Shown: positions 1 through 64,000 of the stretch, piece after piece
Layout of the letters: every line of letters begins with the position of its first letter
How positions within the stretch are numbered: the stretch's first letter is position 1
Origin: a virus
Taxonomy: Duplodnaviria > Caudoviricetes
Reading direction: 5' to 3' (one strand)
Length of the DNA: 64,000 nt
IMG/VR virus record: IMGVR_UViG_2619619233_000003
Location: 1-64,000 of that record
Notes under the pieces: model-generated
Databases searched by the model: none
Told to the model about the DNA's origin: nothing
The model's input: only the letters and a program-made list of their open reading frames with translations
Translations under genes and position numbers: made by a program

Positions 1-264
1 ATGCAGAAACTTCTAGCCATTCTTGCTTCGCTCACTGTCATCGTGTGCGGCGGCGTTTTCTTGTCAGGGGAATGGTCTAAATACCAATACAGAGAAAGCC
101 TGCGGCGCGCTAAGTTGGAATTGTTTAGGCTTGCCGAAGCTGGCCCGGACGAAGAATATAAGGTGAGTAACTACTGTCGCCTTTTTGTCGAGGCGGCGCC
201 TCATGTGCAAGATCAAGGCATAAAGGACACTGCGAAAGACTGCCTGCGTTTTGGCTTCCATTGA
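1..264 (+). CDS. Hypothetical membrane-anchored protein (right-end cargo)
   Basis: ATG at 1, hydrophobic N-terminus (LLAILASLTVIVCGGVFL), 87 aa. The start may lie upstream. Confidence 0.5.
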   Translation: MQKLLAILASLTVIVCGGVFLSGEWSKYQYRESLRRAKLELFRLAEAGPDEEYKVSNYCRLFVEAAPHVQDQGIKDTAKDCLRFGFH

Positions 265-302
265 GTTCAACACGGATGGGTATATCCCACCTTACATCTC
301 CG

Positions 303-596
303 ATGCCCGACAGTTACCAACCCAAATATACCTGGAAGCGCACGCAGATCGACGAGGCCGATCCGCCGACAGATTTTGACTGGATCGGCTATGAAGGTAA
401 AGGCGCGGTCGGCAGGGTCAGGAAAGAGATGCACGGTCCGACCAAGGGCCGCTGGCTCTGGGCCGGCTGGTACCCACGACCGTTCAAGGGAACGCCGCCC
501 ACGCCCAATACCGGATACGCGGCCACCTGCCGCCTCGCGATGCAGAAGTGCGAGGAATATTGGGACCGCTGTAAGGATGTAATGAAAGAGCGTTAG
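303..596 (+). CDS. Hypothetical Trp-rich protein
   Basis: ATG at 303 (MPDSYQPKYTWKRT...), protein-like composition, converges on the formyltransferase gene. Confidence 0.6.
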   Translation: MPDSYQPKYTWKRTQIDEADPPTDFDWIGYEGKGAVGRVRKEMHGPTKGRWLWAGWYPRPFKGTPPTPNTGYAATCRLAMQKCEEYWDRCKDVMKER

Positions 597-639
597 GGGG
601 CTTTAAGCCATCCTTGAGGACACCTTAAAGCCCACTTGG

Positions 640-1194
640 TTAAACCCCGCTGCGCTGCTCCGAGGCCGGGAGAAAGCCGTATCCATCTAGGTGGTCGACG
701 GCTCTGGCTATCAACTCAACGCCCATGGGTGCGAGGCACCGGCGCCACAGATCGGCAGGCGTGTCGGCTTTGCCGATAAAGCACCAATCCTGAAACACGA
801 CGCCGCCCGCGTCCATCTCGTCGGTGAGGTGATAGACGGTTCCTCCCGTGACACTTTCGCCGGCGTTGATCGCGTCCTCTACGGCGCGTGGCCCCCGGTA
901 AAGTGGGAGGAGCGATGGATGGTATCCGATGCTCCAAGCGGCGCCGGCTCTAACCGCCGGCGGAACATACGCAAAGGACCCGGCCGTAATCAGCAAGTCG
1001 ATACGTTCGGGCAAGCTGAAATCCCTCAGCCCTCGGCCGCCGTAGATGAACGTCTCGATGCCGGCGCACGCGGCCGCTGAGGCGAGCCTGTCGTCGGCGT
1101 CCGGAGCGGCCACGATCTGCACCGTGGCGGAGCCGCCGATGGCTTCAAGAACCTGCGCCCCGATCCACTTTTGACCTATTAATGCTATGCGCAT
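640..1194 (-). CDS. Formyltransferase (Formyl_trans_N domain only)
   Basis: GYHPSLLPLYRG, TGGTVYHL and MDAG motifs of the Fmt/PurN family; no C-terminal tRNA-binding domain. Start overlaps the stop of the upstream gene. Confidence 0.9.
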   Translation of the reverse strand: MRIALIGQKWIGAQVLEAIGGSATVQIVAAPDADDRLASAAACAGIETFIYGGRGLRDFSLPERIDLLITAGSFAYVPPAVRAGAAWSIGYHPSLLPLYRGPRAVEDAINAGESVTGGTVYHLTDEMDAGGVVFQDWCFIGKADTPADLWRRCLAPMGVELIARAVDHLDGYGFLPASEQRSGV

Positions 1195-2306
1195 TCCCGC
1201 ACCTCTATCCCTTCAATGTACCTGAACCCTTGAACAGCGCGGAAATGGCCACCGTATCCCGATTTGGTGGATGTTCCCCGCCCCAGTTCCTTTTCGGTTG
1301 CGCCCTTCGGGCCGCCGTAAAGAACGCCGGAAACCTGCGTCCAAAGTGGGTCGCGGCGAAGGGCGGCCGCCAAGCCGGGATGAGAGGTATGGAAGAGAAC
1401 CGGCATCGGCTTGCGATAGCGGTTCTGGCCGCGCCGCCATGCGGCGCAAACTGTATTCAGGAAGCGGGTTCCGACACCCGCGCCCTGCCACTCCGGCATC
1501 ACGACCAGGCGGCAGGCCCGCGCCTCTACAAGGCCCGGCCGGGTGGACACCGCCAGGTGCGCCACAGGCTCCCCGTCGACGAACGCGACGTAGCAATCGG
1601 CCGCGATCATCCGGGGCATTTTCAGATAGTGATGCGGTTCAAAATAACGCCACCATCGCCAGTCGGTCTTTCTGATTTCCACGGTGATCCGGGGGCGTCG
1701 CCGAAGATACCTCCCGGTGAAAGCACCTGTCGCGGTATCAAAGACCCAATCCGGGTCAAGCCAGTCGATGATGTCATAATGGCAGGAGAGCAGCGCGGCC
1801 CGCCCACCAGTTCGCCGCCATGCCTTGCCGAAGGCCAGCGCGCCCACGCGGGCGATCTGCCGATCGACAACGGAGGTGAATTCGTCAATCACGATCTCAG
1901 CCGGCCGGTCGCAAACGATGCGGGCGAGATCGGCGCGGAAGCGTTCTCCGTTCGATAACACATGCCACGGCCGCAACCAGCTCGGCACGGACCCAAGCCC
2001 GACCGCAGATAGCGCGGCCGTTGCGTTATCGAACGATCCGGCGGCATCGATGACATCGATTATCGGCTTGTTTGTCGGCCACTCGATCGAGGCGGTTTTG
2101 TCGGTGCCGAAGAGATGGCGGCCGAGCGTTGACTTTCCCGAACCGGAGGGACCGACGATGAGGCCGAGCCGCCAGTCCGCATCCTCGATCGGCAGGTCGA
2201 CCGAAAGTTCAAAGCGACTGCCATCTTCGACGTTGAAGAGGCTCCGGACCCGAGCGGCGCGGTAGCTGTCGAAATTTTCGCAGGTGTTGATGAGGTCAAG
2301 CTTCAC
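1185..2306 (-). CDS. ABC-ATPase / GNAT acetyltransferase (Mom-like) fusion
   Basis: Walker A GPSGSGKS, signature LSNGE, Walker B IVIDE, H-loop LSCH, then HHYL and the GNAT motif RLVVMPEWQGAGVG. GTG start at 2306 overlaps the upstream TGA (GTGA). Confidence 0.88.
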   Translation of the reverse strand: MKLDLINTCENFDSYRAARVRSLFNVEDGSRFELSVDLPIEDADWRLGLIVGPSGSGKSTLGRHLFGTDKTASIEWPTNKPIIDVIDAAGSFDNATAALSAVGLGSVPSWLRPWHVLSNGERFRADLARIVCDRPAEIVIDEFTSVVDRQIARVGALAFGKAWRRTGGRAALLSCHYDIIDWLDPDWVFDTATGAFTGRYLRRRPRITVEIRKTDWRWWRYFEPHHYLKMPRMIAADCYVAFVDGEPVAHLAVSTRPGLVEARACRLVVMPEWQGAGVGTRFLNTVCAAWRRGQNRYRKPMPVLFHTSHPGLAAALRRDPLWTQVSGVLYGGPKGATEKELGRGTSTKSGYGGHFRAVQGFRYIEGIEVRECA

Positions 2307-2479
2307 GTCACCACCACCTTTATCTTGCAAGCGCGGATTGCGGAGAGAGCGTCATAGAGCTTAGCCTGATCGCTTTCGCTTTCGCAGACGAGAATGACGC
2401 CCCATTGGGGTTTGTAGCTGTACTTGTTTTTACCGGGGGATGTTTTTGGAAGAGGTGGAAGGTCTGTCGTTTGAGGCAT
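2303..2479 (-). CDS. 58-aa hypothetical protein (not in the ORF track)
   Basis: RBS AAGGAG then ATG at 2479. Translates to MPQTTDLPPLPKTSPGKNKYSYKPQWGVILVCESESDQAKLYDALSAIRACKIKVVVT. Overlaps the com 3' end and is coupled to the ABC-GNAT start. Confidence 0.75.
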   Translation of the reverse strand: MPQTTDLPPLPKTSPGKNKYSYKPQWGVILVCESESDQAKLYDALSAIRACKIKVVVT

Positions 2480-2648
2480 TAAGCCGCTCCTTAGATCGCC
2501 GCTCCTGGCGGTCGGTTAAGGGCTCTGCTGGCCTCAAGTGATTGATGGTGCCGCAACGGCGGCACTTGATTTCGATATCGTTAGATATAGCACCCTGTCC
2601 AGCCCGGAAAAGGAGGGCTGAACAGGTGCCACAACGAATGTTTTGCAT
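2430..2648 (-). CDS. com: Com family zinc-ribbon translational regulator
   Basis: IRCxxCxxLL...IKCxRCxxIN four-cysteine motif, located at the right end after the tail genes. Confidence 0.9.
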   Translation of the reverse strand: MQNIRCGTCSALLFRAGQGAISNDIEIKCRRCGTINHLRPAEPLTDRQERRSKERLNASNDRPSTSSKNIPR

Positions 2649-2678
2649 ATCAAAAAGCTCACGAGTCAGTCACAAAAG

Positions 2679-2801
2679 ACCCGCCCTGCAGGGTACGGGT
2701 GCGACGGTTATCGTGTGTCGCTGTCGGACGGGTTTGGACGCCAATCTTTGGCCCGTCGCTTGAGGTGCTTTGGCACCTCGGCCACCCGGTCATTCCGGAT
2801 G
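2679..2801. ncRNA. Conserved structured RNA upstream of com (leader or antisense sRNA)
   Basis: Several hairpins conserved with the copy at 43417-43542, including compensatory changes and G-U pairs on the + strand. Confidence 0.5.
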
Positions 2802-2809
2802 TTGCCTGT

Positions 2810-2842
2810 GCATCTGAGGAGGCGAACACCTTCCTCAGATGC
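2810..2842. terminator. Strong hairpin after the tail-fibre region
   Basis: GCATCTGAGG ... CCTCAGATGC 10-bp stem; no clear U-tract. Confidence 0.4.
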
Positions 2843-2846
2843 CGCT

Positions 2847-3248
2847 TCACGTGTCGGTCATGGCGCCGGCGATAAACTGCGCAAGCACTTCACCATGCTC
2901 TTTGAGACCGTTTTCTGCATAGTGCGTCGAGTCGCTCAGTGTTTCGATGTAAGCTCCTGTCTGCGCGTCCACGGTGCTTGAGTACTTGAAGCCAGCATCG
3001 CGGTTAACCGTGCAGTAGATCGGGACGAGGACCACCTTCGGGTCGCCAAGATCGCGGACAAACTTCACGAATGCCTTCAAACCGTCCCAGTGCTTCGTCT
3101 GCCATCTCGTTTCGGTCGACTGCCGCCCGTAGGAATTATACACGAGCACGATTCTTGCCGCTGGGCAGGCTCTTCGGATTTGGCTCACCATTACCCTCAG
3201 GCCCTCTTGAATTTGCAGTAATGAGCGCGGCGCGTCCTTCTGGACAAA
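2847..3248 (-). pseudogene. C-terminal remnant of an SGNH-hydrolase tail protein
   Basis: Frame is open from an upstream TGA at 3249-3251 and has no convincing start. It retains block V DSTHY but lacks blocks I-III. A 10-bp direct repeat (CTTCTGGACA) marks the breakpoint. Confidence 0.55.
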
Positions 3249-3303
3249 TCAGCGTTAGCTTCTGGACACCAAAACAAAAAAAGTAGCCGATAGGATTTAT
3301 CAC

Positions 3304-4113
3304 CTAGTGCGCTGCAAACCCATACCTGTCACCAAGCACTTTTTCCACTTGCGAAACGAGTGTGGCGTTGTCCAGAATGTATGAATTAAAGACCATGAAC
3401 TCCGCGATGCCGCCACCCCGCAGCGCATTAGCGCGCCCGAAAGCATCCCCACCAGACGCACCGATCGCCAGTTTCCGCGCCGCACCAATTGTTCCGGTCA
3501 CACCTGTTCGCTGCTGATCTGACAAGCCACGGTTAGCGCGTACCCTCATCCGTCCAGCGGTTGAATCATAACCGACAATTGCCAGGAAAGGGACATTACT
3601 TACCGGCGTGAATGCTCCTACACCGGTATTGAAGATTACATTCTCCGAATGCTTGATCTGTATTCGACCGTTAGACTGGTTTACGCCAACCGCGAAAGTG
3701 AGTGGTGAACTCTCAGCGTCATTGCCGAAGAAATAGTAATTCGATCCAGTTCCTGTCTTCCAATGTCCAACCCAGGCGAATGTATACGAGCCAGAAGATG
3801 GAAGGACGTCTTCGCCGCTCCGAAGCTCCGGCGGGTTTAGGAAGATGTCGGTGATTTCGATATACGGTTTGTTATTGTACATCCCATTCGTAGGGCGCAC
3901 GATCGGAGGCATAGGGCTTCGGGGAATTTTGTTGAACGACACACCCCGCGCTCGATCAACGATACGGGATTGTTCGTAGTTAATGCTCGCCCGTGTCCAG
4001 GCAACCAAAGTTTGGCTGTTAAAAATTGCCATCTCTTCATCGGTTGGGCGAAGACTTCCAAAGTCGGCCGCGCCGGGAACTGGCTGGGGTAATGTCCGGA
4101 AATTTACGGTCAT
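3304..4113 (-). CDS. Tail-associated beta-sandwich (LamG/ConA-like) protein
   Basis: RBS AAGGAGG, ATG at 4113; C-terminal GGIAEFMVFN...LGDRYG pattern of LamG-like folds; lower GC than the flanks. Confidence 0.6.
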   Translation of the reverse strand: MTVNFRTLPQPVPGAADFGSLRPTDEEMAIFNSQTLVAWTRASINYEQSRIVDRARGVSFNKIPRSPMPPIVRPTNGMYNNKPYIEITDIFLNPPELRSGEDVLPSSGSYTFAWVGHWKTGTGSNYYFFGNDAESSPLTFAVGVNQSNGRIQIKHSENVIFNTGVGAFTPVSNVPFLAIVGYDSTAGRMRVRANRGLSDQQRTGVTGTIGAARKLAIGASGGDAFGRANALRGGGIAEFMVFNSYILDNATLVSQVEKVLGDRYGFAAH

Positions 4114-4123
4114 GGCTTCCTCC

Positions 4124-5971
4124 TTAAAGTGAAATGCTTTCGGTGCATGCCCAATGGAATAACGCGGCCCCATCTGACGAATCGGTGTCGTAGGGGTCCG
4201 ATGACCGGACGCCTGACCGGATGCCGTGCACTGGACCTTGCGAGTTTGCTGTCCGTCGCGATGCGATGAACACCCGCTTTTTCAACCCATTCGGTGCCGC
4301 TGAAAGTGTCACTTCGAGAACTGTGTTATCCGTCGATGAAACTGCGATGCCGGTGACAGTCGGGGATGAGCCACTGCCATCCGTGAAGTCAATACCTTTG
4401 CCCGCGCCGAGGGTCGAGATCGTTATCATACTGTCATCTGTTTCGATGGCGATTGGATAAGGGTACTTCAACGCAAACACGGTGGGCGAGATCCACCAGT
4501 GCTCCAATACCCGCAGGGGCGTAAACCACGGCCCAAAAAGGTCATTCAGCAAGGCAAAGCCGAACATTCTACCGATCCGCCTGTAGCCCCGAGCGCTGGC
4601 ATGGGCGTTATCAACATCTGCGGCTCCGGGCACGCCACCGCCTGTGGAGTCAGGCGCAAAGTAATTCGGCCCCACACATCTCCAGCCAGGGTCGAAGTCT
4701 TGCGCATCAAGGATCGCCTCAGCCACTTGAGAATGCGCGCCAACCACGCTGGAGCCTCGGCATGGCTGATAAGCGTACCCTCTGACTGGTTCATTCTGAC
4801 CAGTGACAAGCCTAACCTCGGCCTCAATGTCAAAGCGGAGTTGTGACAGCGCACGGCGATACTGCCAGCGTTCGGTCGGAACCGCAGTATCCGTTTCTCC
4901 ATGCGCCAATACCAGCGCCGGTACGATCAACCGCTTCCCCCGCCCTGCGGCTATCTCAGCCGCTCGGCGTACTAGCCGAATGGCCTCTTCGTATTCATTC
5001 GCACCACGCTTGAGACCGAAGTTACTACCTGACTGCCCGGCGTATCGGACTCCGCCTTCTGCTGAGATGGCGAAAACGATCTCGGGCTTCTTCCCAAGTG
5101 CTGCGCCCAGCCCCCTCATGATGACATCGGCCATACCAGAGCAGACAGTTTCCTTTGATCCGCGATAAAGCTGTTCGAACAAATCGGTGAATCCGTTTAC
5201 TGTCCGACCGCCCGGGCGCGTCCCCACGTCAAACATCATTGCTGCGCCGGGATGTTCTGGAGACGTAGTAACCGTAGCATCAGTCTCAAGCGTGTTGTAA
5301 CCCTGCGCAAGCGATTGCCCCATCACAAGCACCATGTAAGTTACGTTTTCAATGAATTGGTAGCCCGGAGAACCTTGGAAGAGGTATGATGATGCAGGGG
5401 AAATAATAGAGGCAGCGCCGGAACGCATATCGATAGTGGCACCGCCCCGCTTTTTTCCAGACACAACTTTACCATCAAGATCGAATACGACATCTTCCCA
5501 CTCACCCTCAATATCGGGGCCTGTTTTGGGTGTAGCCGCGATGCCGGTTTCAACAGCGAGCGGGTCAAGAAAATCACCAATGCGCTGCCACGCTGAGCCA
5601 GACCAGCGATATTCACCACTGTTTGGAACGGTGCCACCAACCACAGGATCGGTGTGGGTTCCTGCATCGCTTGTGGCAACACGGCCGGGTTGCCCCGCCT
5701 GAGCGCCAGGCGTGGCAACGAGTTGTGCCCACGACACGGCGACCTTATATCCTTCAGCCGCGGCCTCGATGCGATTACCGAGGTCCTGCATGCTGTTGTT
5801 GAGCGTTGTCCGGACGGCGGAAAATTCGTCAGCAACAGCGCCGTTTCCAGCGATCTGACTGGCAAGGTCTGACGTTCTCTGGATTGCCGTCGAACCATCA
5901 CGGTTGACGATTAACTCATCAGAGAGTGCGGTGCGCTTTGCAAGGTTTGTGGTCGATACGGGAGCGTTCAT
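4124..5971 (-). CDS. Tail fibre/spike protein with a SASA/SGNH carbohydrate esterase domain
   Basis: N-terminal phage anchor (HTDPVVGGTVPNSGEYRW), then GQS, HGETD and DNAH esterase blocks; directly follows the TipJ gene. Confidence 0.75.
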   Translation of the reverse strand: MNAPVSTTNLAKRTALSDELIVNRDGSTAIQRTSDLASQIAGNGAVADEFSAVRTTLNNSMQDLGNRIEAAAEGYKVAVSWAQLVATPGAQAGQPGRVATSDAGTHTDPVVGGTVPNSGEYRWSGSAWQRIGDFLDPLAVETGIAATPKTGPDIEGEWEDVVFDLDGKVVSGKKRGGATIDMRSGAASIISPASSYLFQGSPGYQFIENVTYMVLVMGQSLAQGYNTLETDATVTTSPEHPGAAMMFDVGTRPGGRTVNGFTDLFEQLYRGSKETVCSGMADVIMRGLGAALGKKPEIVFAISAEGGVRYAGQSGSNFGLKRGANEYEEAIRLVRRAAEIAAGRGKRLIVPALVLAHGETDTAVPTERWQYRRALSQLRFDIEAEVRLVTGQNEPVRGYAYQPCRGSSVVGAHSQVAEAILDAQDFDPGWRCVGPNYFAPDSTGGGVPGAADVDNAHASARGYRRIGRMFGFALLNDLFGPWFTPLRVLEHWWISPTVFALKYPYPIAIETDDSMITISTLGAGKGIDFTDGSGSSPTVTGIAVSSTDNTVLEVTLSAAPNGLKKRVFIASRRTANSQGPVHGIRSGVRSSDPYDTDSSDGAALFHWACTESISL

Positions 5972-5978
5972 TTTTTCC

Positions 5979-8900
5979 TCAGCGAATTGTCACGGTGAAC
6001 GGGCCGGAGATCGGACCGGCCACGCCGTCAGAATTTTGGGGTTCAAGCCAGAAGTAGTGGACGCCCTGCGCAAGGCAGGTTGCGGTTTCGAGGTAGGCGA
6101 ACACATCGTCCAGAGCGCCCGCGAAGGTGGCGGAAGCATTGAGGCCGAAGGTGTTGTTGCCGCTGACAACCTGCACCCGGTCGGAGAACATGCCGTTGGC
6201 GGCGCGGGCCGCGCCGTTGACCGTGGTGCCGCCAGTCAGGCGCGGTGTGATGTTTCCGGCCGTCACGCCGGAGAGCGTGAAGCCGAGCCGGTAATATGAT
6301 CCTGCCGTGACCGCGAGCGGCTGCGATACAGCGCTGGCGGTCCCAGCCGTCTTCGTGGCTTTGCCCGAGCCGACCGCCCAGCCGGTGCCAAGTGTCCATG
6401 TGTCAGCGCTGTCAAAACCGCCATTGATAAGCAGGTTCTGCCGGGTGGTATCGCCCACGGGGACGGAATAGCTGCGCGACGGTTCGACAGAAACGATGCC
6501 CGCGCGATCGGTGTCGCGGTTAAGCGAGGGCGAGGTGGAGCGGTAAAGCTGCACCCGCGTGACGGCGGTATCGTCGCTGGTGAGGAACTGGACGACCGCG
6601 CCGCCGAGCAATGCACCAATGGCGATGTCACCTTCCGGCAGGCCACCGGGCAAGGCGGCGTCGTCTGCGCCGACGACAAAGGCCGTAACGGCGGTGTATG
6701 GCCCCGGCTTTCCTGTCGCGGAAAAGGCCCGTGCCCGCATATGGAGGCCAGTGCCGTTAGAATATGCCGTCAGCGAACCGCCGCCGTTTGCGGCCGGGAT
6801 GGTGAGCGTGGTCCAGACGGTCGTACCGATCTGGCGATGATCGATCTCGAAGGATGCCGAGCCGACCGGGCCGGAGCCGGGTTCGATCAGATAGTCGATA
6901 CGGTTCGCCACGCCGGTTCCCGATACGCCCGAACGAATGGACGTAAAACGCGGCGCTGGCGGAATGAGGCCGCTCTGGTCGATCTCGGTACCCGAACGGC
7001 CGGACCATGCCGGAATGTCTTCGGCGTCTACCAGCTGGTCGATAACGGGAGCCGCATCAACCAAGCGGAGATGGGACGAGAAATCCTCGCCTGCCTCGAC
7101 GCCGGTGACGACAAGCGCGTAATCGACAGTGGACGCCTCCCCGAAGTGCAGAAGGTCGCCAGCAAGCGGCATGTCGCCGTCGCCATTGACTATGAGCGAT
7201 GAGCGCTCGCCCGCGACCGTCTGGACCGTGCGAATGACGGAGACGCCAATGGTGTCGGCTTCCGTGAGGCCGCTGCGGAAGCGGATGGCGTAGTTCTTGC
7301 CCGCTTCCATGGTGACTTGCTCATCGATTTCGATCAGTCGGCCGGACACGCTCTTGATGCGAGCGGCGACCTGCACGCGATTGATGATATCGCTCGACAG
7401 CTGGACGAGATCGCCACGGGTCGCGACCCGGATCGGGCCGTCCTGCGAGACCGTGTAAACGTCCGGCCGGTGCATCGCCTCATACATGCGGCGGCGGGTT
7501 TCGCGATAGATTTCGTCGGGCCAGACTTTACCGGGCATCTCCAGCGTCTCGACCAGACGCATTTCCGCGCCTTCCTTGCCGGGCCACGGCACGATACGTT
7601 CCGCCGCCTTGAAGTCATTGGTGGCGTCAAGGAACTGCACACGAAATCCGTCTGGCGGTTCGACATAGGAGCGCGAAACGCGCAGATCGTAGCTGTTGCG
7701 CGGGCTGACGTGATCGACCAGCAGCTTGTCGGGCCGGTCGATGGTAACGGACCATTTGAGGCCGTCATGACGCGGGCTGGCGCGACCGGCTGCGGCGATC
7801 TCCGTTAGAAGATCACGCATGGTGGTAGACTTGTCCTCGATGGCGCGGTCGTATCTGAGACCCTTCACGCGGCAGAGATCATGCCACTCCGCCAGCGCCT
7901 CCAGATCGATGGCCGAATCGGTTGCCGCTTTTGGATTGGACGGTGACTGAAGCACATAGCGATAGAGGGATGCCGGGCTGCTGGTGGCGCGCTCGATCCA
8001 TTGCCCGCTCGTATGGTCGTAATCGAGGCACGGCCGCGAAACCAGTGCGTTGAAATTATCCAACTGGCCATTCAGCTGATGCGTGGCTTTCACGCGCAGC
8101 GACACCAGCGCCAGCGGTTGAGGGAAGTTGAGCGGATATTCCGGCCGGATGGTTTGCAGTGCTGCCCATGTGGTGCGCTGCTGGATTTTGGTGTCGGTGG
8201 TTTCCGCCGTCTCCATGACACAGCGAACCTGCCAGCGGCCACGTGTCGGGAAATTCCATGTATGCTGGCGATAGAAGGCTTCGAGCTTGCGGGCGTTGAC
8301 CTCGATCACCGTCACCGGCTGCCAGCCTTCGGCGTCAATAGGGCGCTGCTCGATGCGGACGCGCACAACGTGGGCATTGGCCTTGCCCTCGTCATTGTAA
8401 CGCAGAAGACCGGCAGGCCATGCAAGGATGACGCTTGCCCCTGAAGCGTCAGCGCCAGTGGTTCTGACGACCGGCTCTTCGGTCGCAGCGCCACCCTCGA
8501 TCACCTCGCCCAGATCGTCACGCGGGAGCGGCTTCAGCAGTTCCGCGCCGATGCTCTCCTCCACGATCTGGCGTGGAAAAAGCGACAGGGGCGCATCGCC
8601 GGGACGGCCCTCGCGGACCTCCATCTCCACCTCGTCATATTCGGAGATATCGGTGTCACCGACACGGAAGCCAGAGAGCGTCAGCGGGCCGTATCCGAAG
8701 CAGAACATGCAGACGAGATATTGCCAGTCACCGACAATCTCCGTGTAGGTGTAGGCACCGAAGGGCGGCGCATAACGCACCGTGCCGAGAACCAGCGGGA
8801 CAGCGCCATCAGGCTCCAGCCGGTTGCGCCACCCGGTGATAGTGTAGCGGTTTTCCGCTTCCAGCGTTTCCGGTTTGGGCGGCGGGATCAGCGCATTGAT

Positions 8901-9323
8901 CAGCAGATTGCCGATGACGCTGACGCCAAGACCGATAATGCCAGCCCACGCCTGTGCGCCGAGACCGAAGGTGCCCGCGAGACCTGCACCCCAGAATTGG
9001 CCGAGCGCGACGGCCGCGATTGCAACAACGATCTGAAGGATGGACTTAAGGGCATTCTTGCCGGGAACAAGGCGGATGACGACGCGCACGCCTTCACGCG
9101 GCCGGACGCTGTGCCAATGTTCGTGCGGCACGATAATCGAACCGCGTTCGCTGACCAGCGCCACCCGGCAATACCGCATATCGGCAGGCTGCAAATCCGG
9201 CAGCGCTGCCTTGACGATCTCCGCAACGGTGCTGCCGAGCGCCATGAACATGTCGATGCGCCCGGCTGCGGGGTCGATCATCGGGGCTGCGAGGACGGGT
9301 ATGACGCCCTTTTGAACGGTCAT
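5979..9323 (-). CDS. Host-specificity / central tail tip protein (TipJ-like)
   Basis: ATG at 9323 (MTVQKG), 1114 aa; VPLVLG, LRVKATHQLNG and TSSPA motifs; C-terminal carbohydrate-binding-like domain. Confidence 0.85.
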   Translation of the reverse strand: MTVQKGVIPVLAAPMIDPAAGRIDMFMALGSTVAEIVKAALPDLQPADMRYCRVALVSERGSIIVPHEHWHSVRPREGVRVVIRLVPGKNALKSILQIVVAIAAVALGQFWGAGLAGTFGLGAQAWAGIIGLGVSVIGNLLINALIPPPKPETLEAENRYTITGWRNRLEPDGAVPLVLGTVRYAPPFGAYTYTEIVGDWQYLVCMFCFGYGPLTLSGFRVGDTDISEYDEVEMEVREGRPGDAPLSLFPRQIVEESIGAELLKPLPRDDLGEVIEGGAATEEPVVRTTGADASGASVILAWPAGLLRYNDEGKANAHVVRVRIEQRPIDAEGWQPVTVIEVNARKLEAFYRQHTWNFPTRGRWQVRCVMETAETTDTKIQQRTTWAALQTIRPEYPLNFPQPLALVSLRVKATHQLNGQLDNFNALVSRPCLDYDHTSGQWIERATSSPASLYRYVLQSPSNPKAATDSAIDLEALAEWHDLCRVKGLRYDRAIEDKSTTMRDLLTEIAAAGRASPRHDGLKWSVTIDRPDKLLVDHVSPRNSYDLRVSRSYVEPPDGFRVQFLDATNDFKAAERIVPWPGKEGAEMRLVETLEMPGKVWPDEIYRETRRRMYEAMHRPDVYTVSQDGPIRVATRGDLVQLSSDIINRVQVAARIKSVSGRLIEIDEQVTMEAGKNYAIRFRSGLTEADTIGVSVIRTVQTVAGERSSLIVNGDGDMPLAGDLLHFGEASTVDYALVVTGVEAGEDFSSHLRLVDAAPVIDQLVDAEDIPAWSGRSGTEIDQSGLIPPAPRFTSIRSGVSGTGVANRIDYLIEPGSGPVGSASFEIDHRQIGTTVWTTLTIPAANGGGSLTAYSNGTGLHMRARAFSATGKPGPYTAVTAFVVGADDAALPGGLPEGDIAIGALLGGAVVQFLTSDDTAVTRVQLYRSTSPSLNRDTDRAGIVSVEPSRSYSVPVGDTTRQNLLINGGFDSADTWTLGTGWAVGSGKATKTAGTASAVSQPLAVTAGSYYRLGFTLSGVTAGNITPRLTGGTTVNGAARAANGMFSDRVQVVSGNNTFGLNASATFAGALDDVFAYLETATCLAQGVHYFWLEPQNSDGVAGPISGPFTVTIR

Positions 9324-9769
9324 CAAAGCCCCCTCGAAACCAGTTCGACATGGCGGTAAGTGCCGGTCAGGCGATGCCCCCAAGCACCCGACCGGTAGCT
9401 TTCGACCTTGGCGCAGTCGTCTTCCGCGACGTGGATCATCAGTCCGTGATGAATGACGATACCGACATGGGTATCGAGGCGGCCGCGACGGAAGACCGAG
9501 ATATCGAAGGCGATGGCCGTGCCGGTTACCGGTAGCCAGAGCGGCGATGCAGTCGCACCCGACACCAGCGCGGCAATCTCGCCATGCTCTTCTACGGAGG
9601 CATAGCCGAGATATTCCGGCAGCTTGATGCCAAGCTCTTCGCGGTAGATTGTGCAGGCCAGCCCCCAGCAATCGCAGCCGTCACGATCCCGGCCGAACTC
9701 GCGATATGGCAGGCCGACAAAACGGTCGCTCCAGTGTTCCTGTCTTGCGCTGGAATTTCTAACGTTCAT
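9323..9769 (-). CDS. NlpC/P60 tail tip protein (gpK-like)
   Basis: GRDRDGCDCWGL...HVGI...MIH motifs. Confidence 0.88.
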   Translation of the reverse strand: MNVRNSSARQEHWSDRFVGLPYREFGRDRDGCDCWGLACTIYREELGIKLPEYLGYASVEEHGEIAALVSGATASPLWLPVTGTAIAFDISVFRRGRLDTHVGIVIHHGLMIHVAEDDCAKVESYRSGAWGHRLTGTYRHVELVSRGL

Positions 9770-10290
9770 CTGTGCAGCCCCGGAAACGTGCGCGCCGACA
9801 TCCGCCCGCCCGGAACCAGTTCCAGTTCGATTTCTTCGCGGGTGATGGAGAGGGAAATTTCCCCGGCATCGATGTCGGCCGACACAATGTTAAGGTCGGT
9901 GTATTCCGCCTCGATCAGGTTCGGTGACGAGGCCAAAACCACGGCCATGTGGATGGTGGCAGGCGTTGTGAAGGAACGCACCACATTGACCATTTCCTGA
10001 TCCAGATTTTCGAGGATTAGGGTTGCGGCCGCTGGCGCGTCCTCCTGATCGGACGGCAAAAGCGTTGAGGCGACCACCCAGAGGAATGGTTCGGTGATCG
10101 GGTTTGCGCCGCGCCATGTCGAACGGGTGCCGTAATAGAGCGGGTCGGATGAAAGACGTTCGGTGTTGTCGGTCGAAAGGCGTATTGGCTTGACGAGTTC
10201 AGGATGCTCGATCTCGAACAGCGCAACATAGATTTCCGATGTGGCCTGCGCATCCTGCATCACGCGGGCGTTAAAACTCACGCGTCTCAT
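9766..10290 (-). CDS. Minor tail protein (DUF1833-like)
   Basis: ATG at 10290; IEHPEL..PIRL and FPGL motifs; position in the tail tip module. Confidence 0.75.
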   Translation of the reverse strand: MRRVSFNARVMQDAQATSEIYVALFEIEHPELVKPIRLSTDNTERLSSDPLYYGTRSTWRGANPITEPFLWVVASTLLPSDQEDAPAAATLILENLDQEMVNVVRSFTTPATIHMAVVLASSPNLIEAEYTDLNIVSADIDAGEISLSITREEIELELVPGGRMSARTFPGLHR

Positions 10291-10709
10291 GGCATCACCT
10301 CGACGGAAAATGACTTCCGAAACTCGGTTCCCTGCACCGTCTCTGTCGGCAGGTTTGCGCCAAAGGTGACGAGCCAACGCCGGGCCATGACGATGGGATG
10401 GCCGTCGCTGGTCATCAGCGGCGCGCCGTCACTGGTTCCAAGCGCCCATCCTTCCGTGGTCGGGTCAGGCATCCAGAACAGCAGCGATCCTTCCTTCAGG
10501 TCATGATGGAAGAAGCGGTCGAAAAGCTCTTTCTGGTTCCGGTCGAGAACAACGGACATGGAGACCGTTTTCGAGGCGGAGGAAAAACGGCGGCGGTAGC
10601 TCACCGGGCCGGCGTCAGAACGGCGCTTCAGGCGGGCATCCTGCGGGGCCGACTGCCATGTGTTGCGTTCTGGACGCGGGAGAGCGGGAGGCCAGACGAG
10701 GACTACCAT
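10287..10709 (-). CDS. Distal tail-like minor tail protein
   Basis: Follows the tape measure; WPxxLP, GP..RRR and LxxGSxxFxMPDP pattern. Confidence 0.7.
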   Translation of the reverse strand: MVVLVWPPALPRPERNTWQSAPQDARLKRRSDAGPVSYRRRFSSASKTVSMSVVLDRNQKELFDRFFHHDLKEGSLLFWMPDPTTEGWALGTSDGAPLMTSDGHPIVMARRWLVTFGANLPTETVQGTEFRKSFSVEVMP

Positions 10710-13700
10710 CGGCGCACCGCCTGACGCTTCACGCCGAACTCACCCTGAATGGCACGATTGGCGGGATTGCCGGGCTGGCGGATCGCAGCCGCCATCTGCC
10801 TGCCGATGGTAATGACCGGCTGACGATTGCCGTGCTGGTCGGTCTGCTCTTCGTACTGGACTTCCGATGAACCGTAATTGTTGATGATAGGCGCGTTGCG
10901 GACATTGGAGTTTGGCGCGAAGGACGCGCCGCCGCCTGCGGTGGCGTTTCCGCCCCGCCAGGGCGAGACATCGACAATACCGCCGGTGTCATAACCGCGC
11001 TTGCCAAGCCGCATAGCATCGACGACAGCCGGGCCCCCGGCGCGGGCAACGTCACGCTGCGACCAGACGACCTCGCCGGCGTGGACCACACCACGCGGCT
11101 CATGCACGCCGCCGGGGCCGGTATATCCGCCCTCGGAGAACAGACCGCCCGTGATTGCGCCGGATGCGATCCCTGCCCATTGGGTGCCGGCACCATTGGT
11201 GAGGTTGCCCCAAAAGTTGCCAAAGAGACTGGAGAGGCCACCGCCGCCCGCCGCTGACGGCGCGGATGGAAACAGGCCGCTGAGGTTCTTGCCGAACTGG
11301 TCGAAGCCGGCGCCAAGAGTGCCGAGGCCCTGTGTCGCCGTGCCGGAAGCGCCGGCAAGGCTGCTAAGTGCGTCCGTCGCACGGCGGGCCTGAAGGTCGG
11401 TCGCATTGATCCATCCGGTTCCAACGCCGTTCTTGTAGTTTCCGGACAGCATCTCAAGCTGAAGCTGCCCGTTCGTCATGCGGCTCTGGCCGGTGGCAAA
11501 ACCAACGTGGCCGCCTGCCTGGTTGGCGGAAAGGCCGCGGGACTGAACCAGCACGTCACCGCGCAGGATTTTCGATGGATCGACGGACGTTCCCCAGTTG
11601 AGGAAGGAATTGGCCGTCAGCGAGCCGCTGCCATCCACGCCGATCTGTTTGAGCGCCGAATTGACGAAACCGGCACACCATGCCGTCTGCGCCGCGTCGA
11701 TATCGACACCGCCCTTGCTCAGGAAGGAATTGATATCAAGACGATTGCCAGTCTCGGTTGAGCCGAGTAGCGAGGAGGCAAGATCGACGGCGTTACCGGT
11801 GGATGCAACGGAACCGGGAAACCGGACAACATTCGAGTTGTCATTGGCAGCGCCGCCGAGCAGCCCACTGAGGCCGCCAGCGACACTGCCATTGATCATG
11901 ACCGTTGCAGCATTGACGGACATGGTGCCGACCGACTGGCCCATGACGCTGCTGACGAGGGATTTCGGGTCGGCGGCGCCCTTGCCACCGAACAGTCGCG
12001 AAACAATGCCGCCTAGACCGCCGACATCCGCCATCGTCGGATCGTCGCCACCCAGAAAGGCGTTCTTTATCGGGTTCTTGATTGCCAGCTCGGAAAACAG
12101 GCCCTTGATCTCATCCGCCACGCTTTCCAGCGCGCCGGAAAAGTCGCCGTCAAGCAGCTTGTCGATACCCTCATCGATGGCGCTGCCGGCAGCCGACTTC
12201 ACAGTGTCCCATGCTTCCGCCTGGCGCTCGATCTGACGGTTGAGTGTCGCCATGGCATCGGCCTGGTCGCGCATGGCTGTTGCAAGACTGCTGTTGGTGT
12301 CGATGCCGTCGCGGCGGATCCGCTGTTCAACCTCGAGCAGGGCGTTCGCCCGCTCCTGGACGAGGGCGTTTTCGCCGATCAACGCCTGCTCAAGACGCAG
12401 CTGCTGGAGCTTCTCCTGGTTGCCGCGCAGATATTCCTGGGCGGATGCCAGCTTTTCCTGTTGCGCCAACGCGGCATAGCCGTCGCGCAAGGCGGCAATC
12501 TGGCGCTCCAGTTGTGCTTTTTCGGCACCTTCAGCTATGGCTGCTGCGGCGATTAACGGTCGCAGCGTCAGTTCCTCCTGAAGCATGCGGTTGGCATCGG
12601 ACGCGGTGACAGCACCGGATGCCACAAGCGAATTGAGGCGAGCCCGGGTTTCTACCTCGTCCCGCATGTCAGCGGCCTGGGACTTTGCCCCGGCTATGGT
12701 TTCCTCAACGACACGGTTACGGGCGCGAGCAGCTGCAGCATCTACCTCTGCGGACGACTTTTCCTGATCGGCCAGTTCAAGGCGGGCGCGGCGGGCTTCC
12801 AGTTCGGCACGCAGGAGCGGATTGCGCTCGTTGGCAATCTGGACGTCGAGGCGATCCAGTTCTATGGCGCGGCCCTGGCTGTTGACGAGAGCATCGAGGG
12901 CGCGCTTTTTCGCCTCGATCGCGGCTTCATTCTGTCCGGCATCGATGCTGCCGATCCCGCGAGCGCTTTCCATCGCTGCGATATCATTACGCAGTTTTTG
13001 TTCTTGAAGAGCGCGGGCGTTAGCTGGCGATGATTCGTAGAGAGAGACGGCGGCGGTGCTGCGCCGGTTTTCCTCTGCCTTTCGCTTTCGTTCTTCAGCG
13101 TCTGCATCGCGCTGCCGCTTTTCCGCGCGCAGTTCTTCCAATCTCGAGGCATCGGAATTTGCGGTAATGTTGGCGGGATTGAGCAGATCGAGGAAGCCTA
13201 GCCCGCTAGTGAGCCGCTTCTGCGCGGCCTCGGCGTCTGCGATCTGCTCTTCCAATGTTGGACCGGAGATGCGCTTGTCCAGAAAGCTACCGACATTATC
13301 AAAGGCGTTGCTTGCGTTTCGCGCCACAAATGCCCAGGCGCGGCCAAGGGCGGTTGTCGCCTCGCTGGCGGTGGCTAGCTGGTCGGGCAATGCCTTCAGA
13401 AGAACGGACTGCGCTTCCGACTGGCGGTTCTGCGCGGCAAGGTTCGAAGCGTGGCGGGCGGTTGCCGCGTTGATCAAGCCGTATTTCTGGTAAAGGGTCT
13501 CGGCCGCCTTGGCAGGATCGGCGAACATTTCCGCAAGCATCGTGCCGGCTTCATCGGCCGTGACACCCAAGGTTGCCCCGAAATCCTTGCTGATGGTGAT
13601 CAGGCTTTCGAAGTTTTCCGTGCCGATCCGGCCCGTGCGCAGGAACTGGGCCTCCATCGAGCGGGCGGACGAGACCGAGATCCCGGCGGCGCTGGCGCCA

Positions 13701-14431
13701 GCTCGTGCGGCTGCCTCCATCTCGTCACGACTGCCGGCGACTGCGCGACCAAGGCCGGACGCCGCGGTTTCGACTTCTTTCATGGACTGGAGATAGCCGT
13801 TGTAAGCCACCGCGCCCGTTACGGCGGCTGCAGCAAGGCCCGCCATACCCACGGTCAGCGGAGTGACGGCGCGGGATGCGCCGGCCGCGATCGTACGGAA
13901 ATCCTTCAAAGCCGTGTTGATGCCGTCTGGACCGGTATAAAGCTGTGCGATCTGCGGACCCTGCTGGGCGGCGATCATGCCAAGAGGCATTCCGCCGGCG
14001 AGCGACTGGAAGATATCAAAACCCTGGTAGGTGAGATTTGTTCGCCGAGCGCTGTCTCTCCGCGCATTATCGTTGGCCGAGTCCTCTGGCGGTCGCGGAT
14101 TTTGCGGAGGGCGCGGATTACGTGGCTGCGGTACCGGCGTGACGGGATCGGAGGTGGGAAGCGTCGGTGCAGGGCGTGCACCCGTGGCGCGCTGCGCATC
14201 CTCGCGCAGTTTCTTCTCCTCGTTTGCAAGCGCGCGGTTGGCCTGGGCAAGACGCTTGGCGGCTTCCGCGTCCTTCTCCATGGCGGCTGCATGGGCATTG
14301 AGCGCCCGCGCGCCTCGGTCAGCCTCGGTCGAGACCGCTGAAACGTCCTGGCGTGCTTCGTTGGTAGCGGCCTTGAGCTGGGAAGCATCGCCCGTAAAGA
14401 TCAGCGCAAACTTGGGGAGATGATTAGTCAT
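10703..14431 (-). CDS. Tail tape measure protein with a C-terminal CHAP/NlpC-like domain
   Basis: 1242 aa Ala-rich coiled coil with QQGPQI motif; AWCAGFVN...GHVGF; GGYTGPGG...HAGE C-terminus. Confidence 0.9.
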   Translation of the reverse strand: MTNHLPKFALIFTGDASQLKAATNEARQDVSAVSTEADRGARALNAHAAAMEKDAEAAKRLAQANRALANEEKKLREDAQRATGARPAPTLPTSDPVTPVPQPRNPRPPQNPRPPEDSANDNARRDSARRTNLTYQGFDIFQSLAGGMPLGMIAAQQGPQIAQLYTGPDGINTALKDFRTIAAGASRAVTPLTVGMAGLAAAAVTGAVAYNGYLQSMKEVETAASGLGRAVAGSRDEMEAAARAGASAAGISVSSARSMEAQFLRTGRIGTENFESLITISKDFGATLGVTADEAGTMLAEMFADPAKAAETLYQKYGLINAATARHASNLAAQNRQSEAQSVLLKALPDQLATASEATTALGRAWAFVARNASNAFDNVGSFLDKRISGPTLEEQIADAEAAQKRLTSGLGFLDLLNPANITANSDASRLEELRAEKRQRDADAEERKRKAEENRRSTAAVSLYESSPANARALQEQKLRNDIAAMESARGIGSIDAGQNEAAIEAKKRALDALVNSQGRAIELDRLDVQIANERNPLLRAELEARRARLELADQEKSSAEVDAAAARARNRVVEETIAGAKSQAADMRDEVETRARLNSLVASGAVTASDANRMLQEELTLRPLIAAAAIAEGAEKAQLERQIAALRDGYAALAQQEKLASAQEYLRGNQEKLQQLRLEQALIGENALVQERANALLEVEQRIRRDGIDTNSSLATAMRDQADAMATLNRQIERQAEAWDTVKSAAGSAIDEGIDKLLDGDFSGALESVADEIKGLFSELAIKNPIKNAFLGGDDPTMADVGGLGGIVSRLFGGKGAADPKSLVSSVMGQSVGTMSVNAATVMINGSVAGGLSGLLGGAANDNSNVVRFPGSVASTGNAVDLASSLLGSTETGNRLDINSFLSKGGVDIDAAQTAWCAGFVNSALKQIGVDGSGSLTANSFLNWGTSVDPSKILRGDVLVQSRGLSANQAGGHVGFATGQSRMTNGQLQLEMLSGNYKNGVGTGWINATDLQARRATDALSSLAGASGTATQGLGTLGAGFDQFGKNLSGLFPSAPSAAGGGGLSSLFGNFWGNLTNGAGTQWAGIASGAITGGLFSEGGYTGPGGVHEPRGVVHAGEVVWSQRDVARAGGPAVVDAMRLGKRGYDTGGIVDVSPWRGGNATAGGGASFAPNSNVRNAPIINNYGSSEVQYEEQTDQHGNRQPVITIGRQMAAAIRQPGNPANRAIQGEFGVKRQAVRRW

Positions 14432-14700
14432 TCCCGCGCCTCATTAAACGCCGAGAGCGCCCCGCGCTCCATTTCCTGCAGATCGAGAAAGATGTCTCTC
14501 GGTACATCGAGGAGATCGAACAGCGCTTTCACGCCCTCGTATTTGAGGCCGATCCAGATGAAGCCTGCCATGGTCGTGATGACGTTCCACTGCGTCTCAC
14601 AACGTAGAAACATCGTCAGGCTATCCCAGTTGACATGCCACACGGCAAAGGCCTCATCATTTGCGGGGGGAACGGCGTCCGGCTCAATCCGGAGGCCCAT
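14428..14700 (-). CDS. Tail assembly chaperone gpT-like (DUF1799), C-terminal part of a -1 frameshift product
   Basis: TQW...GLKY...MERGAL motif. The frame stays open back to the slippery site at 14802-14808. Confidence 0.8.
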   Translation of the reverse strand: MGLRIEPDAVPPANDEAFAVWHVNWDSLTMFLRCETQWNVITTMAGFIWIGLKYEGVKALFDLLDVPRDIFLDLQEMERGALSAFNEARE

Positions 14701-14798
14701 TTTTTCGAAGTCGGATGCTATGTCCTGATCAATGGTGACGGGTGCGCTGTGGTCCGTCCGGCCAAGTCTGGCAAGCGCCCAGGCGCGGCCCGCCTCCC

Positions 14799-15173
14799 TC
14801 AGTTTCCCAGGCGGGCTTCCTCGCCATGAAGGCTTTCGTTGTAGGCGGCATAAACACCGACGCGGAACCAGGCGAACTGGATTGCCTGTCGGAAGCTTTT
14901 CTCACTGAAGACAGTGGCATTGCCTTCGCCATCGACAACGTCGTCCCAGCCCTTGCAGACCTTTAGCAACTGGTTGTGCTCGTGATCGGCACGTTCGCGT
15001 GCCGTCTTCAGCTCCGCATACTTGTCCTGTGCGGCAATGGCTTCTTCACGGGTTTCGGCTTCAAACAGCATTCTGAAACGCTGTTCGACGATTTTGCCAG
15101 GGTTCTGCTGGTCCGGAACGCGAACCGTGACCGGCCAGAGATAGCGGTATTTTTCGACAAGCTGGAATTTCAT
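14799..15173 (-). CDS. Tail assembly chaperone gpG-like
   Basis: Lies between the tail tube and tape measure genes; ends ARLGN over G GGA AAC. Confidence 0.8.
   Translation of the reverse strand: MKFQLVEKYRYLWPVTVRVPDQQNPGKIVEQRFRMLFEAETREEAIAAQDKYAELKTARERADHEHNQLLKVCKGWDDVVDGEGNATVFSEKSFRQAIQFAWFRVGVYAAYNESLHGEEARLGN
14802..14808 (-). other. Programmed -1 frameshift heptamer GGGAAAC
   Basis: X XXY YYZ pattern. The -1 frame reads KLREAGRAWALARLG...MGLRIE into DUF1799; the same site is conserved at 56032-56038. Confidence 0.85.
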
Positions 15174-15223
15174 GAGAGTTTCTCCGGGCCTTAAGGAAGG
15201 TTTGAAGCGGCCTTGAGGCCGCC

Positions 15224-16153
15224 TCAGCGAACGATGATCTGCAGTTCGTCGAGGCCCGTGACCGGGCAGAGCGAAAGCGGGAGGCTGTAATTGATGATGC
15301 CGTTGGTCTGGCCCTGCGTCGGCCTGCCGACCTCGATGGCAGGAGCATTCACCTCGACAATGTTGCCTGCCGGTTTCCCGTGAATAAGAGAAAGGGAACC
15401 GCGGGTGCGGTTCAGTGCTCGGTCGAACCAGTTGATTTCGGAAAGGGCGCGCGCCTCGACAACAGCCGTTCCTGTCGAGCTGCGATCGGAGATCAGTATT
15501 TTTTCGTCACCGATCAGGAAGCGCGGGGTAAGCACGTTGCCAAGATCGAGCGAAAGACTTTCGGCAACCGAACTCCATCCATGCAGCGACATGGTGGTGT
15601 TTGCTTTCGAGACGTGTACCGGCGTTGTCCATCCGGCCATGGAAACGGCAGGCATCGCACCAACATCCGTGATGGTGCCAAGCAGGCCGAGATAGGTCAC
15701 GCGGTAGTGCGGGATCGTGGACGGAACGAAACTCGGGGCGATGTTGGCCTGTCCGCCAAGCAGCACGTGCTGGACCTTGTCGCTGACGAAATAGAGCGAT
15801 CCCGATTCCACCGCATCCTCGACGATGTCGTAGGTCACGGAGACACCGGCTTCGACCGTCTCGCTCATACCGGCGGCGCGAAGGACGGAACCGTATTTCG
15901 GGACCGTGCCGGCAGCACCCGCGCCGGCGATTTCGATATCGAACTCGATACGGGCATAGATACCGGCCAGCACAACGCCCTGATTGCCCATATAGGGCAG
16001 CAGCAGATCACGGCTGACTTCCTGACCCTCGATCGGCGTGAAGGTGACATTGGAGCCGATGATCGCGTCAGCGGCCAGCGGCGCAGCGTCGGTACCGTAC
16101 GTTGCTTCGAGCTTGTGGAGCATGGCGAGTTTGCGCCATCTGCGAACGGCCAT
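15224..16153 (-). CDS. Major tail tube protein
   Basis: 309 aa, ExTYGxD N-terminus, homologous to 56684-57616. Confidence 0.85.
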   Translation of the reverse strand: MAVRRWRKLAMLHKLEATYGTDAAPLAADAIIGSNVTFTPIEGQEVSRDLLLPYMGNQGVVLAGIYARIEFDIEIAGAGAAGTVPKYGSVLRAAGMSETVEAGVSVTYDIVEDAVESGSLYFVSDKVQHVLLGGQANIAPSFVPSTIPHYRVTYLGLLGTITDVGAMPAVSMAGWTTPVHVSKANTTMSLHGWSSVAESLSLDLGNVLTPRFLIGDEKILISDRSSTGTAVVEARALSEINWFDRALNRTRGSLSLIHGKPAGNIVEVNAPAIEVGRPTQGQTNGIINYSLPLSLCPVTGLDELQIIVR

Positions 16154-16156
16154 GGT

Positions 16157-16294
16157 TTACTTTCCTTTCCGTGCGGTCTGGACGGCCGGGGCCTGTGGCT
16201 TCTCTTCAGCCGGTGCCTCGATCGTGACCTTGGTGATTTTCCGGGTGTCTGTATCGCGGGTGTAGCGCCCGCCTTCACTTGGTCTGTCTTTCAC
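16157..16294 (-). CDS. Small tail-region protein (45 aa)
   Basis: GTG coupled to the upstream stop; GGRY motif; positional counterpart at 57609-57782. Confidence 0.6.
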   Translation of the reverse strand: MKDRPSEGGRYTRDTDTRKITKVTIEAPAEEKPQAPAVQTARKGK

Positions 16295-16716
16295 TCTTTG
16301 CTCTCCTGGTAGTGAGCCGTGCCGAAAGTCTCCTGCCACCAGACAACGCCGCCTCTGGCTTTCACCAATTCGCCGTCGATGTGCTGAAGCGGTTCTTCGC
16401 CGTCACCTGGCTCGAAACCAACAAGCTGCTCGCGCACGAAGCGATAAAGGCTCTCCAGCTCGTCAGCGCCGTCCTCGTAGAGAGGCGAGGTCAGGTTTTC
16501 GAAGATGATGACGACACCGACATCACTTTCGGTTTTCTGCAGGATCGCGCCGGTAGCCCGCTGGTTCGGTGACGACGCCGCCCTCACAGGAATGACAAAG
16601 GCTGCCGGCATGCCCGTCGGTCTGTCTTTCAAGGAGGCAAGCGAAACGGCACCTTCGACCAGGGCGAATGGCGTTCCTTGCGCTGCTCGCAGACGATGCT
16701 GAATTGCCGAGATCAT
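16291..16716 (-). CDS. Tail terminator (Mu gp37-like)
   Basis: PAAFV...LVGFEP...WWQETF pattern; synteny. Confidence 0.75.
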   Translation of the reverse strand: MISAIQHRLRAAQGTPFALVEGAVSLASLKDRPTGMPAAFVIPVRAASSPNQRATGAILQKTESDVGVVIIFENLTSPLYEDGADELESLYRFVREQLVGFEPGDGEEPLQHIDGELVKARGGVVWWQETFGTAHYQESKE

Positions 16717-17297
16717 TGGGCACCTCCGACAGTCCGGTAGTGTTCGGCAATGATCTCAGCGATCTCGGCGCGGTCGGCGTCATCAATCCCGAGATATGGG
16801 CGCGCCGGCATCGTGATCTTGTGGGCCGAGACAGTGACGTCGCGCGCGAAATTCGACCGGCGCTTCGTGCGGAACCGCTGATCGAAGGTGTCGGTTTTCG
16901 CATCATAGTGCTGAAAGATGGTCTGCTGGCGCTCCGGCATCTCGATCTCGCCGCCGAGCTGGTGGATCGCCGCATAAGGTAGGTTCGACCCAATCATCAG
17001 CTGATCGTCGATGACATCGTGGAAGATGCTTTGCTCAAGGCGACGGGAAACGCGCAGGATATTGTTGTAACCGCGCTCGCGGCCGTTGATGCGCCTCCTG
17101 GCGGTGCGGGGTGACAGTCGCTGCCAGCGCTGGCCATTCGGGGCAGTTTCGCGCTCGAAACGGCGCTGGGTGGCTGTCAGCAGATAAGCGCCGATTGCGT
17201 CGAGCGCCTCGGCGCGCCGATCGGTGGCGTCGTCGATGCGATCGAGCGCCTGCAGACTGCTGTCCTCGACGACAAGTGTGATCCCCTTCGATGCCAT
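16713..17297 (-). CDS. Virion morphogenesis protein (Mu gpG/tail completion)
   Basis: RFERETAPNGQRW, GSNLPYAAIHQLGG and PARPYLG motifs. Confidence 0.9.
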   Translation of the reverse strand: MASKGITLVVEDSSLQALDRIDDATDRRAEALDAIGAYLLTATQRRFERETAPNGQRWQRLSPRTARRRINGRERGYNNILRVSRRLEQSIFHDVIDDQLMIGSNLPYAAIHQLGGEIEMPERQQTIFQHYDAKTDTFDQRFRTKRRSNFARDVTVSAHKITMPARPYLGIDDADRAEIAEIIAEHYRTVGGAQ

Positions 17298-17298
17298 A

Positions 17299-17733
17299 TC
17301 AGTAATCCCTCAGGCTATCGCGGGTGAACACACGGCCGGGTGCGGAGGCTCGAACCGAACCGCCACCCGCCTGTGCCGGCGTCACGCCCTCGGCATCGAG
17401 ACCAACAAGCCCTTTGGCAACATCCTTCAGCCAGGCGTGGGCTTCGTTGTAGGCGCGTTCGATAGGGCCGTCTTTCTCGGCCGCCTTGCCGTGCAGGTAA
17501 TAGCGCGCGATATCGGCGGCGAACTTCGGCAACACGGCAGGAACGACCGAGAGTGGCAGGCGGTAAAGCTTGCCGACATAGCTGTCGATAAAGGCAGAGG
17601 CGTCCTGACAGGCTCGCTCGACGGTCACGTCGTTCATCGTGGTCGCGGGTTTGTTGACTTCGTCCGTCAACTGGGTGAGTTCCTTTTCCCATCCCCGCTC
17701 GATCATGCCTTGCTTGGCGATATAGGTCATCAA
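17299..17733 (-). CDS. Head-tail adaptor (Mu gp36/DUF1320)
   Basis: ASAFIDSYV...YRLPL...DIARYYL motifs. Confidence 0.88.
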   Translation of the reverse strand: MMTYIAKQGMIERGWEKELTQLTDEVNKPATTMNDVTVERACQDASAFIDSYVGKLYRLPLSVVPAVLPKFAADIARYYLHGKAAEKDGPIERAYNEAHAWLKDVAKGLVGLDAEGVTPAQAGGGSVRASAPGRVFTRDSLRDY

Positions 17734-18575
17734 ACGACCTCGACCGTCAAAAGCGGCTCGGCAAGGATTGCTTCCAGCTGATCGGGTGATAGCTCGCCAG
17801 GGCGGTAATCGACTGGCTTGGTGGAATGCGCGATGCCGCCGCGACGGAAGCCGTCACGCTGGGAAGTGACACGGACCAGAGGCGGATTTTCCGGCGTACG
17901 GGTTCCGGTGAAGGAAGACAAAAGCGCATGGGATAGCGGGTAATTGCGCTCAAATTCGTCTTGGGTCATGGAAGCGTAGTCGCCGGCATGCTCCTGCAGA
18001 TCGGTGCCCTGTTTGTTAGCGTACTCTCGGATTTCCTTCAGGATCGCGTTTTCTTCGACCAGCTCACGCACGATGCTTGCGGGATCGTCGCTGCCGATCC
18101 ACTCCTGAAGTTCAGGATATTCCCGCGCAACTTCCGCGATGATCTCAAGCAGCTTGCCGCCGATCGCGGCCAACGCGAGGGTCTCGTTAAGATGGTTGAT
18201 GTCCTCGACCTTGAGCGAAGCGGAACCGGCATTCGCGCCGGCTCCGTCCGCATCGCCCTGGGAGGCATTCGCAATAGTCCCGGAAGCCGATGCTTCCACT
18301 TCCGGCATGGGTGTTTCGTTCGCCGCCGTCGCCTGGATGGTTCCGGTATGATCGGCATTCACCTGCGGTTTCACCAGATCGGCCGAAGCGTCTCCGGCAG
18401 CATCGCCGCTGCTCGCTGGGGTATTTGTGGAATGGGTCTCGTCAGGTGCTCTCAAACCTGACGGGTCGGATGCCGTCGATGGGGTAACGACGCCATCCTG
18501 CTGCACGCCTGTCGCCGTCTCGGCGGAGGCTGCGGTGGAACGGGATTTCTTCGTGGATGTCGTGGACTTCGACAT
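17730..18575 (-). CDS. HI1506-related protein with a long disordered N-terminus
   Basis: C-terminal GFRRGG...QLEAILAEPLLTV; directly downstream of gpT. Confidence 0.7.
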   Translation of the reverse strand: MSKSTTSTKKSRSTAASAETATGVQQDGVVTPSTASDPSGLRAPDETHSTNTPASSGDAAGDASADLVKPQVNADHTGTIQATAANETPMPEVEASASGTIANASQGDADGAGANAGSASLKVEDINHLNETLALAAIGGKLLEIIAEVAREYPELQEWIGSDDPASIVRELVEENAILKEIREYANKQGTDLQEHAGDYASMTQDEFERNYPLSHALLSSFTGTRTPENPPLVRVTSQRDGFRRGGIAHSTKPVDYRPGELSPDQLEAILAEPLLTVEVV

Positions 18576-18625
18576 AAGAGCTATCCTTTCGAGGGCTTTG
18601 CGAAAGCGGCTGCTGAGCTGTTTTC

Positions 18626-18652
18626 AAAAAGCCCTCCCGTTGAACGGGAGGG
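18626..18652 (-). terminator. Intrinsic terminator/attenuator after the major capsid gene
   Basis: CCCTCCCG..CGGGAGGG stem followed by CTTTTT on the minus strand; conserved at 60133-60160. Confidence 0.7.
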
Positions 18653-18673
18653 AGGCAGGCGGCCTGAGGCAGA

Positions 18674-19570
18674 TCAGGCCAGCCAGGGAACAACCAGAAC
18701 TTCGGCGGTGTTGTACCATTCGTTCGTGCCGCCATCGGCGGTCAGCTGGTTGCCGACGATGCGGCGTGCAGCGCCTTCGAGCGCAGGCGGAACGATCAGA
18801 AGTTTCGGGGTGATTGCGAGCGGGCGACCATAATCACCTTTCATGCTCGACAGGCCCACACGCGCCGCTTCGTAATGCGCCGCATCGAGTGTCTGCTTGG
18901 AGCCCCACGCGGTCTGCCAGAAACCGAAGCCAACGGCGCAACGACCGTCGAGGCCGTAGCGGAATTCCTTTTTGCTGAAGACCGCCTCGTCATTCTCCTG
19001 GTCCATCCGGACGAGGTTGGTGAACGGTTTGCGCTCCTGATAGATCAGCGGCTTCAGGCTGCGGCTGTCATCGATCAGGAACCACGGGGTGCCATTGCCG
19101 CCGTCAGTGTTCGCTACGTTGATCACCTCGCCCTTCTCATTGAGGACCGGATGCTCCGTGTCGAAGAAGTTCTGGCCATCGTAGCAGACTGTGGCCCAAC
19201 CCGATTTCAGCAGTGGCCAGATGAGGGTGTCCGGGAACAACACGCCGGTCTGCCCGAAGTCGCGGAACATCGGAGCGTAGATTCCGAGGTTATCGTCCTC
19301 GATGTCGTCGCGATCGACGCCGATGGTGTTTTCGTACGACTTGTTCGTCAGCGTGTAGCCGTGCTTGGCAAGGCCGTTGACGACACGGTCGCCGATCCAT
19401 TCGCGGAAGCCCGGAAACTGGCCGAGCCAGCCGTACTCGTTTGTTTTGGTCGTGGATGGCACGGTCGTTGCGATGCGGCCGTGGAGCGTGGCGGTTGCCG
19501 CGATGCCTGCCATGAAGGCGGCATTGAAGCCCACATACGCAGAACGAAGATTGACGGAATTAATCTGCAT
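18674..19570 (-). CDS. Mu-like major capsid protein gpT
   Basis: YGWLGQFP..REWIGDR, YDGQNFFDTEHP and GFGFWQ motifs. Confidence 0.95.
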   Translation of the reverse strand: MQINSVNLRSAYVGFNAAFMAGIAATATLHGRIATTVPSTTKTNEYGWLGQFPGFREWIGDRVVNGLAKHGYTLTNKSYENTIGVDRDDIEDDNLGIYAPMFRDFGQTGVLFPDTLIWPLLKSGWATVCYDGQNFFDTEHPVLNEKGEVINVANTDGGNGTPWFLIDDSRSLKPLIYQERKPFTNLVRMDQENDEAVFSKKEFRYGLDGRCAVGFGFWQTAWGSKQTLDAAHYEAARVGLSSMKGDYGRPLAITPKLLIVPPALEGAARRIVGNQLTADGGTNEWYNTAEVLVVPWLA

Positions 19571-19579
19571 GGATCACCT

Positions 19580-19990
19580 TCAGGAGAACTTGACCCACAC
19601 GCCCTGGTCATCGACATCGAAAAGCTTGCCGACGATAGAACGGGTGTTGTTTGCGGAAGTTTTGGCGACGGTCTGATCGTCGACGCCATAGACGTCGGAA
19701 CCAATGTCGGCCTGTGTGAGCGCGTCGGCGGCCGCCGAGTTGGCGTAGCGGAAAATGCCGACCCGGAGTTTCACGCGCTGTGCGCCGGCGCCGCCCCCGG
19801 TGTTGTCGACGCGGTTTTCGACACGCCCGGCACCCTTGAGGTTGAGCGCTGTCGAAACGGGCACGATGTTGCCGGCGGCGTTGAAAGCGCCCATGGCACC
19901 CGCGAACAGAACGGCTCCTGCAGCCGCAGGGCCTTCGCGGGTGTCGCCGGACCGCTCCGGCGTGTTGCGATCACCTGTAAGCGCCGTCAT
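19580..19990 (-). CDS. Head decoration/cement protein
   Basis: Lies between protease and capsid genes; DDQTV...GVWV motif. Confidence 0.75.
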   Translation of the reverse strand: MTALTGDRNTPERSGDTREGPAAAGAVLFAGAMGAFNAAGNIVPVSTALNLKGAGRVENRVDNTGGGAGAQRVKLRVGIFRYANSAAADALTQADIGSDVYGVDDQTVAKTSANNTRSIVGKLFDVDDQGVWVKFS

Positions 19991-21141
19991 GCATCACCGC
20001 CTTTCCGGGAAGCCAGCATCTGTTCTTTGGTGAGGCCCAGCTGCCGCATGACTGCGATATCGGCATCGCTGAGTTCGTCCGAGACGTTGCCCGGTGCATG
20101 CGCCGTGGCCGTGCGCTGAGCGGCCGTGAGAACCGGGGCCTTGCCGGTGAACTCTGCGAACTTCACGGGATCAGCCCTGTGCATCGAGAGGCCCCATTCC
20201 TTTAGAGCGGGGACGAGCTTGCCATCCTTGATCGCCTGAGAGACGGCCTCTTCGGCCTTGTCGGACGCAACCGTCGTCTTCAGCTCGTTGAGGTCGTTCT
20301 GCATCGCCTCGACCTGGGCGATCGGAACAAACTTCGTCGGATCAGGGGTCGCGGTTGCGGTGTGGGCAGCAGAAAGAACGCTGACGATGTCGTCGACGCT
20401 GGCATTTTCGGCCTTGCCGGCAGCGATCGCGATCTTCTTGCGATCGGCGAAGGCGGACTGGACGGCCGTGGCGATCGCCTCGGATTTGGCATCCTTTGTA
20501 AGACCGGCCGCAACGGCTATCGCCGTCGAGCTGGTCAGCAGCGAATTGATGGCGACAAGCACATCATCTTCGCTGCCGCCCTCGGCCAGGCCGAGAGCAG
20601 CGAGCAAACGTTTCATGGAAACCTCTGTTGTGGTTTGGGCTGCGGAAAAAATGGAGTGCGCCGAGACCTCGAACAGATCGAGGTTCGGAACATTGGTGAG
20701 AGCGACCGTTTGCAAGGCAAGAACTTCGCCCGCCTTGGTGTGGAAATAGACCGGGGAAATGTAGCGGTACTCTTTCGCTTTGATCGCAGCGGCGGCATTG
20801 GCGGTCCACTCGACACGACCATAAAGGCCGTCCGGGCGCGCTTCGACTTCCTTGATCCAGCCGGCCGCAGGAGCGGGCTTGCCATTTTCGAGCGCGTTAC
20901 GGCTCTGGTGCTCGTAGTCGATCAGGATGTCTGTCTTACCGGCATAGCGGCGGGTCGTATCAGCGATGCGCTGGAGCGACGCAAGATCGCCGGCCTGATA
21001 CGGGCCGCGACCGTCACGGCCGGAAAAGGTGCCGGCCGGAATGAGGAGCAGCCACGTCTCGTCTGCGGCGGAAGCCGTCAACTCGGCGGAATGCGCCGTG
21101 AGCAGAGCGGAAGCAAGGATGGTTGCGAGAGCGTTTTTCAT
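19987..21141 (-). CDS. Mu-like prohead protease/scaffold gpI
   Basis: DYEHQ, APAAGWI, YRYISPV and ALTNVP motifs. Confidence 0.93.
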   Translation of the reverse strand: MKNALATILASALLTAHSAELTASAADETWLLLIPAGTFSGRDGRGPYQAGDLASLQRIADTTRRYAGKTDILIDYEHQSRNALENGKPAPAAGWIKEVEARPDGLYGRVEWTANAAAAIKAKEYRYISPVYFHTKAGEVLALQTVALTNVPNLDLFEVSAHSIFSAAQTTTEVSMKRLLAALGLAEGGSEDDVLVAINSLLTSSTAIAVAAGLTKDAKSEAIATAVQSAFADRKKIAIAAGKAENASVDDIVSVLSAAHTATATPDPTKFVPIAQVEAMQNDLNELKTTVASDKAEEAVSQAIKDGKLVPALKEWGLSMHRADPVKFAEFTGKAPVLTAAQRTATAHAPGNVSDELSDADIAVMRQLGLTKEQMLASRKGGDA

Positions 21142-21174
21142 GCTCCCATCTAAGGGAGCGTCATCAGTTCTGTC

Positions 21175-21196
21175 GGCGGGCCGTTTTCAGCCCACC
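21175..21196 (-). promoter_or_regulatory. Putative Mor/C-type activator site of the head-gene promoter
   Basis: GGCGGGCC-GTTTTC-AGCCCACC dyad, matching the dyad at 28565-28586. Confidence 0.6.
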
Positions 21197-21371
21197 GGCC
21201 GATATCGTCGCTTCATCATGGATAACGCGGCAGATCGAACCGGGCAAGGGACACTAGGTCCCAAAGTTGAGGCCGATTAAAAGCCCGTAGAAGCGTTTTT
21301 GCCGTCCAGATGATGGATGGCGCGGTTCGGCTCCTGCAAACGCTCTCTGTGGCCTTCTGTTCCTTCCGAAA

Positions 21372-22172
21372 CTACGGCGGTGTTTGAGGCGAGCCCAACC
21401 CATTTGCCATCTTTTGCGCGAGCAGTTTGGCAACGCCTGCTTCGTAGCCGGCCTTGCCCGGATTATACGCCCAGCCCGGATCAATGCCATCGGGAACACG
21501 GGTGACTTCGCCGGTGCGCTTGTTGACGAAATTGCGCCAGGTGTTTTCCGGTGGCTCGAAGATCAGCCTTTCACCCTGGGCAAGCAAGCGGTCTATGTCA
21601 CGCTGCGAAAGGCTCTGCAGCGTGCAACGGCATCCCCAGCCGCAAGGCGGTGCCCATTCGTTCCAATAGGGATGGTCGATCGGCAAAACGAGATTGTGCC
21701 GGCGCGCGTGTTCTGGACGGACATGATCGTCGCGCATCGTGACATAACGGAGGAACGGGCGGCTGCGACGGTTTCGCTCGAAGCTCGTCCAGTGACCGGC
21801 TGCGTAGGAGACCCGCATGTTTGTGTCGAAGATCGTGCGCAGCCGTCGAGCGCTTCCCAGCTGCGCCGGCACGGTCTCCCCGGTCACGGGATCAGCGATG
21901 AATTTTTTGCCCCACCAGCCCTTGGCTTCAAGGATCGGCCGCAACTGCCGCGATGCCTGCTCGATGGTTTGTCCTTCATTCAAGAGGCGCTCAATGGCGG
22001 CTAGAATGTCGTTAAGGATATCGAAGCCTGCCGATTTCGCGACCGTAAAGCTAGCGGCATGCTCGGCCTGCCACATGTCGAGATAGGAAAACGTCTCGAC
22101 CGGCGAACCAGCGCGGGCGGCAAATGCGGCGATGGCATCGCGGGGCGGCAGGGGCTGAAGGATGGCGGCCAC
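21372..22172 (-). CDS. Mu gpF-like minor head protein
   Basis: RLRTIFDTN and PPCGWGCRC motifs. Confidence 0.92.
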   Translation of the reverse strand: MAAILQPLPPRDAIAAFAARAGSPVETFSYLDMWQAEHAASFTVAKSAGFDILNDILAAIERLLNEGQTIEQASRQLRPILEAKGWWGKKFIADPVTGETVPAQLGSARRLRTIFDTNMRVSYAAGHWTSFERNRRSRPFLRYVTMRDDHVRPEHARRHNLVLPIDHPYWNEWAPPCGWGCRCTLQSLSQRDIDRLLAQGERLIFEPPENTWRNFVNKRTGEVTRVPDGIDPGWAYNPGKAGYEAGVAKLLAQKMANGLGSPQTPP

Positions 22173-22175
22173 GCG

Positions 22176-23759
22176 TCAAACCTCGTCTGACAGGGTTTCG
22201 TTGCCGAGCCCTGCCAGACGCGCAGAGAAAGCGGCACGGGCGAGGATTTCCGTCAGGGCGTTCACGTCCATGGACACGAGACGCTCCTGAAGAACGGCGC
22301 GGATCTCGTCCAGGTCCTTGGCTTTGGCGATCTGCGCTTCAAGCCCCTCGACGACAGGAGCCACCATCGGCTCCCAGCCATCGTCGGACAGGATTTGCAC
22401 GATGCTGGTGTCGATCGCATCGGCCGCCGCCATGTCTGCTACACGGTGCATGGAAATCTGCGGCTTGGGCGCGGGCAATTTCTCGGGCTTTGTCGGCGGA
22501 TCGGTCTCTTCAGCGCTCGCCCGGTTCGCTGGCCGGAGCAGCTCCTCGTCGTTATCCGGGTCCTCGATGCCGAGCTTGTCGCGCACTTTCGACATGCCCA
22601 CCTTGCCGCCGAGATTCACGAAACTCGTGACATTTTTCATGTAGCTTTCAAGGTCGACTTCCTGCGGCCTGCCAATGCGAATGACCGGGTAGGCTTTCTG
22701 TGGCCCTTTGTTGAGCGCGATATAAGGCACCACGAAATCGCGGTTGAGGGTGGCCCGAAGCTGTTTGGCGTCAGAACGCTCGATGTCATCCTTGACGCCG
22801 TTATGAACCTTGCCGACAGCATAGCCGCCGGCGATCGCGTCGGTGGTGCCAGTTTGGCCAAGAACCACCTTCGATACCTGACGGTCAAGGAAGTCACAGC
22901 GCTTCTCGTAAAGCTCGTGCGATCCAGAAATATCGGCCTTGATGAACTCGACCGACATCGAGGCGGGAACGATGGCCGAATAGTCGACGCCGATGTTTGC
23001 AACCGCCTGAAGCAGGACGTCCTTGTCCGCCTCGCTTGCGCCTTCGCCCCACTTCCCGAGACGCAGCGGCTGGCCATAGGCCTCGCAGAAGATCGCCCAG
23101 TCTTTCATGGTGAAGGACTTGAACAGGAACGCCCAGCAGACCGCACGTGCAAGGCCGCCACGGATCGGCAGGCCGGATTTCGCTTTGGCCTGGTGAATGA
23201 TCCACTTGTATGGCGCGAGTGCCACGTCACCGCCAACGTCTCGCAACAGCAAGGTTTCGCCGTCTGTGTCATCAAATCGGAACCAGCGCGGATCGCGCCA
23301 CTTCAAGGCGACGGGGTTCCACTGGCTCTCGGATGTTTCCCAGATGATTTCCGTCGCGGAGAAGCCCTTGCCGATTGCATCGAGCATATCGACAAGCTCA
23401 CTTTCGAAGGCATCCCGTTCGACGAACGCCCGCACCATGTCTGCGTTTTCAACATCGTTCGGCGCATCGCTCGCCGCCTCGACAGTGATCTCCAGTCCGG
23501 CAACCTGCAGCTTGCGGGTCGACAGGACGCCGGCGTAATGCAGATCACGCTCCTCCATATCCTCGGCAAGCTCAAGATAAGCCTGAGGGTCGCCCTGCAA
23601 AGATGTGCGCAGCATACGGGCAAGCTTTCCCGGTGTCAGACCGGTTGCCTGATGTTCGGTGTTTGGCCGGCGCACGCCCATCATGGTTGGGGCGGCCTGT
23701 TCTTTCTTCAGGGCGGCTGACGCGATGGGATTGCCCCACTGGTCGATGAGCTTGGCCAT
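22176..23759 (-). CDS. Portal protein (DUF935, Mu gp29)
   Basis: ATG at 23759 (TGATG overlap); MEERDLH, YGQPLRLGK and SKVVLGQT motifs. Confidence 0.93.
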   Translation of the reverse strand: MAKLIDQWGNPIASAALKKEQAAPTMMGVRRPNTEHQATGLTPGKLARMLRTSLQGDPQAYLELAEDMEERDLHYAGVLSTRKLQVAGLEITVEAASDAPNDVENADMVRAFVERDAFESELVDMLDAIGKGFSATEIIWETSESQWNPVALKWRDPRWFRFDDTDGETLLLRDVGGDVALAPYKWIIHQAKAKSGLPIRGGLARAVCWAFLFKSFTMKDWAIFCEAYGQPLRLGKWGEGASEADKDVLLQAVANIGVDYSAIVPASMSVEFIKADISGSHELYEKRCDFLDRQVSKVVLGQTGTTDAIAGGYAVGKVHNGVKDDIERSDAKQLRATLNRDFVVPYIALNKGPQKAYPVIRIGRPQEVDLESYMKNVTSFVNLGGKVGMSKVRDKLGIEDPDNDEELLRPANRASAEETDPPTKPEKLPAPKPQISMHRVADMAAADAIDTSIVQILSDDGWEPMVAPVVEGLEAQIAKAKDLDEIRAVLQERLVSMDVNALTEILARAAFSARLAGLGNETLSDEV

Positions 23760-25396
23760 CAATGTAATCCTCTCGATCGGCGCATGGATGACAGGCGGTA
23801 AGGCGCACCACCGTCCCGATCGGCGTTGGGAGTGTCGAATTTCGTTGGTGCTCTCGGCACGGGCAGATAGCCATATTCGTGCCACTGCATGCGGCTGGCG
23901 AAGTAAGCCAGGGCCAGGGCGATAGTGTAGTCACCGTGCCGCTTCTTCCCTGTCTCGCCAACACGCACCGGCGGGACCATCGGAATGCCCCTGATCACTT
24001 TGACCAGGCGAAGGTCGGCAAGGTGGTTGTCGTTCTTCGATATGGCGATCGAATTGTCTTCAAACGCCGTCTTCAAAGGCGGCATGTTGATGCGGTACCA
24101 GTCCTGAGAAAACTTGATGGGCCAGACAAGGCCGCTGCCCTCTGTGGTCTCACGTAGCCCGAAGATGCGGCCCATATCTTCAGCTACCGTCCAGCCCATG
24201 CCGGTGGCATCGAAGGCGGCCCCGATCAGGCGGGGTGCGGCCTGAAGGATCATCTTGACGATCTGCTTTTGCTCGTCACCCGGAACGCCACGCATCTCAA
24301 CCGTCAATGCGGTTTCACGCCGGAGGTTCTTTGTCAGCGCAAGCAAGGTTGCGACGGAAAGGTCCGCCACGCGCGCAAAGTCGAAACCGAAGGCGTAGAG
24401 CAGTTCGGGGTTTAGCGATTTCAGTGCCTCGGCGAGCTCCGTCAGGAACGGGCTGACGAGTATTTCCTGTTCAAGCTTCGGGCGCTGGAGGAAATCGAGC
24501 GGTAGCTCAAGCGACAGGACCGGCGCGTCTGATGTCATCCGAGCTTCGATGAGAGGTGCCGCCAGCCACGTACCGCTGCCCATGGTCGGGATGCAGAACA
24601 GTTCCTCGTCAGCGCCATCGCCATAGAACTTGATGATGTCTTCGCGCCAATCGGCCTCGGCTTCAGGCGTCCATTCCTTGCCGGTAACGAGGCAGATACG
24701 CTGATAGAGGCCGGCCAGCAGAGCGTCATCAAAATCGATGCGCATATGCTTGTAGGCTGATCGCCCGTTCAAAATGTCCTGTATCTGGACGTTGAATTCG
24801 TTCTCGACACCATTGTGTGTGGAACAGACGACAACCTGCCCACCCCACATAAGGAATGCCAGGGCAGCTTTAAGAAGCTCTTTCAGGCTGTCCACGAAGG
24901 CCGCTTCGTCGATCATGACGACGCCTTGTTTACCGCGCAGCGAGCGAGGGGCCGAGGACAGGCCGATGACTTCGAACCCCGAGGCGAACTTGATGCGGAA
25001 GGCCTGTATCGAACGTTCGCCCTCCTTGTCGCTGTCATCGAAAAGGAACTCTTCCATTTCCAATGCGGCCTGATTGTAGGCACGCGACCACATGGCGCAG
25101 GCGTCAATAAACTCTCGCGTCATTTCCTGCGAATAGGAGATGTACATCACGTCCATGCCGCCGGCTTCGCGCGAACGCGCTGCGCGCAGAACCGCATAGG
25201 ACGCAAAACCCCATGTCAGGCCGATACGCCGGGATTTCTCAATGAAGAGGACGCGGCAGGCGGCACTTTCGAGCAACGCGATGGTGTTGGCTTGATAAGA
25301 CAAAAGCGCCCGGCGGGCTTCGATCTTGTCCAGGACGGCGTCTGTTGAAAGCCTGCGAGCTTCCGCCCACTGTTCCTTGGAAATGGGACCGGTCAT
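23759..25396 (-). CDS. Terminase large subunit (Mu gp28-like)
   Basis: EKSRRIGLTW, LRG..IDEAAF, GFDFAR, DATGMG and HGD motifs. Confidence 0.94.
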   Translation of the reverse strand: MTGPISKEQWAEARRLSTDAVLDKIEARRALLSYQANTIALLESAACRVLFIEKSRRIGLTWGFASYAVLRAARSREAGGMDVMYISYSQEMTREFIDACAMWSRAYNQAALEMEEFLFDDSDKEGERSIQAFRIKFASGFEVIGLSSAPRSLRGKQGVVMIDEAAFVDSLKELLKAALAFLMWGGQVVVCSTHNGVENEFNVQIQDILNGRSAYKHMRIDFDDALLAGLYQRICLVTGKEWTPEAEADWREDIIKFYGDGADEELFCIPTMGSGTWLAAPLIEARMTSDAPVLSLELPLDFLQRPKLEQEILVSPFLTELAEALKSLNPELLYAFGFDFARVADLSVATLLALTKNLRRETALTVEMRGVPGDEQKQIVKMILQAAPRLIGAAFDATGMGWTVAEDMGRIFGLRETTEGSGLVWPIKFSQDWYRINMPPLKTAFEDNSIAISKNDNHLADLRLVKVIRGIPMVPPVRVGETGKKRHGDYTIALALAYFASRMQWHEYGYLPVPRAPTKFDTPNADRDGGAPYRLSSMRRSRGLH

Positions 25397-25980
25397 TTAG
25401 AGACACCCAAAATCTGGTCAAGGATTTGATCGGCACTCTCAGCTGATATGCCTCTTGCCTTGGCGACGGATTTAACGGCCTCGGTCGCTTTGGCAGCGAA
25501 CTCCGCTTCGACCTTCTGGCGGCGGTTGGTAGACACGCCTTGGGCCCGTGACGCAGAAAACAGGGCATCCGCGAGAGCCTTCGCGCCCTTAGGATCGAAA
25601 CCGGCCTCGCCGCCATTGGTCACCAGTTCGAACACCAGCGTCTTGATGGCTTCGGAAGCGATCAAGGTGAGGTCATCGGAAGCGGCCGCGTCGAACTTGC
25701 TGGCAAGGGTCGATGCAATCTCCCGCGTCTGGTTAAGCCGCTGCGTCAAAGTAGCGAGGCGGATCGAATAGCGGTTGAACGCGGAGAACGATGGAATGGA
25801 AAATTCCAGCTCCCCACGGTGCTCTTGGTGAAGCAGCTCCAGCTTGCCGACAAACTCCTGATAGATGTCGGTTTGCGTGCGCTCTCTGTTTTGTAGCTCG
25901 GACGCTGCCCAGGCAACCGCATCCGCGCAAGCCTCTGGCAGCAACTCAATACCGGAAAGGCGGCCGCGTCCCATGGTCAC
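25393..25980 (-). CDS. Putative terminase small subunit (DUF3486, Mu gp27-like)
   Basis: GRLSGIELLP...SFSAFNRY motifs; upstream of TerL. Confidence 0.8.
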   Translation of the reverse strand: MTMGRGRLSGIELLPEACADAVAWAASELQNRERTQTDIYQEFVGKLELLHQEHRGELEFSIPSFSAFNRYSIRLATLTQRLNQTREIASTLASKFDAAASDDLTLIASEAIKTLVFELVTNGGEAGFDPKGAKALADALFSASRAQGVSTNRRQKVEAEFAAKATEAVKSVAKARGISAESADQILDQILGVSK

Positions 25981-26276
25981 ACCGCCGGCGACGGGCGCTT
26001 GACCCCTTCGAGTATGCCACGGCGCTCGACGTGATCGATGCCGAGCCGGGTGATTTCAGCGATGAGAACCGTTCCGGCCTCCGTGTTTCGAACCGCGCCG
26101 ATGTCGGCCAGATAGCGAAGCTGCTGCCGTATCCATTCCCGCGAGCGGCGGTGAGCAAAAGTTTCAAGAACCGTTGAAAGGATGCTCTCGTTAAGGCGGC
26201 CGTCAGGCTGATCGTTCAACGCCCTCAGAATGACGAGGCGAGCGTCCACGGTGAGATGTTGATTATAGTCGCTCAT
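25977..26276 (-). CDS. Mu gp26-like winged-helix protein
   Basis: RLVILRAL...GVKRPSP motif. Confidence 0.8.
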   Translation of the reverse strand: MSDYNQHLTVDARLVILRALNDQPDGRLNESILSTVLETFAHRRSREWIRQQLRYLADIGAVRNTEAGTVLIAEITRLGIDHVERRGILEGVKRPSPAV

Positions 26277-26638
26277 GCTGCCGCGTTACCTTTCAGTAAA
26301 AAGTCCTCGACGCGATTGACGGTCCGCGCCACACCGATCTGGCTTTCTTCCATGCGACCGATTTTGCCGCTCAGCTCCGATATCGACAGGCGCATTTCCA
26401 TGACGGCTTTCGCGTCAGGCAGATGCTTCATGTCGCTCTCAAGGGCCTGCGTTCGCTGGGCGATCGCGGTGATTGCCGCCATCATCGTCTTCTTTTCTTC
26501 AGCGTCTTGACGTCGAAACTCGGCCAGATCGTTAGCGGTCTTCTTGGCGCCGGACGTAAGCCACAGCCAGATAGTCGCGCCGACGGAAATCACGAGCGAC
26601 ACCAAGCCAAGCCAAGACCTCAGATTTTCCATGTCCAT
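26273..26638 (-). CDS. DUF2730-like membrane protein (Mu gp25-like)
   Basis: N-terminal TM helix, coiled coil, LExDMKHLP motif. Confidence 0.75.
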   Translation of the reverse strand: MDMENLRSWLGLVSLVISVGATIWLWLTSGAKKTANDLAEFRRQDAEEKKTMMAAITAIAQRTQALESDMKHLPDAKAVMEMRLSISELSGKIGRMEESQIGVARTVNRVEDFLLKGNAAA

Positions 26639-26865
26639 CACCGGTACCTTTGTTTCTGTTCGTGTCGGGTCTGGCACCGGATGCACCGGGTGGCGGACGG
26701 GAGAGCGAGACGGCGCTCGCGGGGAATGTCGTTTGAGCAGTCCTCGCACTCGACAGTTCCGACACCCCGCAACATTCTTGCTGCGGCCGCGATGCCGGTT
26801 TGACGTTCTTGTTCGGTTCGATCAGCCGCCAGATCGAAGACGGAATTGCTTCCGAAGTTCATCAC
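26638..26865 (-). CDS. TraR/DksA C4 zinc-finger protein
   Basis: CEDC..IPRERRLALP..RCIRCQ motif. Confidence 0.88.
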   Translation of the reverse strand: MMNFGSNSVFDLAADRTEQERQTGIAAAARMLRGVGTVECEDCSNDIPRERRLALPSATRCIRCQTRHEQKQRYR

Positions 26866-27152
26866 TTTGCCTCCGGTGCGTTGTCGATCGCCGCGACGGC
26901 CGCAGCGCGGCGTGCATCGCAGGACATGATTTCAGTGCGATCGGCTCCCCATCGCGTGGTGACTTCTCGCTCTGTCATGTCGCGGTCCGGCAGATCGCCA
27001 GCAACGCAAGGAACCCGCGAGGCGGGCGGCACGGTAGCTTTGACCGTTTTGAAGATCATCGGCGGCGCCGGCTTCGGGTCATCGGGGGAGCAGGCGGACG
27101 CGATCGCGGCCAAGGCCACAAGCATCGCCATTCGGCAAGGCCGCATTCTCAT
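26862..27152 (-). CDS. Outer-membrane spanin (Rz1-like lipoprotein)
   Basis: Lipobox IASAC, Pro-rich, overlaps the i-spanin 3' end. Confidence 0.75.
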   Translation of the reverse strand: MRMRPCRMAMLVALAAIASACSPDDPKPAPPMIFKTVKATVPPASRVPCVAGDLPDRDMTEREVTTRWGADRTEIMSCDARRAAAVAAIDNAPEAK

Positions 27153-27444
27153 TCTCCAGTTTCTCTTTGTTGACGTTCAAGGCGGCAATCCGAATGGACG
27201 CATCTCTTTCGAGCTCGATGGCGTAACGGGCCTGTGCCGCCTCAGCCCTGGCGGCCTTGGCGTTGGCGGCCTCAATCTCGCCTTTCCAGTGGGCATCGCG
27301 CTCCGATGATTTCAGGTTGACCGCACGTTGCACCATCCCGTTGACGGTGGCGATCGAGAGCCAGCCGAGAAAGGCAGCGGCGGCAAGCAATGCCGCCACA
27401 ACGATCAGGGGCGTGACTGCCTTCGAAACCCACGCCCCGATCAT
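27079..27444 (-). CDS. Inner-membrane spanin (Rz-like)
   Basis: N-terminal TM helix plus coiled coil and a C-terminal Cys, within the lysis cassette. Confidence 0.75.
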   Translation of the reverse strand: MIGAWVSKAVTPLIVVAALLAAAAFLGWLSIATVNGMVQRAVNLKSSERDAHWKGEIEAANAKAARAEAAQARYAIELERDASIRIAALNVNKEKLENENAALPNGDACGLGRDRVRLLPR

Positions 27445-27737
27445 CGGGAAGTCTCCGGGAACTCTGCCGGCACGTCGCGGGGATTGTAGGGGGGCGACGA
27501 AGGCAAAACGGAATCGGCACGCTGCGCGTTGGCAAAGTCCATTGCACCCGCGAAACGGTGGATGCCGAGCATCGCAGCGATCAACAGGATCATCGACGGG
27601 ATGACGATATTGGCGAGCGCCACGGCGTTTTCGCTGCCGTCAAGGCCGGACCATACGATACCGGCAATGATCGACCAGGCGAACCAGAACGAAACCCACA
27701 GCTGGGCTTTCGAGGTGCGATAGGATGGCTTCTTCAT
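27441..27737 (-). CDS. Putative holin
   Basis: Two TM helices; located between the endolysin and spanins. Confidence 0.65.
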   Translation of the reverse strand: MKKPSYRTSKAQLWVSFWFAWSIIAGIVWSGLDGSENAVALANIVIPSMILLIAAMLGIHRFAGAMDFANAQRADSVLPSSPPYNPRDVPAEFPETSR

Positions 27738-27743
27738 CGCTGC

Positions 27744-28493
27744 TCACGCCTCGCTCTTCGAGACGGGCGCACCGGAAGCGGTAAGCCAGACCGCGCCGCC
27801 GATCGGAGCTTCGCCAGTCTTGGGCCAGCGCTTGCCAACAAGGCGGCTTTTTTCGATGCGGGTAATATTAACGGCGTTGTTCTGGTTCGCACCCAGCACA
27901 TGATAGTGCGTCCGGTCCTCACCCACATAAATACCCACATGCCCGCCGCCTTTGCGCTCGAATACAAGGATCGTCCCGACTGCGATGTCGGTCATCTCGA
28001 CGCCGAATTTCCGCCAGTTGAGGGCGCCGAGCGGGTTTGCGGGCATTGGTTCGGTGGGAAGCGTGACGGCGATGACTTGGCCAATGAACAAACCGCACCA
28101 CGGGATGTCATCGTCGGTGTAGTAGCTGGCAATCCAGCCGCCGAACCGCCTTGCCCAGGACATGATGACCGGATTTGATTTCGGGCCGGGTATTTCCTTC
28201 ACGCCGATGTAACGGCGGGCGTCCCGCATCCAGATCGGCTCACGCGGCTTGGGTGGAACCTTGGAGATTACATGACTGGCTTCAGCGTCACTCGTGCGCA
28301 GAGGGCGAACCAGGCGCAGACGCGCCACGGTGTCTTCATCGGCCTTGCCCGTGATCTTCAGGCCTTCGGCCGCCTGATAGCGCTTCAGCGCTTCGAAGTA
28401 TTCGCGCCCTTCGGCACCATCATAAACGCCGCCGTAAGCGCCGGCGGCTCGCAATCGCGAAATCGCCCATTCACCAAATGTTTGAGTGGTCAT
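27744..28493 (-). CDS. Endolysin: peptidoglycan-binding domain plus CHAP/NlpC-like (TIGR02594-type) domain
   Basis: ALKRYQAAEGLKITG; PWCGLF...GGHVG...VLGANQ motifs. Confidence 0.85.
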   Translation of the reverse strand: MTTQTFGEWAISRLRAAGAYGGVYDGAEGREYFEALKRYQAAEGLKITGKADEDTVARLRLVRPLRTSDAEASHVISKVPPKPREPIWMRDARRYIGVKEIPGPKSNPVIMSWARRFGGWIASYYTDDDIPWCGLFIGQVIAVTLPTEPMPANPLGALNWRKFGVEMTDIAVGTILVFERKGGGHVGIYVGEDRTHYHVLGANQNNAVNITRIEKSRLVGKRWPKTGEAPIGGAVWLTASGAPVSKSEA

Positions 28494-28564
28494 TAGAGCC
28501 CCTTCAAGAGGGGCTTGAGTTGCCCCCGTCGAGAGGACTATTGGCGGTTTTGGTGGGGGTAATC

Positions 28565-28586
28565 AGTGGGCCATTTTCGGCCCACT
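28565..28586 (-). promoter_or_regulatory. Putative Mor/C-type activator site of the lysis promoter
   Basis: Perfect dyad AGTGGGCC-ATTTTC-GGCCCACT between mor and the endolysin gene. Confidence 0.62.
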
Positions 28587-28598
28587 CGGAACCAAATC

Positions 28599-28988
28599 CT
28601 AGAAAAGTGAGCCCTGGCGATCGTCGCGGGGTCTCTTTTTCAGGTGCTCTTTAACGGTAGAGCGAGAAACCCCCGTTGCACGGACGATTTCGTTAATCGA
28701 ATAACCTTTATCGATCATTTGGGCAATGGTCATAGCGCGGCGTCGCTTATCGCCACCGAGCGCAGGGGGGATGTCAATCTTCTGACTTCCAAATTTTTCC
28801 GCCATCGCCTTTGCGGCGTCATGTCCAATGAGTTCAGCAAGCCAGTGATTAGCGGGCATTGAATTGGGGATTGAAATTCTCTGGCCGGCCTTCTCGCGCC
28901 CAAGGATGATCGCCGCCCGCTCGCCGGCAACATCGGCGATACGGTTTAAGAGCGGGGTCATGTAGGCGCGATCAGGAAGGTCGGACAT
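28599..28988 (-). CDS. mor: Mor/C-family transcription activator
   Basis: ELIGHDAA..MAEKFGSQKIDIP plus C-terminal HTH; immediately precedes the lysis genes. Confidence 0.75.
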   Translation of the reverse strand: MSDLPDRAYMTPLLNRIADVAGERAAIILGREKAGQRISIPNSMPANHWLAELIGHDAAKAMAEKFGSQKIDIPPALGGDKRRRAMTIAQMIDKGYSINEIVRATGVSRSTVKEHLKKRPRDDRQGSLF

Positions 28989-29233
28989 CAGTTGCGGCCC
29001 TCTATCTCCGCCACGATCAAGCCGTCGAGGCGCACGTTTCGGCGCAGCGCACGGAGACGCTGCTTGGCGTCCCGCTTCGACCAGGCCCAAAGGGAAAACG
29101 ACCAATGCTTGTCGCCGTGGCGATAGCTGAAGGAATACAGCTGCATTGTGCGGCCGTCTCGATCGACGAGCGACGGAGCGGCGATGTCGCGCAGCGCCGC
29201 GTCGGATACGAGGGGAATGGCGTCTGGCGTCAT
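28988..29233 (-). CDS. Hypothetical protein
   Basis: Translationally coupled at both ends. Confidence 0.6.
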   Translation of the reverse strand: MTPDAIPLVSDAALRDIAAPSLVDRDGRTMQLYSFSYRHGDKHWSFSLWAWSKRDAKQRLRALRRNVRLDGLIVAEIEGRN

Positions 29234-29883
29234 CGTGCCGGCCCCGTTTTCTGACGTCGGATCATAGTGCCGAGGTAATTCATGACGTTGATCCATTCCG
29301 CGTCCGTCAGGTTTCGATACGTCACATCCTCGTTCACAATGTCGGTAACGACCGGCCAAAACTGGTTCGAGCCTTGGGGCGTCAGCATCGCCCACTGTGC
29401 GCGGGCGATCTTGTAACCATGGCTCTGCTCGTAAGGCTCGCATGGCTTGCGGTCCGCCCACACGACGCCGGCGCGGCCGAGCATATCCTTAAGCGCTTCT
29501 ATCACGCTCGCGCCGTCAGCCGCCTTGTGGACGAAACGCATGTCGGAAATGTTCGGCAGTTGCCGCCCCATGGCGAACGCTTCAAGCGCGCTATCACGGC
29601 GATCGTCGATGACGCCAAGGTTGTAGCAGGCAATCCAGAGCGCCCGCATCTTCGGCAGGTACTTGCCGGAGAGCTTGTGCTTGCCGTCGCGGCCGTCCAG
29701 CCGAACCGGCGCTAATCTCGGCGTGTTGCCGCGCAGGCTCACGAGGACCTTCTGCCGTTCAGCCTCGGTCATCTCCGTGGTGGATGTCTTGCCGGTCAGG
29801 ATATGCAGCTTGGCGCGATAGGTGTCATCGTCCAGGCCGAGTTTCTTCTGTTCGATCTTGATGGCAGCAATGGTCTTGCTCAT
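29230..29883 (-). CDS. gemA: GemA (Mu gp16, DUF1018) protein
   Basis: LGLDDDTYR..L..LTGKTS, KMRALW and IEALK motifs. Confidence 0.9.
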   Translation of the reverse strand: MSKTIAAIKIEQKKLGLDDDTYRAKLHILTGKTSTTEMTEAERQKVLVSLRGNTPRLAPVRLDGRDGKHKLSGKYLPKMRALWIACYNLGVIDDRRDSALEAFAMGRQLPNISDMRFVHKAADGASVIEALKDMLGRAGVVWADRKPCEPYEQSHGYKIARAQWAMLTPQGSNQFWPVVTDIVNEDVTYRNLTDAEWINVMNYLGTMIRRQKTGPAR

Positions 29884-30074
29884 CGCGACAGCCTCCCTGC
29901 GGCGTGGGCCGCGATGTCGGTAAGGCAGAACTCGGAGGAGCGGCTTTCGTCGCCTTCCTCGGTCACGACCAGGACGAACATCTTGCCGCCCTTCGCGTGA
30001 ACGAAATGGCCGTCCTTCAGAAATGCGTCGATCAGCGCCGTCAGCAGCTGGTCGGGTTCAAATGTCCTCGGCAT
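29880..30074 (-). CDS. Hypothetical protein
   Basis: Coupled ORF in the early operon. Confidence 0.6.
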   Translation of the reverse strand: MPRTFEPDQLLTALIDAFLKDGHFVHAKGGKMFVLVVTEEGDESRSSEFCLTDIAAHAAGRLSR

Positions 30075-30321
30075 CGTAGGCCCCGCTCATTTCGGTTGTG
30101 GTGAAAGTGGCTTTGAAGACCGGGATGAAGAAGCGCACGTAGACGAACTGGACGGACCAGCCTCGGCGTTGCGCTTTTTCCCAAGTCTCCGGTTTGCGGT
30201 ACTTGGACGCGACCGCCTTTTCAGCGGTCGCGCTCCACGTGTTCGGCTGAAGCTTTCCGGACGGAGAGCAGAGCACGTAGCCCTTTGTGAAGGCCGCAGG
30301 AATTTGCCGCTTACTCGTCAT
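30058..30321 (-). CDS. Hypothetical protein
   Basis: Overlapping-operon ORF, ATG at 30321. Confidence 0.6.
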   Translation of the reverse strand: MTSKRQIPAAFTKGYVLCSPSGKLQPNTWSATAEKAVASKYRKPETWEKAQRRGWSVQFVYVRFFIPVFKATFTTTEMSGAYDAEDI

Positions 30322-30514
30322 AGGCGACAAACTCCAGTTCGCGGGGATGGCAATTGCTATAATGCTTGTCGCCGTGGAAATGCACTTTGACGTAGTGCTG
30401 ATGCTCGCGGCCTTCCGGCTTGATCTTGCCGTATCTGGCCGTCACCGTGTGCCGGACGAGCCGGTTCACGGTGATTTCAATGCCGTAGTAGTTGCGGATG
30501 TAATCGTAGCTCAT
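30311..30514 (-). CDS. Hypothetical protein
   Basis: MSYDYIRNYYG...CHP, a small phage-type protein. Confidence 0.65.
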   Translation of the reverse strand: MSYDYIRNYYGIEITVNRLVRHTVTARYGKIKPEGREHQHYVKVHFHGDKHYSNCHPRELEFVAYDE

Positions 30515-30792
30515 AGCAACTTGCGGCCTTTCGTCCTGCGGTGCGGACCCTTCGCCAGCCGGTTTCGCAACATCTGCTCAAACGCCTTCACGGCATTGAT
30601 CGCCTGCAGGTCGTTGTCCGCTTCAGGCAGGCCGGGAACCAGCAGCGTCTCTCCGTCATAGGCGTGGCGGGCGCAAACGCTGAGAATGCGCTTCAGTCGC
30701 CGGCCATGCCCTGTGACGATCTTCATGGTGCCTTTCGGCACACGGCGGCTGACAAATGTTTCACCGGATCGGAAGCAAACGATGTGGGCCAT
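30511..30792 (-). CDS. Hypothetical Mu-like early protein
   Basis: ARHAYDGETLLVPGLPEA motif; coupled ORF. Confidence 0.65.
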   Translation of the reverse strand: MAHIVCFRSGETFVSRRVPKGTMKIVTGHGRRLKRILSVCARHAYDGETLLVPGLPEADNDLQAINAVKAFEQMLRNRLAKGPHRRTKGRKLL

Positions 30793-31163
30793 CAGTTCAC
30801 CCCGTCATCCATGACGGCATCGGCAAGGCCATCTTCGGCGATCTTCTCGACAAGATCGGTAATGAGGGCCTCAACTGTCATGCTGCGTTTGGCCGCAAAG
30901 GGCCGAAGCATCTGCCGGAGCTCGAAGTTCAACCCGATACGGGCAACGTTCTGCTCACCGACGCGGTAGCCCGCCTCTCTGGCAGTCGGTGATGAGTCGG
31001 GCTTGGGTGTCATTGGCACCAGTGCGGTGATCTTGTTGACGGGTATTCCGGTCTGATCCGAAATCTGCCGGTTCGTCAGGCCGCTGGAGCGAAGCCCCCG
31101 GATTGCGGCCGAACGGGACGGATAGCCCATGCAGGGTTTGGAGGCGCCACCGTTAGCGGTCAT
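30792..31163 (-). CDS. Putative DNA-binding protein (HTH)
   Basis: GLTNRQISDQTGI HTH-like segment. Confidence 0.6.
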   Translation of the reverse strand: MTANGGASKPCMGYPSRSAAIRGLRSSGLTNRQISDQTGIPVNKITALVPMTPKPDSSPTAREAGYRVGEQNVARIGLNFELRQMLRPFAAKRSMTVEALITDLVEKIAEDGLADAVMDDGVN

Positions 31164-32014
31164 GCTTTCTGTCCTTCCAAAATGCGCGTTCTGGAAAAGT
31201 GAAACGTGCTTTTAATCCGGCGGAAAAAGTGCGACCTGTTCGCGAGGGGTATAGGTTGAAGGGGGAAGAAGTGTCCGAAGACCACAAGGAGCGTCTTGTT
31301 GTTTTGTTTCTGCTTGTCGTATGCGTCACAATACTGCCGCCGCTCTTCTTTGGCGAAGCGCGAAGCGTGAAAGACCAGGTCGGCGGCGACAGCTGGCGGA
31401 ACTTTATTTTCGATTTCCAAACACTCATCGGCGGCGGCGCGGCTATGATCGCGGCGTGGTACACGGTTCGGCAAATGCGGATCAGCGATATGAAGAGCTA
31501 TGATCGGCACCGAGAACTGGTTGAGTTGCAACTCCGCCCTGACACGCTTCGTGTCGAGCGTATGCTGAAGCCGGGTTTGGCTGACCTCGAAGCCTGCTAC
31601 GAAGAGATCAGAGGCGTCAGGTTCAATACGCTTAGTAAACTGCTCAAGGATGAGCCTGCCGTAGTTGCGCAGGTGATGGAGCAGTTGCGATTGGAATGCG
31701 CCCAAGCTGTCCGCATCATGAAGCGGCCGCAATTCGAAGCTGCTTCGGATTTGTTTGATGGTGATCTCGCGTACCAGTTCGGTAACACTATGACTATTTT
31801 GAATGACCTTGCCAATGCGAGCCGCCGTTGCGGCAAGTTCGCGGGGAAAGCGTTTCAGGCCATAGCCGGGGGGGATGAGGCGGAGATCGAGCGAACGGGT
31901 AAAATTCTCGCCAATTCTTTTGGCAGAGTTTTTGTCACTTGGGAGGCAATCTTGGTTCCATTTGCTGATATGAATGTCTGCTTGACCCAGATGAAGCGTA
32001 GATATCGTATTCAT
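31160..32014 (-). CDS. Antisense-overlapping ORF coupled into the early operon
   Basis: RBS AAGGGA plus ATG; its stop overlaps the next start (ATGA at 31160-31163). No recognisable fold. Confidence 0.35.
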   Translation of the reverse strand: MNTISTLHLGQADIHISKWNQDCLPSDKNSAKRIGENFTRSLDLRLIPPGYGLKRFPRELAATAARIGKVIQNSHSVTELVREITIKQIRSSFELRPLHDADSLGAFQSQLLHHLRNYGRLILEQFTKRIEPDASDLFVAGFEVSQTRLQHTLDTKRVRAELQLNQFSVPIIALHIADPHLPNRVPRRDHSRAAADECLEIENKVPPAVAADLVFHASRFAKEERRQYCDAYDKQKQNNKTLLVVFGHFFPLQPIPLANRSHFFRRIKSTFHFSRTRILEGQKA

Positions 32015-32017
32015 TGA
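31271..32017 (+). CDS. Moron membrane protein, antisense to the early operon
   Basis: RBS GGGGAAG then GTG at 31271 (frame open from 31199); two TM helices followed by a helical domain. Confidence 0.65.
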   Translation: MSEDHKERLVVLFLLVVCVTILPPLFFGEARSVKDQVGGDSWRNFIFDFQTLIGGGAAMIAAWYTVRQMRISDMKSYDRHRELVELQLRPDTLRVERMLKPGLADLEACYEEIRGVRFNTLSKLLKDEPAVVAQVMEQLRLECAQAVRIMKRPQFEAASDLFDGDLAYQFGNTMTILNDLANASRRCGKFAGKAFQAIAGGDEAEIERTGKILANSFGRVFVTWEAILVPFADMNVCLTQMKRRYRIH

Positions 32018-32026
32018 GCGATCCCT

Positions 32027-32686
32027 TCAAGCATCAGCAATATTGAGCGAAATGCGGACCCACTCCGCATCGTGCGATTCCCGGAAGCTAAAATGCAGAT
32101 ACTCTTTCGAGCCGATCACCCGCACGGCCGCGTTGATCGCCTCCATTGCCTGCATCCAGCGAGGATCATCGCTTTCGATCTTGAACAGTTCGAAGACGGC
32201 GTCCTTGCTGATCTTGCCCGCCTGATCGACATTAAAGGCACGCGTGACCAGGCCACGGATTTCGGCGCGGCCGTCTTCCGTCCACTCATTCAGGCATTCG
32301 TCGATCAGCCCCTTCGCGACCTGCAGCTGCGGTCCGAACTCGATGAGCTTGTTCACACGGGTCTCGACGGACATCAGGCCGTCGATCGTTCGGTATTTCT
32401 GGTTCCCGGCTCCGGCGCGACCGCGCTTGACGAGGCCGTATTTGGCCTCAAGGTTACGATCGAACTCGGCGATATCGGCGCGGGTGTGCGCCTTGAAGCG
32501 GGCCAGTTCGGCAGAAAGCGGCTTGGCGAAACCGATGATCTTGCGGACCATCTGATCCTCAAGGAAGTCTTCTGCCTTCACCAGGGCGAGTGGCGTCAGG
32601 CCGCCGTCTGCGTTGGTGACGTATTCCTTGCCGTTGACAATGGTGATGCCAGCAGTCGCTTTTTCTTCGAGAATTACAGCTTCCAT
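32027..32686 (-). CDS. DUF3164 family protein
   Basis: FGPQLQVAKGLIDECL..W, AFNVD.AG and W..AMEAI motifs. Confidence 0.85.
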   Translation of the reverse strand: MEAVILEEKATAGITIVNGKEYVTNADGGLTPLALVKAEDFLEDQMVRKIIGFAKPLSAELARFKAHTRADIAEFDRNLEAKYGLVKRGRAGAGNQKYRTIDGLMSVETRVNKLIEFGPQLQVAKGLIDECLNEWTEDGRAEIRGLVTRAFNVDQAGKISKDAVFELFKIESDDPRWMQAMEAINAAVRVIGSKEYLHFSFRESHDAEWVRISLNIADA

Positions 32687-32720
32687 GGGTTTGAACCTCA
32701 TAAATTAATGTGAAGGGGGA

Positions 32721-33083
32721 TCAGGCCGCGTCGCCCCCGGGCGGTGCGGAAGGGGCAGAGGAATTGGAGGGCTTGGGACGGAACTGTACGACATTGCCGC
32801 CGTCCTCGGTGTCTGGCCGCATTAAGCCGAGAACCTCGGCCGTGACCTTGTTCATGTTGGTCAGCAGCGACAGGCGGTCTTGTGAAGCGCGCCGGTTCCA
32901 CTCGGCCTGCGACCAGGCGTTTTCGAGCTTGCGGGCAAGATCGGCGATGCGGCCGATATGAACGATGACCTTTGTCGAGGTCACGCGGTCCAGGTTGATG
33001 GTGCCACGCTCGTTGACGACGCCGTTCAAATCACGCGCCAACTGAAGCAGATAATCGGAAACGCAGTCAGGCTTCGCCGTCAT
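32721..33083 (-). CDS. Hypothetical protein
   Basis: RBS GGAGG then ATG at 33083. Confidence 0.6.
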   Translation of the reverse strand: MTAKPDCVSDYLLQLARDLNGVVNERGTINLDRVTSTKVIVHIGRIADLARKLENAWSQAEWNRRASQDRLSLLTNMNKVTAEVLGLMRPDTEDGGNVVQFRPKPSNSSAPSAPPGGDAA

Positions 33084-33393
33084 TCTTCTTTCCTCCAAAG
33101 TTCGGGCGGATGATGTTGCTCTCTGCTTTTTCAAGCAGGCTGGTGAGTTCACCGGTCGCAAGCTGCTCGGCAGTCTTTGCGAGCAGCTTTCCCGCCTCGC
33201 TGTCGCGCAGAATAGAAAGCTCAAGCTCAAGGTGGCCGGCCTGCTGGGACAGGGCGCGAAGGGTTTTCAGCACGGTCTGGGCGGAACGCGCGTCCAGTTC
33301 CAGTTTCTCATCCGGCTTCATCTTTTTGGCTTCCGCGAAGATGCCGGCGAGATATTCCAGATGAGTTTTCAGGGAGGGAGCCGCCGATGTCAT
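33067..33393 (-). CDS. Hypothetical protein
   Basis: ATGA-coupled to the MuB stop. Confidence 0.6.
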   Translation of the reverse strand: MTSAAPSLKTHLEYLAGIFAEAKKMKPDEKLELDARSAQTVLKTLRALSQQAGHLELELSILRDSEAGKLLAKTAEQLATGELTSLLEKAESNIIRPNFGGKKNDGEA

Positions 33394-34421
33394 AGGCTGT
33401 CCCCCATGTCGCGGTTCTTCCAGGCGGCCTGAAGGTGCTCCAGACGCACACCTTCCTCGCCGTCGCCGATGGCAAGCATCGATGCGGCCTTCATGGTGCG
33501 GTCGATCTGTCGGAGAGCACCCGGCTTGCTGGCGATACCCTTCAGGAAGGTGGCGCAATCCGTGCCTTCGTCGATGCCCCAAGCCTTGATCAGGATTTCC
33601 GCATCGGCGACCGGATTGCGCGCCGTGCGAACTTGGCGATCGAAGCGGGAGAGCACCTGGGCGCGGCTGGCGACAGAACGGCCGAGGTCTTTCACGAACG
33701 CCGTCGCGGTATCCTCGTTCCCGAGCAAGGCAACACCGCAATGGTCGTTGTCGACGAAATGGCGAAGCTGGTTGATCGCATCCGGAACCGCGTTCTGCGC
33801 CTCATCAATGATGAGCAGCGAGCCTTCGCCGACGCGCTTCAGCTTTGCGCCGAGGGCGCGGACGAACTTTGCGGGATTGTGCTCATGCACTTCGAGCGCC
33901 CCGCACAACTCGACGAGCATGCCGTGCACCGTCTTGGTGCTCGGGCTGAGCGTCGCCATGAACACGTGAGGGCGCGTTGCTGCAAAGTGCTTTGCCGCGG
34001 TTGTCTTGCCGGAGCCTGCGGGCAAGGTGACGCGGACGAAACCGGACGTTACCTGGGCAAACAGAAGTGCGTTGTAAACGTCCTGGCCGACCGTTGTGCG
34101 CTGGAAAGGCGGCGACACTGGCATGATGGCAGCCATATTCTGGCTTGCGTCGATGGCATCGAGCCAGTTGGCCATCTGCTGATTAACGTTCGCCAAAATG
34201 CCCAGATATTTTCCGCCAAACCACGGCGAGAACGTGCCTTCGGGCACGCCGGAGCGGCGGGACACTTCTGCTTTCGTCCAGCCGTATGTGACGGCGACAT
34301 CGACAGTGCGCGCTGTCAGGTTTCGCCATTCGGCAACGTCCGATGCCGGATGTTTGGCGGTAAACTCGATTAGCGGTTGCGACTGTTCCCACACGCTATT
34401 TGTGTTGGTCGTCTTTTTCAT
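33390..34421 (-). CDS. MuB-like AAA transposition ATPase
   Basis: N-terminal HTH, AGSGKT, LIIDEAQ, LLGN and GALR motifs; follows the transposase. Confidence 0.92.
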   Translation of the reverse strand: MKKTTNTNSVWEQSQPLIEFTAKHPASDVAEWRNLTARTVDVAVTYGWTKAEVSRRSGVPEGTFSPWFGGKYLGILANVNQQMANWLDAIDASQNMAAIMPVSPPFQRTTVGQDVYNALLFAQVTSGFVRVTLPAGSGKTTAAKHFAATRPHVFMATLSPSTKTVHGMLVELCGALEVHEHNPAKFVRALGAKLKRVGEGSLLIIDEAQNAVPDAINQLRHFVDNDHCGVALLGNEDTATAFVKDLGRSVASRAQVLSRFDRQVRTARNPVADAEILIKAWGIDEGTDCATFLKGIASKPGALRQIDRTMKAASMLAIGDGEEGVRLEHLQAAWKNRDMGDSL

Positions 34422-34501
34422 ATAAAGGTTCCTTCGTTCAATTGTGGGGCGGCCTTCGGGTCGCTCATTTTTTTCGCCCTGTTGGACTGGAACCGTACTC
34501 A

Positions 34502-36517
34502 CTACTTTTCGGCTCTTCTCTTGCGGGCAGGCTTGTTGCCTGCCTCGTTATTCCCCGTGGGGAATTGGATGATTGCGCTTTCCCCGCCCGCCACTCGGGC
34601 GAGGCCACGCGCAAAACTGTCTTCGAAATGATCGACGCTGACCGCCTCGACCGGGGCATGTGCAAGGTTGCCGGTGACAAGGCGCGTGACGACCGGACGA
34701 ACCGGCGTCTGCGGACGCTTCGCAGCCTCGGCCTTGCGGCCCTTTTCCATGATCTCGCCAAGCTGCATCGGTGAGAGCGCCGCATTGCTCTTGGCGACCG
34801 CCTGAAGGTTCTTGACGTGGGTCTTGCGTGCCTTCTCCTGGCGGCGGGCAGCGTCCGTGTCGGCGAAGCCGGTTTTAGCCAGGCAGTCGGCGTCACAAAG
34901 GAAGCGGCCTTCCGGGTCGTAGACCTTGACCGGCTTGTACAGGTCGGCCGGATCGAACCGCACCGTCAGCTTCTTGCCGATCCACTCGTTAAGCACCGCG
35001 TTCCAATAGCGGTTGCCGTGCATGTGGATCGCGCCGTCCGGCTTGCGTGCGGTGATGGCGACGGCCGACAGCATCCAGAGCGAACGCTGGGCCATGCTGG
35101 CATAACGAACGATCGTGGACGGCTCGGCGATCGACGCGTCAAACGTCTGCGCAAAACTGCGGCCGTGGGCGGTTTCCGTTGTGCGGTTCAGCCGGTGATT
35201 ATGCTCGTCAACGCATTGCGCCACATGGCGCTGGAGCGTTTCGAGCCGAACCGCGCTGTTGCCGTAGTTTTCCGGCTTCGCGTCGGGCTTGTTGCCGGTA
35301 TAGCAACCGGACATGGACGGATGCTTTGAGATTTCCTCGGCGAGATCGCGCCATGCGCGTTCGATCGGCTTAGACTGGCCGGAACGCGGCTTCACGAAAT
35401 GCGGCTCGATGTCGAGCGTTTTCAGGAGGCCGGCAACATCGTCCTCATTGACCTTGAAGCGGTGGCGGGTCTTTGCCCCGCCCGATATCATCTTGCCCGC
35501 GAAGGCACGGCCGTTGTCCATGTAGATGTGATAGGGCAACATGCCGTCATGGTTCTCGATCATGGAACCGATGCAGGTGCGGACGGCCTCCCATGTCTCG
35601 GCCTCGGCAAGCGTCCACGAAAGCACCTTGCGCGAATAGACATCCTGAATACCGATCAGGATCACGCGGACCGGTGTTTCCGACCACGGTGCCCGCACAA
35701 ACAAGTCGAGCTGGTGACCGTCGGTGTTGACGATTTCCATGGCATGCAGGTGGGCGACGGTGCGCTTTTGCGCCGGGAATAGCTGCTTTGCCTTGTCCTT
35801 GCCTTCGCGGGCGATGATCTGCGCGGCCTTCGGGACTTCCGCGTCCAGGCGGCGCCGCAAAGAACGCTCGGAAGGGACCGGCGACAGGTTCTGGTCGCGG
35901 GCAACCATCATCATGCGGCGATAGCAGGCGCTAAAGGAAGGGCGCTCGGGCCGCAGGAAATCCGATTTAAGGATTTTCCAAGCCTCGGGGTGGCAGGGCG
36001 CGACTTCGGCGGCTTCGCCGGTGCCGCTGCCCGAGAATGACGGGGCGAGGGCAGCAAGCCAGTCCTGGCGAGAATGGCCTTCTACGCTTTCCATCCAGTT
36101 GTACACGGTGCGCGGCGATACCGATGCTTTACGGGCGCAAAACTCGATCGCCTTTACAGTCTGCAACCCGGCTGCGCGCAGCTCCGCAATCTCGGTCAAC
36201 ACGCCCAAGCGCGTTTTGCAGATCGCTTTATGGGCGTCTGACAGGGCCTCAAAACGGTCCCAAAGCATCTTTGAAAGCTTGGTCGGGCGCGGGTCGCTAG
36301 GCTCCGCATTGAGGAATGCGAGCTTGGCCTGCGCCACCGCAGGAAGGAAGGAATAATGGTACTCAAACCCGCCGCCTTGCCCGGCCTTAGTACGGGCTTT
36401 CGCGGTGGATCGCACGCCGGAGCGAGCGATAAACAACTCTAGTCCTTGGCGGGAGCTCGGAACACCCGGCAATGCCGCCTGGGCCAGTTCTGCGGATGTG
36501 AACCATTCCTTCTTCAT
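34502..36517 (-). CDS. MuA-like DDE transposase
   Basis: Mu DNA-binding N-terminus (GGGFEYH), DGH, DVYSR, DNGRAF, KPIERAW, and C-terminal RFDP.DL. Confidence 0.95.
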   Translation of the reverse strand: MKKEWFTSAELAQAALPGVPSSRQGLELFIARSGVRSTAKARTKAGQGGGFEYHYSFLPAVAQAKLAFLNAEPSDPRPTKLSKMLWDRFEALSDAHKAICKTRLGVLTEIAELRAAGLQTVKAIEFCARKASVSPRTVYNWMESVEGHSRQDWLAALAPSFSGSGTGEAAEVAPCHPEAWKILKSDFLRPERPSFSACYRRMMMVARDQNLSPVPSERSLRRRLDAEVPKAAQIIAREGKDKAKQLFPAQKRTVAHLHAMEIVNTDGHQLDLFVRAPWSETPVRVILIGIQDVYSRKVLSWTLAEAETWEAVRTCIGSMIENHDGMLPYHIYMDNGRAFAGKMISGGAKTRHRFKVNEDDVAGLLKTLDIEPHFVKPRSGQSKPIERAWRDLAEEISKHPSMSGCYTGNKPDAKPENYGNSAVRLETLQRHVAQCVDEHNHRLNRTTETAHGRSFAQTFDASIAEPSTIVRYASMAQRSLWMLSAVAITARKPDGAIHMHGNRYWNAVLNEWIGKKLTVRFDPADLYKPVKVYDPEGRFLCDADCLAKTGFADTDAARRQEKARKTHVKNLQAVAKSNAALSPMQLGEIMEKGRKAEAAKRPQTPVRPVVTRLVTGNLAHAPVEAVSVDHFEDSFARGLARVAGGESAIIQFPTGNNEAGNKPARKRRAEK

Positions 36518-36978
36518 TTGCGCACCCGACGAATGTGCACCGGCGTCGCCTGAAGAACTTTCAGTTCCTGGGCGAGCTTCTTTTGCTCCTGGCGGATGCG
36601 GGACATTTCCGCGAGGCGGGCTTCATCGCCTTCGAGCAGCAACAGGCCGTCATCGGAAACGACGACATCCCAGAGCCAGAAGGCGTTCGTGGCGCGGACA
36701 AACGCCTTGAAGCGCGGCATGCTGATGTCGTGGGCGGTTTTGCTCTCGGCGGTGTAGCTGTCGAGAGCCGACTTCGAGACCTTGTCGAGGCCGAGGTAAT
36801 AGGCCATCCGCGCCGCGATCGTGTCGCGGTCGTATTGGCATTCGCGAATGGCGCGGGCCATTTCGCGTTTCAACGTCGAACGGAAGCGGTCGATATCGAG
36901 ACGTTCCGATGCGGATCGCACCGGGAAAACCGTCTCCTTGAAAAAGTCCATCTGGTTGGGGTCGCGTTTCGTGCTCAT
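36514..36978 (-). CDS. Hypothetical regulatory protein
   Basis: R..IAARM..YLG..VSK..LD.Y pattern; coupled to the transposase start. Confidence 0.7.
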   Translation of the reverse strand: MSTKRDPNQMDFFKETVFPVRSASERLDIDRFRSTLKREMARAIRECQYDRDTIAARMAYYLGLDKVSKSALDSYTAESKTAHDISMPRFKAFVRATNAFWLWDVVVSDDGLLLLEGDEARLAEMSRIRQEQKKLAQELKVLQATPVHIRRVRK

Positions 36979-37820
36979 GCTGCCTCCTCGCGGATCGCAG
37001 CCATGAGGGCATCCGGCGCGTCAGACATGCCGATGTGCTCAAGGAAGCTATCGCGTGTTTCTTCGCTCGCCTCGTCCCAGGCAGCGATCAGTTTGGTGAG
37101 AATGATGGATTGAGAAGGCGCGGGCGGCGCGGTCACCAGAACCGGTGGCTTGGTGAAAGCCAGAACCTTCTTCACATCTGGGGTGTGCTTCAGAGCGTCA
37201 GCCACCGCGACCTGATCTTCGCGAGGCAGTTTTGCCAGAGCAAGAAGCTGTGACTGATCGTTCTCCGCAGTGGTGCCGCGTACCGCCTGCCTCAGCACCG
37301 GATCAAGGTTTTGCCCAATGCGCGACACAAGCTTATATGTCTCGGCGCCGAAGCCAAAACGCTCCTGAACCTTTTCGGACAAGGCCCGACCCTTGGCGAA
37401 AACAGGGTAATCGTTACCCTGTTTTTCAGGTCTGCCGCCCTTCGGATTGATCTTCCCGTGCTTTTCCTCCCACAGCTCGCGGTACTTCATGACGAAGATT
37501 GCGCGGTCGAGTGCGTTCAACTCGTTGCGGTAAAGGTTCTCGGAAATTTCGAGCAGCTGCGCCTCGACGGCGTCAGCCTTGACGACAATGGCGTCGATCT
37601 CCGTCCAGCCGAGCAGCGTTGCGGCGGCGGTGCGATAGCCGCCCGCCACCAGCGTATAGGGAGTGCCCTTTTTCGCGGGCGTCTTGCGGATCATGATTGG
37701 GCTGATCTGCCCGTGTTCGGACATCGAGGCGGCGATCGCCTCGGCGTAATCCATGTCGATCGGGCGCAGCCGTTCGCCGACATGAATGCTGGAAATGGTG
37801 GCCCGGATGAACTCAGCCAT
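36975..37820 (-). CDS. ParB-like N-terminal domain protein
   Basis: G..SPI, LVAGGYR and EISENL.R motifs; RBS CAGGA then ATG at 37820. Confidence 0.85.
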   Translation of the reverse strand: MAEFIRATISSIHVGERLRPIDMDYAEAIAASMSEHGQISPIMIRKTPAKKGTPYTLVAGGYRTAAATLLGWTEIDAIVVKADAVEAQLLEISENLYRNELNALDRAIFVMKYRELWEEKHGKINPKGGRPEKQGNDYPVFAKGRALSEKVQERFGFGAETYKLVSRIGQNLDPVLRQAVRGTTAENDQSQLLALAKLPREDQVAVADALKHTPDVKKVLAFTKPPVLVTAPPAPSQSIILTKLIAAWDEASEETRDSFLEHIGMSDAPDALMAAIREEAA

Positions 37821-38187
37821 AGGAGGCTTCCTGTCCGGCCGAGGCCTCGTAAAGCATCTCCATAAAGGTGTCTTTGGCGCGGGCGGCGACGCGCTCGTAA
37901 GCCTTGTCGAAAAGCGGTTCGAAGCGGCGGGCCTCGACGACGCGGACAGCCTGCATGACGGTCCAGCGGGCAACACCCAGGAGCACGACCAGGCGGCGGC
38001 GCGGCACGCCGAAATCGATATGCAGGACGTAGATCGCCATCTGCCGCGCGAGCTTCGCATCGAACATTTCGGCAGGCGGATTGATGATGTGGCGCAGTGG
38101 CAGGTGGTTGAAGTGCGCGCGGCTGGCGCGGTAGCTGGCCGCCACCATCGCCTGCAAACGTTCTTCATCGGAATAAGGATTTACCAT
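37813..38187 (-). CDS. DnaA-C-terminal-like HTH protein
   Basis: ARQMAIYVL...ARWTVMQAVRVVE pattern. Confidence 0.65.
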   Translation of the reverse strand: MVNPYSDEERLQAMVAASYRASRAHFNHLPLRHIINPPAEMFDAKLARQMAIYVLHIDFGVPRRRLVVLLGVARWTVMQAVRVVEARRFEPLFDKAYERVAARAKDTFMEMLYEASAGQEASYG

Positions 38188-38318
38188 CGAAACCTCGGAG
38201 TTCGTCGCTCGGCGACGGCATTGCGGCAGATCGATGCCGGGGCGGTGGGGCTGGGGGTTGAGGCCGCCCCGGCATCTGGCGTCGCTCCCTGGGGGTAACA
38301 GAGCGACGGTTCGGGAAA

Positions 38319-39005
38319 TCAGCGGGATTTGGCGGCGTCTGAGCGCGCAAGGAGGCGGCAAAGCTCGGGCTGCATGTCCATCGTGAGGCAACCGACAATC
38401 CTGTCGTCGATGTCCGCATCATCCTCGCCCAAAAGGAGATCGACCAGCTTGTTTCCAACCGTCATATGAACGTTAGCGTCCATAACGGTGGCGTCTGCCT
38501 CACTGGTCAAAAGGTCGGTCAGAGCTTGCTGCAGGATCGTGTCGTCGAGTGCGATAGACGCCGGGCTGTAACCGGCCGCAAGCTTCGCCTCGTTGAGCGC
38601 GTGAGCTGCAACAACAATCGCACGGGCCTGCCGCAAGCGTTCGGTGTCGACCGCTTCGAGATCGACGGCGCAGGCGATGCTATGTGGCTGTTTCACCACG
38701 GGCTCTGGAGCGGCGTGGGGCTGGTAGGCTAGCCCGGCGACAGCGCTCAATTGAACGACTTCGGAAGGGTGCGGGCGGTCGACTAGGCCGTTTTTGACGC
38801 GTTCGTGCCAGTCTGCAAACTCTTCGAAGGTCGGGGCTTCAAACTGGCGCTGTTTGACGCCGGTTGCAAAGAAATAATAGGCCTCGCGTTTGTTCTGTGC
38901 GCGCTCGACGATGTTGTCGAAAGTGGTGATGACGAGGTCCATGACCCGTGGAGGGACGCGGTCAAAGAAAGGCACGGCGACGAAGTTGCGGACTGCTGCG
39001 GTCAT
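38319..39005 (-). CDS. Hypothetical protein
   Basis: 228 aa, ATGA-coupled to the upstream ORF. Confidence 0.6.
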   Translation of the reverse strand: MTAAVRNFVAVPFFDRVPPRVMDLVITTFDNIVERAQNKREAYYFFATGVKQRQFEAPTFEEFADWHERVKNGLVDRPHPSEVVQLSAVAGLAYQPHAAPEPVVKQPHSIACAVDLEAVDTERLRQARAIVVAAHALNEAKLAAGYSPASIALDDTILQQALTDLLTSEADATVMDANVHMTVGNKLVDLLLGEDDADIDDRIVGCLTMDMQPELCRLLARSDAAKSR

Positions 39006-39160
39006 TGAGCTGCTCCATAGTTTTTGAGGATGGTGAAAAGGACGGCCGAAACGCCTGCGAACGCAGGACTAAAAATCAGCAGGATTTCGGCCCACCGGCA
39101 CACGCGGGAGTGTGACGGAATGAAAATCGACCTGTCGAAATTGGCACGCGGTTTCGTCAT
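39002..39160 (-). CDS. Small membrane protein
   Basis: ATG at 39160; one TM helix. Confidence 0.45.
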   Translation of the reverse strand: MTKPRANFDRSIFIPSHSRVCRWAEILLIFSPAFAGVSAVLFTILKNYGAAQ

Positions 39161-39291
39161 TGTGGGGTGTCTGCTGATCGGCGATTGTCGGGGTGTGGAG
39201 CGGTCGAGAGATTGGGACTGACAGCCGGGGCGAACGAACGCCTTGCACTCGTGCGGTAGGCTAGAGCAGCAATCCCGAACCGTTCCACGCT

Positions 39292-39621
39292 TCATGCTGC
39301 GGCTTGCTCCGCTTCGGCGGCACGACGGCCGTTCCGGTAATTCTCCGAAGGCTGCGGGCTGAGCCTGCGACCGTCGGAGTGATAGCGGGAGAACCAAAGA
39401 AGGTGCGGACGGGTTTTTAGGGCCGCTGCGATGGCGCGTTCACCTGCCGCGTGCGGCTCGTGTACGGCGTTACCAGCCGTGCCGGAGGGCAGGTTGTATT
39501 TCTTGTCGATCTCGGCAAGCGTAATTTTGGCAATGATGAGCTTGCCTTTTATGCGGGCAATTTCTTCCAGCCTTCGGCGTTCGGCACGGCTTGTCTTGCC
39601 GCCGTCAGAGACACGGTGCAT
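39292..39621 (-). CDS. ner: Ner-like DNA-binding protein
   Basis: IK..L..TLAEI...GERAIAAAL..PHLLW.SRY motif; divergent from the repressor. Confidence 0.85.
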   Translation of the reverse strand: MHRVSDGGKTSRAERRRLEEIARIKGKLIIAKITLAEIDKKYNLPSGTAGNAVHEPHAAGERAIAAALKTRPHLLWFSRYHSDGRRLSPQPSENYRNGRRAAEAEQAAA

Positions 39622-39699
39622 AAAGGATTCCTTCCAGAAGGGAGGCCCTGAACCGGCCTCCTTTTTTGGGGTTATTAATTCTGCGAACACAGAAAGGAT

Positions 39700-39740
39700 T
39701 AAACCAGAAATTCGGTTTTGTAAACTGGAATATTGGTTTA
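39700..39740. promoter_or_regulatory. Two tandem palindromic operators between ner and the repressor
   Basis: TAAACCAGAAATTCGGTTTT and TAAACTGGAATATTGGTTTA. Confidence 0.65.
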
Positions 39741-40439
39741 ATGGGGAAATTATTGGCTAGACCTGAAGCGAAACCGAAAACGGCGCTCGCTGCGCGCTTG
39801 CGCGATCTGCGGCGAAAGCTCGGCGATCCCGAAAGAGACCAGTTTGCGGAGCAGCTCGGCGTTAGCAAAAATACGCTGGCTTCATATGAGCGTGGGGAAA
39901 CGGAGCCAACAGCCTCCGTCCTCGATGCCTACCGACAGAATTTCGGCGCTAGCGTGCTTTGGATTGTCACCGGTCAAGGAGACATGTTTTCCGAATCTGC
40001 GACTGTAACCGAAGGTGTCGATATGGTGGAAATTCCGCTGTACGATGTGCAAGCCGCCGCCGGTTCTGGCCTCATCCCAAAAGACGATGGGCTGCATAAC
40101 TCGGTTGCCTTCAGCCGCGCGTTCCTTCGTAGCATCGGGGCAAAACCAGAAAGCTGCATCATGCTTGAGGCCAAGGGCGAAAGCATGCTGCCGACGATCC
40201 CAGATGGCGCGTTCATGATCGTCGATCAAAGCAAGAGCGACATCGTCGATGATCAGGTTTTTGTGTTTCGCGTCGGACCCGGTATCAAGGTGAAGCGGGC
40301 AAACTGGCGCATGGACGGCTCGCTAGAACTGCGTTCTGATAACGAACAGAATGGCTATCCAAAGGAAGTCATCGACGAGGACGTGGCGGACGATCTTTCC
40401 GTCATCGGCCAGGTGCTCTCTCTTCTTCGTCGAGCTTAA
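39741..40439 (+). CDS. XRE-HTH / S24 peptidase (CI/LexA-like) repressor
   Basis: FAEQLGVSKNTLASYERG; AAG.G cleavage region; GESM.P and VKR catalytic motifs. Confidence 0.92.
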   Translation: MGKLLARPEAKPKTALAARLRDLRRKLGDPERDQFAEQLGVSKNTLASYERGETEPTASVLDAYRQNFGASVLWIVTGQGDMFSESATVTEGVDMVEIPLYDVQAAAGSGLIPKDDGLHNSVAFSRAFLRSIGAKPESCIMLEAKGESMLPTIPDGAFMIVDQSKSDIVDDQVFVFRVGPGIKVKRANWRMDGSLELRSDNEQNGYPKEVIDEDVADDLSVIGQVLSLLRRA

Positions 40440-40463
40440 TTTGAGAATCACTCAGAAGTGGCA

Positions 40464-40497
40464 TTGACTCATTTTGCAATGAGAACAAAATAGGAAC
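40464..40497 (+). promoter_or_regulatory. Promoter with an alphaproteobacterial LexA box
   Basis: TTGACT -35 at 40464; GAAC-AAAATAG-GAAC at 40483-40497 overlaps the -10 region. Confidence 0.75.
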
Positions 40498-40528
40498 ATT
40501 AGTAACGCCAAATGTGAGGTAAGAGGGT

Positions 40529-40795
40529 ATGGCGCCGGCTGATAAGTTCATTGTTGTTCCATTCGCAGAGCGGAGAAATGAAATGGTGAATGTCGATTGG
40601 AAGGTCGCGCCGAAGAATGCCCGCTGGTGGGCTGTCGATGCCAATGGTGAAGCGCACTGGTTTTGCGAGCCGGACATCGCGGCGTTTACTGACTTCTGGT
40701 TTTCTGAGCCGATCGGCGCACCTTCGTTCGGCTTCGACGGCGACTGGAGAGCGAGCTTAACAGAGCGCCCGTCACGGTTTGGCCTGGTCCGGTAA
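40529..40795 (+). CDS. SOS-boxed small Trp-rich protein
   Basis: DWKVAPKNARWWAVDANGEAHWF; alternative start ATG at 40583 with RBS GGAG. Confidence 0.65.
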   Translation: MAPADKFIVVPFAERRNEMVNVDWKVAPKNARWWAVDANGEAHWFCEPDIAAFTDFWFSEPIGAPSFGFDGDWRASLTERPSRFGLVR

Positions 40796-40800
40796 CGAAA

Positions 40801-40834
40801 AAAGCCGCGTTGCATCTTCATGCAACGCGGCTTT
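40801..40834 (+). terminator. Perfect 15-bp inverted repeat
   Basis: AAAGCCGCGTTGCAT-CTTC-ATGCAACGCGGCTTT right after the ORF stop. Confidence 0.65.
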
Positions 40835-41230
40835 CTCTTATTATCTTTGATTTCATTACAAAAAATCGGGATTTTTCGAACTTGCAAGGCAGTTGCATGT
40901 TCAATTTAACTTTTGGACCGTCATCCGTGCTTGGTTGCGAGATATCCGCGCGAGGCCGCCGATTTCTTAAAGGCCGGTTTTCTGGGCTTTAAAGGGTCTT
41001 AAAAGACCGATAGGGTGGTTTTTGAAGAGTTGTTGAGGGAAGCCCGAATTTTCCCCGTTTCTGCCGCGACGGATCGCAGATGGCGCCGCCAGTCTGTCAA
41101 ATTCGGTTTTTATCGCTTCTCGCCTGCACGCTTGGAAGCCCCTGATTTACAAGGCTTTCCCGCCAGTTCCCGGATATTATCGGATATTCCCAGAAATTGC
41201 AGTAAGTGGTGACAAAGTACAAGCGCGTTT

Positions 41231-41287
41231 TCGGAATTTTGACACGAGAAATCGGAATTTCTGAAAATTCCAGATTGGCGTGTCAAA
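41231..41287. repeat. Putative transposase-binding array at the right end of prophage B
   Basis: TCGGAATTT direct copies at 41231 and 41252, an inverted AAATTCC at 41265, and a TTTGACACG/CGTGTCAAA inverted pair. Confidence 0.5.
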
Positions 41288-41378
41288 GCCAGAAAAGGGA
41301 TTTCTCTAACCATCCTCTTTACCCACCAGCACTGTCGTCGGTATGGTCCGGTCCAAGACAATGGCTAGGGGGTGTTTC

Positions 41379-41825
41379 ATGCCGAAGTGTAAGAGTTGTG
41401 GGACGGAATATTGGATCAGCGGCACGCAGTTTTGTGTCGACTGCGAGGCTCAGGAGAAGTCCAAACAGCTTCAAGTCTTAACGGACAGAATGATCCTTAC
41501 AACGTCCATTGATGTACCAAATCGCGCAATCGAGAACGTAATCTCAATCGTCGCATCGGAAACGGCGATCGGTATGAATGTGTTCAAAGACATTGCCAAC
41601 AACTGGCGAGATTTCGTTGGCGGGAGATCGGAAACATCCCAAAACTCTCTTAGAGAGACGCGGGAAGCCTGCATCGAAGGGCTGAAAAAAGAAGCGGCGA
41701 AGGTTGGGGCGGATGCCGTGATCGCTGTCGATTTTACCTACAATCAACTCAACACCAGCGGTCCTGGAGGGATACTGTTTGTCGCAGCTACCGGCACAGC
41801 GGTCGCATTGAAACCGCTAGGCTAG
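41379..41825 (+). CDS. YbjQ/UPF0145 family protein with an N-terminal zinc ribbon
   Basis: CxxC...CxxC, then VGGRS...GADAVI...ATGTAV motifs. Confidence 0.85.
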   Translation: MPKCKSCGTEYWISGTQFCVDCEAQEKSKQLQVLTDRMILTTSIDVPNRAIENVISIVASETAIGMNVFKDIANNWRDFVGGRSETSQNSLRETREACIEGLKKEAAKVGADAVIAVDFTYNQLNTSGPGGILFVAATGTAVALKPLG

Positions 41826-41838
41826 GGGTGGCGACCCA

Positions 41839-42246
41839 TCACTCCCCGAACATGGGCTTGAGGTAGATCGCGTCACTCGGCTTGTAAGTCCACCGCCATT
41901 TATCAGATATGGCCATTGCCAACCGCGCCGCGATCTCATTGCGGGCGGGTTCCGAATAGAGCGTGAGTTTGTCCGCAAAGGTCTTCGCGAGATCGTCAGG
42001 CACAGCCGTCAACTCAGCCGCCAAGAAGCTTTCCACGTCGCTTTTCTCGACCTTCCTGTCATCCTCAAAGAAGGTGTAGGTGTGACCAAGATAGCGAGTG
42101 ACAACGACCGCGACTTCCTTCGTGGCAGTCGGCTCTCGCCGGCGTCGAACACCCTTTCCGCCAAACCCGTTTCGGAAGGTTCTTGGCACGACCGCCAGAG
42201 CAACCGCGATAGCCTTCTCGATGTCGTCGTCCGCTGCGGGGTCCAT
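41839..42246 (-). CDS. Hypothetical protein
   Basis: RBS AGGAGAG then ATG; 135 aa. Confidence 0.6.
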   Translation of the reverse strand: MDPAADDDIEKAIAVALAVVPRTFRNGFGGKGVRRRREPTATKEVAVVVTRYLGHTYTFFEDDRKVEKSDVESFLAAELTAVPDDLAKTFADKLTLYSEPARNEIAARLAMAISDKWRWTYKPSDAIYLKPMFGE

Positions 42247-42308
42247 TGGTCTCTCCTTTGAGGCTCAACGCGGTTTTGAGGCCGCGTTGAGGATGTTTTG
42301 AGGGCCTC

Positions 42309-43217
42309 TTAATGACCACTTAAATGGGCATTTTTGAGAGTTCGCCACGCATACGCTGCAGCCAGGCTGACCACGCCGTTACCGGCTGCGTCGGATCGGT
42401 CCACCCGATCGGCCATCCCATGATCCAGTCCGAAAAGTTCGGGTTGAAGGTCAGGTCGCCGGGCGAGGATCGGTGACCAGCGTTCAAACTCAGATGGAGC
42501 GGGCGGGAAGATGGAAAGCTGAACGGACGTGTCGGGGTCGCTCCGCATGCCTGCATCAGCATCCATATCTGCGTCCACAGCCGTGCTGCCTTGCCGATCC
42601 CGAACTGAGATCCCGCGGCCGCCGCATCGTCCCTCATCTTGAAGCAATCGTTGACCAGTTCCATCTCGATCTTCGTGCAGTAGATCGATTTTGTTGGCGT
42701 GGGCCACAATGAAGAGCCGCCGACGCTGGTGGGACGCGCCGATTTCTGCCGCGCTGAACAAGCCCGCTTTGACTGTAAAGCCCAGCGATCGAAGGTCCCC
42801 GAAAACCGTGTCGGCTCCCAGGGACATATGCCCTTCGACGTTTTCGAAGAAGCACCACTCGGGATCAAGGTCAGTGACGATTCTCCGGACGTAAGGCCAG
42901 AGGTGGCGGGGATCGTCCTCGCCCTTGCGCCGGCCGGAGAAGCTGAAGGGCTGGCAGGGATATCCGGCAGTGAGGATATGAACCTTTCCACGCCAAGGCG
43001 TGCCGTCGAAGGTGGTAACGTCATCCCAGACAGGCGCCTGATCCAGGGCCTTGTCTTCCATCCTTGCCACGAGAGTGGCCGCAGGGAAGGCTTCCCGCTC
43101 GACGTAACAAACAGTTCGATAGTCTGGTTCTGCGATGTGGAGGCCGAGTTCGAGGCCGCCGACGCCGGCGCAAAGCGAGACGCCGCAGAGGTCATTTCTG
43201 GAGGTATGTAGAGCCAC
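42309..43217 (-). CDS. C5-cytosine DNA methyltransferase, large polypeptide (motifs I-VIII and X)
   Basis: SLCAGVGGL, GYPCQPFS, ENVEG, HQRRRLF and GNGVV motifs; motif IX absent. Confidence 0.92.
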   Translation of the reverse strand: MALHTSRNDLCGVSLCAGVGGLELGLHIAEPDYRTVCYVEREAFPAATLVARMEDKALDQAPVWDDVTTFDGTPWRGKVHILTAGYPCQPFSFSGRRKGEDDPRHLWPYVRRIVTDLDPEWCFFENVEGHMSLGADTVFGDLRSLGFTVKAGLFSAAEIGASHQRRRLFIVAHANKIDLLHEDRDGTGQRLLQDEGRCGGRGISVRDRQGSTAVDADMDADAGMRSDPDTSVQLSIFPPAPSEFERWSPILARRPDLQPELFGLDHGMADRVDRSDAAGNGVVSLAAAYAWRTLKNAHLSGH

Positions 43218-43219
43218 AC
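42320..43219 (-). CDS. Overlapping-frame partner polypeptide carrying methyltransferase motif IX
   Basis: GTG at 43219 (MWLYIPP), 299 codons open, C-terminal LTFNPNFSDWIMGWPIGWT. Confidence 0.7.
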   Translation of the reverse strand: MWLYIPPEMTSAASRFAPASAASNSASTSQNQTIELFVTSSGKPSLRPLSWQGWKTRPWIRRLSGMTLPPSTARLGVERFISSLPDIPASPSASPAGARARTIPATSGLTSGESSLTLIPSGASSKTSKGICPWEPTRFSGTFDRWALQSKRACSARQKSARPTSVGGSSLWPTPTKSIYCTKIEMELVNDCFKMRDDAAAAGSQFGIGKAARLWTQIWMLMQACGATPTRPFSFPSSRPLHLSLNAGHRSSPGDLTFNPNFSDWIMGWPIGWTDPTQPVTAWSAWLQRMRGELSKMPI

Positions 43220-43386
43220 GAGTTCATCCTTGGTTGCCGCTCCTGGCGGTCGGTTAAGGGCTCTGTTGGCCTCAAGTGATTGATGGTGCCGCAACGGCGG
43301 CACTTGATTTCGATGTCATTGGATATGGCTCCCTGCCCAGCCCGAAACAATAGGGCTGAACAGGTGCCACAACGAATGTTTTGCAT
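43192..43386 (-). CDS. com: Com family translational regulator
   Basis: First ~50 aa almost identical to the Com at 2430-2648. Confidence 0.9.
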   Translation of the reverse strand: MQNIRCGTCSALLFRAGQGAISNDIEIKCRRCGTINHLRPTEPLTDRQERQPRMNSCGSTYLQK

Positions 43387-43416
43387 ATCAAAAAGCTCAC
43401 GAGTCAGTCACAAGGA

Positions 43417-43542
43417 ACCCGCCCTGCAGGGCACGGGTGCGACGGTTATCGTGTGGTGTCGTCGGACGGGACTGGACGCCAATCTTAGGCCCGTCGCTTG
43501 GGTGCGTAGAATCACCCCAGCCACCCGGTCATGACCGGATGG
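43417..43542. ncRNA. Conserved structured RNA upstream of com (second copy)
   Basis: Homologous to 2679-2801 with preserved stems. Confidence 0.5.
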
Positions 43543-43556
43543 TGTTCACTCGGCCG

Positions 43557-44939
43557 TCAGGCGATCAAGCCTTTCGGCGGCAATCCTTCGGTGATCAGCA
43601 CTCGCTGGACATTCAACGGATCGGTATTGCCGGGGTTCGGAACACCGAAGGCGGGGAACAGGCGGAGATATCGCCATGCATCCGCCCCGTCCGGTGTTAT
43701 AGGAATGCCAGCGGCTACAAGCCACATCCAGCCATCACGGCAGTTGATAACATCTCCAAGCGCATAATCGCGAATTGTCCCGGCCGTGTCTTTGATGCTG
43801 AGAGTTACCATCGGTCTCGGTTGCGTTGACCTGCCGAGAACCAACGCGGCCAGCGTGACTGTCTTGCCCGCGATCCTCTGCATTTCAGTGGCCGACAAGT
43901 ACTTTTGCAGATACATGCCTTGACCTGTCGCACCGGTACCCGGCGCGATGGCCGCGGAATAGGCTGCTCCTCCATAGGTGTTGACCGCATCCTTTGTCAC
44001 GGTGGTGCCAGAGCCGGCCAACGTCCAGCCTGTCGGAACTGCACCGGGCCACGCAGAAAAATTGCCGTTGTCGATTAGGTTCGGAGCAGATGCGAGCGGC
44101 CAAGCCGGTGTTGTAAAGGCCGACTTCTTGGCAGCTTTAAAGGATGCGATGAGCGCATCAGTAATAAGTTGAGCTCCCGCGCTGTTTCCCTCGGTATCAC
44201 TTGGATGAATATTGTCGCGATAGATTGTGGCCGGTTTTCCGGCCGCAACGAATCGGGAATAGGTGTCGACAAGGCTGATTTCCGGTTGGGCCTGACCTGC
44301 CCTTTTTATTGCCTCAAAAACCTTCGCATAGCCGCCGTCGTCTCGCCACGGATTCTGCGTTGTCATGACTTGCGGCACGCCGGACCATTTGGCCTCGGCC
44401 ATTCCGATGGGGCCGATGAATGTGCCCGCGCCGACTGCGTAAATGCCAGCCCCCCCGACGATGGGGAAAGATTGTTGGTTATGACCGTGATGGGTGACGC
44501 AAAGATCGGGCGTGGGAATCGCATCAATCGCGTTCGGCCGGCGCGCTCCATCGAACATGCCGCCCGCGACTGAACCGGGGAGAGCCGCGAGATAGATCGT
44601 AAGCGTGCCTCGCGTTCCAGTGCGCAGCGTAACCGCCGGAGAATATTCCTTCGGGCCGGTCGGTGCACTCGTTACCCACTCGGCCCAGCGGTACAAAACA
44701 ACAGTATAATCGTGCAGATCGCCAAGGGCGGCGGCGAATTTGTAAAACGGGCCGAACTCGGAATAGCCAGTGCTATCGGCGTTGATCCAGACAACGGCGT
44801 TTTCTCCTGCCGTCAACTTTGCTTTAAGCGGCCCGAAGGCATTGAGAACCGACTGCGCACCCCGCAAAGGCGAAGGAACAAGAGACACGTCGGACGGCTG
44901 CGAAAGCGGAATGTTCAGGGAGCGAACCAGTCCGTTCAT
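43557..44939 (-). CDS. SGNH hydrolase plus carbohydrate-binding-like domain, tail-associated
   Basis: ADS, HGHN and DNIHP blocks; NLIDNGNF..W CBM-like start; ATGA coupling at 44936-44939. Confidence 0.75.
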   Translation of the reverse strand: MNGLVRSLNIPLSQPSDVSLVPSPLRGAQSVLNAFGPLKAKLTAGENAVVWINADSTGYSEFGPFYKFAAALGDLHDYTVVLYRWAEWVTSAPTGPKEYSPAVTLRTGTRGTLTIYLAALPGSVAGGMFDGARRPNAIDAIPTPDLCVTHHGHNQQSFPIVGGAGIYAVGAGTFIGPIGMAEAKWSGVPQVMTTQNPWRDDGGYAKVFEAIKRAGQAQPEISLVDTYSRFVAAGKPATIYRDNIHPSDTEGNSAGAQLITDALIASFKAAKKSAFTTPAWPLASAPNLIDNGNFSAWPGAVPTGWTLAGSGTTVTKDAVNTYGGAAYSAAIAPGTGATGQGMYLQKYLSATEMQRIAGKTVTLAALVLGRSTQPRPMVTLSIKDTAGTIRDYALGDVINCRDGWMWLVAAGIPITPDGADAWRYLRLFPAFGVPNPGNTDPLNVQRVLITEGLPPKGLIA

Positions 44940-45211
44940 TCGCCGCTCCAAGCCTTGATCGTCTTGCCGTCGCTGTTGCCGGAAAGAGTGAGACGCACAT
45001 TCGGGCATTTGGCAAAGCGGCGCATGGGCGGAATGGTGCTGGCGCTGATGCCGCCGAGCGATACCCATGGCGCTGCGGCGTCGACCTGCCCCTCGACATT
45101 GATCACGGCCGAGGAGCCGGGCGGAATGTCGGCCTGGATGGAAAAATCGCCAGTGGGGCTAAATGCGCCGCCGATAGCGGTTGCGGTGATGGCGTTGATG
45201 CGTTCGGTCAT
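44936..45211 (-). CDS. Small beta-rich tail-associated protein
   Basis: RBS AGGA then ATG; coupled to the next gene. Confidence 0.6.
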   Translation of the reverse strand: MTERINAITATAIGGAFSPTGDFSIQADIPPGSSAVINVEGQVDAAAPWVSLGGISASTIPPMRRFAKCPNVRLTLSGNSDGKTIKAWSGE

Positions 45212-45233
45212 CGGTTTTCCTTTGGGTTCAGAA

Positions 45234-45644
45234 TTAAACTGAAGGAGCGAGGATTTCGGCCGCCCGTTCCGCGCCGAAAAGCGTGGTGGCGATCTGCACC
45301 AGGAGCGGCCACAGTTCGTGGTTACTCTGATAGGAATTGGCAGCTTCGAATATTTTGCGGGTGCGGATCGGCTGTTGCTCTATGGCGGCAAGGACCTGCG
45401 CGACTTCGCCCCCGTTGCCGTCAGCGCCGCCATCCAGTCGGGTCCAGAAATCGACGGCGTAAACGACCGTGGCCGCTACTTCCGGCATTTGTGTATAGGG
45501 TTCCGGCACATTCCCTTCATCCAGCCATGCCACGTATTCGTCGGCCGTGGCGAGGCAGCTTTCATGCGTCCCATCGTCGAGAATGCGGGACACAACTGCA
45601 ATCCCCTCAAAGTCGGGAGGCGTTACCAACTTCCAAGCCGTCAT
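45234..45644 (-). CDS. Tail fibre assembly-like protein
   Basis: EYVAWLDEGNVPEP motif; follows the fibre gene. Confidence 0.6.
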   Translation of the reverse strand: MTAWKLVTPPDFEGIAVVSRILDDGTHESCLATADEYVAWLDEGNVPEPYTQMPEVAATVVYAVDFWTRLDGGADGNGGEVAQVLAAIEQQPIRTRKIFEAANSYQSNHELWPLLVQIATTLFGAERAAEILAPSV

Positions 45645-47353
45645 AGGTCTGCCCCCGTAAAATAGATGTTGAGTGCACCGCCGCTTGCCCGGAGCCATCC
45701 GGCATGTGACGGGGTGTAACCGGAGCCTGACGTGGATATTGAAACCTCGCCAGCGACCTCGGACGTTTGTCCGCCGAAAGTCCATCCAGTCACAACCTGA
45801 TCCGATGCGAACGTTGTGAACGACGCCGCGCCCGCCACAACAAGCCCCGTGGGCTTTACCCTTGCCTTGACGGGGAACGGGACGGTGAACACGGCATTGG
45901 ATGCGTTTATGGCAAAGCCGAATGTCGGGATCGTGCCAGCACCGTCAGACTTGATGCCGGGAAGGAAGCGCCGGCATAGCATTTCCTCAACAACGTGCGG
46001 ACGGCCAGAGAATGAACTGACATAGCCAAGCTCGAATTGAGGAAGAGAAAAACTCCCTACTCCAAATTCCACGGTGACGTTCGCAGTGGCGTCAACATCT
46101 ACAAATACGGTTTCGGATGCACCATATGCCCCACCGTTGATACGAGCCTGTGCAGTTCCAAGCCAAGAAAGCCAGTACCGACCTGTTTGCCCCGCAAAGC
46201 CTCGCGCCTCCATGGTCTGTTGAAGCGAGCCGGCCGAAATATCGAATGTAGTCACCCCGTTCACTGTAATCGGCGTATATGTACAGCCTGAAGCGCCAGC
46301 CTTCATTCTATCATGCCCGAACGCTCCAGCGGCAAGGGTTACTGGACTGCCGACACCACGGGTATTTAGCGCCCCTAAAGGGTTCATGATCTTGTTGCGA
46401 AAGTTGCTGATTGGAACCGCTGCAAAGGAACGGACTTCCGCAGGGGTCAGACCCTCTATGTCTTTTCCAGTTGCGGTTTTGAAACCGGCAATCTGCTTTG
46501 CGGCGACCCCACCGTCGGGCCCAACGACATCGCCGGTCCCGTTCCCATCGACGCCGGCGCGAGCGAACAGTTCCCAATCCGCATTTGCAGTCGTCGGAAG
46601 CCCCGGAGGAGCAACGCCTGTGTTCCCCCGCAGCGCTATCCACGCAGACTTGTTGTTCTGAACAACGTCATTTTTGGCATAGGCAGCAACGTTGTTCCAG
46701 GCGCCACGCCACGTGATGCCTGTGGCACCTGTGTCCCCTTTGATGCCCTTCTCACCGGTGAGGAAAGCCGGATCAGACCAATCGCCGGCCGTGGCGCTGA
46801 GTTTGAAATAAAGGGCCGCCCGCTCATCGCCCGCGTCGGCCACCAAAACGATAAAACCGGCCGCTTCGCTTTCGTAAGTGGCGAGGCCTTCGGGCGTTTC
46901 GGCCGCTCCATTCGTCTTGATGCCCTGAATGAGCGATGACCGTGGGATGATCGTCGCGGTGCTCTGACCGGTGAGAAGGATAAGGTGATCCTGCTCGGCC
47001 TGGACGGCTGCGATCGCGGCAATCGTTGGATGGTTCAGGCGGCGTAGCAGTTCGGCAATCTTGGTTGAGTTTTCCGCCTGCGCCGTGGTGTAGGTGTTTT
47101 CCCGGACGAGCGCATATTTGTAGGTTCCGGATGCGCCCTGCCATTTGATCGCGGCCGTCATTTGCGTGTCGGTGATCGGATGCTCGGATGCGCCGGCGCT
47201 GTCGTCGGCAAGGATGGGCAGCGGGTTGCCTTCGGCCTCGACATGGACAGTGCCGCCGACGATGAGGGCGGTTTTCCATGCGGTGTCAATGCCGGTGATG
47301 ACGGCAGAGCCGTTGACGAGTGAAATCGTGCCGCTGGTGTAAAGGGCGGTCAT
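45641..47353 (-). CDS. Tail fibre protein
   Basis: YTSGTISLVNGS..TG..W N-terminus, short GXX collagen-like stretch, WRGAW..Y..NDVV, NFRNKIMN, E..LCRRF. Confidence 0.8.
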   Translation of the reverse strand: MTALYTSGTISLVNGSAVITGIDTAWKTALIVGGTVHVEAEGNPLPILADDSAGASEHPITDTQMTAAIKWQGASGTYKYALVRENTYTTAQAENSTKIAELLRRLNHPTIAAIAAVQAEQDHLILLTGQSTATIIPRSSLIQGIKTNGAAETPEGLATYESEAAGFIVLVADAGDERAALYFKLSATAGDWSDPAFLTGEKGIKGDTGATGITWRGAWNNVAAYAKNDVVQNNKSAWIALRGNTGVAPPGLPTTANADWELFARAGVDGNGTGDVVGPDGGVAAKQIAGFKTATGKDIEGLTPAEVRSFAAVPISNFRNKIMNPLGALNTRGVGSPVTLAAGAFGHDRMKAGASGCTYTPITVNGVTTFDISAGSLQQTMEARGFAGQTGRYWLSWLGTAQARINGGAYGASETVFVDVDATANVTVEFGVGSFSLPQFELGYVSSFSGRPHVVEEMLCRRFLPGIKSDGAGTIPTFGFAINASNAVFTVPFPVKARVKPTGLVVAGAASFTTFASDQVVTGWTFGGQTSEVAGEVSISTSGSGYTPSHAGWLRASGGALNIYFTGADL

Positions 47354-47355
47354 GG

Positions 47356-48897
47356 TCAGTCCTTCTTCGGGATGCCAAAGATGTAATAGCGAATGCCGAT
47401 CACCGGCGATGAGGGGTAGGTATGGGAGACACTGTAGCTGCCGCCGCCATTGTTGATGACGCGGGCGTAAGCGGCCGCCCCTGAGAAGGTCGTAAAGACA
47501 GCCGCGTTTGGCTGGATCGTCACATAGGAACTGTCACCCGAATCTCTCCATGGAAAACCGACGGTCGGATGATTGACGCGATGTTTGGCTGTGATCGGCG
47601 GGCGGATCATCTTGGAATAGGAGTTGTCGCCGCCGTTTTCCCCGCCATAGCCGGAATGCACCGTCATGTAGCGGACGATCGGATAGAAGTTCGTCGTGTC
47701 GATCGCGATCGCCGTATTCTGCGCGCCACTACCGACACCGAAATACCCCTGGGCAAGCATTGAGATGGCGGGCCAGCGGCTATCGATGATGATGTCCGCA
47801 AAGGCTGGCGGATTGCCGGCACCTGGTCGCAAGAACTGGATAACGTCTTCGCCATTCTCTTCGAACATGCGGAAGACATCATTATCGCCGGCCGTAGGCG
47901 GCGTCTGGTCGAAAGCCACGACCATGAAGCGTGCCCGGCATCCGCCGTTCGGATTGCTGAAGTAGAGACGATTGCCGGCGATGCGCCAGTCCGCGCCGCT
48001 CTGGGCTTCGTGCGGGTTGGCGGGATAGACGATGGTGCTGCCGGTGTAGAAGTTGACGATGCACATGGTGCCATCCGGCACAGCCATCGGCAGCACATAT
48101 TCCGATCCGCCCGAGGGTACAAAAATATCATCGGCAGCCACGATCTTCGTCGGCCGGTTGCTGCTGTCGAAAGCGAGCTGCGTGCCAAAGGCCGTATCAA
48201 CGTTATAGCCCGGCTTTGCGACCTTGAGGCCGGAGCTGTCGAGATTGACCGCGAAATGCTCGGGATTGGGCGGCATCGGTTGGGCATCGACGATGCCGGC
48301 CTCGTCACCCGGGAGGTTCCACACGACGAGTTCATTGGTCAGGTAGTTATAATTGCCCGTGTTCACCGGTCCGAACATATTCGACAGCTGAAGAATATCG
48401 CTGAAGGTGCGGTAATTGGCGTCCACCAGAGTGCGGTTATTCAGCTTCCAGCCGAAGTCGGACTGGTCGTTGAGCGGCATCACGGTTGCGATCCGCTCAC
48501 CACGGCTTTCATAACCGTAGGTGCTCAGAAGCGATCTGGCGTTGACGTAATAATTGTCGGTGATGCGACGGATGAGGACATCGAACAGCGGCAGGGTGTA
48601 GTTCAGACCCGGAAAATAGGCCGCTCGATAAAAGACCCGGTTCTGTGAAATGTCGCTGGGATAACGCCAGCTGCGCAAGCTAAAGTTATCGACGCCGGCG
48701 CCGGGCGGATAATTGTATACGCCGTCGCGGTATGGCTGTGTGTCGCGCCCGGCAATCTGGGCCTGGACGGCGAATTTTGAATTGTACGAGAAAGCGCCCA
48801 GCGTATTGTCATGGGTCATTCCGGGATCATAAGCACCCTTGGTGATCTTGACGCTGCCGACGCCCTCGTAATCCAATCCCATGTGAAGCTGTTTCAT
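47356..48897 (-). CDS. Tail-associated protein
   Basis: KVAKPGYNV...FDS repeat-like motifs; located between TipJ and the fibre gene. Confidence 0.65.
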   Translation of the reverse strand: MKQLHMGLDYEGVGSVKITKGAYDPGMTHDNTLGAFSYNSKFAVQAQIAGRDTQPYRDGVYNYPPGAGVDNFSLRSWRYPSDISQNRVFYRAAYFPGLNYTLPLFDVLIRRITDNYYVNARSLLSTYGYESRGERIATVMPLNDQSDFGWKLNNRTLVDANYRTFSDILQLSNMFGPVNTGNYNYLTNELVVWNLPGDEAGIVDAQPMPPNPEHFAVNLDSSGLKVAKPGYNVDTAFGTQLAFDSSNRPTKIVAADDIFVPSGGSEYVLPMAVPDGTMCIVNFYTGSTIVYPANPHEAQSGADWRIAGNRLYFSNPNGGCRARFMVVAFDQTPPTAGDNDVFRMFEENGEDVIQFLRPGAGNPPAFADIIIDSRWPAISMLAQGYFGVGSGAQNTAIAIDTTNFYPIVRYMTVHSGYGGENGGDNSYSKMIRPPITAKHRVNHPTVGFPWRDSGDSSYVTIQPNAAVFTTFSGAAAYARVINNGGGSYSVSHTYPSSPVIGIRYYIFGIPKKD

Positions 48898-51461
48898 GCT
48901 GATCGCACCCTCAATCTTCCGTTGTTGAGGTCGATCATCATCTTGTTGTTATAGCCTTCCATGTAGGCGGCCCGCACCGTACCGATGTTGGCGACAGCGA
49001 GCTTCGCGCCGTTTTCGTCGAAGGTGAACACGCCCTGACCACCCGAGCCGTCCGGAGCGACGATAATGAATCGGTCAGAGTAGTGAATTTCCTGCGCCTT
49101 CAGCACGCCGCCTTGATTGATGATTTCAAGGATGAATGCTCCCAGGGCCGTCTGGTCGCCTTTTTGGGCGCGGACACCGAATTCGACATTCGCCAACGTG
49201 TCTCCCACGGTGGTGGCCTTCATCGAAAGATAACCTTCAGCCAGCACGTCGCCCATTTCAGCACGCACAGCAGAAAGACGGCGGGCCATGGCGCCTTCAG
49301 CCGTCACGCGGGTTTCGCGCTCATCGATGACGCTGGCGATCGCACCGCCCAGCTGCGAACTCAGCACGTCGCGGTCGAGCTTGGCGTCGATGTCGCTGGA
49401 AACGACGGACATCGACAGGCTTTCCACCATGCCCGCCAGCTGGTCCATCTGATGCTGCAGTTCCATCATGCGGTTTTTGACATCGTCCCGAACCTGCCCG
49501 AGACCGACGGTAATATCGGAGCCGTCAATGTTCGGCGTCCGGACCGGAAGCCAATCGCCCCAATCGGTCTGACGGTTCGATGCCGGCACAAACTTGCCGC
49601 GTGCCTGGTAATCGGCATTGCCGGCCAGAACCGCATTCAAAACCCACGCATAAGGCGGCTCATAAATGACGGTGCTGTCGCCGCTATCGAAGACGAGTTC
49701 GTCGGTGGCGGTCAGTTTCACCTGGACGCGCACATAGCTGACATCGTCCTGGTTGGGGGCGCAACGTACCTCGATCGACGGATAACGTGGGTTGCCGTTG
49801 GCGTCCGGAAGCGTGGCCGGAAACACCTGCCAGCCATACATGGGCTGCGGCGGCACCGGAACCGGGCCGATCCAGCCGATAACAGGCGGCACGATGATCG
49901 ACGGCGGATCATAGTCGGATGGATCGATTTCCTTGATGACGACGCGCTGAAGGCGGCCGGGCATCGGGATCGCCCGCACAACCAGAAACTTCTTGTTGGA
50001 ATAGCCGTTTTCGTCGCTCGACCATGCAACCGGGTCATTCGGCTCCAGTGCGGCCGCATTGGGCGGCAGTGTCAGTTCGTGGGTGCGCCAGCGTTGTTCA
50101 TCCAGGATCATCGTCGAGGTGAGCGACTGCACCTGGGCGGATATGAACACGGCGTCGAAACGGAATGCGACAGCCAGGCGCTCGCCATCGTCTCGGGCAA
50201 GCAGCTCGGGCGACGACTGTTCCGGAGCGTCCTTGTCGGCCCAACGCTGCGCCGGTTCCGGATAGACACCCGTGATAGTGTTATGGGTCGCGGCGATCGT
50301 CGGGAACGGTTCAAAGTCCTGATCGGCCGTGACAACGATTTCCCGATCGGAGAAGCTGTAGACGGCCGCACCTGGCGCGCCGATCAGCATCTTGATCCGG
50401 CCGCCCACTTCTGCCAGCCGGCCGCTGCAACCAAGACGCAAATCCTCGATCACATCCAGACCATCGCGATCAACCGACACTTCCAGCCCGCCCCGGAACT
50501 GGCGACGGCCGCCGCCCATGTCGCGGTCGGCTTCGTTCAGCGCTGCGATCCACGAGGAGACCGGGAAACGGTAGGAGGAAAAGTTTCGGCCGCCATGAAC
50601 CCACCGGCCGCCGTAATAGATGCCGCGCGCGATATTGTAGATCATCAGCGGCAGGTTATCGCTCGCTTCCCATGTTGCGGGATCGTGCCAGCGGTGCGGA
50701 CCATTGCCGCCGACGCTGCTGTCCTTGCGCAGGTCATAGAGGCGCATCGGCCGCGGCTGATAAAGTCCCTGCGGAAAGCCGTTGCGGAACAGCTCTTCGT
50801 GGCGGCGGGCGGTGACGATGACGATCTGGCAACCACGGCCGATCATCGTGTCCTTGTAAGGTCGTTCTGCCCGGCCACCGAAGCGCGACAGCAAAAAGCT
50901 GTCGGCCGTGGTCTGCGATCCGTCGAGATACTTGATCCAGAGATAGTCCACGCCGTTACGCCGGTATTGCGCGACGGGAAAGCCCCGGCCGTCCGGATGC
51001 GGTTCATTCCAGAGGATCGTACCGGCCGTGTCACCGAACCAGGCAGCGTCCACGCCCTGCGGACCCGCATAGGAAGGCAAGCAGGAAATCTCGATGACTT
51101 CGGTTGCATAGGCGTTCGGAGTGTTCTCCTCTTCGCCCCAGCTCCCGAAATAGGCGCGGCGGCCGGCCGTCGCCCTGGTGCCAATCAGATAGGAGCGCGG
51201 GATGCTCTCGCCCATCTGGATCGACAGCTTGACGCCGCCGTTGCTCTGCTGGTTCTTGCGGGCTTCGCGCCGCGCCTTCGCCTGCTGGTAAAGCGACAGG
51301 CCGACATTGATGGCAAGGCCGATCGCGAGCTTGACGAAGGTGCCGGCAGACAGGATCGAACCGGCGATACCTGCGATCAGACCGCCGACCGGCGCGGCCT
51401 TAACGGCCGTTGCGGCAAAAAGCAGGAATGCGAGTGTCCATAAAAGGCGCTTCAAGGCCAT
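48894..51461 (-). CDS. Central tail tip attachment protein (J-like, different family from prophage A)
   Basis: ATG at 51461; YDLRKDSSVGG.G.HRW..P.TW, ALEPND motifs. Confidence 0.82.
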   Translation of the reverse strand: MALKRLLWTLAFLLFAATAVKAAPVGGLIAGIAGSILSAGTFVKLAIGLAINVGLSLYQQAKARREARKNQQSNGGVKLSIQMGESIPRSYLIGTRATAGRRAYFGSWGEEENTPNAYATEVIEISCLPSYAGPQGVDAAWFGDTAGTILWNEPHPDGRGFPVAQYRRNGVDYLWIKYLDGSQTTADSFLLSRFGGRAERPYKDTMIGRGCQIVIVTARRHEELFRNGFPQGLYQPRPMRLYDLRKDSSVGGNGPHRWHDPATWEASDNLPLMIYNIARGIYYGGRWVHGGRNFSSYRFPVSSWIAALNEADRDMGGGRRQFRGGLEVSVDRDGLDVIEDLRLGCSGRLAEVGGRIKMLIGAPGAAVYSFSDREIVVTADQDFEPFPTIAATHNTITGVYPEPAQRWADKDAPEQSSPELLARDDGERLAVAFRFDAVFISAQVQSLTSTMILDEQRWRTHELTLPPNAAALEPNDPVAWSSDENGYSNKKFLVVRAIPMPGRLQRVVIKEIDPSDYDPPSIIVPPVIGWIGPVPVPPQPMYGWQVFPATLPDANGNPRYPSIEVRCAPNQDDVSYVRVQVKLTATDELVFDSGDSTVIYEPPYAWVLNAVLAGNADYQARGKFVPASNRQTDWGDWLPVRTPNIDGSDITVGLGQVRDDVKNRMMELQHQMDQLAGMVESLSMSVVSSDIDAKLDRDVLSSQLGGAIASVIDERETRVTAEGAMARRLSAVRAEMGDVLAEGYLSMKATTVGDTLANVEFGVRAQKGDQTALGAFILEIINQGGVLKAQEIHYSDRFIIVAPDGSGGQGVFTFDENGAKLAVANIGTVRAAYMEGYNNKMMIDLNNGRLRVRSA

Positions 51462-51462
51462 T

Positions 51463-51888
51463 CTAACCCACCTTGAAACACATGGCGGCATCGAGCAGAT
51501 CGACCGTGCCGATACCGGTTTCGCCAAGAACAAAGATGCGTTCGCCGTTGACGACGCCGAGCGCATGGCCGATCGGACCGCCGACATCGATGGCGGCGAT
51601 ATCGCCCACGCAAGCCTCACTCGGATGGATCACGGGCAGCATCGACGCGACCAGTTCGCCGAGGTTTTCGAAACCAAGGTCACGAATGAGGCGGGCAGCG
51701 CTGGCGGCGTCATGGTAACGACCGACTGCAAAGCCTGTCATGTCAACGCCGGTCTGTGCCCTGACGAGGCGGCCGGCAAGGCCGGGACCGCAGTCGTGAT
51801 CGTACCAGGCAAACGGCTTCGCCTTGATGTCGTCGATCGCGGTTTCGAATTGCCGTCTCCAGTCGGCCAAGCGGGTGAGTGCGGTCAT
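51463..51888 (-). CDS. NlpC/P60-like tail tip protein (DUF6950-like)
   Basis: PFAWYDHDC...TGVD...GDIA...ALGV motifs. Confidence 0.75.
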   Translation of the reverse strand: MTALTRLADWRRQFETAIDDIKAKPFAWYDHDCGPGLAGRLVRAQTGVDMTGFAVGRYHDAASAARLIRDLGFENLGELVASMLPVIHPSEACVGDIAAIDVGGPIGHALGVVNGERIFVLGETGIGTVDLLDAAMCFKVG

Positions 51889-52508
51889 TTCGTCCCCCAC
51901 GGAATTTCCCAGCTGTCGATCTGGCCGGCGTAGAGATAGAATTCGTCGTTATCGCGCAGGCGCTGTGCCTCGTAAGAGGACTTTTCCGGATTGGTACGGC
52001 GAAGCATGCGCATGACTTCCGACATGACCTTCAGAGTGGCCTTTCCTTGCCCGCCGATGGCAGGGCGCTTGATTGGCGCACCGTCAACAATGCCGATGAA
52101 AACCGGTTCTTCAGCTGCTGCCGGCATGCCGTTATCAGGACGCAGCGTGATGTCGTGGATTTCGATGTAAGCGCGATGCAGGTCATATTCGCGGGTGATT
52201 TTGCGGGCGGCATCGGCAATCTTCGACAGGTCGATCGTCACCGTCTGCGTTGTAAAATCCGAGACGCGCGGAATATCGCCGATCGAAAGCAGGTTGCCGC
52301 CGCCATAATAGGGCCGCGTTACGGTCAAGCCAATTTCGCCCTCGATGACGGTCAAGCCGATATCCTCGTCACCATTCCAGACGCCGATACCTTCTTTCAA
52401 GCCGGTCTGGCGGTTCTTGGCGACGACCCAGACGGCCTTCCGGTCGATCAGGCTGTCGTCTTTAACGTTGTTGAGGATCTCGGTGATTTCGAATGGCTGG
52501 TTTCTCAT
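51885..52508 (-). CDS. Minor tail protein
   Basis: G.W.GD...YYGGG.L...S...Q...D.F...WG pattern. Confidence 0.7.
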   Translation of the reverse strand: MRNQPFEITEILNNVKDDSLIDRKAVWVVAKNRQTGLKEGIGVWNGDEDIGLTVIEGEIGLTVTRPYYGGGNLLSIGDIPRVSDFTTQTVTIDLSKIADAARKITREYDLHRAYIEIHDITLRPDNGMPAAAEEPVFIGIVDGAPIKRPAIGGQGKATLKVMSEVMRMLRRTNPEKSSYEAQRLRDNDEFYLYAGQIDSWEIPWGTK

Positions 52509-52509
52509 G

Positions 52510-53160
52510 TCAGCCTCTCTTTTTCTGGAGTGCGGTAAACCCGGCGCCATCGGTCACCGATCGGCGCGCCGTGCCGGGCTTATGGGTGGTGGGCTGGATG
52601 ATCATGGCACAGGCCGGGCGGGCGAGCGTGACGGGTGCGCCGACAACAAGTGACATCGGCAGGCGTGGAAACACGCGGATGTCGGCAATGCCGCCCAGCG
52701 TGCCGACCACATCCTGCGACACCTCGACGAAGGCATAACGCGGCGCTTCCTGCGTGCCGTAAACGATCTGTATCTTGTCGCCTTCGGTCAGAACGTAATT
52801 CGCCGGCAGGCCCGCGACCTGGGCGACATAACGGTTGGCGGTTCCGCGAATGGTGACGGTTGCACCGGCGACGATCGACCCGTCCGGATCGGCGGCCGGG
52901 AATGGCGAAAGCGGGTCGATCAGCAGGAAAGACTGCTTTGCGCCTTCCAGCGCCCGGATGCGGGCGGCCACGCGCTTCAGCTCGGCATGTAGGCCACGGC
53001 CCAGCGTAACATTCGCCCGCCAGAACGGGTCGGCCAGTTCCGCCTGCCAGAGATCGCCGTGGCCGTCGCCTGACAGTTCGTCATTGCGCTGGATGTCCCA
53101 CTCGACCGACGCGATCGGCAGAATGTCGTTGATGCGGGAAAGGGCAAGGGGAGCCGTCAT
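52510..53160 (-). CDS. Distal tail-like protein
   Basis: Follows the tape measure; P..DPDG motif. Confidence 0.7.
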   Translation of the reverse strand: MTAPLALSRINDILPIASVEWDIQRNDELSGDGHGDLWQAELADPFWRANVTLGRGLHAELKRVAARIRALEGAKQSFLLIDPLSPFPAADPDGSIVAGATVTIRGTANRYVAQVAGLPANYVLTEGDKIQIVYGTQEAPRYAFVEVSQDVVGTLGGIADIRVFPRLPMSLVVGAPVTLARPACAMIIQPTTHKPGTARRSVTDGAGFTALQKKRG

Positions 53161-55667
53161 CCGCGTACCCACGGGTCAGCGTTGATCTCCGCTACGCGGT
53201 CCGGCAGGCCACGATTATATTGCTCAATTCCGGCCTGGACGCCGCTTTCGACACCTTCCCTTACCATCTGCTCAATCTCTTGATTGCCCCTCGCGCCATT
53301 GACTTCAATCGTGAGCTTCAGATTGAAGTCAGGCCGTCCGCCAGATGGGGCCGCCGTTGCTGATGCGCCTTTTGCCTGTGACATGAGCGGCGAGACATCA
53401 GCAGAAACGCCGAGGCGACCGGATGCATCGCGGGTCAGCGGCATGATCGCCTCGGGGCCGGCTTCGCCCATCAGGCCTGTGCCCTTGGCGAATGCGAACA
53501 TCGTGGGTTTGTTCACGACCTGGTTGGAATAGCCATGAATACCGTCCAGAAAGGTAGCGCCCTTGGCATAGAGGCCGCCCGGCGCTGAAGGAAATGCGCC
53601 CTTGCCGCCACCAAACAAATTGGTGATACCGCCCAAAATGCTGGTGAAAAAGCCGCCGCCGGAACCGCTCGATGCGTTCGACACGCTGAACAAGCTGTTC
53701 AGAACATCGTTCATGAGCGTGTCGGCGATGCGCTGGAGCGCCTTTACGCCGGCGTTGCCAAAAGCATCCCAGACGCTTTCGCCCTGGCGCAGACCGTCAA
53801 AGAAGGTCGATGTGAAATCGCCCGCGAGATCTCGCGCATATTGCAGCTGAAGATTTGTCCGGAGCAGGCCGGCTTCGTAGCTGTTGAAATCGACCGGCAA
53901 GCCCGATGAACGAAGCCCACCGGCAATCTGCTGGTCAATTGCAGAGCGGCCGAGTTGCTCGCGCTCAAACAGCAAATCGGCCTTCAGCTTGGCCGATGCT
54001 GCCGCCTCGGCATATTTCTTGAAGGCATCGACGCGGCTGTTGATCGCCTCGACCTGTTTGGACGAAAGCGAACGGCCCTTTTCCTCGGACTGCTGAAGAA
54101 GGTCGAGCTTGAAGCGCAGCGCGTCGGCGGCAACGCCGGTTTGGCCCGCGAGCTCGGCTTCAAGCTTCATCTGGGCAACACGGTCATCGGCCGTCTTGAT
54201 CAGGTCGCGGTAGGCGTTGGCGGTCGAACTGGCGGCGCGCTCGGCAGCGCGATCGCGGTCACCAAGGGTGATAGGCTTTGTGCCTGGAAGGGGTACGTTC
54301 GTTTGGTTGCCATCCGAATTGATGACGGTCGGGTTTTGGTTTGAAATACGCGTTAGCGCAGCGTCATATGCGGCGCGCGCACTTGCACGATCTTCGGCAC
54401 CCTGAGCGCTTGCTACCGCCCTCCTATAAGAAGCAAGGGCATTGTCCGCATCAGATAAGGCCGGCATCGCTATACCAGCCAGTTCACGAAGCGCCTTATT
54501 TAGGTCCTGGACAGCGGCAACCTGATTTTGGGCCTTTCCGCCGATCAGTTCGATTTGCTGAACCATGCCAGGAATGGCCCGTGCAGTTTCAACGACGGCT
54601 TCATCCTTGAATTCGCGCATATCCTTGGCAAGTTCACGAAGACCTTCGGGTACATCATTGTTTCCGGCAATACGGGCCATCGCATCTCGGAACCGCAAGA
54701 TGTCGGGTTCGCCGCTACGAATCGATTCACGAAGATCAATGAAAGCCTGCCGCCATTGCCTCACGACAGCGGTGTCGGTCTCCTTCACGAAAGGGGTGAT
54801 CATTGGAGAGTAGGTGCTACGGGCTGTGACGGCCTCGGTGACAAAGTCGCGTGCATCCTGAAGGCGATCTCGTATGTCAACGAGTGTGCCGGAAACACCT
54901 TCGTTCACATATTCTCGCAGTCCGGACGCGGCCTCACCATAACGCTCTTTAAGCGACCGGACGGTTTCGGCGTGCCCTTTCAGGATTTCGTCAGCCGACT
55001 TCGCACCCTCTTCAGCCGATGTGAAATACTGGATGGCGAACGCGGTGGCACCGACAGCAGCCATGGAGATCAATGACCAAGGGGAGACCAACGACAGGAG
55101 CGCGTCGCGAAGGCCAAGTGCCTTGTTCTCCATCGATCCCATGATACCCGCAACTTGCGGACCCTGCTGGAACATAACCGTTTGCCACGGCATGAAAGCC
55201 GCAGTGGTAACGATGTCCTGCGCCTGATACGCGAGGTTGGCAGTCTGGAAACGCTGGTTATTGTTGTTCGCTGGCGTATCCGAGATAGCCTTGTTGCGGC
55301 CTTTGATGGCATCGATGCTGGCAAGCGTCGATCGCCGGTTGCGATCCAGCGCAGCTGTCATTTCATCGGCGGACAATGCGCCGTTCGCATGGGCGCTTCG
55401 GATTTCCAGCTGCGCCTGTTTGTAGTTCATGATGACCGCGTAAAGCGGATTGTACTTGGCTCTAAGCCGATCCAGTTCTGCGCCGGTTCCCCCGAGCGGC
55501 ATGCGGAGACCTTCGCCCGCAGCACGATTCAGTTTTTCCAGCTGCTCGGCAGCCTGATCCGCCGCCGTGCCGATCGAGGTCACGGCCTTTGCGCCTTCGG
55601 CCGCGCCCTGTTGCGCCTTGCTCGGGTCGATATCGATACGGGCGGAAATTCTCAATGGGTCAGCCAT
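53157..55667 (-). CDS. Tail tape measure protein (836 aa)
   Basis: LRAKYNPL, QQGPQV and GLMGEAGPEAIMPL.R motifs. Confidence 0.9.
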   Translation of the reverse strand: MADPLRISARIDIDPSKAQQGAAEGAKAVTSIGTAADQAAEQLEKLNRAAGEGLRMPLGGTGAELDRLRAKYNPLYAVIMNYKQAQLEIRSAHANGALSADEMTAALDRNRRSTLASIDAIKGRNKAISDTPANNNNQRFQTANLAYQAQDIVTTAAFMPWQTVMFQQGPQVAGIMGSMENKALGLRDALLSLVSPWSLISMAAVGATAFAIQYFTSAEEGAKSADEILKGHAETVRSLKERYGEAASGLREYVNEGVSGTLVDIRDRLQDARDFVTEAVTARSTYSPMITPFVKETDTAVVRQWRQAFIDLRESIRSGEPDILRFRDAMARIAGNNDVPEGLRELAKDMREFKDEAVVETARAIPGMVQQIELIGGKAQNQVAAVQDLNKALRELAGIAMPALSDADNALASYRRAVASAQGAEDRASARAAYDAALTRISNQNPTVINSDGNQTNVPLPGTKPITLGDRDRAAERAASSTANAYRDLIKTADDRVAQMKLEAELAGQTGVAADALRFKLDLLQQSEEKGRSLSSKQVEAINSRVDAFKKYAEAAASAKLKADLLFEREQLGRSAIDQQIAGGLRSSGLPVDFNSYEAGLLRTNLQLQYARDLAGDFTSTFFDGLRQGESVWDAFGNAGVKALQRIADTLMNDVLNSLFSVSNASSGSGGGFFTSILGGITNLFGGGKGAFPSAPGGLYAKGATFLDGIHGYSNQVVNKPTMFAFAKGTGLMGEAGPEAIMPLTRDASGRLGVSADVSPLMSQAKGASATAAPSGGRPDFNLKLTIEVNGARGNQEIEQMVREGVESGVQAGIEQYNRGLPDRVAEINADPWVRG

Positions 55668-55930
55668 CAGCCATCCACCTCGTTGAGAACGCGCATCGCG
55701 ACACCTTCCATGAAGCGAACATCGGCGAAGACATGCGCCGGCGCGCCAATGTCATCGAGGACAAGCCTGCAGGCGGGATAGTCGAGGCCGAGCCAGATCA
55801 ATCCAGTCATACCAACAGCCATGCGCCACTGCGTTTCGCAGGCGCGGAAGGCGATGTAGCTGTTCCAGGCGGTGGGCATGATCTGGATATCGTCCTCAAC
55901 TTTTGCGGCGGCGGTAAAACGAACGCCCAT
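55667..55930 (-). CDS. Tail chaperone gpT-like (DUF1799), frameshift product
   Basis: TQWR...GLDY motif; frame open back to the slippery site. Confidence 0.8.
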   Translation of the reverse strand: MGVRFTAAAKVEDDIQIMPTAWNSYIAFRACETQWRMAVGMTGLIWLGLDYPACRLVLDDIGAPAHVFADVRFMEGVAMRVLNEVDG

Positions 55931-56022
55931 CTTTTCGAATTGCTTGCGGGCGTCGTCATCGATGGCGACGGGTTTGCTTCTGTCGGCACGGCCGAGGCGC
56001 GCATGCGCCCAGGCGATAGCGA

Positions 56023-56445
56023 CTAATTCGAGTTTCCCAGGCGGGCCTTGTCTTCGGAGATGGATTCCCGGTAAGCGCGGATGAGCGCGTTTTTCACGCG
56101 GGTGTGGGCGCAGACGATTTCGACCGTTTCCGGATTGAACGGAATGGCATTATTGTAGTCGTCAAAGACGCCATCCCAGCCGCGCAACACGTCCGTCAAA
56201 GCTTTAAAATCATGGGCCGCAAGAGCCTCGTTGATCTTGCGCAGCTCCTCGCCCTCGGTCTCGGGTTTGACCTGCTCCAGAATGGCAAGGCGTTCGGCAT
56301 CTCTGGCTTTGGCACGGTCTGGCGAAATCAGCGCGAACTGCGCGATGAACTCCTGTTCGAGCAGCTTTCCGGGAATGTGCGGGTTAGGCTCGATCACTTT
56401 GACCGGCCAGGGGAAGGTAAGTTCCTGCGAGAGTTTGAAGGCCAT
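56023..56445 (-). CDS. Tail assembly chaperone gpG-like
   Basis: Homologous to 14799-15173; ends ARLGNSN. Confidence 0.8.
   Translation of the reverse strand: MAFKLSQELTFPWPVKVIEPNPHIPGKLLEQEFIAQFALISPDRAKARDAERLAILEQVKPETEGEELRKINEALAAHDFKALTDVLRGWDGVFDDYNNAIPFNPETVEIVCAHTRVKNALIRAYRESISEDKARLGNSN
56032..56038 (-). other. Programmed -1 frameshift heptamer GGGAAAC
   Basis: The -1 frame reads KLELVAIAWAHARLG...MGVRF. Confidence 0.85.
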
Positions 56446-56481
56446 TTGAGTTCCCTTTAAACGCGCCTCAAAGGCGCAATG

Positions 56482-56670
56482 TCAGTCTCGGATGATGATG
56501 CCGCCCTCTACCGGCTGACTGCGGATTTTCGGGCAGGCCTCGTAATTGTGTTTGTTGGAGCCGCAATAGGCGCACCGCAGATGAAGCCGCGTTGCGCTGC
56601 CGCCCCAAGTTTTGGGGCAGGCTTCGAAGGTGTGGAGCTGGGAGCCGCAATAGGTGCAACGAATGCGCAT
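56482..56670 (-). CDS. Double CCHC zinc-knuckle protein
   Basis: CTYCGSQLHTFEAC and CAYCGSNKHNYEAC (both CX2CX4HX4C); RBS GGAG. Confidence 0.75.
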   Translation of the reverse strand: MRIRCTYCGSQLHTFEACPKTWGGSATRLHLRCAYCGSNKHNYEACPKIRSQPVEGGIIIRD

Positions 56671-56683
56671 CGGCTCCGTCCCC

Positions 56684-57616
56684 TCACTGGAAGGTAATCA
56701 GGATTTCGTCGTTGCCGGCAGACGTTGGCGTGAACATCAGGGGCAACGTGTTGTTCATGATGCGCTGCGTTTCGCCATAGGTCGGCCGTCCGATCTGGAC
56801 AGCCGGAGCATCGAACTTGACGATGTTGCCGGCAACCGTGCCCTGCTGTGCGGAAAGAACGCCCTTGGTATGAGACCGGGCGATCTGGAACCAGTTCTTG
56901 TCAGCAAGGTGCGTGGCTTCCATGATGGCGCTGCCAGTCATCTGGCGGTCGGTCTGCTCGATCGATTCCGCGTTGATGAGCATGCGCGGTTCGATCTGGT
57001 TGGCGACATCGAAGGTGATGCCTTCGCAGGCGCCGGCGTAGCCGAACAGCGAAAAAGCCGTATTCGCCTTGTTGACGGGAACTGGCGCGATGAATTTCGT
57101 GACATCGACAACAGGCAGGGCCGCGTCCGCGATCGTGCCGATCAGACCGGTCATGGTGAAGACGAAACGCGGGATCTGGCGCGGCGTCAGGCCAAAGGTC
57201 ATGGTGCCTCGTGTGCCCAGCAGGACGTGATTGACACCGTCGATGTTGAAATAATGCGAGGTGCTTTCGAACAGGCGGGAAACGGACTTGTATTCGACCT
57301 TCTGGCCAGCCGTGACAATTTCCTGAAAACCGCTGGCGCGCAGGCATGGACCGACAGCCGGCGCCGTGCCCGCGACGCCCGAGCCGGCAATCTCGATCTC
57401 ATAGGAAAGGCGGGCATAGTTGCCATCGAGAATGATGCCCTGATGGCCCATATAGGGCAGCACCAGGTCACGGCTCAAATCTTCGCCAAGCAGCGGTTCA
57501 AGGCTGACATTCGTGGCAAGCATGGCATTGGCCGCGCCGGTCGGCACGGCGTCAACACCATAATTGGCCTCTGGTTTGACCATCAGGGCGCGATTACGCC
57601 AGTAGCGCTTAGCCAT
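56684..57616 (-). CDS. Major tail tube protein
   Basis: Homologous to 15224-16153. Confidence 0.85.
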   Translation of the reverse strand: MAKRYWRNRALMVKPEANYGVDAVPTGAANAMLATNVSLEPLLGEDLSRDLVLPYMGHQGIILDGNYARLSYEIEIAGSGVAGTAPAVGPCLRASGFQEIVTAGQKVEYKSVSRLFESTSHYFNIDGVNHVLLGTRGTMTFGLTPRQIPRFVFTMTGLIGTIADAALPVVDVTKFIAPVPVNKANTAFSLFGYAGACEGITFDVANQIEPRMLINAESIEQTDRQMTGSAIMEATHLADKNWFQIARSHTKGVLSAQQGTVAGNIVKFDAPAVQIGRPTYGETQRIMNNTLPLMFTPTSAGNDEILITFQ

Positions 57617-57782
57617 TGTTGTTTTCCCTCGGTTTCCGGCCGGAGCCGATGATGGTCTTGCTGACCGCCTCGACGGTCGCTTTGCTAAGGCCCGTCTCGG
57701 CCTGTTTCTGTTCGGTGCGGCTGACTAGTTTCAGCGAGCCGTCCTCGTTGCGGATGTATGAGCCGCCCTGGCCGTCCATCAT
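57609..57782 (-). CDS. Small tail-region protein (57 aa, not in the ORF track)
   Basis: MMDGQGGSYIRNEDGSL...; overlaps both neighbouring genes. Confidence 0.6.
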   Translation of the reverse strand: MMDGQGGSYIRNEDGSLKLVSRTEQKQAETGLSKATVEAVSKTIIGSGRKPRENNNG

Positions 57783-58195
57783 CGTTTCTCCTGGTAGTAG
57801 GCGCTGGTGAACACGTCCTCGAACCAGACGACACCGTTCAGCGCCTGTTGAATTTCGCCCTCGACATGCTCCATCGGGTCGGACGCGCCTTCCGGCAGGA
57901 AGCCGAGCAGCTGACCGCGTACGAAGGCCTTCAGCGCCTCGATGTCCCCGCGTGCCGCGCCGTTGTCGCCTCGGGAGAGGTTTTCGGTGACGATCACGAC
58001 CGCGACATCGAACGCGGTGCGCTGGCGAATGATGTTGAGGTGCTCATTCGGCGCGGACTTTTCATGCGAGATGTAGACATAGACGGCCGGAAGATTGACC
58101 GGCCGGTCCTTCACGTCCGCGAGCTCGGCCGCATCGCCGCCGATAGCAAAGGGTGTGTTGCCCTCCAGAAGACGGGCGAGAATTGAATCGATCAT
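57779..58195 (-). CDS. Tail terminator (gp37-like)
   Basis: Homologous to 16291-16716. Confidence 0.75.
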   Translation of the reverse strand: MIDSILARLLEGNTPFAIGGDAAELADVKDRPVNLPAVYVYISHEKSAPNEHLNIIRQRTAFDVAVVIVTENLSRGDNGAARGDIEALKAFVRGQLLGFLPEGASDPMEHVEGEIQQALNGVVWFEDVFTSAYYQEKR

Positions 58196-58755
58196 CGTGC
58201 CTGGCCTTCCAGAAAATCCTGTCCGATCTCGACGAGCCGCGCCCGATCCTCGGCAGAGAAGCCGAGATAGGGTCGCGCCGGAACGGGAATGGTGTGTTCG
58301 CCGATCGTGATTTTCTTCTCGACCGAGCCTTTCTTGCCGCGTGTCACGAACCGGGACTTGCCGCGTATTCTCGCAAGCGATGCCCGCTGGCTGCGGGCGT
58401 ACATCTGGATTTGACCGCCTTCCTGGTGGACACGGGCATAAACAAGGTTCGAGCCGACAGAAGCGGACCGATCATCGGAATGCCCGACGATGCTGCGATA
58501 AAGCGCGGTGGTCACACGCAGGATGTTGTTTGCGCCGCGCTGCCGGCCACGTATTTTCTTAAGCTGCGTGCGGCGTGCTAGCGCCTGCCACTTCTGGCCG
58601 TCCGGGCCGCTCTCCAGTTCGAAACGACGCTGCGTCGAATAGACGAGGTAGGCGGCAAAAGCCGATGTCAGTTCGCCGGGATGCGCGACAGCAAGGCCAA
58701 TCCGCGAGAGAACCGGCGTCAGTTCGTCATCGAGATAAATGGCCGAACCCGTCAT
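58192..58755 (-). CDS. Virion morphogenesis protein
   Basis: GSNLVYARVHQEGG and PARPYLG motifs. Confidence 0.9.
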   Translation of the reverse strand: MTGSAIYLDDELTPVLSRIGLAVAHPGELTSAFAAYLVYSTQRRFELESGPDGQKWQALARRTQLKKIRGRQRGANNILRVTTALYRSIVGHSDDRSASVGSNLVYARVHQEGGQIQMYARSQRASLARIRGKSRFVTRGKKGSVEKKITIGEHTIPVPARPYLGFSAEDRARLVEIGQDFLEGQAR

Positions 58756-59186
58756 CAGAAATCCTTCAGGCTGTCACGGGTGAAGACGCGACCAGGCGCA
58801 GACGCCCGAACCGAACCGCCGCCTGCAGGCGCCGGCGTCTCCCCGCCGTCCGTCAGTTCGACAAGGCCGCGAGACACGTCACGCAGGAAGCCGACCGCCT
58901 CATTATAGGCGCGGGTCACCGGGCTATCCTTGTCGGCCGCCTTGCCGTGAAGGTAATAGCGGGCGATATCGGCCGCGTTCTTCGTGAGGATCGGCGGAAC
59001 GACACTCAAGGGCAGCTTGAGGACCTTCTTAAGATAGCCGTCGATCAGGGCGGAAGCATCGGAGATGGCGCGCTCGACGACAACAGGATTGATCGTTGTG
59101 ACCGGCCGGTTGACGCGGTCGGTCAGTTCGATCAGCTCCTTTTCGCCGAAACGGTCGATCAGGTCCTGTTGCGTGACGTAGGTCAA
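58755..59186 (-). CDS. Head-tail adaptor (gp36/DUF1320)
   Basis: DLIDRFGEKEL..LTDR and DIARYYL motifs. Confidence 0.88.
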   Translation of the reverse strand: MTYVTQQDLIDRFGEKELIELTDRVNRPVTTINPVVVERAISDASALIDGYLKKVLKLPLSVVPPILTKNAADIARYYLHGKAADKDSPVTRAYNEAVGFLRDVSRGLVELTDGGETPAPAGGGSVRASAPGRVFTRDSLKDF

Positions 59187-60082
59187 TCGATGACCTCAAC
59201 CGTTAGGAGCGGTTCTGCGATGATCGCTTCCAGCTGCTCGGGCGAGAGATCGCCGGGGCGATAATCGACCGGCTTGGACGAATGTGCGATGCCGGCGCGG
59301 CGGAAACCGTCGCGCCCGGAGGTGACGCGCACCAGCGGCGGGTGTTCCGCCAAGAGGGTTTCCGTGAAAGGAGACAGCAGCGCGAACGAAAGCGGGAAAT
59401 CGCGCTCGAATTCCTCAGGTGTCATAGATGCATAACGGTTGGCGTGTTCGCCAGCTCCGTGCACAAAGTCGCCGATTGTCAACGTGCCAATACCCTCGGC
59501 AACGCCGATTCTCAGTCCTCCCGATTTCATCGAGAATGACACCGGCTCTGAAGCGAGACGGATGTCCTTCAGGACGGCGATTTCCTCGGTGAGCTCACGC
59601 ACGATGCCGGCTGGATCGTCGCTGCCAATCCATTCCTGAAGCTCGGGATAATCACGAGCGACATCGACAATGATCTCAAGCAGCGACTTGCCGATCGCAG
59701 CCAGCTTGAGGGTCTCGGTGAGATGGCCGATGTCATCGACCTTCAGCACACTCGAGGTTTCGCCGCTGACGGAACCGGCATTCGCGCCGGCTCCGTCCGC
59801 ATCGCCCTGGGAGGGTCCGGTGGAAAGGTCGACCGATGCGGTGGCCGCATCCGCATCGGTCTGGTCATGCCCTTCGCCGGTGAGGTTCTGGTCAGCAACA
59901 GAACCGCCGGCGTCGGCCAGGCCAGTATTGATCCCGTCAGGTGCTCTCAAACCTGACGGGCCAGATGCAGCCGATGTGGTAACAGCTGCATCATCCTGCG
60001 TGCCATCCGTCTTGACGGTCTCAAGATCGACGGCGGGCGCGGTGGAACGGGATTTCCTTGGGGATGTCGTAGGCTTCGACAT
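59183..60082 (-). CDS. HI1506-related protein
   Basis: Homologous to 17730-18575. Confidence 0.7.
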   Translation of the reverse strand: MSKPTTSPRKSRSTAPAVDLETVKTDGTQDDAAVTTSAASGPSGLRAPDGINTGLADAGGSVADQNLTGEGHDQTDADAATASVDLSTGPSQGDADGAGANAGSVSGETSSVLKVDDIGHLTETLKLAAIGKSLLEIIVDVARDYPELQEWIGSDDPAGIVRELTEEIAVLKDIRLASEPVSFSMKSGGLRIGVAEGIGTLTIGDFVHGAGEHANRYASMTPEEFERDFPLSFALLSPFTETLLAEHPPLVRVTSGRDGFRRAGIAHSSKPVDYRPGDLSPEQLEAIIAEPLLTVEVID

Positions 60083-60132
60083 AAGAGCTATCCTTTCGAG
60101 GGCTTTGCGAAAGCGGCTGGTGAGCGGTTTTC

Positions 60133-60160
60133 AAAAAGCCCTCCCGAATGAACGGGAGGG
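60133..60160 (-). terminator. Terminator/attenuator after gpT
   Basis: CCCTCCCG/CGGGAGGG stem plus T-tract; the loop differs from copy A. Confidence 0.7.
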
Positions 60161-60179
60161 AGGTGCCAGCTGGGGCAGG

Positions 60180-61076
60180 TCAGGCCAGCCAGGGAACAAC
60201 CATGACTTCGGCAGTCTTGAACCATTCGTTGTCGGCGCCGTTGGCCTTGCGGCCGTTTTCGAGAATGCGGCGGGCCGCACCTTCAAGCGTCGGCGGCACG
60301 ACCAGCAGTTTTGGCTGGATGGCGAGCGGACGGCCGTAGTCACCTTTCATGGAGCCAAGCGCGGCGCGGGCAGCTTCATAGTGGGCATCGTCGAGCGTCT
60401 GCCTGGAACCCCATGCCATCTGCCAGAAACCGAAACCAACCTGGCACCGGCCATCGAGGCCGTACCGGAATTCCTTCCTGGTGAAGACCGCCTCATCGTT
60501 TTCGTTGTCCATCTTGACGAGGTTGGTGAACTTCTTGCGCTCCTGGTAGATGATCGGCTTCAGCGGACGCGAGACATCGAGCAGGAACCAGGGCGTTCCG
60601 TTGCCGCCGTCTGTATTGGCGACGGAAACGGTGTTGCCCTTTTCATCGAGAACCGGATGGTCCGTATCGAAGAAATTCTGCTTGTCGTAGCAGGCGACAT
60701 CCCAGCCGTTTTTCAGAAACGGGAAAACAAGAGTGTCCGGGAAGGTAACGGCGGTCTGGCCGAAATCCTGAAACACCGTTGTGTAGGTGCCAAGATTATC
60801 GTCGGAGATATCATCGCGATCGACGCCGATGGTGTTTTCATAGGCTTCGTTGGTCAGCGTATAACCGTGCTTGGCAAGGCCGTTGACGACACGATCGCCG
60901 ATCCATTTGCGGAAACCGGCCATCTTGCCGAGCCAGCCATATTCGTTTGTTCGCGTCGTGGATGGAACGGTGCTGGCGATGCGGCTGTACATGCTGGTGG
61001 CTTCACCAATGCCCTGCTGGAAGGCGGCATTGAAGCCCACATAGGCCGATCGCAAATTAACGGTGTTGATTTCCAT
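60180..61076 (-). CDS. Mu-like major capsid protein gpT
   Basis: 298 aa, close homologue of 18674-19570. Confidence 0.95.
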   Translation of the reverse strand: MEINTVNLRSAYVGFNAAFQQGIGEATSMYSRIASTVPSTTRTNEYGWLGKMAGFRKWIGDRVVNGLAKHGYTLTNEAYENTIGVDRDDISDDNLGTYTTVFQDFGQTAVTFPDTLVFPFLKNGWDVACYDKQNFFDTDHPVLDEKGNTVSVANTDGGNGTPWFLLDVSRPLKPIIYQERKKFTNLVKMDNENDEAVFTRKEFRYGLDGRCQVGFGFWQMAWGSRQTLDDAHYEAARAALGSMKGDYGRPLAIQPKLLVVPPTLEGAARRILENGRKANGADNEWFKTAEVMVVPWLA

Positions 61077-61085
61077 GTCTCACCT

Positions 61086-61496
61086 TCAGGAGAATTTGAC
61101 CCACACGCCCTGGTCATCGACGTCGAAAACTTTGCCGATGACAGAACGGGTGTTGGTGGCGGAGGTTTTGGCGACGGTCTGGTCATCGACGCCGTACACA
61201 TCGGAGCCGATGTCTGCGAGGGTGATGAGATCAGCGGCGGCAGAGTTGGCGTAGCGGAAAATGCCCACGCGGATCCTGACGCGCAGCGCGCCCGCAGCGC
61301 CGCCCGTATTGTCCACGCGCCGCTCGACGCGGCCGGCACCCTTCAGGTTAAGGGCGGTCGTGACCGGGACGGCGTAACCTGCCGCGTTGATAGCGGCCAT
61401 TGCGCCGGCGTAAAACACAGCGCCGGCCGCAGCGGGTGGCTCACGGACATCACCGGAACGTTCCGGCGTGTTTCGATCAACTGACAGAGCCGTCAT
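61086..61496 (-). CDS. Head decoration/cement protein
   Basis: Homologous to 19580-19990. Confidence 0.75.
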   Translation of the reverse strand: MTALSVDRNTPERSGDVREPPAAAGAVFYAGAMAAINAAGYAVPVTTALNLKGAGRVERRVDNTGGAAGALRVRIRVGIFRYANSAAADLITLADIGSDVYGVDDQTVAKTSATNTRSVIGKVFDVDDQGVWVKFS

Positions 61497-62644
61497 TCGT
61501 CACCGCCTTTCCTGGCATCGAGCATCTGCTTTTCGGAAAGCCCCATCTGCCGCATGACGGCCACCTCGGCATCGCTGAGGGTGGGCTTGCCGTTCTCGGG
61601 CGGATTGGCCGTGGCCGTGCGCTGTGCCGAGGTGAGCACGGGGGCTTTACCCACGAACTCCTCGAATTTCTTCGGATCGGTCCTGTGCATCGAAAGCGCC
61701 CAATCCTTCAGCGCCGGCGCAATCTTGCCGTCGCGGATTGCAGCGCCGACTGCGACCTCCGCATCCTTGCTGGCATCTTTCTCCTTCAGGAGATTGAGAT
61801 CAGCCTGCATGGCGCTGACCTGTTCGATCGGAACGAACTTCGTCGGATCGGGCGCGGCGGCGGTGTGAGCGGACGCCAGAACAGTCACGATCTCGTCAAC
61901 GCTGGCGTCCTCATTTTTACCGGCTGCAATGGCAATCTTCTTGCGATCGGCGAAAGCGGACTGGACGGCCGTGGCGATCGCCTCGGACTTGGCGTCCTTC
62001 GTAAGACCGGCAGCGACGGCAATCGCCGTCGAGCTGGTCAGCAGCGAATTGATGGCAATGAGCACATCGTCTTCGCTGCCGCCATCGGACAAGCCGAGGG
62101 CAGCAAGCACCTTTTTCATGGATACCTCTGGTTCAGTGTTGCGGGTGGAAAAAATCGAATGGGCCGATACCTCGAACAGATCGAGGTTGGGCACATTGGT
62201 CAGGGCCACGGTCTGAAGCGCCAGAACTTCGCCTGCCTTCGTGTGGAAATAGACCGGGGAAATGTAGCGATACTCTTTCGCCTTGATGGCGGCGGCGGCA
62301 TTGGCCGTCCATTCGACGCGACCATAAAGGCCGTCTTTGCGCGCCTCGACTTCCTTGATCCAACCAGCCGCAGGCGCGGGCTTGCCGTTTTCCTGGCTAT
62401 TGCGGCTCTGATGTTCGTAATCGACAAGAATATCCGTCGAACCGGCATAACGGCGGGTCGTATCGGCGATGCGCTGGAGCGAGACGAGATCGCCGGCCTG
62501 ATACGGACCGCGACCGTCACGGCCGGAAAACGTGCCGGCCGGAATGAGGAGCAGCCATGTCTCGTCTGCGGCGGATGCCGTCAGCTCGGCGGAATGCGCC
62601 GTGAGCAATGCGGAAGCAAGGAGGGTTGCGAGAGCGTTTTTCAT
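61493..62644 (-). CDS. Prohead protease/scaffold gpI
   Basis: DYEHQ, APAAGWI and YRYISP motifs. Confidence 0.93.
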   Translation of the reverse strand: MKNALATLLASALLTAHSAELTASAADETWLLLIPAGTFSGRDGRGPYQAGDLVSLQRIADTTRRYAGSTDILVDYEHQSRNSQENGKPAPAAGWIKEVEARKDGLYGRVEWTANAAAAIKAKEYRYISPVYFHTKAGEVLALQTVALTNVPNLDLFEVSAHSIFSTRNTEPEVSMKKVLAALGLSDGGSEDDVLIAINSLLTSSTAIAVAAGLTKDAKSEAIATAVQSAFADRKKIAIAAGKNEDASVDEIVTVLASAHTAAAPDPTKFVPIEQVSAMQADLNLLKEKDASKDAEVAVGAAIRDGKIAPALKDWALSMHRTDPKKFEEFVGKAPVLTSAQRTATANPPENGKPTLSDAEVAVMRQMGLSEKQMLDARKGGDE

Positions 62645-62678
62645 GCCCCCATCTAAGGGAGAGGGGCAAATCCGGTCA

Positions 62679-62698
62679 GGAGCGTAAAATTACCATCC
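62679..62698 (-). promoter_or_regulatory. Putative activator dyad of the prophage B head promoter
   Basis: GGAGCGTAA-AA-TTACCATCC imperfect dyad, at essentially the same offset from the protease ATG as the dyad in A. Confidence 0.4.
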
Positions 62699-62874
62699 CA
62701 ACGCCCGACAGTCGCGTCATCATGGATAACGCGACAAATCGAACCGGGCAAGGGAAGCAAGCGCCAAAATTGAGGCCGATTAAAAGCCCGTAGAAGCGTT
62801 TTTGCCGTCCGGATGATGGATGGCGCGGCTTAAGCGCCCGAAACGCTCCCTACGGGCTTTTGTTAGAGCGGGAG

Positions 62875-63675
62875 CTATGGAGGATTTTGAGGCGACCCGA
62901 GGCCGCTTGCCATCTTCTGGGCGAGCAGCTGCGCCACCCTCGCTTCGTACCCGGCCTTGCCCGGATTATAGCCCCAGCCCGGATCGATACCATCGGGAAC
63001 GCGGGTGACTTCGCCGGTCCGCTTGTTGACGAAATTGCGCCAGGTGTTTTCCGGTGGCTCGAATATCAGCTTTTCGCCCTGGGCAAGCAAGCGGTCGATG
63101 TCACGCTGCGAAAGGCTCTGCAGGGTGCAACGGCATCCCCAGCCGCAGGGCGGTGCCCATTCGTTCCAATAGGGATGATCGATCGGCAAAACGAGATTGT
63201 GCCGGCGCGCATGTTCCGGCCGGACATGATCGTCGCGCATCGTGACATAGCGCAGATATGGCCGGGTGCGGCGGTTCTGCTCGAAGCTCGTCCAGTGACC
63301 GGCCGCATACGACACCCGCATGTTAGTGTCGAAGATGGTACGCAGCCGGCGCGCGCTGCCGAGCTGCGCCGGCACTGTCTCGCCCGTCACGGGATCCGAG
63401 ACCAATTTCTTGCCCCACCAGCCCTTCGTCTCAAGGATCGGGCGCAACTGGCGGGACGCCTGCTCGATGGTCTGGCCTTCATTCAAGAGGCGCTCAATGG
63501 CCGCCAGAATGTCGTTTAAAATATCGAAGCCTGCCGATTTCGCGACGGTGAAGCTGGTGGCATGCTCGGCCTGCCACATATCGAGATAGGAGAACGTCTC
63601 TACCGGCGAGCCCGTGCGGGCGGCAAAGGCGGCGATGGCTTCGCGGGGCGGCAGGGGCTGAAGGATCGCTGCCAC
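62875..63675 (-). CDS. Mu gpF-like minor head protein
   Basis: Near-identical to 21372-22172 at the protein level. Confidence 0.92.
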   Translation of the reverse strand: MAAILQPLPPREAIAAFAARTGSPVETFSYLDMWQAEHATSFTVAKSAGFDILNDILAAIERLLNEGQTIEQASRQLRPILETKGWWGKKLVSDPVTGETVPAQLGSARRLRTIFDTNMRVSYAAGHWTSFEQNRRTRPYLRYVTMRDDHVRPEHARRHNLVLPIDHPYWNEWAPPCGWGCRCTLQSLSQRDIDRLLAQGEKLIFEPPENTWRNFVNKRTGEVTRVPDGIDPGWGYNPGKAGYEARVAQLLAQKMASGLGSPQNPP

Positions 63676-63678
63676 GCA

Positions 63679-64000
63679 CTACACCTCGTCAGACAGGGTT
63701 TCGTTGCCAAGCCCCGCCATCCGCGCCGAGAAAGCCGCACGTGCAAGAATCTCCGTGAGGGCGTTCACGTCCATGGACACGAGGCGTTCCTGCAGAATGG
63801 CGCGGATTTCGTCCAGGTCCTTTGCCTTGGCGATCGCGGCCTCAAGACCCTCGACAACAGGCGCGACCATCGGCTCCCAGCCATCGTCAGACAGGATTTT
63901 CGCAATGCTGTCGTCGATCGCATCGCCCGGCGCCGGCAGGTCTGTCACGCGGTGCATGGAAATCTGCGACTTGGGTGGCGGCAGTTTCTCAGGCTTTGTC
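63679..64000 (-). CDS. Portal protein (DUF935), C-terminal part
   Basis: Matches the C-terminus of 22176-23759. Confidence 0.9.
   Translation of the reverse strand, partial: TKPEKLPPPKSQISMHRVTDLPAPGDAIDDSIAKILSDDGWEPMVAPVVEGLEAAIAKAKDLDEIRAILQERLVSMDVNALTEILARAAFSARMAGLGNETLSDEV

What the first reader, a model, noticed from the sequence alone, without database searches (positions are those of the whole stretch)
640..2648. Candidate new DNA-hypermodification operon in the Mu 'mom' slot: Com, 58-aa ORF, ABC-ATPase/GNAT, formyltransferase
Seen: four overlapping, coupled genes at the prophage right end. The GNAT half has HHY and QGxGxG motifs, and the last gene is a stand-alone Fmt/PurN-type catalytic domain with Y in place of the usual N before HPSLLP. 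Known: in Mu, Com activates translation of mom, a GNAT-fold enzyme that modifies adenine against restriction. The same slot in prophage B holds a DNA methyltransferase, which supports a DNA-modification role. Inference: the operon installs an ATP-dependent acyl/aminoacyl group on a DNA base and then N-formylates it using 10-formyl-THF, a chemistry I do not recognise as characterised. Phage ABC-GNAT fusions may have been noted computationally; I cannot verify prior description of this formyltransferase partner.
Basis: partly seen in the sequence, partly recalled or inferred. Interest (0 to 1): 0.92.

Follow-up and report, generated by a model that had tools for sequence, protein, structure and literature searches.

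The report
Com-gated phage ABC-GNAT formyl-transfer cassette
At the end of a Mu-like prophage, where phage Mu keeps its DNA-protecting gene mom, sit four coupled genes of a very common, never-tested phage cassette that probably puts a small acyl (perhaps formyl) mark on phage DNA.

Summary
The four overlapping minus-strand genes are real: com (2430-2648), a 58-aa ORF (2303-2479), an ABC-ATPase/GNAT fusion (1185-2306) and a 184-aa formyltransferase-fold protein (640-1194).

This is one copy of a widespread phage cassette. More than 6,700 ABC-GNAT relatives were found. The formyltransferase lies directly downstream in 58 of 63 close viral loci.

[quoted passage not shown] 2013, as cited in their 2021 paper). 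This scan has also met the cassette many times on other DNA (27 notes, at least 25 genomes). I found no bench test.

Added here:
- The 58-aa ORF is a stand-alone copy of the C-terminal domain of the ParB-like proteins that precede ABC-GNAT in other phages.
- The GNAT domain is not Mom-like. It looks like acetyl-CoA-type GNATs.
- The formyltransferase is closest to the thiol-formylating N-domain of 10-formyl-THF dehydrogenase. A sister lineage carries aspartate decarboxylase plus a CoA-transferase in the same slot.

Neither the chemistry nor the DNA target is proven.

The parts
2430..2648 (-). com: a Mu Com-type zinc-ribbon translational activator (72 aa)
   Evidence: PF10122, E 3.3e-13. phrog_6417 'translational regulator', E 1.9e-12. 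47% identical to Mu Com over 32 aa, E 5e-8. Overlaps the next gene by 50 nt, as Mu com overlaps mom.
2455..2560 (-). Predicted stem-loop that pairs the Shine-Dalgarno sequence (AAGGAG) and the AUG region of the 58-aa ORF. It is a candidate Com-relieved translation block.
   Evidence: RNA fold: MFE -33.6 kcal/mol, z -2.29, 3 of 200 shuffles fold as well. Sequence. This is an inference by analogy with Mu mom. The support is modest.
2303..2479 (-). 58-aa ORF: a stand-alone copy of the C-terminal ~45-aa domain ('CTD') of the ParB-like partners of ABC-GNAT. Probable adaptor.
   Evidence: phrog_28816, E 6.1e-13. A profile of 28 small ORFs matches the last 40 residues of the Gordonia phage Axumite ParB-like gp1 (hhalign 98.1%, E 9.8e-14) and of the Streptococcus phage 315.4 ParB_N protein (87%, E 3.8e-6). 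L042 carries a 185-aa form with a ParB-like N-terminal extension fused to it (ParB-likeness by eye; no Pfam hit at E<=0.01). The profile finds 1,162 cluster representatives at E<=1e-3. In 149 of the 150 listed, the domain sits at the extreme C-terminus.
1185..2306 (-). ABC-ATPase/GNAT fusion (373 aa from GTG 2306; the longest ORF runs to 2330). The ABC domain is about 1698-2306 and the GNAT domain about 1188-1697.
   Evidence: phrog_11143, E 3.5e-148, plus ABC_tran and Acetyltransf_1/7. Invariant in 34 of 34 sequences: Walker A G60-K66, signature L125-S126-x-G128-E129, Walker B D149-E150, D156, H184, and GNAT motif A Q282/G285/G287. AF2 models: pLDDT 80.2 (whole protein) and 79.4 (GNAT domain). 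Foldseek matches ABC NBDs and acetyl-CoA-type GNATs.
640..1194 (-). Stand-alone formyltransferase-fold protein (184 aa) of the type found in the 10-formyl-THF dehydrogenase N-domain
   Evidence: PF00551, E 7.5e-16. Family profile against PDB sequences: FDH/ALDH1L1 N-domain E 2.5e-41 (144.7 bits); the next best is Met-tRNA formyltransferase, E 2e-24 (89.6 bits). H92, S94 and D128 are invariant and align with the FDH triad His106/Ser108/Asp142.
598..634 (.). Inverted repeat GGGCTTTAA...TTAAAGCCC between the formyltransferase stop and the stop of a convergent ORF. Looks like a bidirectional terminator.
   Evidence: Read from the sequence. Seen as a 9-10-nt self-complementary match. Not tested further.

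Best explanation
This is a late, Com-gated copy of the widespread phage ABC-GNAT cassette. It most likely marks the phage's own DNA with a small acyl group before packaging.

Proposed steps:
1. Com relieves a stem-loop that hides the ribosome site of the 58-aa ORF. The three downstream genes are then translated by coupling. (Inferred from the overlaps and the fold.)
2. The 58-aa protein is the surviving C-terminal domain of a ParB-like partner. It acts as an adaptor for the ABC-GNAT enzyme. (The homology is shown; binding is inferred.)
3. The ABC domain uses ATP binding and hydrolysis as a clamp or switch on the nucleic acid, not to activate the acyl group. (Inferred from what ABC domains do.)
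4. The GNAT domain transfers an acyl group from an acyl-CoA to an exocyclic amine of a base. (The CoA-type motif and fold are shown; the substrate is inferred.)
5. The formyltransferase-fold protein does not act on DNA. It moves formyl from 10-formyl-THF to the thiol of CoA, as the homologous FDH domain does to a phosphopantetheine arm and as proposed for HypX. This supplies formyl-CoA, so the mark would be an N-formyl base. (Inferred.)

My odds: about 0.6 that it is a DNA base acylation cassette, and about 0.35 for the formyl-CoA route.
For: DNA as the target:
- The slot is that of Mu mom.
- A near-identical Com gates a C5 DNA methylase in the adjacent prophage.
- In other phages the partner is a ParB_N protein carrying the same C-terminal domain. 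A ParB/CTD-type hit lies upstream in 79 of 80 Oenococcus-type loci.
- In that group the cassette sits directly before the terminase genes. Of 78 loci, the first downstream ORF falls in a DUF5681 cluster in 44 and an HTH/small-terminase-like cluster in 12; the second is a large terminase in 39.
- Iyer et al. [quoted passage not shown]

Acyl-CoA as the donor:
- GNAT motif A is invariant.
- The best structural matches are acetyl-CoA-dependent GNATs such as RimI, SpeG and Naa (E about 1e-5).
- In the Jace-type lineage the downstream slot holds aspartate decarboxylase (PF02261, E 2e-33) and a CoA-transferase III fragment (E 2e-8). The CoA-transferase is downstream in 19 and PanD in 15 of 42 loci, all among the 24 closest relatives.

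The formyl-CoA step:
- The family profile matches the FDH N-domain 55 bits better than any amine formyltransferase.
- The His/Ser/Asp triad is invariant, and the position two residues before the His holds no Asn in 35 of 35 sequences.
- The FDH domain passes formyl to a 4'-phosphopantetheine thiol (PMC8748788, abstract and passages; PMC6802093 discussion).
- The HypX N-domain is proposed to make formyl-CoA from 10-formyl-THF and CoA (PMC6802093, abstract and discussion passages).

Linkage: the formyltransferase is directly downstream in 58 of 63 close viral loci. It also appears in the phage records of phiE255, Komp_PAO1_1, Gordonia and Porphyromonas and in L122.
Against: - No experiment exists. 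I found no paper reporting a modified base for any phage with this cassette.
- DNA as the substrate rests on context only.
- Formyl-CoA and N-formyl or N-acyl bases are labile. The Mom paper's abstract notes the instability of acyl groups at N6 of adenine.
- From recall, no GNAT is known to use formyl-CoA.
- The authors of the HypX paper say direct experimental evidence for formyl-CoA is lacking.
- Many ABC-GNAT lineages have no accessory enzyme at all: none of the accessory or partner types I searched for turned up in any of the 80 Nonlabens-type loci, and most Oenococcus-type loci have none. The GNAT can therefore work with a common donor.
- The formyltransferase family is not confined to the cassette. 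ABC-GNAT is absent upstream in 73 of 79 genome loci chosen by likeness to the formyltransferase.
- ASCH domains accompany the cassette only rarely: two annotated phages and 2 of 80 loci by tblastn.
Confidence: 0.4

Rival explanations
1. The GNAT first installs an acyl or aminoacyl group that carries a free amine on a DNA base; as with Mom, the donor could be an aminoacyl-tRNA. The formyltransferase then N-formylates that amine using 10-formyl-THF.
For: Mom, a GNAT-fold enzyme, uses Gly-tRNA(Gly) to modify adenine in dsDNA (PMC13219725, abstract). Most characterised members of the formyltransferase fold formylate amines; Met-tRNA formyltransferase, sugar N-formyltransferases and PurN all appear among the hits. 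In the Jace-type lineage PanD would supply beta-alanine, an acyl group with a free amine. The GNAT and formyltransferase genes are tightly coupled.
Against: The GNAT profile has no likeness to Mom (probability 0.5%). It keeps the CoA-type motif A. The formyltransferase has no Asn two residues before the His, where amine formyltransferases carry it (that placement is recalled), in 35 of 35 sequences. It is 55 bits closer to the thiol-formylating FDH domain. It also lacks the C-terminal domain of Met-tRNA formyltransferase: it is 184 aa, against chains of 314-322 residues. No amino-acid-activating enzyme lies in the cassette.
Confidence: 0.15
2. The target is not DNA. The ABC-GNAT enzyme acylates an RNA, in the way TmcA/NAT10 combine an ATPase and a GNAT to make ac4C on tRNA or rRNA. 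Alternatively it acylates a host or virion protein, as a takeover or anti-defence function.
For: An ATPase plus GNAT architecture makes ac4C in RNA. The only hits of the GNAT profile in the PDB sequence search were a diamine acetyltransferase and RNA cytidine acetyltransferase NAT10, and they were not significant (E 0.84-1.4). ASCH domains, known as ac4C deacetylases (bioRxiv 10.64898/2026.08.01.741249, passages), accompany the cassette in two phages. The best sequence hits of the ABC domain include the ribosome-binding ABC-F proteins ABCF1 and EttA. Phage GNATs that acetylate host proteins are known (PMC7824862, passage). A Porphyromonas record labels the small ORF 'acr candidate'.
Against: The cassette occupies the mom slot under Com control, and the sister prophage uses the same Com for a DNA methylase. 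The partner is a ParB_N-type protein. The position is next to the terminase genes. All of these fit DNA better. The NAT10 hit is not significant.
Confidence: 0.2
3. The formyltransferase-fold gene is a metabolic passenger, working as a 10-formyl-THF hydrolase or a purine/folate auxiliary gene. It is only co-transcribed with ABC-GNAT and has no shared chemistry with it.
For: PHROG and the record annotations call it 'cyanobacterial phosphoribosylglycinamide formyltransferase', an auxiliary metabolic gene. The isolated FDH N-domain is a hydrolase (PMC4388273, start of the abstract seen in the search listing only). A whole chromosomal clade of close homologues lives without ABC-GNAT.
Against: It lies directly downstream, often overlapping, in 58 of 63 close viral loci. 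It is also present in the annotated records or loci of Gordonia, Porphyromonas and Burkholderia phages and in L122. On the tree, the ABC-GNAT-linked copies span most of the diversity, and the 'linked' label needs only 2 changes, against about 46 in shuffles. No NCBIfam model reaches its cut-off: PurN scores 46 bits against a cut-off of 150.
Confidence: 0.07

Closest known systems
Phage 'GNAT coupled with an ABC ATPase' system predicted to acylate a DNA nucleobase (Iyer, Zhang, Burroughs and Aravind, NAR 2013, as cited in Iyer et al., Viruses 2021, PMC7824862); PHROG 11143; the source label 'ABC-type ATPase with predicted acetyltransferase domain'
   Same: The same fused architecture and the same phage setting. 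The window protein matches phrog_11143 at E 3.5e-148. Its relatives carry that JGI label.
   Different: The prediction has not been tested at the bench, as far as my searches show. I could not read the 2013 paper (not held), so I cannot say whether it already describes the formyltransferase, the ParB C-terminal domain or the Com link. The 2021 paper has no occurrence of 'formyltransferase'.
Mom and Com of phage Mu (6-NcmdA; Gly-tRNA-dependent GNAT; PMC13219725)
   Same: The same genomic slot after the tail-fibre genes. There is a homologous Com whose gene overlaps the next gene. The catalytic domain has a GNAT fold. The role is presumably protective marking of DNA.
   Different: There is no detectable likeness between the GNAT domain and Mom (hhalign 0.5%), and Mom is not among the 50 best Foldseek rows. 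Here the enzyme has an ABC ATPase, a small adaptor and a folate enzyme, whereas Mom works alone with charged tRNA (abstract).
N-terminal hydrolase/formyl-transfer domain of 10-formyltetrahydrofolate dehydrogenase (ALDH1L1; PDB 4qpd, 1s3i, 7rlt) and the N-domain of HypX
   Same: The family profile aligns end to end with FDH residues 1-201 at E 2.5e-41. It shares I-G-Q near the N-terminus and Y-H-P-S-L-L-P, and the His/Ser/Asp triad is conserved. Both FDH and HypX hand formyl to a pantetheine thiol.
   Different: The phage protein stands alone at 184 aa. There is no carrier domain, no aldehyde dehydrogenase domain and no enoyl-CoA-hydratase-like domain. The match to HypX itself is much weaker (E 1.9e-10). 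The acceptor is unknown.
TmcA / NAT10 (ATPase plus GNAT that makes N4-acetylcytidine in RNA)
   Same: The same logic: an NTPase domain fused to an acetyl-CoA-type GNAT that acts on a base in a nucleic acid.
   Different: From recall, the ATPase there is helicase-like, not ABC. The sequence likeness is not significant (E 1.4). Its substrate is RNA.

Membership tests
Phage ABC-ATPase/GNAT cassette (PHROG 11143; Iyer 2013 prediction) | A single polypeptide with a complete ABC nucleotide-binding domain followed by a GNAT domain | tested here: met
   Pfam ABC_tran plus Acetyltransf_1/7. phrog_11143, E 3.5e-148, covering residues 13-374. All ABC motifs and GNAT motif A are invariant in 34 of 34 sequences. 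AF2 model pLDDT 80.2.
Phage ABC-ATPase/GNAT cassette (PHROG 11143; Iyer 2013 prediction) | A small partner upstream carrying the ParB-associated C-terminal domain | tested here: met
   hhalign 98.1%, E 9.8e-14 to the C-terminus of a Gordonia phage ParB-like protein. A homologue of the small ORF lies upstream in 75 of 79 close loci.
Phage ABC-ATPase/GNAT cassette (PHROG 11143; Iyer 2013 prediction) | It acylates a DNA base | not testable with these tools
   The evidence is contextual only. No bench data were found.
Mom family (Mu Mom) | Sequence or profile likeness to Mom | tested here: not met
   hhalign of the GNAT profile A3 against Mu Mom: probability 0.49%.
Mom family (Mu Mom) | Translation gated by an overlapping com gene at the late end of a Mu-like phage | tested here: met
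   Com is present. It overlaps the next gene by 50 nt. The genome is Mu-like, with MuA, MuB and a Mu portal.
Mom family (Mu Mom) | Use of Gly-tRNA(Gly) as donor | not testable with these tools
   The feature is taken from the abstract of PMC13219725.
FDH (ALDH1L1) N-domain-type formyl transferases | His-Ser-Asp catalytic triad and the folate-site motif H-P-S-L-L-P | tested here: met
   H92, P93, S94, L96, P97 and D128 are invariant in 35 of 35 sequences. They align with FDH His106, Ser108 and Asp142 (the triad as named in PMC6802093).
FDH (ALDH1L1) N-domain-type formyl transferases | A phosphopantetheine-carrying acceptor, either a carrier domain or CoA | tested here: inconclusive
   There is no carrier domain in the cassette. 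A CoA-using GNAT is the neighbouring gene. The acceptor itself was not tested.
Amine formyltransferases (PurN, Met-tRNA Fmt, ArnA, sugar N-formyltransferases) | Asn-x-His...Asp triad (the position of the Asn is recalled, not tested) | tested here: not met
   The position two residues before the His is G, A or I in 35 of 35 sequences. NCBIfam PurN and fmt score 46 bits against cut-offs of 150 and 201.
ABC transporters | A membrane permease partner | tested here: not met
   The four genes of the cassette are Com, a 58-aa soluble-looking ORF, ABC-GNAT and the formyltransferase. No Pfam transporter domain was found in or beside them.
ParB_N proteins | A ParB N-terminal (CTPase-fold) domain in the partner protein | tested here: not met
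   The window's partner is only 58 aa and has no Pfam hit. The ParB_N domain is present in the partners of Jace, 315.4 and the Oenococcus phage and in 10 of 34 long CTD-bearing proteins at E<=1e-3.

The most novel reading that the evidence does not exclude
The cassette writes a DNA base modification not yet described in any virus: an N-formyl group on an exocyclic amine (N4 of cytosine or N6 of adenine). The donor would be formyl-CoA that the phage makes itself from 10-formyl-THF with an FDH/HypX-type enzyme. Sister lineages would write other acyl groups from other home-made acyl-CoAs, such as beta-alanyl via PanD and a CoA-transferase. That would make ABC-GNAT a programmable 'acyl-CoA to DNA' writer, recruited by a ParB-derived adaptor.
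Probability: 0.3. Interest if true: 0.85.

Novelty: new member of a known kind. Interest (0 to 1): 0.55.

Why it matters
If the reading is right, thousands of phages across many phyla carry an ATP-driven enzyme that acylates DNA bases, a chemistry with no characterised example in viruses. It would add a class of anti-restriction marks.

It would also give a second natural route to formyl-CoA besides the one proposed for HypX. And it would offer a writer whose mark depends on which acyl-CoA-making gene sits beside it.

The question is directly testable, because cultured phages carry the cassette: Burkholderia phage phiE255, Pseudomonas phage Komp_PAO1_1 and several Gordonia phages. This particular copy is one more instance. 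Its own interest lies in the Mu-type Com gating and in the minimal adaptor that has lost its ParB domain.

Tried and rejected
**Mom likeness.** The profile comparison was negative. The Foldseek list of the GNAT-only model shows ordinary acetyl-CoA GNATs, and Mom is not in the 50 rows printed. The profile search of PDB sequences gave only three non-significant hits.

**Whole-protein fold search.** It returned only ABC NBDs, so I folded the GNAT domain alone.

**NCBIfam.** Nothing reached a cut-off.

**Prophage end.** I found no inverted repeat between window 1-760 and the left-end region 40701-41500. ORF 261-596 has no homologue in the fetched loci. The end could not be placed.

**The window's own ParB_N protein** (36975-38168) does not carry the adaptor domain (hhalign 0.4%).

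**Fusion of the adaptor to ABC-GNAT.** None appears among the best 150 of 1,162 profile hits; the longest is 237 aa. There is therefore no fused-gene (Rosetta-stone) evidence that the two bind.

**ASCH as a regular partner.** Rejected: two annotated phages and 2 of 80 loci.

**The five close loci without a formyltransferase** (L011, L015, L021, L053, L074). I looked at their ORFs only and did not annotate them.

**Tree.** The tree is the quick tree, because the careful search did not finish. Its root is a midpoint, for drawing only. The window's own formyltransferase was not among its rows. Hits shorter than 140 residues or containing a stop were dropped, and identical sequences were merged: 144 kept hits became 138 tree rows.

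**Papers not held.** Iyer et al. 2013 and Krishnan et al. 2020 could not be read. Supplements were not opened. They may already describe the links I report, as may the gene-neighbourhood data of the Mom paper.


Full report
**What is there**

On the minus strand of window 640-2648 lie four ORFs:
- com (2430-2648, 72 aa)
- a 58-aa ORF (2303-2479)
- an ABC-ATPase/GNAT fusion (longest ORF 1185-2330)
- a 184-aa formyltransferase-fold protein (640-1194)

Pfam and PHROGs confirm each one:
- com: Zn_ribbon_Com, E 3.3e-13
- 58-aa ORF: phrog_28816, E 6.1e-13
- ABC-GNAT: ABC_tran plus Acetyltransf_1/7, and phrog_11143 at E 3.5e-148 (function unknown)
- formyltransferase: Formyl_trans_N, E 7.5e-16, and phrog_9240 at E 8.6e-42

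Thirty-one of the 33 aligned homologues begin at the residue matching V9. The ABC-GNAT start is therefore probably GTG 2306, which gives 373 aa behind an AAGGTGG ribosome site.

The surrounding element is Mu-like. It has a MuA transposase (34502-36517), MuB (33390-34502), a Mu portal and a tape measure protein. The window is the first 64 kb of an 82,085-nt provirus record, so the cassette lies 640 nt from the record's edge, and it is the only copy in that record. I could not place the true phage end.

**It is one copy of a widespread cassette**

The ABC-GNAT protein has 6,764 relatives at E<=1e-10 among the 8,000 candidates scored. It also matches 86 of 50,697 phage records.

In 80 IMG/VR loci with at least 60% identity:
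- 63 have at least 560 nt downstream, and 58 of those carry the formyltransferase directly downstream on the same strand.
- 75 of 79 have a homologue of the 58-aa ORF upstream.
- 47 of 78 give a Com hit by tblastn.

A cruder but more sensitive test looked for an ORF with CxxC...CxxC within 420 nt upstream. It finds one in 63 of 72 loci, against 0-3 of 64-72 in windows shifted by 0.7-2.8 kb.

Annotated phages show the same trio or its variants:
- Burkholderia phiE255 gp28-gp30 after the tail-fibre genes
- Pseudomonas Komp_PAO1_1
- Porphyromonas phages
- Gordonia phages, where a ParB-like protein, the ABC-GNAT and the formyltransferase-like gene (annotated 'tRNA-methyltransferase') precede the terminase

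**The 58-aa ORF**

It aligns with the last ~45 residues of the ParB-like proteins that precede ABC-GNAT in Gordonia, Rhodococcus, Streptococcus and Oenococcus phages.

A profile of 28 small ORFs matches:
- the C-terminus of Axumite gp1 at 98.1% probability, E 9.8e-14
- the C-terminus of the 315.4 ParB_N protein at 87%, E 3.8e-6

One close locus (L042) has a 185-aa form with an N-terminal extension that looks ParB-like by eye, although it gives no Pfam hit.

Against 1.84 billion cluster representatives, the profile finds 1,162 proteins at E<=1e-3 and 474 at E<=1e-10. In 149 of the 150 listed, the domain is at the very C-terminus. Their lengths fall near 40-130 aa or 150-240 aa. Of the 34 long ones, 10 reach Pfam ParB_N at E<=1e-3.

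So the Mu-like phages keep only the adaptor domain of a ParB-type partner. Binding to ABC-GNAT is inferred. No fusion to ABC-GNAT was seen, and the complex predictor was not available.

**The enzyme**

Walker A, the signature motif, Walker B, the D-loop and the H-loop are invariant in 34 of 34 sequences. So are H-H-Y and the GNAT motif Q-x-x-G-x-G.
- The AF2 model of the whole protein (pLDDT 80.2) matches ABC nucleotide-binding domains.
- The GNAT-only model (pLDDT 79.4) matches acetyl-CoA-dependent GNATs such as RimI, SpeG and Naa enzymes (best E 7.9e-6).
- It is not Mom-like (hhalign 0.5%).

From general knowledge, an ABC domain is an ATP-driven clamp or switch, not an adenylating enzyme.

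**The formyltransferase**

The family alignment (35 sequences) keeps H92, P93, S94, L96, P97, G101 and D128 invariant. None of the 35 has an Asn two residues before the His.

Its profile matches PDB sequences as follows:

| Match | E-value | Bits |
|---|---|---|
| 10-formyl-THF dehydrogenase N-domain, end to end | 2.5e-41 | 144.7 |
| Met-tRNA formyltransferase | 2e-24 | 89.6 |
| a sugar formyltransferase | 3.5e-23 | |
| PurN | 4e-19 | |
| HypX/HoxX | 1.9e-10 | |

The FDH domain hands formyl to the thiol of a 4'-phosphopantetheine arm through His106, Ser108 and Asp142 (PMC6802093, discussion passages; PMC8748788, abstract and passages). The HypX N-domain is proposed to make formyl-CoA from 10-formyl-THF and CoA, although its authors say direct evidence is lacking.

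**What sits in the same slot elsewhere**

I scanned IMG/VR with three distant ABC-GNATs.
- Jace-type loci (42): a CoA-transferase-III-like gene lies downstream in 19 and aspartate decarboxylase in 15, all among the 24 closest relatives. One locus (L122) has a formyltransferase instead.
- Oenococcus-type loci (80): a ParB/CTD-type hit lies upstream in 79. My queries contain both domains, so a hit may be to either. Of 78 of these loci examined for neighbours, the first downstream ORF falls in a DUF5681 cluster in 44 and an HTH/small-terminase-like cluster in 12; the second is a large terminase in 39.
- Nonlabens-type loci (80): none of these partners. The gene sits among replication genes.
- ASCH domains follow the cassette in two annotated phages but in only 2 of 80 loci by tblastn. 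ASCH proteins are N4-acetylcytidine deacetylases (preprint passages). That is only a lead towards cytosine N4.

**Reading**

The variable downstream genes look like makers of the acyl donor: PanD plus a CoA-transferase in one lineage, and an FDH-type formyl-to-thiol enzyme here. The constant core (adaptor, ABC, CoA-type GNAT) would do the transfer.

DNA as the target is supported by four points:
- The slot is that of mom.
- The same Com gates a C5 methylase in the neighbouring prophage.
- The partner is a ParB-type protein.
- The cassette sits next to the terminase genes.

It is also the published prediction (passage in PMC7824862; the reference was identified). A predicted stem-loop pairs the ribosome site and start codon of the 58-aa ORF (z -2.29). 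That fits Com-type control but is weak evidence.

**Results against this reading**

- No experiment exists. Eight searches aimed at prior descriptions found none; the ninth sought the FDH literature.
- Formyl-CoA and N-acyl bases are labile (Mom abstract).
- Many ABC-GNAT lineages carry no accessory gene.
- Starting from the formyltransferase in one-genome-per-species cellular genomes, only 6 of 79 loci have ABC-GNAT upstream.
- The others are stand-alone genes in Bradyrhizobium and relatives, or fusions such as one with ACT domains.
- On a quick tree, 71 of the 73 unlinked copies form one clade (SH-aLRT 99). The label needs 2 changes against about 46 in shuffles (0 of 500 shuffles as low). 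The linked copies span the rest of the tree. The root is not known.

**Prior art and the scan**

The ABC-GNAT system was predicted in 2013. I could not read that paper or the 2020 classification of ABC ATPases. The Mom paper of 2026 holds no occurrence of 'ABC', 'ATPase' or 'formyl'.

This scan has noted the cassette on other DNA many times: 27 notes hold all the search words, in at least 25 genomes. Earlier follow-ups reached similar readings, including formyl-CoA and the ParB-derived adaptor. I looked those up only after forming mine.

**Verdict**

This is a new member of a known, predicted but untested kind. The chemistry remains open and is cheaply testable on cultured phages.

Noticed in passing
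window 42309-43386 (minus strand): A second Mu-like prophage has a com whose first 40 residues are identical to those of the com at 2430-2648. It is followed by a C5 cytosine DNA methylase (PF00145, E 7.2e-30). A second long ORF (42320-43303) overlaps the methylase in another frame.
   Followed up: partly
window 36975-38168 (minus strand): The early region of prophage A encodes a 397-aa protein with a ParB_N domain (E 1.3e-7). It does not carry the adaptor domain of the cassette.
   Followed up: partly
window 261-596 (plus strand) and 598-634: A convergent 111-aa ORF matches phrog_12188 (unknown function, E 6.7e-40). It ends 44 nt from the formyltransferase stop, with a GGGCTTTAA/TTAAAGCCC inverted repeat between them. 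It has no homologue in the other fetched loci.
   Followed up: partly
L088 4628-5736 (Rhodococcus phage Jace) and L090-L113: In the Jace-type lineage the slot behind ABC-GNAT holds aspartate decarboxylase and a short CoA-transferase-III-like protein. This suggests a home-made beta-alanyl-CoA donor.
   Followed up: partly
L297-L372 (genome contigs), e.g. L341 3001-3588 and L327 3001-4164: A chromosomal clade of stand-alone FDH-N-type formyltransferases occurs in Bradyrhizobium and other Proteobacteria, 42-47% identical to the window's protein, with no ABC-GNAT nearby. One is fused to ACT domains. In Bradyrhizobium an AMP-binding enzyme lies about 1.4 kb upstream. Function unknown.
   Followed up: partly
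L086 3459-4528 (Streptococcus phage 315.4) and L087 3492-4552 (Oenococcus phage): In these Firmicutes phages the ABC and GNAT parts are annotated as two separate ORFs. I did not check whether this is a natural split or a frameshift. An ASCH-domain gene follows.
   Followed up: no
L015 1-1380 and protein P0069: Some relatives have a 459-aa ABC-GNAT with a C-terminal extension and no formyltransferase behind it.
   Followed up: no
L005, L006, L007, L012, L016, L039, L040, L064, L068, L070, L077-L079: Many IMG/VR provirus records end within about 25 nt of the ABC-GNAT stop. The predicted provirus boundary may routinely cut off the formyltransferase gene.
   Followed up: no

What the first reader, a model, noticed from the sequence alone, without database searches (positions are those of the whole stretch)
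42309..43219. Two-polypeptide C5 methyltransferase encoded by fully overlapping frames from adjacent GTGs
Seen: GTGTG at 43215-43219 provides two starts 2 nt apart behind one AAGGA RBS. One frame (302 aa) has motifs I-VIII and X. The other (299 aa) stays open throughout and ends with a motif IX-like FNPNFSDWIMGWPIGWT. com occupies the third frame over 43192-43217, so all three frames code there. Known: M.EcoHK31I uses an alternative-frame beta subunit supplying motif IX. A near-equal-length co-initiated partner under Com control is a more extreme arrangement.
Basis: partly seen in the sequence, partly recalled or inferred. Interest (0 to 1): 0.75.

Follow-up and report, generated by a model that had tools for sequence, protein, structure and literature searches.

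The report
Two-frame, two-chain prophage cytosine methyltransferase
One 0.9-kb gene at the end of a Mu-like prophage is kept open and conserved in two overlapping reading frames that start two bases apart, most likely giving the catalytic chain and the DNA-recognition chain of a single DNA cytosine methyltransferase switched on by the phage's Com protein.

Summary
On the minus strand, GTGTG (43219-43215) gives two GTG starts 2 nt apart, 7 and 9 nt behind AAGGA. Frame A is 302 aa, frame B 299 aa, and com ends in the third frame.

This is not chance or error. In 53 of 54 related loci (GC 0.46-0.71, several phyla, many virus contigs) frame B has no stop from the shared start to the end. Synonymous shuffles predict 1.5-9 stops and the third frame has 7-29.

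The most variable codon position switches A, then B, then A along the gene. Selection therefore reads motifs I-VIII in A, the variable WPTP part and the motif IX-like block in B, and motif X in A. Frame B's start codon and its N-terminus (M-W-hydrophobic-Y/F/H-hydrophobic-P) are conserved with frame-B codon periodicity. Frame A's start sits inside that Trp codon.

A 4-bp hairpin carrying Com's published CC(N)2GAG motif lies 18 nt upstream and shows compensatory changes.

Best reading: an M.EcoHK31I-like alpha/beta enzyme with complete overlap and co-located starts. Translation, binding and activity are not shown, and "motif IX" rests on a pattern only. Earlier notes of this scan describe the same layout on other DNA.

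The parts
43192..43386 (-). com: 64-aa zinc-ribbon translational activator gene. Its last 8 codons and stop overlap both methyltransferase frames.
   Evidence: PF10122 Zn_ribbon_Com E 1.6e-13. phrog_6417 'translational regulator' E 5e-12.
43237..43249 (-). Com-target-like RNA hairpin CCGC-CAGGA-GCGG. The motif CC(N)2GAG runs from the last 5' stem base through the loop to the first 3' stem base.
   Evidence: In 21 com-linked sequences 88.1% of cells pair, against 70.8 +/- 2.6 in shuffles (0 of 500 reach it). All 4 pairs show changes on both sides. The outer pair reads CG 7, UA 6, AU 2, GC 2. The motif and its hairpin-loop setting are as in passages of PMC6483171.
43227..43231 (-). Shared Shine-Dalgarno sequence AAGGA
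   Evidence: A purine-rich block sits at the same distance in relatives. The nearest SD-like 4-mer lies 5-10 nt before the beta start in 31 of 50 genes; 18 have none by the strict pattern.
42320..43219 (-). Frame B (beta), 299 aa: conserved N-terminus M-W-L-Y-I-P, a weakly constrained first ~130 aa, a helix near residues 140-160, a WPTPT variable region, and the motif IX-like block
   Evidence: phrog_1008 'DNA methyltransferase' E 1.2e-14.
42309..43217 (-). Frame A (alpha), 302 aa: motifs I-VIII, an unconserved linker, FPPAP..W, and motif X
   Evidence: phrog_363 E 3.6e-53 over residues 13-297.
42684..43181 (-). alpha catalytic part (motifs I-VIII). Frame A's wobble position is the most variable here.
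   Evidence: PF00145 profile positions 4-166. M.HhaI residues 73-179, E 7e-20. Phase analysis.
42323..42718 (-). beta residues 168-299: WPTPT variable (target-recognition-like) region plus the motif IX-like block. Frame B's wobble position is the most variable over about nt 481-840 of the gene.
   Evidence: A profile of this part finds 22,578 cluster representatives at E <= 0.001.
42398..42454 (-). beta LTFNPNFSDWIMGWPIGWT (motif IX-like). It overlaps alpha PELFGLDHGMADRVDRS. All three codon positions are conserved here.
   Evidence: divergence 0.05-0.18 at nt 751-840.
42477..42509 (-). alpha F237-W247 (FPPAPSEFERW): a block conserved in distant alpha chains and not seen in the three ordinary C5 methyltransferases compared. 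It is a candidate docking site for beta (inference).
   Evidence: P241 and W247 invariant in 62 sequences.
42369..42383 (-). alpha GNGVV (motif X)
   Evidence: Invariant G279 N280 G281 V282. Laid on GNAV of ordinary enzymes by hhalign.
43192..43195 (-). ATGA: the com stop overlaps a frame-B ATG (beta Met9). This is a possible second, coupled entry into frame B.
   Evidence: of 19 distinct com-linked loci, the frame-B codon over the com stop is ATG in 12, CTG in 4, and TTG, GTG and TTA in 1 each.

Best explanation
The stretch encodes a DNA (cytosine-5) methyltransferase made of two polypeptides read from the same DNA in two frames over its whole length. Ribosomes bound at one Shine-Dalgarno sequence choose either GTG 43219 (beta) or GTG 43217 (alpha). 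[quoted passage not shown] Beta supplies the variable, target-recognising WPTP region and the motif IX-like block, after a weakly constrained and probably disordered leader of about 130 residues with a conserved N-terminal pentapeptide. The two chains assemble into the active enzyme, as shown biochemically for M.EcoHK31I. In this Mu-like prophage the pair sits in the mom slot. Com probably opens both starts together by binding the hairpin 18 nt upstream of the first GTG. Shown here: both frames are open and under selection, where each frame carries the information, conserved co-located starts, and the covarying hairpin. Inferred: translation of both frames, heterodimer formation, need for both chains, Com activation, and the DNA site methylated.
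For: (1) Frame A has more than 100 full-length homologues at 56-88% identity. Frame B has 266 database homologues, with no Pfam family in the 120 best that were listed. (2) Fifty-four complete loci were analysed. Fifty passed the N-terminal motif pattern, and all 50 have 0 frame-B stops over the whole overlap. Shuffle means are 1.5-9.0 stops, and 0-7% of shuffles have none. The third frame has 7-29 stops. The reverse test (shuffling frame B's synonymous codons) gives a mean of 3.7-22 frame-A stops, with at most 0.5% of shuffles at zero. Three of the four loci that failed the pattern are open variants, so 53 of 54 are open. The 50 fall into 16 clusters at 70% alpha identity. Loci at GC 0.47-0.48 (L037-L039) keep 387-506 codons open in both frames while the third frame has 25-29 stops. 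(3) In 23 close homologues the most variable codon position is frame A's wobble over nt 1-510 (one of the 16 windows there, nt 121-180, gave frame B's by rounding: 0.20 against 0.20), frame B's over nt 481-840, and frame A's again over nt 811-900. (4) In 47 unique sequences the beta start is followed by TGG-NTN-TAY-NTN-CCN. Entropy is 0 at most first and second positions and 1.55-1.98 bits at frame-B third positions. The base before TGG is G 37, T 5, A 3, C 2, so alpha's start is an NTG inside beta's Trp codon in 45 of 47. (5) The alpha profile aligns end to end with ordinary C5 methyltransferases (99.4%), with motif X on motif X, while nothing in alpha is conserved where their variable region lies. 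(6) The com gene, the covarying hairpin with CC(N)2GAG, and the published Com model support Com control. (7) Precedent: the beta chain of M.EcoHK31I is encoded in another frame inside alpha and both chains are needed for activity (passages of PMC2836561 and PMC3404938).
Against: No expression or protein data were obtained: of 21 runs listed, one is recorded as RNA and it holds only 0.09 of the words. Beta shows no detectable profile similarity to known C5 methyltransferases. Pfam gave 0 of 73 members on PF00145 and nothing for the tails alone. The PDB profile search found nothing relevant. hhalign of the beta C-half against three ordinary enzymes gave 0.4%. The AlphaFold2 model of beta is poor (mean pLDDT 57.6, N-half below 50) and the C-half alone scored 55.1. 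Selection on beta's N-half beyond staying open is modest: identity in distant pairs is 0.309 against a null of 0.238, and the third frame reaches 0.286. One locus (L021) has a stop at about beta codon 22. Part of beta's conservation is forced by alpha's invariant motifs.
Confidence: 0.74

Rival explanations
1. Nested-beta version, as annotated for M.EcoHK31I. Only the last ~165-175 residues of frame B are made or matter, from an internal start. The open upstream part and the conserved start region have another cause, for example RNA signals or the com overlap.
For: Beta's N-half is weakly constrained and predicted disordered. L021 carries a stop at about beta codon 22. A 176-aa call of the C-terminal part exists (P0168). 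M.EcoHK31I also uses internal methionines (PMC2836561 passages).
Against: Fifty-three of 54 loci are open from the shared start although 1.5-9 stops are expected. The start codon and the W-x-Y-x-P motif are conserved with frame-B codon periodicity, also in loci without com. In several loci the frame-B stop lies 0-3 nt before that start.
Confidence: 0.12
2. One polypeptide is made by two programmed frameshifts (A to B near motif VIII, B to A after GWT), rebuilding an ordinary I-VIII / variable region / IX / X enzyme.
For: The phase map of selection (A, B, A) is exactly the order of an ordinary single-chain enzyme.
Against: This model has no need to keep frame B open upstream, frame A open in the middle, frame B's own start and N-terminus, or alpha's conserved FPPxP..W block, yet all are kept. 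Motif VIII in A and WPTPT in B overlap on the same bases. The only frame-swap products seen (L017, P0336) lack motif VIII and X and look like indel damage. Slippery sites were not searched for.
Confidence: 0.03
3. Alpha alone is the enzyme and frame B is an untranslated by-product or has an unrelated function.
For: Annotation pipelines call only one frame. Beta has no Pfam family.
Against: Alpha has no conserved sequence where every C5 methyltransferase holds its variable region, and selection there reads frame B. The frame-B module is a very large conserved family: 22,578 representatives at E <= 0.001 and 4,780 at E <= 1e-10.
Confidence: 0.04
4. Assembly or sequencing artefact, or a decaying pseudogene.
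For: A few relatives are broken by indels (L017, L018, L025).
Against: The same sequence is found in independent assemblies, and no indels are listed inside the gene. The layout is conserved across phyla.
Confidence: 0.01

Closest known systems
M.EcoHK31I (E. coli HK31, YGGCCR), alpha/beta C5 methyltransferase; its isoschizomer M.EaeI is named in the same paper
   Same: Two polypeptides come from one stretch of DNA. Beta is read in another frame of the alpha gene. [quoted passage not shown] The N-terminal part of the beta core is needed for association (passages of PMC2836561 and PMC3404938).
   Different: There, beta lies inside alpha; the sizes of 176 aa for beta and 309 aa for alpha are recalled and come from no call. 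Here beta is 299 aa, as long as alpha, and starts 2 nt before it behind the same ribosome-binding site. The papers place the target-recognition domain in alpha; here the variable region is under selection in beta's frame. This one belongs to a phage late operon with Com, not an R-M system. Sequence kinship with M.EcoHK31I could not be tested because its sequence was not to hand and PMC306636 is not held.
M.AquI (two-subunit C5 methyltransferase)
   Same: A natural split of a C5 methyltransferase into two chains (PMC3404938 passage).
   Different: M.AquI is split in the variable region, into I-VIII and IX-X. That its genes lie side by side without a frame overlap is recalled, not seen in a call.
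Phage Mu com-mom operon
   Same: The small zinc-ribbon Com gene overlaps the start of a DNA-modification gene at the right end of a Mu-like genome. The Com target is a short hairpin with CC(N)2-3GAG next to the start region (PMC6483171 passages).
   Different: The controlled gene is not mom but a C5 methyltransferase, and two start codons in two frames lie behind the site. A start-hiding structure could not be shown: the only candidate helix, GAGC:GCUC, never varies.
FluMu / Pnme1 com-linked DNA adenine methyltransferases (hin1523 type)
   Same: Mu-like prophages with a methyltransferase instead of mom behind a com homologue, and a proposed Com site at its 5' end (PMC3299994 passages).
   Different: Those are single-chain N6-adenine enzymes. 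This one is a two-frame C5 enzyme.

Membership tests
DNA (cytosine-5) methyltransferase, PF00145 | N-terminal catalytic half (motifs I-VIII: FxGxGG-like, PCQ, ENV, QxRxR) | tested here: met
   alpha residues 13-178 against profile positions 4-166 of 324, E 7e-30. M.HhaI E 7e-20. hhalign 99.4% against three ordinary enzymes.
DNA (cytosine-5) methyltransferase, PF00145 | Variable region, motif IX and motif X in the same chain | tested here: not met
   The Pfam match stops at profile position 166. The alpha tail alone gives no hit. The alpha middle is unconserved. Only GNGVV aligns with motif X.
M.EcoHK31I-type two-polypeptide C5 methyltransferase | Second chain encoded in another frame of the alpha gene | tested here: met
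   The +1 frame is open in 53 of 54 loci and under selection.
M.EcoHK31I-type two-polypeptide C5 methyltransferase | The second chain supplies motif IX | tested here: inconclusive
   Only the pattern L..P.....L.G[FW]P..[FW] is shared with the RLTPRE..RLQGFPD.F of three ordinary enzymes. hhalign gave 0.4%. Pfam gave 0 of 73.
M.EcoHK31I-type two-polypeptide C5 methyltransferase | Target-recognition domain in alpha (as published) | tested here: not met
   The variable WPTP region is read in frame B. The alpha linker is not conserved.
M.EcoHK31I-type two-polypeptide C5 methyltransferase | Both chains needed for activity; sequence kinship to M.EcoHK31I alpha and beta | not testable with these tools
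   No assay was possible. The M.EcoHK31I sequence and its paper were not available.
Mu Com translational activator, PF10122 | Zinc ribbon with CxxC...CxxC | tested here: met
   E 1.6e-13, residues 2-50. Cysteines are at positions 6, 9, 29 and 32.
Mu Com translational activator, PF10122 | Target hairpin with CC(N)2-3GAG just upstream of the controlled start | tested here: met
   Hairpin 43249-43237 with covariation. Motif as in PMC6483171.
Mu Com translational activator, PF10122 | Com binding opens a structure that hides the start | tested here: inconclusive
   The minimum-free-energy fold has z = -0.8. The consensus helix GAGC:GCUC has 4 pairs and no covariation.
Programmed ribosomal frameshift gene | The zero frame closes after the shift site and the new frame is closed before it | tested here: not met
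   Both frames are open end to end.

The most novel reading that the evidence does not exclude
Start-codon choice on a single ribosome-binding site, between two NTG codons 2 nt apart with one lying inside the other frame's Trp codon, sets a fixed alpha:beta ratio. Because ribosomes in the two frames travel the same mRNA side by side, the two nascent chains assemble co-translationally. Beta's conserved N-terminal pentapeptide and ~130-residue overprinted leader serve this assembly. One Com hairpin gates both chains at once, with the com stop (ATGA) as a second, coupled entry into frame B. This would be a roughly 300-codon, phylum-spanning, fully dual-coded gene whose two products are obligate partners.
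Probability: 0.3. Interest if true: 0.88.

Novelty: new variant of a known kind. Interest (0 to 1): 0.74.

Why it matters
Long same-strand overlaps are thought to be rare in DNA phages and bacteria, and gene callers discard them.

- **Scale.** Two chains of one enzyme share every codon of a 0.9-kb gene. In relatives the shared stretch reaches about 500 codons. The layout is kept across GC contents and phyla.
- **Annotation.** The frame-B module alone has 22,578 cluster representatives and no Pfam family. Public records annotate only one frame: phi1026b annotates alpha, and Alfacinha3 annotates beta.
- **Recognition sites.** Many methyltransferases annotated from one frame of this family would be half-enzymes if this reading is right, so predictions of their recognition sites would have to read the hidden frame.
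- **Model system.** The gene allows study of start-codon choice in two frames from one ribosome-binding site, evolution under double coding constraint, and Com-type translational activation of two products at once.

Tried and rejected
Nothing was folded.
- The 1995 M.EcoHK31I paper (PMC306636) is not held. Supplementary files were not opened; those of PMC2836561 may hold constructs that bear on where beta starts.

**Structure of beta**
- The whole-chain model had mean pLDDT 57.6.
- Foldseek against the PDB gave no match at E <= 0.001.
- The wide VIA search gave no Z >= 5, and the listed matches spanned mainly residues 117-167 of the model.
- The C-half alone gave pLDDT 55.1. That is too poor to search, so no fold search was run on it. 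No statement on beta's fold follows from these results.

**Sequence kinship of beta to known methyltransferases**
- Pfam: 0 families at E <= 1, 0 of 73 members on PF00145, nothing for the tails alone.
- PDB profile: only a weak MS2 coat match.
- hhalign against three ordinary enzymes: 0.4%. The template was thin, at 3 sequences.
- Language-model look-alikes were PF00145 clusters (score 0.95). The tool warns that a wrong frame over a real gene can give this, so it was not used as evidence.

**Fused single-chain forms**
- No protein of 525-2000 aa was found to carry the module. This is weak evidence.
- Of the longest top hits, 0 of 10 have any Pfam family.
- One chimera, P0336, looks like indel damage.

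**Other collections**
- tblastn of beta against GenBank phages gave no match.
- Against plasmids it gave 1 record.
- blastn against E. coli genomes gave none.
- blastn against phages gave only short motif-IV matches. Two of those records nevertheless turned out to be two-frame genes.

**Start-hiding RNA structure**
- The single-sequence fold was not better than shuffles (z = -0.8).
- RNAalifold gave 4 pairs that never vary.

**Expression**
- No usable RNA run was found. The contigs laid were DNA or of unknown kind.

**Literature**
- Searches were seen as listings only, apart from the passages cited.
- They found no description of a family-wide or full-length two-frame C5 methyltransferase. Subscription journals and REBASE were not searched.

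**Rows dropped before the counts**
- L017, L018, L025: indel-damaged.
- L023, L026: masked N runs.
- L031, L041, L047, L053, L060, L065, L078, L084: dropped as duplicates or near-duplicates.
- L032-L036, L042, L043, L049, L056-L059, L063, L067-L070, L081: partial matches.
Full report
**What is there.** On the minus strand the sequence reads AAGGA (43231-43227), then 7 nt, then GTGTGG.
- GTG 43219 opens frame B: 299 aa, stop at 42322-42320.
- GTG 43217 opens frame A: 302 aa, stop at 42311-42309.
- Frame A has a stop 6 nt upstream and no other start codon before motif I, so 43217 is its only possible start.
- com (43386-43192, 64 aa, PF10122 E 1.6e-13) ends in the third frame 25 nt after the first GTG.

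**Context.** The window lies in an 82,085-nt provirus record with a single PF00145 match.
- Upstream on the same strand lie tail-fibre, tail, tape-measure, major-head and protease genes.
- com and the methyltransferase therefore occupy the right-end "mom slot" of a Mu-like element.
- Just beyond it a second transposable element begins, with a repressor, a ParB-like gene, a transposase and a MuB-like gene.

**Not an error, not chance.**
- Frame A has more than 100 full-length homologues at 56-88% identity.
- Frame B has 266 database homologues; the names given by sources were mostly 'hypothetical protein', and none of the 120 listed carries a Pfam family.
- I collected DNA of relatives from genomes (36 loci) and virus contigs (48 loci).
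- After dropping partial, duplicate, masked and indel-damaged rows (listed under Tried and rejected), 54 complete genes remained, counting the window's own.
- Fifty passed an N-terminal motif pattern. All 50 have no frame-B stop over the whole overlap.
- Shuffling frame A's synonymous codons within each gene gives a mean of 1.5-9.0 stops, and no stop in 0-7% of shuffles.
- The reverse test (shuffling B, counting A stops) gives a mean of 3.7-22 stops, and no stop in at most 0.5% of shuffles.
- The third frame holds 7-29 stops.
- Of the four loci that failed the pattern, three are open variants (MWILP, WLFVP behind a longer N-terminus, VTWLLPV). One, L021, has a single stop at about beta codon 22.
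- The 50 genes fall into 16 clusters at 70% alpha identity. They include Alphaproteobacteria, Desulfovibrio, Planctomycetota, Dehalococcoidia and Betaproteobacteria.
- GC content runs from 0.47 to 0.71. At GC 0.47-0.48 both frames stay open for 387-506 codons while the third frame has 25-29 stops.
- Contigs of independent runs repeat the window's sequence. The indels listed in related strains all fall outside 42309-43219.

**Where each frame carries information.** In 23 close homologues I measured divergence by codon position in 60-nt windows.
- Nt 1-510 (motifs I-VIII): frame A's wobble position is the most variable, apart from one window (nt 121-180) where frame B's tied at 0.20.
- Nt 481-840 (WPTPT through GWT): frame B's wobble position is the most variable.
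- Nt 811-900 (GNGVV and the tail): frame A's wobble position is again the most variable.
- Around nt 750-840 all three positions are nearly frozen (0.05-0.18). There alpha PELFGLDHGMADRxDRS and beta NPNFSDWIMGWPIGWT share the same bases.

Twenty distant alpha chains agree with this picture. Their N-half is conserved, the middle is unalignable, and a conserved LPxFPPxPxxxxxW ... GNGVVP follows. The beta C-half shows the opposite pattern: WPTP, a region of very variable length, then LNPxFxxWxMGWPxGWT.

**The two starts.** In 47 unique sequences the beta start codon is followed by TGG-NTN-TAY-NTN-CCN (W, hydrophobic, Y/F/H, hydrophobic, P).
- TGG, the second positions of both hydrophobic codons and the first two positions of the Pro codon never vary; the other first and second positions carry 0.75-1.46 bits. 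The third positions of the two hydrophobic codons and the Pro codon carry 1.55-1.98 bits. This is protein-level selection in frame B.
- It also holds in loci without com.
- The base before TGG is G 37, T 5, A 3, C 2. Alpha's start is therefore an NTG whose TG belongs to beta's Trp codon in 45 of 47. The two CTG cases have another alpha start 4 or 7 nt upstream.
- In 37 of 47 the arrangement is NTG-TGG, with starts 2 nt apart. In 10 it is M-x-W, with starts 5 nt apart or the alpha start slightly upstream.
- In several loci the preceding frame-B stop lies 0-3 nt before this start.

Co-located starts are thus a family trait, not a quirk of this window.

**Beta's first half.**
- Among 152 distant pairs, N-half identity is 0.514 in frame A and 0.309 in frame B, against a shuffle null of 0.238 +/- 0.003.
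- Four-fold sites of A are 0.417 identical, against a null of 0.295.
- The third frame also reaches 0.286, so this is a modest signal.
- AlphaFold2 gives pLDDT below 50 for residues 1-31, 54-79 and 84-138. A helix at 140-160 scores 67-70 and most of the stretch from about residue 180 scores 64-89.

I read the first ~130 residues as a weakly constrained leader that must stay open because translation starts at the shared site. The working core would be the last ~165 residues. That is about the size recalled for the M.EcoHK31I beta chain, whose N-terminal 42 residues are needed for association (PMC2836561 passages).

**What the chains are.**
- Alpha: PF00145 positions 4-166; M.HhaI residues 73-179, E 7e-20; phrog_363 over residues 13-297.
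- A profile alignment with three ordinary single-chain enzymes from related genomes runs from alpha 8 to 298 at 99.4%, with GNGVV on GNAV.
- Beta hits phrog_1008 and phrog_10223 'DNA methyltransferase'. It has no Pfam family and no PDB relative. hhalign against the ordinary enzymes gives 0.4%.
- The likeness to motif IX is therefore a pattern only: L..P.....L.G[FW]P..[FW], against RLTPRE..RLQGFPD.F.
- A profile of beta's C-half finds 22,578 cluster representatives at E <= 0.001, 4,780 at E <= 1e-10 and 54 at E <= 1e-30.
- Of the 95 top hits of 280 aa or more, 47 show the W motif in the first 60 residues, 42 of them in the first 6. Most of the rest are variants or calls from internal ATGs.
- None of the 10 longest has a Pfam family.

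**Com.**
- com-like genes precede the pair in the alphaproteobacterial clade, in a Desulfovibrio locus (L016) and in L080. They are absent from the more distant two-frame loci.
- Eighteen nt before the first GTG lies CCGC-CAGGA-GCGG (43249-43237).
- In 21 com-linked sequences 88.1% of cells pair, against 70.8 +/- 2.6 in shuffles (0 of 500 reach it). All four pairs change on both sides.
- The outer pair links two wobble positions of com codons and reads CG 7, UA 6, AU 2, GC 2.
- Slid controls pair at 17-54%.
- The hairpin carries CC(N)2GAG, the motif that Com recognises in a hairpin loop next to the structure that hides the mom GUG (PMC6483171 passages).
- A start-hiding helix could not be shown.
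- The com stop overlaps a frame-B ATG (ATGA) in 12 of 19 distinct loci, many of them close kin. This may be a second, coupled entry into frame B.

**Rivals.**
- A double programmed frameshift would give the same phase map, but it does not explain why both frames are kept open throughout, why beta has its own conserved start and N-terminus, or why alpha keeps its FPPxP..W block.
- The only frame-swap products seen look like indel damage.
- A nested beta from an internal start remains possible. It is the main rival, at 0.12.

**Comparison and novelty.**
- The principle is published for M.EcoHK31I: beta in another frame of alpha, alpha with motifs I-VIII and X, beta with motif IX.
- What I did not find in print is a complete overlap with co-located starts, the variable region in beta, the very wide conservation, or the link to Com.
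- GenBank records annotate one frame only: phi1026b annotates the alpha frame and Alfacinha3 the beta frame, while the other frame is open in both.
- Earlier notes of this scan report the same layout on other DNA, and on this same stretch read in another window. I used them as leads only, and every count here is my own.

**Verdict.** It is a new variant of a known kind. No call shows that both chains are translated, that they assemble, or what DNA site is methylated.

Noticed in passing
window 43192-43195 (-): The com stop TGA overlaps a frame-B ATG (beta Met9), giving ATGA. Over 19 distinct com-linked loci the frame-B codon at the com stop is ATG 12, CTG 4, TTG 1, GTG 1, TTA 1. This could be termination-reinitiation coupling of beta to com.
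   Followed up: partly
window 33390-40439: A second Mu-like transposable element starts right after the methyltransferase operon. It has a CI/S24-like repressor (39666-40439, +), a ParB-like gene (36975-38168, -), a transposase (34502-36517, -) and a MuB-like gene (33390-34502, -). The 82-kb provirus record has only one PF00145 match, so this second element appears to lack the two-frame gene within the record.
   Followed up: partly
L085 (phage phi1026b, 1404-2705) and L086 (phage Alfacinha3, 1409-2575): Two cultured phages in GenBank carry the same two-frame gene. phi1026b annotates the alpha frame as 'DNA methyltransferase'. Alfacinha3 annotates the beta frame as 'cytosine-specific methyltransferase'. 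The other frame is open in both.
   Followed up: yes
L021 (around 3000-3070): This is the only complete relative with a frame-B stop, at about beta codon 22. The rest of frame B is open and alpha is intact. It may be a sequencing error in a metagenome-assembled genome or a beta that starts later.
   Followed up: partly
L017; protein P0336: These are frame-swap chimeras in which one indel joins the alpha N-half to the beta C-half. They lack motif VIII and motif X.
   Followed up: partly
window 42430-42470 (-), alpha residues ~250-262: The profile alignment lays alpha 'DLQPELFG' at low confidence on the ordinary enzymes' 'RLQGFPDSF'. This could be a vestige of motif IX left in the alpha frame, or chance.
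   Followed up: no
window 43215-43240 (-): A conserved GAGC (part of the hairpin's 3' arm) can pair with GCUC of beta codons W-L. This would enclose the Shine-Dalgarno sequence and both starts and would compete with the Com hairpin. The bases never vary, so there is no covariation evidence.
   Followed up: partly
beta residues 69-98 (window ~42926-43015, -): The beta profile segment PSTAxxGVAxxISS gives a weak match to MS2 coat protein residues 18-47 (E 0.0038). This is probably chance.
   Followed up: no
window 41839-42246 (-): A 135-aa ORF lies directly downstream of the methyltransferase (phrog_25064, unknown function, E 4.9e-6). The GC dip to 0.519 at 40-42 kb marks the junction between the two elements.
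   Followed up: no
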